30,149 nucleotides of DNA from a bacterium. Lineage in GTDB: Bacteria > Patescibacteriota > Saccharimonadia > Saccharimonadales > SZUA-47. The first letter of the stretch is position 1. Each line of letters starts with the position of its first letter. The translations under genes were made by a program, and so were the position numbers. This document shows, one piece after another, positions 1 through 30,149 of this stretch. Where the stretch lies: assembly GCA_043759925.1 (NCBI GenBank), contig JAYUPU010000044.1, positions 1 to 30,149 of the forward strand. The letters run 5' to 3'. The notes beneath the pieces are model-generated. The model saw nothing but the letters and a program-made list of their open reading frames with translations, did not search any database and was not told the DNA's origin.

Positions 1-8182: not shown

Positions 8183-8215
8183 TTCAGCTAAAATTCAGCT
8201 TAACGCTTGTATAAT
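8183..8215 (+). promoter_or_regulatory. OmpR/PhoB-type direct repeat over the -35 region plus -10 of the response regulator
   Basis: TTCAGCT-AAAA-TTCAGCT (8183-8189, 8194-8200; 11-bp period) and TATAAT at 8210-8215. Confidence 0.55.
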
Positions 8216-8224
8216 AAAGAATAT

Positions 8225-8911
8225 ATGAGGCTGCTAGTAGTTGAAGACGAACATAAAATAGCCAATGCTATTGCTGCTGGCTTGCGGCAACACAACTTTG
8301 CAGTTGACGTTTGTTTTAACGGCGACGAAGGCCTGGCAATGGCCACGACCGAACCTTACGACTTGCTAATTTTAGACATTATGATGCCCGGTGACTTAGA
8401 CGGTATAGGCATAGTACGCGCACTGCGGGACCAAAGTAACCACGTGCCAATCTTGCTGCTGACTGCTAAAGACAAAGTGCTAGATAAAGCATTCGGCCTA
8501 AATACCGGTGCCGATGATTATTTAGTAAAACCCTTTGCTTTTGTAGAACTTATTGCCCGTGTACGCGCATTGCTGCGCCGACCAAAACAAGCATTAGAAT
8601 CCGTACTGCGCTACGCCGATGTAGAACTAGATACCCAAAACTACACTGTTACCCGTAATAAGCAAAACATTGAACTTACACAAAAAGAATTTGCCTTGTT
8701 GGAATATTTTATACGCCACCCAGAAACAGTTATAAGCAAAGAAATGTTAATGCAGCATGTTTGGAACTACGATTCAGATATTTTACCTAACACCGTCGAA
8801 GTATATGTGGGCTATGTGCGTAACAAGCTAGATAAGCCGTTTAAAAAGCTGCCACCATTACTGCATACAAAGCGCGGTTTTGGCTATGTATTTAGCAAGC
8901 AAAAATCATGA
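8225..8911 (+). CDS. OmpR/PhoB-family response regulator
   Basis: MRLLVVEDE, phosphoacceptor ILDIMMP, LLLTAKD, GADDYLVKPF and winged-helix LTQKEFALL...VEVYVGYVRNKL...TKRGFGY. Confidence 0.95.
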   Translation: MRLLVVEDEHKIANAIAAGLRQHNFAVDVCFNGDEGLAMATTEPYDLLILDIMMPGDLDGIGIVRALRDQSNHVPILLLTAKDKVLDKAFGLNTGADDYLVKPFAFVELIARVRALLRRPKQALESVLRYADVELDTQNYTVTRNKQNIELTQKEFALLEYFIRHPETVISKEMLMQHVWNYDSDILPNTVEVYVGYVRNKLDKPFKKLPPLLHTKRGFGYVFSKQKS

Positions 8912-9951
8912 TCATAAAAAAACAAGCATTCAAAAGCGCATCCATGCGGTTGGCAACAACATATTTGCTGATTGTTATGGCGGTAAGTTTATTATTTAGC
9001 GTAACGTTGTACCGCGTATTATCGCACGACCTAGAACAGTCATATAAACGCACAGTTAATATAGTTGATGGTATGGGAATTTTTGGAGTACGCCCCGACC
9101 CGCGTCAGCGCCTAGCATTTGAACAAGACAGGCGCTACGAGCGTGATGCAAGCAAGCGCCGGATAGTTAACGAACTTTTGTTTATTAACTTAGGCATTCT
9201 AGTGTTTGGGGGCGGCCTTTGTTATGTGCTTGCCCGCCGTACGCTTCGCCCCATAGAAGAAGCGCATGATTCGCTGCAGCGCTTTACATCAGACGCAAGC
9301 CACGAGTTACGCACACCACTTACTACCATGCGAACAGAAATTGAAGTTGCACTAATGAACGATAAAATGACATTGCAAGGTGCCAGGCAACTATTAGCTA
9401 GTAACTTAGAAGAAGTGGACAGGCTAACCCATCTATCCGAACGACTTTTGCTATTGGCCCGCCTAGACGAGACAGAACTACCTATGCAACAGGTTGGGCT
9501 AGATAGCGTGTTGCAAAGTGCCGTGCAAACAACTCAAAGTAGATTTGATGCCAAAAAACAAACCCTGCAGTATGCCCCAAATAAAAGTAAGTCTTTTAAC
9601 GTAATGGCCGATACGGCTTCATTGGCCGAACTGTTTGTGTTGCTGCTAGATAACTCATCAAAATATTCCGATAAAAACACCCTTATTAAGATTAAAACAG
9701 ATAAAAAAGGTGATGCCGCTATGGTGCATGTGATCGACCAAGGTAGTGGTATTGCGGCTTCAGATCTATCGCACATTTTTGATAGATTTTACCGGGCAGA
9801 TAGCTCGCGCACGGGCGGCGAACCACACGGTTACGGCTTAGGCCTGCCACTTGCTAAAAAGATTGCCAGCTTACACCGCGGCGACATTGCTGTAAGTAGC
9901 AAACGGGGCAAGGGCAGCACTTTCACCGTTACTTTGCCGCGGGCAGGCTAG
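8908..9951 (+). CDS. sensor histidine kinase (two TM, HisKA + HATPase_c)
   Basis: H-box SDASHELRTPL, N-box LLDNSSKY, DQGSGI, IFDRFYR and GYGLGL. ATGA overlap with the response regulator. Confidence 0.95.
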   Translation: MIIKKQAFKSASMRLATTYLLIVMAVSLLFSVTLYRVLSHDLEQSYKRTVNIVDGMGIFGVRPDPRQRLAFEQDRRYERDASKRRIVNELLFINLGILVFGGGLCYVLARRTLRPIEEAHDSLQRFTSDASHELRTPLTTMRTEIEVALMNDKMTLQGARQLLASNLEEVDRLTHLSERLLLLARLDETELPMQQVGLDSVLQSAVQTTQSRFDAKKQTLQYAPNKSKSFNVMADTASLAELFVLLLDNSSKYSDKNTLIKIKTDKKGDAAMVHVIDQGSGIAASDLSHIFDRFYRADSSRTGGEPHGYGLGLPLAKKIASLHRGDIAVSSKRGKGSTFTVTLPRAG

Positions 9952-9960
9952 TGCTATAAT
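9952..9960 (+). promoter_or_regulatory. extended -10 promoter element upstream of the polymerase cassette leader
   Basis: TGCTATAAT, consensus TGnTATAAT. Confidence 0.5.
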
Positions 9961-10035
9961 AGGCGTAGCCTATGCGCGGGGTTTTAAAACCACTACGCAA
10001 GACTTATATTCAATAGCCGGTTAATTCCCGCCTAT

Positions 10036-10113
10036 TCAAAAAATCCATTATCGTTTTCGGGGTACACGTATACCGAACTTACTACTGTAAAAATGTTTCA
10101 GGGGATTTTTTGA
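10036..10113. repeat. 11-bp perfect inverted repeat flanked by TAT direct repeats
   Basis: TCAAAAAATCC (10036-10046) and GGATTTTTTGA (10103-10113); TAT at 10033-10035 and 10114-10116. Confidence 0.6.
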
Positions 10114-10114
10114 T

Positions 10115-10408
10115 ATGCGTGATAGTTTAAACGAACCGGTATCGGTGGTGATGTACTACAGTGCTACTAGCAGGCATGTGCAGCCATACCAACTGCATTG
10201 GCAGGGGCAAATATACAAACTAGGTAAAGTAGATTTTTGGCATAAAACCAAAGCTGGTGATGTGTTAATTCACCATTTTAGTATTGGTGATGTGGGCAGT
10301 ACGGCCTATTTTAAATTAGCCTTAGATACCGCCAGCTTGCACTGGACCCTAGAAGAATACATGACCGCCGACCAACTAGAGGTAACCTACGAGCGGCATG
10401 AAGCTTAA
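10115..10408 (+). CDS. small beta-rich protein (DUF6504-like pattern) coupled to the Y-family polymerase
   Basis: P..L.W.G..Y....V..W ... F.L.LD.....W.L pattern. Overlaps the polymerase start by 11 nt. Family call is from recalled pattern only. Confidence 0.7.
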   Translation: MRDSLNEPVSVVMYYSATSRHVQPYQLHWQGQIYKLGKVDFWHKTKAGDVLIHHFSIGDVGSTAYFKLALDTASLHWTLEEYMTADQLEVTYERHEA

Positions 10409-11690
10409 CATTAACACGGCAACCCCAACTGTTATGCACATTGACCTCAACAGCTGTTTTGCAATTATAGAACAACAAGCAAATAGGCTGTTGCGCGGCA
10501 GGCCGGTTGGGGTGGCTGCGTATGATACGCCGCGTGGTTTTGTAGTAGCTGCCAGCTACCAGGCTAAGGCAAAAGGCGTAAAACTTGGCGTAAACGTGGC
10601 ACAGGCCAGGGAACTATGCCCGGGCATTATTATTATGACTCCCGACCCAAGTAAATACCGCGAGGCACATAAACGCTTTAAGCAAGTATTGCTTAACTAC
10701 ACCGACGATGTAACCCCAAAATCTATAGACGAATTTGTAGTTCACCTAGAAAACTCGCCTGTATACAAACAGGGTATGGCCGCCGAAGCCATGGGGTACG
10801 AGATTAAAGAAAAGATTTACGAAAGCTTGGGCGAAGCTGTAACAGTAAACGTAGGTATTGGCCCTAACCGCTTTTTAGCAAAATTAGCAGCAGGCCTAAA
10901 CAAACCAAATGGGCTCGATAGTATAACGCACGAAAACCTTCGTGCAGTGTATAAAGAGCTAGATTTGTTAGATTTGCCCGGCATCAATACTAGGTACAAG
11001 CGCCGCCTGCAGGCATTTGGCATTATGACACCCCTACAATTTTTGGATGCCGACGAGCAGTTTTTGCGTAAGCGAGTTTTTAAAAGTATTGTTGGCCAGC
11101 ACTGGTATTTGCGCTTGCGCGGCCACGAACCAGATAGGCGTGAATTTAGCCGCAAAACTATTGGCCACCAACATGCTATTAGTAATAAAACGTCCGATCC
11201 TGAAGAGCTTGAACGTATTTTAATGAAGCTGTGCGAAAAAGCTGGTAGGCGCCTACGTACGAATAACCTGTACGGGGGTGGTATTAGCCTTTGGTTGGGC
11301 TTTGCAAGGCTATATGGCCCGTGGAATATGATTAGTGATGGTGCAGACCAAGCTAGGCCCGGCTGGCACCACGGTGAAAAGGTTGCGGCGCGGTTATATG
11401 CCACACACGATATATATGCCCACGCTAAGCGCTTGCTGCAATCCGCAAAAGTTGTAGAACCGGTACGGCTAATGTCGGTTACTGTTTTTGATTTGCACGG
11501 GCTGGACCCCGAGCAATTAGATTTGTTTGGGTCGGAACGTGGCTATTTGGCAGCCCGACGCATAAGTGATGCGCTCGATGCAGTAAATAACCGTTACGGC
11601 GAATACGCAGTAACTCCCGCAAATATGATGGCTATGAACAAAGTGGTTTTAGACCGGATTGCGTTCGGTAATGTACGCGATATGGACTAG
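10398..11690 (+). CDS. dinB: Y-family DNA polymerase (Pol IV/DinB-UmuC-like)
   Basis: HIDLNSCFA, ASYQAKAKGV, SIDE catalytic motif, GPNRFLAKLA, DLPGI, clamp-binding QLDLF (11514-11528) and C-terminal LDAVNNRYG. Confidence 0.93.
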   Translation: MKLNINTATPTVMHIDLNSCFAIIEQQANRLLRGRPVGVAAYDTPRGFVVAASYQAKAKGVKLGVNVAQARELCPGIIIMTPDPSKYREAHKRFKQVLLNYTDDVTPKSIDEFVVHLENSPVYKQGMAAEAMGYEIKEKIYESLGEAVTVNVGIGPNRFLAKLAAGLNKPNGLDSITHENLRAVYKELDLLDLPGINTRYKRRLQAFGIMTPLQFLDADEQFLRKRVFKSIVGQHWYLRLRGHEPDRREFSRKTIGHQHAISNKTSDPEELERILMKLCEKAGRRLRTNNLYGGGISLWLGFARLYGPWNMISDGADQARPGWHHGEKVAARLYATHDIYAHAKRLLQSAKVVEPVRLMSVTVFDLHGLDPEQLDLFGSERGYLAARRISDALDAVNNRYGEYAVTPANMMAMNKVVLDRIAFGNVRDMD

Positions 11691-11712
11691 GCCAGGTTGC
11701 TATACTATGACT

Positions 11713-12111
11713 ATGACAACCGTTGGCAACGAACAATTCGACGCCATGATAACAAAGGCGATGGATGAATTACCGCAGCAGTACATTGCAGGGCTAAATA
11801 ACGTAGTTATAGTTTACGAAGACGAACCAACTACCGAACAGCGCCGTAGGCAAAACTTGCAGGCTTGGCAAACATTGTTTGGCTTGTACGAGGGTATTCC
11901 GCTAATCCGCCGTGGTAGTGGCTATAATATGGTGCTGCCTGACAAAATTACTTTATTTAAATTACCGCTGCAAAGTGCCAGTAACAGCGTAGCTGATTTA
12001 CAAGAACATATTAAACGCACCCTGTGGCACGAAATCGCCCATTACTATGGGTTAGGCCACGACCGCATTCACGAACTAGAGGATAAGTCTAAAACAAATC
12101 TAAATCGCTAA
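11713..12111 (+). CDS. zincin-like metallopeptidase (Zincin_1/DUF1025-like)
   Basis: LFGLYEG.PL, PDKITLF and HEIAHYYG (HExxH). ATG 11713 lies six nt after TGCTATACT. Confidence 0.88.
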   Translation: MTTVGNEQFDAMITKAMDELPQQYIAGLNNVVIVYEDEPTTEQRRRQNLQAWQTLFGLYEGIPLIRRGSGYNMVLPDKITLFKLPLQSASNSVADLQEHIKRTLWHEIAHYYGLGHDRIHELEDKSKTNLNR

Positions 12112-13267
12112 TCTCTAGTGGTAAAAACCCGTTAGCCGGCTTAAAGTTAGGCTGCCAATCGTAACCCTTACCGTAACCTAACTTTTTCATGAGGTTGGTC
12201 GGCGCATTACGCAGGTGCAAGGGTACTGGCAGATTACCGTTCTGCGCAGCTGCAGATTTAGCCGCATTCATGGCATTTGTAACTGCCCGTGACTTTTGCG
12301 CACCTGCTAGTACAGTTGCGCAGTGATATAGGTTATATTCGCATTCTGGCATACCTATTCGTTCTACAGCCAAAAACGTGCTTACCGCAATATTAAGCGC
12401 TGGGCTGGCGGCTATACCAATATCTTCGCTGGCAAATACAACCATGCGCCGTGCCAAAAACTTTGGGTCTTCGCCGCCGGCTAAAATGCGTGCCATATAA
12501 TACAGTGCTGCGTTAACATCGCTACCGCGCAAGCTTTTTATAAAGGCGCTAATTAGATCGTAGTGCTGTTCGCCGTTTTTGTCGTAACCAATTATTGGCT
12601 TTTGGGCTGCACCCGCTATAATTTTACTATCTATTTTGCCGTGTGTAAGTTGGGTAGCTAGTTCCAAAATACCCAGCGCACGTCTAGCATCGCCGTCGGC
12701 AAGTTTTGCTATGGTTTTAATGCTATCTATCGGTAGGCGCGCCACAGGCATAGCCAGTCTTTTGCGGGCGTTTACTAAAATTGCTTCTATATCTTGGGCT
12801 GATAACTTTTGCAGTACGACGACACGCATACGTGACAGTAGTGGGCCTATAACTTCAAAACTTGGGTTTTCGGTGGTGGCGCCTATTAGCGTTAGTATGC
12901 CGTTTTCAACAAAGGGTAAAAATGCATCCTGCTGAGCTTTATTAAAACGGTGTATTTCGTCTACAAATAATACAGTTACTTGGGCTAAACGGTGGTTTTG
13001 CTTGGCGTGTTCTATTACCTTGCGTACATCTGCTAGGCCGGATGTTACTGCCGATAGTTCTACAAAATCTGCACCAGAATTTTGGGCTAAAATACGTGCC
13101 AGTGTTGTTTTACCAGTACCAGCAGGGCCCCATAGTATAAGCGACACAATTTGTTTTTTTGCATATAGGTTTGCTAGCAATCCATTTTGTTTAAGCAAAG
13201 CCGCATGGCCTACCATATCTTTTAGTGTTTTAGGCCGCATTTGTTCAGCTAATGGTGTAAGTGACAT
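12089..13267 (-). CDS. rarA: replication-associated recombination protein A (RarA/MgsA AAA+ ATPase)
   Basis: PLAEQMRP, Walker A GPAGTGKTT, FVDEIHRFNKAQQDAFLP, GATTENPSF, HYDLISAFIKSLRGSD, SEDIG, VPLHLRNAPT. Confidence 0.96.
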   Translation of the reverse strand: MSLTPLAEQMRPKTLKDMVGHAALLKQNGLLANLYAKKQIVSLILWGPAGTGKTTLARILAQNSGADFVELSAVTSGLADVRKVIEHAKQNHRLAQVTVLFVDEIHRFNKAQQDAFLPFVENGILTLIGATTENPSFEVIGPLLSRMRVVVLQKLSAQDIEAILVNARKRLAMPVARLPIDSIKTIAKLADGDARRALGILELATQLTHGKIDSKIIAGAAQKPIIGYDKNGEQHYDLISAFIKSLRGSDVNAALYYMARILAGGEDPKFLARRMVVFASEDIGIAASPALNIAVSTFLAVERIGMPECEYNLYHCATVLAGAQKSRAVTNAMNAAKSAAAQNGNLPVPLHLRNAPTNLMKKLGYGKGYDWQPNFKPANGFLPLEISDLDLF

Positions 13268-13282
13268 GTATCTAGTATACGA

Positions 13283-13702
13283 CTAATGGCTGCAGGTTTT
13301 ACATATGCCCAATATTTCTAACTGGTGGCTAATAGGCTTAAAACCATATGTAACAGCAAGCTGGGCTATATCATTTTCTATATGTGAATCACCTTGTATA
13401 TCTACAACCTTGCCGCACATTTGGCAGCTAATGTGGTGGTGATGGTCATGGAATGCATCTGTTAGCTCTATTTTATATTTCCAGCCACTGTGTAGGCGCT
13501 GCACTATGTTAAGCGATTCAAACAAGTCAATTGTGCGGTAAACACTTGCCCTATCGATATGGCCAATAAGTTTATGAACTATGTCGGACATTTGCATAGG
13601 GTCTTGGTGTAATAGTGCATCAAAAACAAGCTTGCGGGGCACCGTTGTGCTGTAACCTGCTAATTTTAATTGTTGGCTAAGTTGCTGATGCGTATCTGTC
13701 AT
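13283..13702 (-). CDS. Fur-family metalloregulator (Zur-like by context)
   Basis: T..R..V, DRASVYRTIDLF helix, HDHHHHISCQMC and GICKTC (two CxxC). Start placed at ATG 13702. Confidence 0.92.
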   Translation of the reverse strand: MTDTHQQLSQQLKLAGYSTTVPRKLVFDALLHQDPMQMSDIVHKLIGHIDRASVYRTIDLFESLNIVQRLHSGWKYKIELTDAFHDHHHHISCQMCGKVVDIQGDSHIENDIAQLAVTYGFKPISHQLEILGICKTCSH

Positions 13703-13711
13703 TTGTTGCAA

Positions 13712-13763
13712 ATTATATCAATATTGCGACAAAATTGCAATAATGAAGAGGGATGACTATGAT
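13712..13763. promoter_or_regulatory. divergent promoters sharing one palindromic -35, with an operator-like inverted repeat
   Basis: Minus -10 TATAAT (13712-13717), 17 nt, TTGCAA (13735-13740), 17 nt, plus -10 TATGAT (13758-13763). Inverted repeat TATTGCGA-N5-TTGCAATA at 13722-13742. Confidence 0.65.
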
Positions 13764-13784
13764 TATGTATAGAAAGGTACATTT

Positions 13785-14549
13785 ATGGCAACATATTGGC
13801 ACGTTATATTTTTTTCACTAATCGGTGGAGTTATTTCACTAATCGGTGGAGTTTTATTGTTAAGTAGGCAAAAATATGCACAAACATTAGCAAAGTACGC
13901 GACTCCGTTTGCAGCCGGCGCACTGTTAGCGGCTGTATTTTTAGATTTATTAACAGATGGCCTAGAAGAATCTAGCACAGAAACCGTAATGTGGTCGGTT
14001 TTGATAGGTGTTGCACTATTTTTTATGCTAGAAAGATTTTTGCGCTGGTTTCACCATCACCATGAGCACGAGAATGATACAAAAGATCACCGAGTGGGCA
14101 TGATTATTATAGGCGACACCCTGCACAATGCCCTAGATGGCATTGCTATTGCAGCTAGCTTTTTAATAAGTGTCCCTACTGGTATTGTCACGACCATGGC
14201 CGTGGCTGCACACGAAATCCCACAAGAAATTGGTGATTTTGGCTTGCTATTATCTAGGGGTCTTAGCCGTAAAAAGGTATTGTTAGTAAACCTTATGAGT
14301 GCTGTAGCTACCGTTGTAATGGCCGTTATAACGTTCGCACTAGGTAGTGCAGAAAAGCTGCCGTTAGGTATGTTGATTGGTGTTAGTGCTGGCTTTTTAC
14401 TATATATAGCAATGAGTGACCTTATACCGAGTATTCATGAAGAATCATCGCATAAAAAGCTATTTGATCTACGACCTGTTCTGTTTTTACTAGGCATTGC
14501 TACTGTGGCTATAGCCATACAGTTGGCCCATAATTATATTGATGCTTAG
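13785..14549 (+). CDS. ZIP-family divalent metal transporter
   Basis: FAAGALL..VFLDL, His-rich loop HHHHEHE, GDTLHNALDG, AHEIPQEIGDF, AGFLLYIAMSDLIP. GAAAGG RBS. Confidence 0.93.
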   Translation: MATYWHVIFFSLIGGVISLIGGVLLLSRQKYAQTLAKYATPFAAGALLAAVFLDLLTDGLEESSTETVMWSVLIGVALFFMLERFLRWFHHHHEHENDTKDHRVGMIIIGDTLHNALDGIAIAASFLISVPTGIVTTMAVAAHEIPQEIGDFGLLLSRGLSRKKVLLVNLMSAVATVVMAVITFALGSAEKLPLGMLIGVSAGFLLYIAMSDLIPSIHEESSHKKLFDLRPVLFLLGIATVAIAIQLAHNYIDA

Positions 14550-14590
14550 TCACTGCGTAAAATGCAGCTGCTTTAAGCTATAATACAAAC

Positions 14591-15646
14591 ATGCAAGTGC
14601 TTATAGTGGTGTTATTACTAATTAACTTTGCCGTTGTGCTGTATTTTATGCGTGCTAAAAAACCGGCTCAGGACACACAGTCGCAACTGATGTTAAAAGC
14701 AGATATTGCCGCCATGAGTGCCCAGGTAGAAAAGCTGCAAGAAAAGCTATCGGGTCAGCTAGATATTAAACTAGATAAAAACCAAGAAAGCATGAGTAGG
14801 CAGCTGGCTGCTAGCGCTAAGCTTGTTAGTGATGTAACAGAGCGTTTAACTAAACTAGACGAAACAAATAAGCGCGTAGTTGATGTGGCCGACGAGCTCA
14901 AAAGCCTACAAAATGTACTACAAAACCCCAAACAGCGCGGCGTGTTGGGCGAATTTTACCTAGAACAGATATTACAAAACTTACTACCTGCAAGTTCTTA
15001 CGAGCTACAATACAAACTTAGTGAAGGCACAATTGTTGATGCAGTTATAAAATTAGACGGCATGTTACTACCTATTGACAGCAAATTTAGCCTAGAAAAC
15101 TACAACCGCATAATAGAAGCATCAAACGAAGATAAACCAGCCCTAGAAAAGATTTTTAAAGAAGATTTAAAAAGACGTATAGACGAAACTGCAAAATATA
15201 TTCAACCAAAAAAGGGCACGCTTGACCAAGCTTTAATGTTTATACCAAGCGAGGCAATTTACTATGACTTGCTTGCAAATAAGGTTGGCCTTGGTGGGGT
15301 TAGTGGCCGTGATTTAATGCAATATGCAGCCGTAGACAAGCGTGTAACTATTGTTGGCCCAAGCACGCTCAGCGCCATGTTACAAGTAATAGTTCAGGGT
15401 ATGCGCAGCCTAGAAATCCAAAAAGATACTGAAGTTATTCGTAAAAATGTAGAACAGCTAACCAAACACTTGGGCGCCTACGATGTATATTTTAAAAAGG
15501 TCGGTAATAGCTTGGGTGCAACAGTTGGCCATTACAACAACGCCTACAAAGAACTTGGCAAAATAGATAAAGATATAGTTAAAATTGCCGGCGGTGAGCA
15601 TTCCGTAGAAGTAACTTTGCTTGACAAGCCTCACGCTGACGAGTAG
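14591..15646 (+). CDS. rmuC: DNA recombination protein RmuC
   Basis: N-terminal TM, coiled coil, PKQRGVLGE, PIDSKF, MFIPSEAIY and VGPSTL motifs. Confidence 0.93.
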   Translation: MQVLIVVLLLINFAVVLYFMRAKKPAQDTQSQLMLKADIAAMSAQVEKLQEKLSGQLDIKLDKNQESMSRQLAASAKLVSDVTERLTKLDETNKRVVDVADELKSLQNVLQNPKQRGVLGEFYLEQILQNLLPASSYELQYKLSEGTIVDAVIKLDGMLLPIDSKFSLENYNRIIEASNEDKPALEKIFKEDLKRRIDETAKYIQPKKGTLDQALMFIPSEAIYYDLLANKVGLGGVSGRDLMQYAAVDKRVTIVGPSTLSAMLQVIVQGMRSLEIQKDTEVIRKNVEQLTKHLGAYDVYFKKVGNSLGATVGHYNNAYKELGKIDKDIVKIAGGEHSVEVTLLDKPHADE

Positions 15647-15647
15647 T

Positions 15648-16976
15648 TTAGCCGTTTATCAAATCAATGACTAGAGCAGCCGTCCAGCTAAAGTTTTTGG
15701 CGCCTGCTGGAGCGCCTGTTTTGGCTGAAAAATATTCATATGGCCCATTTGCAGTAACTAGCTCGATTGTTTTATGGGCAATACTTTGGGCAAGATCTGC
15801 CTGGCCGGTGCGCATTAAACCATCAATAACAAGCCAGTTAGTGTTTACCCAGGTGGGGCCCTGCCAATATTTAAGTTCGTTATACCAACTATAGCTAACA
15901 GGTACGCTAGGAAACGGGAAGTTAGTCCCAAAATTATCTGGGCTTTTTATAAGCCTTAGCAAACTAGCTTGCTGGGCTTCGTCGGCAACTCCTGCATACA
16001 GCGGCATTAGCGTGGCTATGCTGGGTTCTTTAATAAGTTTATGGGTTACAAAATTACGGCTATAAAATTGGCCGCTGTAAGCATCCCATAACTTTTCGGT
16101 TACTGCGTGCTTGCCAAGCTTGGCACGGTCGTTTAGTAAATCTGGCACATCATGCCCAATAGTTTTGGCAATGCTGCGCAAATGGTCATGTGCCCGTAGC
16201 AAAATACAGTTAAAAGTTAAATCTTGCACCACAAAGTGGCTGCGGGTAAGAATGGCATCAATATCCCAATTTTTACGCTTTAAGCGCCGCACAACATCGT
16301 AATATAACAAAGCCTCTATGTTACTGATGCGTTGGCCTGGTGGTATACGTGATGTATCGCGCCTAAATACGTTCACAAGCCTATCGGCGCTGGTTTTTTT
16401 AACTATACCTACCCACCAAGGCGTATGGTGTTGTTGTAGCTGATTCATCCAGGGCGGGGTGTTGTCTAGGCCGCATTCCCAAGGGTGTATTAGCAGCACT
16501 AAGCCTTCTTCGTGGGGGTCACGTTCGCGGTATAACCACTCGTGATAAGCAACTAATGCTGGGTACACTGTTTGGTACCACTGGCGCCTTTCAACTTTAG
16601 GTAGTTTTTTGCCAATGCTTACAATAGCTTCGGCCAGCATTGGCGGCTGGGTTATGCCACTAGTTGCAATACCATCTGGCGCGAATGGGCTTCGCCAACT
16701 CTGCCACATATTACGGTCACGCTTGTGTTGATCGCCGTCAGCAAAAATCATGTTAGGTATCATGCCGTTTGCCCATTGGCCGCGCAGTAAACTTAAGATT
16801 TCTTTTTTTGCGCGTTCTACATCGTATTGGGCTAAGCCAATAGCAACAAAACAGCTATCCCACAGCCATTGGTGCGGGTACAGGCCTTCGGCGGGCACCG
16901 TGTAGTCGCCGCGCTGGTTATCAGAAAGCACTTTTTTGCAGGCGTCTATTACTGATTGCTTTTCTGCATGTTCCAT
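15648..16976 (-). CDS. GH63/MGH1-like glycoside hydrolase (glucosyl/mannosylglycerate hydrolase-like)
   Basis: YPHQWLWDS, GITQPP, HPWECGLDNTP, YWQGPTWVN, EYF and FSWTAA motifs of the (alpha/alpha)6 family. Confidence 0.85.
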   Translation of the reverse strand: MEHAEKQSVIDACKKVLSDNQRGDYTVPAEGLYPHQWLWDSCFVAIGLAQYDVERAKKEILSLLRGQWANGMIPNMIFADGDQHKRDRNMWQSWRSPFAPDGIATSGITQPPMLAEAIVSIGKKLPKVERRQWYQTVYPALVAYHEWLYRERDPHEEGLVLLIHPWECGLDNTPPWMNQLQQHHTPWWVGIVKKTSADRLVNVFRRDTSRIPPGQRISNIEALLYYDVVRRLKRKNWDIDAILTRSHFVVQDLTFNCILLRAHDHLRSIAKTIGHDVPDLLNDRAKLGKHAVTEKLWDAYSGQFYSRNFVTHKLIKEPSIATLMPLYAGVADEAQQASLLRLIKSPDNFGTNFPFPSVPVSYSWYNELKYWQGPTWVNTNWLVIDGLMRTGQADLAQSIAHKTIELVTANGPYEYFSAKTGAPAGAKNFSWTAALVIDLING

Positions 16977-17009
16977 TTAAGCTTAAGTATAGCAAGTATA
17001 AGATATATT

Positions 17010-17507
17010 TTATCTAAAATTGGTGAAATTTAGGGCAAAGTCAAAATCTGTATTTTGGAGTAGATGCATGGCGGCTTGTAGCTCGTCTTTTTTGGCACTG
17101 CTTATTCGAACTTCTTGACCCTGGATCTGAGTTTTAACCTTGGGCAGCTGATCACGCATTAGAGTAGTAATTTTTTTAGCCTTTGTTTGGTCTAATCCCT
17201 GTAAAAATGGCACTTCTTTGGTGGTCTGAAAATTATTGGTATGTGTTTGTGCCGAAGTATCTAGTACTTTTTGGCTAATGCTGCGTGCTGCCAGCTTTTT
17301 ACGTACAATATCTATAATGCTATCTATTTGCATGTCGCTGTTGCCAGTAATTTTTAGGCCTGTTTTGTCGCCTAGCCATTCTAGCTTTGCGGGTGTACCT
17401 TTAAAGTCATAGCGGTTATCGATTTCGCGTCCCGATTGGTCGAAGGCGTTGTTCATTTCGGCCTTGTCAAAATCTGATGCAACGTCAAAACTGTATGTAT
17501 CTGCCAT
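17010..17507 (-). CDS. yajQ: YajQ-family nucleotide/c-di-GMP-binding protein
   Basis: SFDVAS, NRYDFKG, KVKTQIQG..VRISSAKKDELQ and FTNFR end. Confidence 0.93.
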   Translation of the reverse strand: MADTYSFDVASDFDKAEMNNAFDQSGREIDNRYDFKGTPAKLEWLGDKTGLKITGNSDMQIDSIIDIVRKKLAARSISQKVLDTSAQTHTNNFQTTKEVPFLQGLDQTKAKKITTLMRDQLPKVKTQIQGQEVRISSAKKDELQAAMHLLQNTDFDFALNFTNFR

Positions 17508-17576
17508 GTGTTTAGTGTAACAGGCTAATAAACAAAGGTACCAAAAAAGCCATTTTTAGCGTACAATTTTAGCTAT

Positions 17577-18599
17577 ATGGGATACACAAACGAACAGATT
17601 CAAAACGTGTCAGATACGCTTATGCCAAAAGCACAGCAGGGAGACAATGCCGTACTGCGTAGCGCCGAGCTAAAATCGTTGTTTGATCAACTTAAAACCT
17701 TACCTGCAGAACAAAAGTCAGATTTTGGTCAACAGGTAAATCAACTACGCGTAGCCTTGCAACAGGCGTTAGATTCAAAAGCAGCACCCAAAGACGAGCG
17801 TGCAGCCATAGATGTGACAGCGCCGTGGGACGTAAACTTAAATGCCAGCCAGCGCCCGGCACTATTTAGCGCTGATAAGGGTACTGCACACCCGATTATG
17901 ACCGAGATTGACAATATATTAGATATTTATTACCGCATGGGTTTCACCGCTATAGAATCCCGCCAAATCGACGATGATTACCATATGTTTGGATCGTTGA
18001 ACTTCCCGGACGGCCACCCAGCCCGCGACGATTACGATACGTTTATGACAGACGAAGGTTACATTGCACCTGCGCACACTAGTACTATGCAAAACCGAGT
18101 TTTAAAACAGTATAGTGAAAACCTTGCTAAAGGCGAGCCAATCGCTGTTGTCATACCTGGGCGCGTTTTTAGAAACGAAGATATAGATGTAACCCACGAG
18201 CATACTTTTTATCAGCTTGAAGGAGTTTACGTTGGTAAAGGTATAAATGTAGGTAACTTAGTTGCTGTTCTAAAAACATTTATGAGCGAATATTTTGGGC
18301 AAGAACTAAAAGCTAAAATTCAGCCATTTTATTTTCCGTTTACTGAACCAAGTTTTGAATTTGCGATAGAACGCCCAGAGGTTTTGCGCAAAGGCAATAC
18401 CGAAGCCGACATGTGGCTAGAACTTTTAGGCTGCGGAATGATTCACCCAAATGTACTTAAGGCTGCCGGCATAGACAGCAATATATACACAGGTTTTGCC
18501 TGGGGCGGCGGCATTGAAAGGTTAGTATTAATGAAGTACGGCATCGAAGATATAAGGCATTTTGAAGCAGGAAAATTAGAATTTTTGAGGCAATTTTAA
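17577..18599 (+). CDS. pheS: phenylalanine--tRNA ligase alpha subunit
   Basis: HPI, FGSLNFPDGHPARD, HTS, PGRVFRNE, HTFYQLEG, FPFTEPSFE, LGCGMIHP, GFAWG.GIERL. Confidence 0.97.
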   Translation: MGYTNEQIQNVSDTLMPKAQQGDNAVLRSAELKSLFDQLKTLPAEQKSDFGQQVNQLRVALQQALDSKAAPKDERAAIDVTAPWDVNLNASQRPALFSADKGTAHPIMTEIDNILDIYYRMGFTAIESRQIDDDYHMFGSLNFPDGHPARDDYDTFMTDEGYIAPAHTSTMQNRVLKQYSENLAKGEPIAVVIPGRVFRNEDIDVTHEHTFYQLEGVYVGKGINVGNLVAVLKTFMSEYFGQELKAKIQPFYFPFTEPSFEFAIERPEVLRKGNTEADMWLELLGCGMIHPNVLKAAGIDSNIYTGFAWGGGIERLVLMKYGIEDIRHFEAGKLEFLRQF

Positions 18600-21517
18600 T
18601 GAAAGTATCACTAAACTGGGCACAAAGTGTTAGCAATGTTGACCTAAAATCTATCCCTAAAGACGAGCTATTACAAAAAATAGGTGCACAGCTATGTGCA
18701 ATTGAAGAAGTGATTGAATGGGGTCCACGCTACAACGGCATAGTAGTTGTAAAAGTTATAAGCTGCGACCCACATCCTAATGCCGACAAATTACATATAT
18801 GCCGAATTGATGACGGCCGTGTGGTTGAGGGCATGGAGCGGGATGACGACGGTTATGTTCAGGTTGTATGCGGTGCTCCAAACGTGCATGCTGGTATGTT
18901 GGCCGTTTGGTTGCCGCCTAAAACCACCGTGCCTTCCAGTTTAGATAAAGATCCGCTTGTATTGGGTGCCCGTGAATTACGCGGAGTTGTAAGTAACGGT
19001 ATGCTAGCCAGTCCTGCAGAACTGGGAATTAGTGATGATGCAGGTGGTATTTTAGAAGTAATTGCTGCAGATGTCGGCGAAGAACTGGCCAAGCCTGGCA
19101 CGCCTTTTAAGCAGCTTTATGGCATGGACGATTTGGTTATTGACTGCGAAAATAAGATGTTTACGCACCGCCCAGATTGTTTTGGTATTTTAGGTATCGC
19201 CCGTGAGCTAGCAGGTATAACAGGCCAAAAGTTTAAAAGCCCAGATTGGTATTTGCAAGACCCCGTTTTCAAGAACAGCTCTGATTTGCCACTAAACATA
19301 AAAGTATCGTCAGATCTGGTTCAGCGCTTTATGGCTGTAGCAATGGACAATATGCGTATAGAGCCAAGCCCAATGCATATACAGACTGCTCTTACTAGGG
19401 TAGGTATCCGCCCAATTAATAACGTAGTAGATATAACCAATTGGCTAATGCATCTTACCGGGCAACCGCTGCATGCATATGATTACGACAAACTTAAAGC
19501 GCTAAGTGGTGACACGCCTACTTTAGAAGCACGCCTAGCCGTAAAAGATGAATCAGTGAAAATACTTAGCGGCAAACTGGTAGCGTTGCATGACAAAACC
19601 ATCGTGATTGCATCCGACAAACAGCCAGTTGCTATTGCCGGTGTTATGGGTGGTTTAGATACTGAAGTTGATGCAAATACAAAATCGATTGTTATTGAAG
19701 TTGCTAGTTTTGATATGTACAGCGTGCGCCGTGCAAGTATGCGTTACGGTATTTTTACAGATGCTGTAACACGTTTCAACAAGGGCCAAAGCCCACTGCA
19801 AAATGACCGCGTGATGGCTAAAGCAATACAAATGATGCATGATTTAGCTGGTGCAACCCAGGCAAGTAATGTATTTGATATTAAATCCAAAGATGTAGGG
19901 CAAATGCCCTTAGTAGAAGCCAAAATCGATTTTATCAATACTAGGCTTGGCAGCCAGCTTACTACCGATCAGGCTATTGCCCTAATGGCGAATGTAGAAT
20001 GCGGCCTTGTTGTTGGCCGGGCCCAAGAAACACGCAGTTACTTGCAGGGTGTTGGTAATATAGACGAAAAAATTGAACGCATTGGTGTAAAAATAGTCGA
20101 AAAATCAAGTGATGGGCACTACAAACTTCTAATACCAGAAGGAACAGAACAGGATTATGAAAAGCTGGTAGCCTGGGAGATTAAACCAGGTTTCTGGTGC
20201 GAATATATTGGTGCAAAAAACGCATTTTTATTTAAAGATAGGGACACAAAAGTAACTCGTTACGATGTAAACAACGATACCGAACATGAAATAGTAGAAA
20301 TGTGCAGAGCCTTTAGTAACGATTATTTTACAAGCCTTGATTCACTACTAATGCTAAACAGTTGGTACAAGCCACTGTTGCCACTTAAAAAATCAGATCA
20401 CAACGTAGAACAAATAGATGATACTACCATAGCTATAACTCCCCCTTTTTGGCGCCGCGATCTTGAACACCCCGAAGATTTAGTAGAAGAAATTGGGCGC
20501 TTATATGGCTTTGATAAGTTGCCAATTAACTTACCAACCCGCTCTGCAAAACCAACTCCTAAAAATGCACATATGCAACTATTAGCGCAAATGCGAACTG
20601 CACTTAAAGCTGCTGGTGCCAATGAACTTCTAACCTACAGTTTTGTACACGAACGTTTGCTATACGCAGTTGGACAAAACAAAGATTTGGCATTCCACGT
20701 TCGTAATGCCCTTAGCCCTGATTTGCAGTATTACCGCATGAGCCTTACGCCTAGTTTACTAGAAAAGGTACATCCAAATATTAAAGCTGGTTTTGATAGC
20801 TTTGCTATGTATGAATTTGGCAGAGCACACAATAAAGTACACCCGGTTGAGACGGGCGAAGTACCAGAAGAATATAACATGCTAGCTTTTGTTATTGCCG
20901 GCGCCAAACAACCAAAGCAAACAAGCGCTTACTATACAGCCAAAACATACCTAGATTACTTAGGTAAATCATTAGGCCTACAGTTTGTTTACACGCCAGT
21001 TACAGATATGCCAGATTTTCCGGTTACAAAACCGTTTGACCAAAACCGTAGTGCCTTTGTTACTATTGCTAATACTAAAAAAATGCTAGGCATTATGGGT
21101 GAATACCGCTACGAGGTACTGCAGTCATTAAAATTGCCACTTTTTAGCGCTGGTTTCGAGATTAGTACAAAAGACATATTAGAAGCCGCAGCAGAAAGCA
21201 AAAAAAAGTACGTTGCTGTAAATAAGTTCCCGTCTACTAACCAAGACATTACGCTGCAGGTACCAATGCGCGTAACGCATAGTATGCTGACTGAAACTAT
21301 AAATAAGGTTGTAGCGCTTTTGCAGCAAGAACATGGTTATATGGTTAAAGTTACACCGGGTGACATATTTGTACCCCAAGATTCCGATAAGCAGCGCGTA
21401 AGCTACACAGTTACTCTGTCGCACCCATCTAAAACGCTTACTACAGACGAAGTTAATAAAGCCCTAGATTTAATATCGCGACACGCTGTAACCGACCACT
21501 CAGCCGAGAGGATATAG
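18599..21517 (+). CDS. pheT: phenylalanine--tRNA ligase beta subunit with a ~133-aa insertion in the B5 domain
   Basis: HPNADKL, VVCGAPN, SNGML, THRPDCFG, INNVVDITN, PFWRRD..PEDLVEEIGR and FDX-ACB C-terminus. TAATG overlap with pheS. Confidence 0.96.
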   Translation: MKVSLNWAQSVSNVDLKSIPKDELLQKIGAQLCAIEEVIEWGPRYNGIVVVKVISCDPHPNADKLHICRIDDGRVVEGMERDDDGYVQVVCGAPNVHAGMLAVWLPPKTTVPSSLDKDPLVLGARELRGVVSNGMLASPAELGISDDAGGILEVIAADVGEELAKPGTPFKQLYGMDDLVIDCENKMFTHRPDCFGILGIARELAGITGQKFKSPDWYLQDPVFKNSSDLPLNIKVSSDLVQRFMAVAMDNMRIEPSPMHIQTALTRVGIRPINNVVDITNWLMHLTGQPLHAYDYDKLKALSGDTPTLEARLAVKDESVKILSGKLVALHDKTIVIASDKQPVAIAGVMGGLDTEVDANTKSIVIEVASFDMYSVRRASMRYGIFTDAVTRFNKGQSPLQNDRVMAKAIQMMHDLAGATQASNVFDIKSKDVGQMPLVEAKIDFINTRLGSQLTTDQAIALMANVECGLVVGRAQETRSYLQGVGNIDEKIERIGVKIVEKSSDGHYKLLIPEGTEQDYEKLVAWEIKPGFWCEYIGAKNAFLFKDRDTKVTRYDVNNDTEHEIVEMCRAFSNDYFTSLDSLLMLNSWYKPLLPLKKSDHNVEQIDDTTIAITPPFWRRDLEHPEDLVEEIGRLYGFDKLPINLPTRSAKPTPKNAHMQLLAQMRTALKAAGANELLTYSFVHERLLYAVGQNKDLAFHVRNALSPDLQYYRMSLTPSLLEKVHPNIKAGFDSFAMYEFGRAHNKVHPVETGEVPEEYNMLAFVIAGAKQPKQTSAYYTAKTYLDYLGKSLGLQFVYTPVTDMPDFPVTKPFDQNRSAFVTIANTKKMLGIMGEYRYEVLQSLKLPLFSAGFEISTKDILEAAAESKKKYVAVNKFPSTNQDITLQVPMRVTHSMLTETINKVVALLQQEHGYMVKVTPGDIFVPQDSDKQRVSYTVTLSHPSKTLTTDEVNKALDLISRHAVTDHSAERI

Positions 21518-21527
21518 TATTACGCGC

Positions 21528-23291
21528 GTGCTAAAACATACAATGCAGCTAGTTGTTGCCGTATTAGTAGTAGGTTTTTTAAGATTAGGGGTTGTGTATG
21601 CCGGCGTTAACGATTTTGTTATTAACAACTTCGACGCCAAGTATACGCTAAGTAATGTTGATATGCAGGGTAGCCTTACAGTAACCGAGACTATAGATAT
21701 TACATTCAGCGATAACAACCATGGTATTTTTAGGGCAATCCCAAACAGCTATAAAGATAACTCGCTTGATATTCGTAATATTACTGTTAGTAGCCAAACA
21801 GGGGCGCCACCGCAATTTACACAGAGCACATCAAACGACAACATAGTACTTAAAATTGGCGACCCAAACCGTATGGTCACTGGCAAGCAAAACTACACTA
21901 TCAGCTACACGCTTAGCAATGTAATAGCTTTTTATGATAATTATGACGAGTTTTACTGGGATATAAATGGTACCGAATGGTTGCAGCAGGCAGAAAAAGT
22001 AAGCATGACACTTACATATCCAGAAGGCGCAAAAGTGTCGTCTACAAATATCCCAGTATGTTTTACAGGTGCATACGGCGGTACCGAAAAATATTGCTCA
22101 ATTAGTTTAGACAGCCCCGGCCTTGTTACTGCCAAAACAACAGCACGCTTAAGCGCAGGCCAAACCATGTCGGTAGTTGTAGGGTTTGAAAAAGGTTATT
22201 TTACACCAGTATCCGCCAAAGAAAAGTTGGCCAACCTAAGTTTAATACTTGCTGAAACATTCGGAATACCACTAGTTCTTGGAACGTTTGCATTTAGGCG
22301 TTGGCGTACACACGGCCGCGACCCTAAGGGCGGGGGTATCATAGTTGCGCAGTACGACTCCCCCAAAGATTTGTTGGCTGCAGAGGTTGGAGCAATAGTT
22401 GATTTTAAAGTAGACCAAAAAGATATTACAGCTACAATTGTAGACCTAGCTATAAAGGGATACATAACTATAATAGAAAAAACCGTAGACAGAAAAATTT
22501 TTAAAGATACAACAAACTACAGTTTTGAGCTTAAAAAGCTAGATACAGGCCAACTACAACAATACGAAAAAACCTTGCTAGAAGGCCTATTTAAAGATAC
22601 TAATTTAGCTATTGGCAGCATTGTAGAACTAACAAGTTTGAAAAGCGATTATTACACAACTATAGATTCGGCAAAAGAAACTTTAAAACATAGGCTAATA
22701 GCAGATGGTTATTTTAAGGGCGACCCAGCAAAGGCTGGCTTGATATTGTGGATTATTGTAGGTATATCGTTTGCTTTGCTAATAATTCTTGCTGCAACGT
22801 TAGGCGTAGGCATTGTGCTTGGGCTGATCGTATCGTTGCCTATTGTAGCTGCCTTTGCATTTGCTATGCCTGCCCGCACACTTGCTGGCGTGCAAGCTAA
22901 AGAACATGCCCTAGGACTAAAACTTTATTTGCAGGTCGTAGAAAAAGACCGCATCGTAGCAATGCAAAGCCCTAACGCACCTTTAGCTGCTAATGCCAAT
23001 CAACCTGTGCGCACAGTAGAATTGTTCGAAAAATTATTGCCTTATGCTATTGTGTTCGGCGTAGAAAAGCAGTGGGCAGATGAGTTCAAAGACATTTATA
23101 AGCAACCCCCGGGTTGGTACGGCGGCAACCTAAATACGTTCAGCACAATTTACTTAGCAAGCGTAATCGGCGGGGCCTTAAGCACAGGCATGGCTACGGC
23201 ATTCGCCGCGCCCTCAAGTTCTGGCAGTAGCGGCTTTGGCGGCGGCTTTAGTGGCGGCGGCGGAGGCGGCGGAGGGGGCGGCGGCTGGTAA
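21528..23291 (+). CDS. DUF2207 (YciQ-like) membrane protein
   Basis: HGIFRAIP, EFYWDING, ATIVDLAIKG, LLPYAIVFGVEKQW and the GGGFSGGGGGGGGGGGW tail. Confidence 0.92.
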   Translation: MLKHTMQLVVAVLVVGFLRLGVVYAGVNDFVINNFDAKYTLSNVDMQGSLTVTETIDITFSDNNHGIFRAIPNSYKDNSLDIRNITVSSQTGAPPQFTQSTSNDNIVLKIGDPNRMVTGKQNYTISYTLSNVIAFYDNYDEFYWDINGTEWLQQAEKVSMTLTYPEGAKVSSTNIPVCFTGAYGGTEKYCSISLDSPGLVTAKTTARLSAGQTMSVVVGFEKGYFTPVSAKEKLANLSLILAETFGIPLVLGTFAFRRWRTHGRDPKGGGIIVAQYDSPKDLLAAEVGAIVDFKVDQKDITATIVDLAIKGYITIIEKTVDRKIFKDTTNYSFELKKLDTGQLQQYEKTLLEGLFKDTNLAIGSIVELTSLKSDYYTTIDSAKETLKHRLIADGYFKGDPAKAGLILWIIVGISFALLIILAATLGVGIVLGLIVSLPIVAAFAFAMPARTLAGVQAKEHALGLKLYLQVVEKDRIVAMQSPNAPLAANANQPVRTVELFEKLLPYAIVFGVEKQWADEFKDIYKQPPGWYGGNLNTFSTIYLASVIGGALSTGMATAFAAPSSSGSSGFGGGFSGGGGGGGGGGGW

Positions 23292-23350
23292 AAATACCGT
23301 TTTGTAGCGTTGTCGATGTGTAACTTCGCATGCTAAGCTTTAAGTAATAC

Positions 23351-25123
23351 ATGCAGCATATAATTCGTATACTAAAAACAGGCCACGAGCTGTGGCGTAG
23401 TTACCTAGCCATCGCCCTTCTTACGACGCTACTATCTTTTAGTACAATTTTAGTACCACTGCTAAGTGGTTTGGCTATCGACGAGATGCGAAAGGGCACC
23501 GGAGCTAATATTAAATATGCTGTTTTTTTGGCTATAGGTATATTTTTACTAGATTTAATGCAAACCGTAATTAGTAACATTAACGGCTACATAGGCGACC
23601 AAGTTTCTGCAAAACTACAAAATATATTAAGTAAAAATTATTATATCCACTTGCTTTCATTGCCACAAACATACTTCGATAATGAACTCTCAGGTAAAAT
23701 AATTAATCGTCTTAACAGATCAATTACACAGCTCACAAACTTCATAAATATGATGAGCAATAACTTTTTGCAATTCATTTTTAGTACTGTATTTAGCCTT
23801 ATAATCGTTGCCTTTTATAGCTGGCAAGTAGCGTTAATGTTGTTTACTTTGTACCCAATTTTCACCTGGATGACTATTAAAAGCAGCAGCAAGTGGCAAG
23901 TTTGGCAAAAGCAAAAAAATGAACAACTTGATATTGCGAGCGGCCGTTTTGCTGAATCTATATCCCAAGTTAAAGTTGTAAAAAGTTTTAGGCAAGAAAA
24001 ACGTGAACTTAGTTATTTTAATAAACATATGAGTAATGTAGTTGGAATTAATAAACCACAATCTGCATATTGGCACATACAAGACGTACGCCGCCGCTTA
24101 ATACTTAATGTGATATTTTTTGGCGTGTACTTGTTTATTTTTGTTCAAGGTGCCAAGGGTGCATTTACACCGGGACAAGCAGTCGCTTTAATCTTATATG
24201 CCATGAATATTCGAATACCAATATTTACTATTAGCTTTTTAGTAGAAAACACACAGAAGGCTGTTTCCGATAGCCGTGATTACTTTGAGGTTATGAGTAT
24301 AAAGCCAGATATACAGGATTCTGCAGATGCTAAAGAACTAAAAGTAAAAGACGGATCTATACAGTTTAATAATGTTACGTTTGGTTATGATAAAAACCGC
24401 GTGGTAATTAAAGATGTCTCTTTTGTTATTAAGCCTAATACTAAAGTTGCACTTGTTGGCGAATCAGGTGAGGGTAAAACTACTCTTACTAATCTTATGC
24501 TAAGGTTTTACGAGCCCCAAAACGGAACTATATCGATAGACGACCAAGATGTAGCAAGAGTAACCCAGGCTAGTTTGCGCCATAATGTAGGTGTGGTTTT
24601 TCAGGAACCAGCTTTGTTTAGTGGTTCAATCCGCGAAAATATTGCCTATTCTAAACACCAAGCAACTGATTCAGAAGTTATGGCAGCTGCAAAATCTGCT
24701 AACGCACACGAATTTATTGAAAAGTTAGAAAACGGCTACGATACCCAAATTGGCGAGCGTGGACTTAAGCTTAGCGGTGGCCAAAAGCAGCGTATAGCCA
24801 TTGCTAGGGCGTTGCTTAAAGATGCGCCTATTTTAGTATTAGACGAGGCTACAAGTAGCCTAGATAGCAAAAGTGAATCGATGGTACAACAAGCCCTTGA
24901 GACACTCATGAAAAACCGTACAACAATAATTATTGCCCACCGTTTAAGTACAATTGCTAATGTTGACCAAATAGTAACATTGCGCGGTGGGTCGGTAGAC
25001 GAAGTTGGTTCGCCGGCACAACTAGAAAAATCTGGCGGCATATATGCTCAGCTTCTTAAACTACAAAACAGCAAAACGGATAGTAATAAAAAGAAATTAC
25101 AAAAGTACGATATAGATTCTTAA
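23351..25123 (+). CDS. ABC exporter, fused permease/ATPase (MsbA/MdlB-like)
   Basis: Six-TM N-terminal domain, Walker A GESGEGKT, LSGGQKQR signature, ILVLDEATS, IAHRLST. Confidence 0.95.
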   Translation: MQHIIRILKTGHELWRSYLAIALLTTLLSFSTILVPLLSGLAIDEMRKGTGANIKYAVFLAIGIFLLDLMQTVISNINGYIGDQVSAKLQNILSKNYYIHLLSLPQTYFDNELSGKIINRLNRSITQLTNFINMMSNNFLQFIFSTVFSLIIVAFYSWQVALMLFTLYPIFTWMTIKSSSKWQVWQKQKNEQLDIASGRFAESISQVKVVKSFRQEKRELSYFNKHMSNVVGINKPQSAYWHIQDVRRRLILNVIFFGVYLFIFVQGAKGAFTPGQAVALILYAMNIRIPIFTISFLVENTQKAVSDSRDYFEVMSIKPDIQDSADAKELKVKDGSIQFNNVTFGYDKNRVVIKDVSFVIKPNTKVALVGESGEGKTTLTNLMLRFYEPQNGTISIDDQDVARVTQASLRHNVGVVFQEPALFSGSIRENIAYSKHQATDSEVMAAAKSANAHEFIEKLENGYDTQIGERGLKLSGGQKQRIAIARALLKDAPILVLDEATSSLDSKSESMVQQALETLMKNRTTIIIAHRLSTIANVDQIVTLRGGSVDEVGSPAQLEKSGGIYAQLLKLQNSKTDSNKKKLQKYDIDS

Positions 25124-25195
25124 AGAAGAACCTTTTGCGCAAGTTTGGTATACTAAAATTAAGATTAACGGGTGGCTTTAAGCAGGTACAATATT

Positions 25196-27979
25196 ATGAG
25201 CACACCCAAGAACAAAGATGCGTCACTAAATGTATTACAAAGAGTGGGGTTGTTTTTTCATGACCACCGCGAGACAACGATAGTATTTTGGCTTTCGATT
25301 GTTGTATTTGGCCTTCTTAGCTATACGACATTTATGCAACGCCAAGGCTTCCCAAATGTTGATGTACCTGTAAGTGTAGTCAGTGGCACATATTTTGTAA
25401 ATGATGCTGCACAAGTAGACAGTCAAATAGCAAAGCCACTAGCAAACGAACTTTTAAAGTTGCCTCAAGTTAAATCTGTCACTACTCAAGCTGGCGCGAA
25501 TTTTTATAGCACTGTAATTGGGTTTAATAGTGGTGTAAGTTCTGCTAACGGTAATGCATTAGTAGAATCTACTATTACTCAAAAACAATTATTGCCAAAA
25601 TCGGCTACATCGGCATTTAAGGCACTAGATGCTGGTCGCTTTGCAGAACAATCAGACATGTTAATTAGTATTAGCACTGATAATTTTACAGACGTGCAGA
25701 CCCTGCAGGCAGACGCCGCGCGTGTTGCAGGCCAATTTGCCGCTATTGACGGCGTTAAAAAGGCTGTTGTGCTAAAACAGGTAGAAACAGGTACCGATCC
25801 AGTAACAGGCATACCTAAACAACAAGTAACAAGCTTTGATAGCATAGCAATTCGCGATGGCAGTGGTGCAATTATATTTAGGCCATCTGTAATTGTTGGT
25901 GTTCAAGCGCAGGCATCTATGGATGCGTTAAAATTGCATGACGCCGTTACTAACAAAATTGATTTACTTAGCCAACAACAAGATTTTAGCAATCTACACT
26001 TAACAATATCTGCCGATTTTGCCGAAGGTATACGTGGTCAAATTAGCAGTCTGCAACAAAGTTTATTAGAAGGCTTAGTGGTGGTTATATTTGTAAGCTG
26101 CCTACTTATATCTGTACGTTCTGGTATTGTAACGGCGCTTAGTATGGTAACGGTAATACTAGCCACTATTGGCCTACTTTACGGTTTAGGTATCACGCTA
26201 AACACAATTACGCTATTTGCACTTATTTTAAGCCTGGGACTAATAGTCGATGACACAACTATTATGGTAGAGGCAATAGATGCGGGGCAATACGAATTTA
26301 AGTCGCGGCGACACATTGTAGCTATGGCAATTAAGCGCGTCGCTAGGGCTAGTTTTGCCGGCACAATAATAACAATGCTCGCTTTTGCGCCAATGCTATT
26401 TGTAAGCGGCATATTAGGTGAATTTATACGTGTATTACCAATAACTATTATTATTGCGCTAACGGTATCGCTGATTGTTTCACTAACATTAGTACCATTT
26501 TTGGCCCGCGTTATTGTTGATTCTAAAAGGCGACATAAGCAACAAGTTGTTGCTAGGTTACAAAAGCGAACATCAGATGCGCTTGCAAGACACGTTCTAG
26601 CAAGCAGCAAATCTACCAAAAAACGCTTAATCTACGGAGGCGGGTCACTGTTAGTGGCCCTAATACTAACGCTAGCAAGCTTCCCATTATTTTTGCAGCT
26701 AAAGTTTGATATATTCCCAAGCACTAAAGATAGCAACGCTTTAGCTGTGCGAATTGTATACCCAGATGCAACAACTCTTACGCAGGCACAAGACATTGCA
26801 AATAGTGCAAACTATATTATTGGTGACACACTTGGCAAAAATATGCAGCTGTTAACGTATCAAAATACTGGCAGCACAGTTGGTGCTACAGTAACAGTTA
26901 CTTTAGTGCCTTTTAAATCCCGCGATACAACATCTCAGCAAATGTTAGTGCAGCTATCAACAGCCTTCCAAGGTTTTGAGGGAGCAAAAATATCGCTGTC
27001 GCAGGTAGATGCAGGCCCCCCAAAAGACGATTACCCATTTGGAGTACAAATATTTGGCGACAATACTATTCAAACCTTGGCACTAGCTAAAGACATGCAA
27101 AGCTTTTTGCAAGATAATACCGTTATACGAGTTGACGGCAGTACTTCTAAAATTGTACGTTCCAATATTTCGCCTAGCAGTGTAGTAAAACGCATCGACG
27201 GTAAGCAATATGTACAGATAAGTGCTGGATTTTATGATAACGATGTATCTGCGCTGGTTGTAGCCGGTAAAAAGCTGGTAAATAATACATATACCGCCGA
27301 AAAACTTTCAACATTTGGTTTATCACAAAAAGATATTGCGTTTGATTTTGGGTCTGAGTCTAATAACCAAGATTCGTTTAAATCTATGCTGTATGCGTTC
27401 CCGATTTTGCTGCTCGCAATGTATATATTGCTTGTTTTGCAGTTTAGGTCATTTTTGCAGCCGCTACTTATTTTTAGCGCTATACCCTTTAGTTTCTTTG
27501 GTGTTGCGTTGGGCTTAAAAATTACTAATAATCCACTAAGCTTTTTTGTACTAGTTGGCTTTTTTGCCCTGATTGGTATTGCGGTCAACAATACTATACT
27601 GCTGACAGATTATGCCAACCAAGCCAAACAACAAGGAATGGGCAAATACGATGCAGTTGCGCTAGCCCTGCGTACCCGCTTTAGGCCTTTGGTAGCTACT
27701 AGTCTAACCAGTATTGTAGCCCTTATACCATTAGCTTTAACCGATCCTTTTTGGCAATCTTTGGCTGTAACCCTAATATTTGGCCTCTTATCTAGCACTT
27801 TGCTTGTTATTATAGCTTTCCCGTACTACTACTTAGTGGGCGAATGGATACGTGATTTAAGTAAACGCGGCTGGCACAGGCAGCTACCCAGGGGTGTACA
27901 AATTGTCTTTGATGTATTGACGGCGCCGATGCGTGTTGTAAGTTTTATTTTTTGGGCTATTTTCTCTTGGCGTAAGTAA
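25196..27979 (+). CDS. RND-superfamily efflux permease (AcrB-like)
   Basis: FPNVDVP, GLIVDDT, GIAVNNTILL, RFRPLVATSLT and two TM bundles. Alternative GTG start at 25172. Confidence 0.9.
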   Translation: MSTPKNKDASLNVLQRVGLFFHDHRETTIVFWLSIVVFGLLSYTTFMQRQGFPNVDVPVSVVSGTYFVNDAAQVDSQIAKPLANELLKLPQVKSVTTQAGANFYSTVIGFNSGVSSANGNALVESTITQKQLLPKSATSAFKALDAGRFAEQSDMLISISTDNFTDVQTLQADAARVAGQFAAIDGVKKAVVLKQVETGTDPVTGIPKQQVTSFDSIAIRDGSGAIIFRPSVIVGVQAQASMDALKLHDAVTNKIDLLSQQQDFSNLHLTISADFAEGIRGQISSLQQSLLEGLVVVIFVSCLLISVRSGIVTALSMVTVILATIGLLYGLGITLNTITLFALILSLGLIVDDTTIMVEAIDAGQYEFKSRRHIVAMAIKRVARASFAGTIITMLAFAPMLFVSGILGEFIRVLPITIIIALTVSLIVSLTLVPFLARVIVDSKRRHKQQVVARLQKRTSDALARHVLASSKSTKKRLIYGGGSLLVALILTLASFPLFLQLKFDIFPSTKDSNALAVRIVYPDATTLTQAQDIANSANYIIGDTLGKNMQLLTYQNTGSTVGATVTVTLVPFKSRDTTSQQMLVQLSTAFQGFEGAKISLSQVDAGPPKDDYPFGVQIFGDNTIQTLALAKDMQSFLQDNTVIRVDGSTSKIVRSNISPSSVVKRIDGKQYVQISAGFYDNDVSALVVAGKKLVNNTYTAEKLSTFGLSQKDIAFDFGSESNNQDSFKSMLYAFPILLLAMYILLVLQFRSFLQPLLIFSAIPFSFFGVALGLKITNNPLSFFVLVGFFALIGIAVNNTILLTDYANQAKQQGMGKYDAVALALRTRFRPLVATSLTSIVALIPLALTDPFWQSLAVTLIFGLLSSTLLVIIAFPYYYLVGEWIRDLSKRGWHRQLPRGVQIVFDVLTAPMRVVSFIFWAIFSWRK

Positions 27980-28031
27980 GGTCAGCGGGCTATACTAACA
28001 ACACCAATAAAGAGAGGGAAATAGTAGTCTT

Positions 28032-28577
28032 ATGGCAGAACGTACAGGTCAGCGTATAGCTGCTTTTGCTTTAGCAGGAGTTTTTTTTATAAGTTCGGTG
28101 GCATTAACAGGTTTTGTTATCTGGCAAATTCGCAAAGATAACCAAATAGCATTACCACAGAGTCAACCGGATCAAGCAGCTAATAAAAGTAATCAGGAGA
28201 CAAACAAATTGAAGGGCACACAACTAGCAAACTTTACACCAATTACCACGCAGGTAACCGAACTTCAAAAAATTGATCTAGTAGAAGGTACGGGTGCTGT
28301 AGCACAGGCCAGTGCCAACGTTACAGTCCACTATACGGGAGCACTTGTTGCAACAGGAGTTATATTTGAAAGCTCAAAAGACGGCGGAAGCCCCGCAACA
28401 TTCGGCCTAGCTGGTCTTATTAAGGGCTGGCAAGACGGTATCCCGGGCATGAAGGCTGGTGGAACCAGGCGCCTTGTTATTCCTTACGCACAAGCTTACG
28501 GCGAAGCAGGTAGCCCGCCTAGCATTCCTGCAAAATCTGACTTAGTATTCGATATTGAACTGATATCTGTTAATTAA
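28032..28577 (+). CDS. FKBP-type peptidyl-prolyl isomerase with N-terminal membrane anchor
   Basis: VHYTG, FESS, LIKGWQDG, MKAGG.R.L.IP..QAYG, IP.KSDLVFDIEL. Confidence 0.93.
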   Translation: MAERTGQRIAAFALAGVFFISSVALTGFVIWQIRKDNQIALPQSQPDQAANKSNQETNKLKGTQLANFTPITTQVTELQKIDLVEGTGAVAQASANVTVHYTGALVATGVIFESSKDGGSPATFGLAGLIKGWQDGIPGMKAGGTRRLVIPYAQAYGEAGSPPSIPAKSDLVFDIELISVN

Positions 28578-28601
28578 GTAAAATACACAACATATAGCGC
28601 A

Positions 28602-28630
28602 TTGAATTTAACATAAGCACTATATATACT
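28602..28630 (+). promoter_or_regulatory. sigma70-type promoter of the glutaredoxin-trxB pair
   Basis: TTGAAT (28602-28607), 17 nt, TATACT (28625-28630). Confidence 0.6.
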
Positions 28631-28672
28631 AATATCTAGAACAATAAAAAGTAAAAAGGACACTAAATAATC

Positions 28673-28924
28673 ATGGCACTAAAAAAAATAACAATCTTTA
28701 CTACTAACACATGTGCGTACTGTGTCATGGTTAAACGTTTTTTAGATAGCAAAGGTGCTAGCTACGATGTAGTAAATTTAGATGACAACCCAGAGCGCCA
28801 GGCGGAAGTTTTGGCTAAAAGTGGCGCGCTAACGGTACCTGTTACCATAGTGCAAAACGAAGACGACACCGAAAATGTTGTGATTGGCTATAACCTTTCA
28901 CGCCTAGCGCCGTTAATTGCATAA
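28673..28924 (+). CDS. glutaredoxin/NrdH-like redoxin
   Basis: IFTTNTCAYC (CxxC) and cis-Pro TVP motif. Confidence 0.9.
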   Translation: MALKKITIFTTNTCAYCVMVKRFLDSKGASYDVVNLDDNPERQAEVLAKSGALTVPVTIVQNEDDTENVVIGYNLSRLAPLIA

Positions 28925-28945
28925 ATTGCTTACCCGGAGATATAA

Positions 28946-29881
28946 ATGAGTGAAGATCAAACAGTACATGATGTGATTATGATTGGCGCGGGGCCTGCTG
29001 CACTTGCGGCAGCAGTTTACACCTCGCGTGAGGATATTCAGACAACTATTTTTGAAAAAGGTGTTATTGGCGGCTTAGCTGCTATTACAGATAAAGTTGA
29101 CAACTATCCTGGGTTCCCTGAAGGTATCGAGGGTTTACAACTTGCAGATAACTTACGGCTGCAGGCAGAGCGTTTTGGTGCCAAAATAGAACTTGGTGAA
29201 GTTAACTCTGTTAAAAAAGACGGCGATGTATTTAAACTTGATACAACTAGCGGCGAGATGACTGCAAAAACCGTACTAATAGCTACCGGTAGCGAATGGG
29301 TAAAACTAGGTATACCGGGCGAGACGGAATACTACGGGCGCGGCGTACACAACTGTGCAACGTGTGATGGCGCATTCTACCGCGATAAGCGTTTAGTTGT
29401 TGTTGGAAGTGGTAATTCGGCGGCCCAAGAAGCATTATTTTTGACTAGGTTTGCAAACCACATAGATATTCTGATTCGCGGCGACCACTGGAAGGCAAGT
29501 GATGTGCTTATACACGACGTTGAAGCAAACCAAAAACTGCATGTGCATTTTAATACCACCACAGAACAAATTGTCGGCGTAGACGGCCGTATAACAAAAG
29601 TGGTCGGCAAAGATAGCAAATCCGGCGAACTTAAAGACTTTATAACAGACGGTGTATTTGTGTTTGTGGGCCTAAAACCAGTAACCTACTTCTTAAAAGA
29701 CACTGGCGTAGAATTCGACGCCGGCGGTTTTATAAAAACTGATCTAAAGCTGCAAACCAAAGTGCCCGGCCTATTTGTAGCAGGTGATGTACGCAGCGGT
29801 GCAACAATGCAAATAGCCAGTGCAGTCGGCGAAGGTGCCACAGCGGCACTCAGCATCCGTGAATACATCGAGGCAAAATAA
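28946..29881 (+). CDS. trxB: thioredoxin-disulfide reductase
   Basis: GAGPAA, VDNYPGF, IATGS, CATCDG redox motif, GSGNSA and GLFVAGDVR. Confidence 0.94.
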   Translation: MSEDQTVHDVIMIGAGPAALAAAVYTSREDIQTTIFEKGVIGGLAAITDKVDNYPGFPEGIEGLQLADNLRLQAERFGAKIELGEVNSVKKDGDVFKLDTTSGEMTAKTVLIATGSEWVKLGIPGETEYYGRGVHNCATCDGAFYRDKRLVVVGSGNSAAQEALFLTRFANHIDILIRGDHWKASDVLIHDVEANQKLHVHFNTTTEQIVGVDGRITKVVGKDSKSGELKDFITDGVFVFVGLKPVTYFLKDTGVEFDAGGFIKTDLKLQTKVPGLFVAGDVRSGATMQIASAVGEGATAALSIREYIEAK

Positions 29882-29925
29882 CTTAATTTGTACTTTATAC
29901 CCTACCATTAAAGGTACAGTTTTAG

Positions 29926-30147
29926 TTACACATTGGTGTCTGTCGGGAAACTAGACCTGTATTTATCTGGATTGTTGGTACATAGCATAATGCTAGGGAA
30001 AATTTTCTGGGCCAACTTTATCCAAATTGTGTGGTCAACCGTGTATACCATAATCTGTTTTTTGTAATACTTGCACAAAAAGTATGGCAGTGGGCCTAGC
30101 CACCATTTATTTAAGCTAATACCACTAAAACCTCTGTCACGGGCGAG
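29926..30147 (-). CDS. C-terminal part of a glycerophosphodiester phosphodiesterase-like protein (runs off window edge; not in the ORF track)
   Basis: My translation of the minus frame 30147-29926 gives 73 open codons ending IMVYTVDH...IMLCTNNPDKY...NV*, resembling the GDPD C-terminal TV(N/D)...iTxxP pattern. Confidence 0.6.
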   Translation of the reverse strand, partial: LARDRGFSGISLNKWWLGPLPYFLCKYYKKQIMVYTVDHTIWIKLAQKIFPSIMLCTNNPDKYRSSFPTDTNV

Positions 30148-30149
30148 TT

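What the first reader, a model, noticed from the sequence alone, without database searches (positions are those of the whole stretch)
20003..20401. In-frame ~133-aa foreign domain inside the B5 domain of PheT
Seen: between INTRLG...MANVEC (to residue 468) and NVEQIDDTTIAITPPFWRRD (from residue 602) lies GLVVGRAQET...KPGFWCEYIG...LKKSDH, where PheT normally has only a short beta-hairpin. Joining the flanks gives NVEC-NVEQIDDTTIAITPPFWRRD, a normal-looking B5. The insert is bracketed by near-identical 9-mers AATGTAGAA (19991-19999) and AACGTAGAA (20402-20410). The core (SYL.G...IVEK...LLIPE...PGFW.EYIG...F.FKD) looks like a self-contained alpha/beta domain that I recall as small stand-alone CPR hypotheticals; this is unverified. 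Established: B5 contributes Mg-binding acidic residues at the alpha/beta interface, and these (RRD...EDLVEE) are kept. Inference: a whole gene was captured into an essential synthetase and tolerated, possibly adding a new function.
Basis: partly seen in the sequence, partly recalled or inferred. Interest (0 to 1): 0.7.

Follow-up and report, generated by a model that had tools for sequence, protein, structure and literature searches.

The report
Orphan domain nested inside PheT B5
The beta subunit of phenylalanyl-tRNA synthetase in this ultra-small Saccharibacteria-type bacterium carries a complete, strongly conserved extra protein domain of unknown function in a surface hairpin. The same undescribed domain also occurs as a small free-standing protein and nested in other tRNA enzymes.

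Summary
PheT (window 18599-21517, 972 aa) has about 132 extra residues inside its B5 domain. No solved PheT has them, and neither do the 53 other PheT genes sampled from the same order. The insert lies at the tip of the B5 beta-hairpin. It consists of a rigid 115-120-aa alpha/beta module (residues 477-598) between two hypervariable, flexible linkers.

It is not an assembly artefact and not an intein, and the flanking 9-mers are chance. It was gained once, in a clade of two genera, and is under strong purifying selection (dN/dS 0.01-0.03). It is as conserved as the best-conserved parts of PheT.

The module belongs to a family with no Pfam model and no solved-fold match. The family occurs as stand-alone 113-140-aa proteins. 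It is also nested mainly in the LeuRS editing domain, and in MetRS, a class II synthetase, another PheT site and RluA. It is found fused to NUDIX, DMP19-like, DUF5680, NYN, GNAT and HTH domains.

Function is unknown. My best guess is a tethered, non-catalytic binding module. Earlier notes of this scan saw the same module in leuS, and other cassettes in this hairpin, on other DNA. I found no paper describing it.

The parts
17577..18599 (+). pheS (PheRS alpha subunit, 340 aa). Its last base is the first base of pheT.
   Evidence: ORF list. Identified from its sequence and its position directly upstream of pheT. Not scanned separately.
18599..21517 (+). pheT (PheRS beta subunit, 972 aa), the host gene
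   Evidence: TIGR00472 at 499.9 bits, over the cut-off. Pfam B3_4, B5, CLM, tRNA_bind and FDX-ACB. Solved PheT chains match at E 6e-69 and weaker.
19907..20014 (+). N-terminal part of B5 (residues 437-472): one strand, two helices and the first hairpin strand (NVEC-GLVV)
   Evidence: Alignment with insert-free PheT. AF2 of residues 425-650 places a strand at 439-442 and helices at 443-450 and 456-464, with pLDDT 85-90.
20015..20026 (+). N-terminal linker (residues 473-476, GRAQ), hypervariable and flexible
   Evidence: Mean pairwise identity 0.17 over residues 469-476 among 17 insert-bearing PheT. pLDDT below 50 at residues 471-475.
20027..20392 (+). The inserted module (residues 477-598), with motifs RSYLxG, PGFW(N/C)EY, FLFK and NxWY, followed by a clade-specific PLLPLKK tail
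   Evidence: The family profile matches window 20027-20377 at E 6.8e-40. AF2 pLDDT 95.8, pTM 0.88, topology b-a-b-b-a-b-b-b-a-a-a. Mean pairwise identity 0.68. dN/dS 0.013 and 0.033 in the two close pairs.
20393..20422 (+). C-terminal linker (residues 599-608, SDHNVEQIDD), hypervariable and flexible
   Evidence: Mean pairwise identity 0.22. pLDDT below 50 at residues 600-604. The sequence differs in every relative.
20423..20518 (+). C-terminal part of B5 (residues 609-640): second hairpin strand TIAITPPFWRRD and the helix EDLVEEIGRLYGF
   Evidence: Pfam B5 matches residues 596-638 against profile positions 25-67 of 67. Conserved in all PheT, with or without the insert.

Best explanation
This is a genuine, translated domain insertion. 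A complete 115-120-aa alpha/beta module was inserted once, in the common ancestor of two Saccharibacteria-type genera, at the tip of the beta-hairpin of PheT's B5 domain. It has been kept under strong purifying selection ever since. The module belongs to an undescribed family, which I label by its motifs SYLMG...GFWNEY...FIFK...NxFY.

The module folds on its own. It hangs from B5 on two flexible, fast-evolving linkers, so it is displayed on the surface of the (alpha-beta)2 enzyme and does not rebuild B5. The same module circulates in ultra-small bacteria and archaea (CPR/DPANN) and some Bacillota. It occurs as a free small protein, as a cassette nested in surface loops of tRNA-handling enzymes (above all the LeuRS CP1 editing domain), and as a fusion partner of NUDIX and other small accessory domains.

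Shown: the anatomy, the single origin, selection, family membership, and the absence of a Pfam model or solved-fold match.

Inferred, at about 45%: the module is a non-catalytic binding or regulatory domain, for a small ligand or a protein partner, that the synthetase carries as a tethered accessory. I do not think it is an RNA-binding arm or a mere passenger. The confidence given for this explanation (0.85) refers to the shown part, not to this inferred function.
For: Anatomy:
- B5 is split, with about 132 extra residues at the hairpin tip.
- AF2 gives a rigid module (pLDDT 95.8). In the B5+module model the two linkers have pLDDT below 50 and the B5 elements are kept.

The insert is real:
- About 22 PheT of roughly 970 aa from NCBI, ENA, JGI and Logan assemblies share it.
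- Logan contigs from 4 runs bridge both junctions with no differences and no insert-free form.

Single, recent gain:
- The module is present in genus g1 (4 of 4 genomes beside the window's own) and g17 (2/2). It was not found in the 24 other genomes of the family or in 30 other families of the order.
- Those genomes have a PheT of 834-887 aa whose two halves abut.
- On a PheT tree built without the insert columns, the six insert-bearing genes form one clade (SH-aLRT 100, one change).

Selection:
- dN/dS is 0.013 and 0.033 in the two close pairs, at dS 0.25-0.29.
- Mean pairwise identity is 0.68 for the module, against 0.17 and 0.22 for the linkers, 0.54 for B6-7 and 0.46 for B8.
- The family-wide conserved residues S480, E535, K546, C569, N587 and Y590 are kept in 16-17 of the 17 insert-bearing PheT.

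Family:
- An exhaustive phmmer search finds 59 cluster representatives.
- The hosts, by Pfam, are LeuRS, a second PheT site, MetRS, a class II aaRS and RluA, plus fusions to NUDIX, DMP19-like, DUF5680, NYN, GNAT and HTH.
- In 400 sampled genomes of the phylum only 6 carry the module: 4 in LeuRS, 1 free-standing, 1 pseudogene.

For the binding-module inference:
- The family is acidic: median pI 4.9, and 43 of 50 members are below 6. This argues against RNA binding.
- There is no recognisable catalytic motif, and no Pfam, PHROG or NCBIfam hit.
- The only fold resemblance is of the first 67 residues to ferredoxin-like beta-alpha-beta-beta-alpha-beta domains (Cas2, ACT, CutA, EF-G), at Z about 5.
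Against: - The function is not demonstrated. No ligand, partner or activity is known for any member.
- The structural resemblance to ACT-like domains is at noise level (Z below 6).
- Conserved polar residues (S, N/E, K, C, N, Y) could equally be an active site.
- The most conserved polar residue of the family, N534 (46 of 50), is Cys in the window's own subclade and varies (C/N/T/A) among insert-bearing PheT. This hints at a change or partial loss of the ancestral function in this host.
- The contexts of two free-standing genes show no common theme. One lies between a histidine phosphatase and a nucleoside hydrolase, the other beside a cobalamin operon.
- Strong conservation could partly reflect the need to keep a nested domain foldable inside an essential protein.
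Confidence: 0.85

Rival explanations
1. Passenger domain. The module landed in a permissive surface hairpin. It is kept only because imprecise loss would destroy an essential gene and a misfolded insert would poison PheRS. It adds no function to the enzyme.
For: - Distribution is patchy and rare: 6 of 400 phylum genomes.
- Decaying copies exist elsewhere: a pseudogene in G302 and a partial module in one LeuRS.
- The hosts and insertion sites are many and unrelated.
- N534, the family's best-conserved polar residue, is not conserved in the PheT clade.
- Only one copy is present per genome.
Against: - The module is as conserved as the best-conserved parts of PheT, and more so than B6-7 and B8 (0.68 against 0.54 and 0.46). 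The adjacent linkers evolve freely.
- dN/dS of 0.013-0.033 is lower than in the flanking host parts of the same pairs.
- Six of the seven family-wide conserved polar residues are retained.
- No insert-free revertant was seen in the clade.
Confidence: 0.25
2. Small accessory enzyme. The module would be an undescribed hydrolase tethered to synthetases, for example acting on a nucleotide or a mis-acylated or damaged substrate. It would be analogous to the NUDIX, serine-hydrolase and NlpC/P60 cassettes found nested in CPR synthetases.
For: - The conserved polar residues are S480, N534/E535, K546, C569, N587 and Y590.
- The module is repeatedly paired with NUDIX in two-domain proteins (P0125, P0156, P0168, P0170) and inside LeuRS and a class II aaRS.
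- One free-standing gene lies between a histidine phosphatase and a nucleoside hydrolase.
- Earlier notes of this scan describe enzyme cassettes at the same kinds of sites.
Against: - No similarity to any catalytic family by sequence or by fold.
- N534 is replaced in the window's own protein.
- I could not test whether the conserved residues cluster in space, because the tools do not return model coordinates.
Confidence: 0.15
3. Auxiliary tRNA-binding arm, like the Trbp111/EMAPII-type domains appended to MetRS and PheT, which would raise tRNA affinity.
For: - Most multi-domain hosts act on tRNA or rRNA: LeuRS, PheT, MetRS, a class II aaRS and RluA.
- In the MetRS fragment P0132 the module follows the anticodon-binding domain, near the C-terminus.
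Against: - The family is acidic: median pI 4.9, net charge about -6, and 43 of 50 members have pI below 6.
- No similarity to OB-fold tRNA-binding domains or to the host's own ferredoxin-fold anticodon-binding domain (hhalign probability 0.2%).
- Many partners are not RNA enzymes: NUDIX, GNAT, DMP19-like and HTH.
Confidence: 0.08
4. Intein or another self-removing element, or an assembly chimera. The segment would be absent from the mature protein or from the real genome.
For: This superficially recalls intein ends, and the size fits a mini-intein.
Against: - Cys468 belongs to the host's NVEC motif, which is also present in insert-free PheT.
- His-Asn is not conserved, even in the 97%-identical relative.
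- The residue after Asn602 is Val, not Cys, Ser or Thr.
- No Hint or intein Pfam match at E up to 10.
- Homologues exist as free proteins and as terminal fusions, where splicing makes no sense.
- Contigs from four runs and about 22 independent assemblies carry the insert.
Confidence: 0.02

Closest known systems
Canonical bacterial PheRS beta subunit (PheT; TIGR00472; solved for T. thermophilus 1b70/2iy5, E. coli 3pco, S. haemolyticus 2rhs)
   Same: All canonical domains are present in the usual order: tRNA_bind, B3_4, B5, CLM and FDX-ACB. The B5 motifs PPFWRxD and EDLVEE are conserved.
   Different: About 132 extra residues sit at the tip of the B5 hairpin. Solved PheT chains and the 53 sampled relatives have only a 3-4-residue turn there.
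The same module nested in the CP1 editing domain of LeuRS in CPR/DPANN organisms. Examples are P0025, P0123 and P0126, and the LeuRS clusters in the ESM Atlas.
   Same: The domain family is the same: 42% identity over 119 aa, E 2e-22. The motifs and length match, and the module is again nested in a surface loop of an essential synthetase.
   Different: The host protein, synthetase class and site differ: class I LeuRS CP1 against the class II PheRS beta B5 hairpin. The LeuRS copies often sit beside NUDIX, DUF559 or serine-hydrolase inserts, whereas this PheT carries only the module. I saw no REP-type hairpins in the linkers here, unlike what that note reports.
Other domain cassettes nested in CPR synthetases, known only from earlier notes of this scan: NlpC/P60 in the PheT B5 hairpin; NUDIX, serine hydrolase and ITPase in LeuRS CP1.
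   Same: The principle is the same: a complete autonomous domain nested in a surface loop of an essential aaRS. For NlpC/P60 the host domain is also the same.
   Different: - This module is not NlpC/P60. It has no Pfam match, no Cys-His-His triad, and its fold searches return no papain-like proteins.
- It has no recognisable enzymatic signature.
- In the order sampled here the hairpin is otherwise empty. No NlpC/P60 family is listed for the Saccharibacteria PheT.
Ferredoxin-like beta-alpha-beta-beta-alpha-beta small domains (ACT, CutA, Cas2, EF-G domain, acylphosphatase)
   Same: The first 67 or so residues of the model superpose on such domains at Z 4.2-5.7, rmsd 2.5-4 A. The ESM Atlas gives TM 0.41-0.45 to ACT-type acetolactate synthase small subunits.
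   Different: The scores are at the level expected for unrelated common arrangements. The second half of the module (three strands and three helices) is not covered. There is no sequence similarity, and membership is not established.

Membership tests
Bacterial PheT (TIGR00472 pheT_bact) | Whole-protein score above the curated cut-off | tested here: met
   499.9 bits against a cut-off of 402.65, matched in two stretches.
Bacterial PheT (TIGR00472 pheT_bact) | Domain set tRNA_bind, B3_4, B5, CLM (B6-7) and FDX-ACB (B8), in that order | tested here: met
   All five Pfam domains are over their cut-offs. B5 is matched only in its C-terminal 43 positions because of the insert.
SYLMG-GFWNEY module family (undescribed; defined here by alignment A1) | Significant sequence match over the whole module of about 114 positions | tested here: met
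   phmmer finds 59 cluster representatives at E of 1e-3 or better, 14 of them at 1e-10 or better. The profile matches window 20027-20377 at E 6.8e-40.
SYLMG-GFWNEY module family (undescribed; defined here by alignment A1) | Conserved motif residues S, G, W, N, E, F, F, K, C, N and Y | tested here: met
   All are present in the window's protein except N534, which is Cys.
Intein (Hint superfamily) | The N-terminal Cys/Ser belongs to the element, and the element ends in a conserved His-Asn followed by Cys/Ser/Thr | tested here: not met
   Cys468 is part of the host's NVEC motif, which insert-free PheT also have. His-Asn is not conserved among relatives, and the next residue is Val.
Intein (Hint superfamily) | Hint-domain sequence signature | tested here: not met
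   No Pfam family at E up to 10 for residues 455-615. None among the 50 members either.
NlpC/P60 (PF00877), the cassette reported by earlier scan notes in the PheT B5 hairpin | Pfam match and a conserved Cys-His-His/Asp catalytic triad | tested here: not met
   No Pfam match. No conserved His: members have 0-5 His, with none in a conserved column.
ACT-like / ferredoxin-like ligand-binding domains | Beta-alpha-beta-beta-alpha-beta fold superposable at a significant Z-score | tested here: inconclusive
   The best Z is 5.7, over 79 residues at rmsd 3.4 A, against Cas2. ACT-type hits have TM 0.41. The tool's own notes place these values in the noise range.
Transposable or insertion element with target-site duplication | Direct repeats at the exact boundaries, conserved among carriers, or terminal inverted repeats | tested here: not met
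   The 9-mer pair is not enriched (8 found, 9.9 expected) and not conserved in relatives. There are no notable inverted repeats at the boundaries.
Trbp111/EMAPII-type tRNA-binding domain | OB fold, basic surface and a tRNA_bind Pfam match | tested here: not met
   No tRNA_bind match in the insert. The model is an alpha/beta sandwich, not an OB barrel. The family is acidic.

The most novel reading that the evidence does not exclude
The module is one piece of a CPR/DPANN-wide pool of exchangeable accessory domains that are plugged into surface loops of aminoacyl-tRNA synthetases and RNA-modifying enzymes. Within that pool it would be a new fold with a real biochemical role at the synthetase. One possibility is that it senses or captures a small metabolite or nucleotide. 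Another is that it docks a partner such as a NUDIX hydrolase. Either would couple tRNA charging to metabolite clean-up or to defence in organisms with minimal genomes.
Probability: 0.3. Interest if true: 0.75.

Novelty: new variant of a known kind. Interest (0 to 1): 0.62.

Why it matters
Aminoacyl-tRNA synthetases are among the most conserved proteins known. New domains in them have repeatedly marked new functions, such as editing, tRNA capture, and complex formation or signalling in eukaryotes.

Here an orphan domain has been nested in a class II synthetase subunit and kept under selection as strong as that on the enzyme's core. The domain has no Pfam model and no recognisable solved fold. 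The same domain has independently entered LeuRS, MetRS, another class II synthetase and a pseudouridine synthase in ultra-small bacteria and archaea.

This gives two things:
- A defined, testable domain family, with a high-confidence model and clear motifs, for structural and biochemical work.
- A natural experiment on how minimal-genome symbionts add functions to essential enzymes.

It also marks the B5 hairpin of PheT as a permissive site for domain insertion, which is useful for protein engineering.

Tried and rejected
- Intein reading: rejected.
- Target-site duplication or mobile-DNA reading of the 9-mers: rejected.
- Foreign base composition: the GC difference is too small to use.
- Pfam, NCBIfam and PHROGs on the insert and on 50 family members: no family. 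There were only scattered single hits, and a weak PhetRS_B1 hit in 2 of 50 members at E 0.017, which I treat as noise.
- Fold searches with the module model:
  - Foldseek against PDB: nothing below E 0.08.
  - VIA-align against 48,161 chains: best Z 5.7, generic ferredoxin-like.
  - AFDB clusters: only uncharacterised family members.
  - AFDB Swiss-Prot: nothing below E 0.06.
  - BFVD viral: one uncharacterised hit at E 1e-3 with TM 0.47 and rmsd 11 A, not convincing.
- ESM Atlas feature search: no usable hit.
- Foldseek with the two-domain B5+module model: uninformative, probably because the flexible linkers leave the relative domain position undefined.
- Duplicate of the host's own ferredoxin-fold B8 domain: rejected (hhalign probability 0.2%).
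- Gene neighbourhood of two free-standing homologues: no common theme and no synthetase nearby.
- Own genome: LeuRS (838 aa) has an uninterrupted editing domain, the five NUDIX genes are free-standing, and there is no second copy of the module.
- Expression: no RNA holder is listed among the public runs, so nothing can be said about transcription.
- Literature: four full-text searches found no paper on this module or on inserts in PheT B5 of CPR bacteria.
- One words query to the findings index failed on a format limit.
Full report
**1. What is there**

The window carries pheS (17577-18599) directly followed by a 972-aa pheT (18599-21517). The protein passes the curated PheT model TIGR00472 at 499.9 bits against a cut-off of 402.65. 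It has the usual Pfam domains tRNA_bind, B3_4, B5, CLM and FDX-ACB. B5 is matched only from profile position 25 onward, at residues 596-638. Every solved bacterial PheT aligns in two blocks, about 1-470 and about 609-958.

**2. Exact anatomy**

I aligned 17 insert-bearing PheT with 34 insert-free Saccharibacteria PheT.
- The insert-free proteins read NVEC-xVxx-(3-4-residue turn)-LxVTPPFWRTD, which is a beta-hairpin.
- The window's protein reads NVEC-GLVV-GRAQ-[ETRSYL...PLLPLKK]-SDHNVEQIDD-TT-IAITPPFWRRD.

AF2 on residues 425-650 (62-row alignment, mean pLDDT 85) keeps the B5 strand and helices and the C-terminal strand and helix. It models residues 478-593 as a separate rigid domain with pLDDT above 90, and leaves two short linkers below pLDDT 50 (residues 471-475 and 600-604).

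Among the 17 insert-bearing proteins, mean pairwise identity is as follows:

| Region | Mean pairwise identity |
|---|---|
| N-terminal linker (469-476) | 0.17 |
| C-terminal linker (599-608) | 0.22 |
| Module (477-598) | 0.68 |
| B1-B3/4 | 0.70 |
| C-terminal half of B5 | 0.71 |
| B6-7 | 0.54 |
| B8 | 0.46 |

**3. Artefact, intein and mobile DNA are excluded**

- Assembly. About 22 PheT of roughly 970 aa from NCBI, ENA, JGI and Logan assemblies share the insert at 58-98% identity. Logan contigs from four sediment-metagenome runs of one study bridge both junctions with no differences, and no contig joins across the insert. Two of those samples may be the source of this DNA.
- Intein. Cys468 belongs to the host motif NVEC, which insert-free PheT also have. 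His601-Asn602 is not conserved: the 97%-identical relative reads HIVEQT. The next residue is Val. No Hint-type Pfam match exists.
- The 9-mers AATGTAGAA and AACGTAGAA. The pattern with up to one mismatch occurs 8 times in the window against 9.9 expected, and the second copy is not conserved. No inverted repeats mark the boundaries.

**4. Evolutionary history**

In 60 relatives of the same order, the insert was found only in genus g1 (4/4) and genus g17 (2/2). It was not found in the 24 other genomes of the family or in 30 other families.

All but one of those other genomes, which was 85% complete, have a PheT match. Where the gene is complete, the frame is 800-887 aa and its two halves abut at the hairpin. 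Two of these insert-free genomes, G011 and G023, are unpublished. The conclusion does not depend on them.

On a PheT tree built without the insert columns, the six insert-bearing genes form one clade (SH-aLRT 100). A single change explains the distribution.

Nei-Gojobori estimates for the two close pairs give dN/dS 0.013 (dS 0.25, with no non-synonymous change in the core) and 0.033 for the insert. These are lower than in the C-terminal host part of both pairs, and lower than in the N-terminal part of one of them. In distant pairs synonymous sites are saturated, and the insert keeps 51-69% amino-acid identity, like the rest of PheT. The insert is therefore translated and selected.

**5. What the module is**

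An exhaustive phmmer search of 1.84 billion cluster representatives with the 133-aa insert found 59 proteins at E of 1e-3 or better. A local profile shows one domain of about 114 positions in all of them. An alignment of 50 copies (A1) shows the motifs SYLMG, GFWNEY, FIFK and NxFY, with W533 and F543 invariant.

Pfam scans of the hosts give the following:
- 13 LeuRS among the 59 cluster representatives, or 14 with P0025. The module sits inside or beside the CP1 editing domain, most often around profile position 145-150, sometimes together with NUDIX, DUF559 or serine-hydrolase inserts.
- A second PheT with the module ahead of B3_4.
- A MetRS fragment with the module after the anticodon-binding domain.
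- A class II synthetase with NUDIX.
- Two RluA-type pseudouridine synthases.
- Two-domain proteins with NUDIX (4), DMP19-like (3), DUF5680 (2), NYN, GNAT, XRE-type HTH, and possibly a P-loop kinase.
- Roughly 20 free-standing proteins of 113-140 aa.

In 400 evenly sampled genomes of the phylum, only 6 carry the module: 4 in LeuRS (one of them partial), 1 free-standing and 1 pseudogene with four stops. The ESM Atlas adds LeuRS clusters labelled Nanobdellota, and free-standing clusters labelled Nanobdellota, Gottesmanbacteria and Bacillota.

The window's own genome has only the PheT copy. Its LeuRS editing domain is uninterrupted and its five NUDIX genes are free-standing.

**6. Fold**

AF2 with alignment A1 gives pLDDT 95.8 and pTM 0.88, with topology b-a-b-b-a-b-b-b-a-a-a.
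- Foldseek against the PDB finds nothing below E 0.08.
- An exhaustive VIA-align pass over 48,161 chains peaks at Z 5.7. It covers only the ferredoxin-like first half, with hits to Cas2, CutA, EF-G and ACT-type domains.
- AFDB clusters return only two uncharacterised family members, at TM 0.82-0.90.
- The Swiss-Prot and viral libraries give nothing convincing.
- No Pfam, NCBIfam or PHROG model matches.
- The module is unrelated to PheT's own ferredoxin-fold B8 domain.

By these tests it is an undescribed domain family.

**7. How it probably works**

What is shown: an autonomous domain is displayed on flexible tethers at the wing tip of B5 and is conserved like the enzyme's core. What follows is inference.

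- The family is acidic: median pI 4.9, and 43 of 50 members are below pI 6. This argues against a generic RNA-binding arm.
- There is no catalytic signature. There is, however, a small set of conserved polar residues (S480, N534, E535, K546, C569, N587, Y590) that could line a pocket.
- The partners are mostly small-molecule or nucleotide enzymes and small regulators.

My preferred reading, at about 45%, is a non-catalytic binding or regulatory module, for a ligand or a partner protein, carried by the synthetase. The rivals are a selected-for-foldability passenger (25%), an unrecognised small enzyme (15%) and a tRNA-binding arm (8%). N534 is Cys in the window's subclade and varies across the PheT clade, while the other six residues are kept. 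The ancestral site may therefore be modified in this host.

**8. Relation to what is known**

Domain additions to synthetases are a well-known kind of event. This particular module and this site are not described in the papers I could search.

Earlier AI notes of this scan, on other genomes, report four related things:
- The same module in a Saccharimonadales leuS, as an 'undescribed protein domain' (e1-2095657).
- NlpC/P60 domains nested in the PheT B5 hairpin (for example e1-1553173).
- Swappable NUDIX and serine-hydrolase cassettes in LeuRS (for example e1-1022723).
- A gene-insertion hot spot between pheS and pheT in Saccharibacteria (e1-2183616).

I checked what I could. The module is indeed in LeuRS, and NUDIX, DUF559 and serine-hydrolase co-inserts are seen. 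The module here is not NlpC/P60. In the order sampled here the hairpin is otherwise empty. I saw no REP-type hairpins in the linkers.

**9. Verdict**

This is a real, single-origin, selected insertion of an orphan domain into PheT B5. It is a new host and site for a promiscuous, undescribed module of ultra-small prokaryotes. It is a new variant of a known kind (synthetase domain acquisition). Its function is unknown, but it is well defined for experiment.

Noticed in passing
L008-L037 (PheT genes of relatives); window 18599-21517: On the PheT tree built without the insert columns, the insert-bearing clade (family f1) does not group with most other f1 PheT genes. It sits instead in a 15-row group made up mostly of PheT from other families of the order, together with one f1 genome. 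This could be a rate artefact or a transfer of pheT.
   Followed up: no
L043 (G302:C2:23495-23701): A copy of the module in another genome of the phylum is a pseudogene. It has four in-frame stops (1 TGA, 2 TAG, 1 TAA) and only profile positions 20-89 remain.
   Followed up: no
L044 (G308:C55, LeuRS of 950 aa): This LeuRS holds only a partial, weak match to the module (residues 389-451, E 8e-9). It looks like a decaying or truncated nested copy.
   Followed up: partly
window 20198-20200 (codon of residue 534): The family's best-conserved polar residue is Asn in GFWNEY (46 of 50 members). It is Cys in the window's subclade, and C/N/T/A across the insert-bearing PheT, while the neighbouring Trp and Glu are invariant.
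   Followed up: partly
P0140, P0151 (proteins): A DUF559 (Vsr-like endonuclease fold) domain is nested in a PheT (residues 201-307) and in a LeuRS (residues 269-374), each of which also carries the module. An endonuclease-type domain inside synthetases hints at a homing-like spread of such cassettes.
   Followed up: no
P0180 (protein): A LeuRS-like protein of 886 aa carries the module at residues 427-544 and a PF06821 serine-hydrolase domain at 644-825. This matches the hydrolase cassettes reported in earlier notes of this scan.
   Followed up: no
window 21528-23291 (+): The gene directly after pheT encodes a 587-aa protein with predicted membrane segments and a poly-Gly tail ending in GGGGGGGGGGGW. 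Earlier notes on related genomes describe a DUF2207 protein in this position. I did not scan it.
   Followed up: no
window 18596-18602: pheS and pheT share one base (pheS ends and pheT starts at 18599), so nothing lies between them here. In related Saccharibacteria, earlier notes report that this junction collects small enzyme genes.
   Followed up: no
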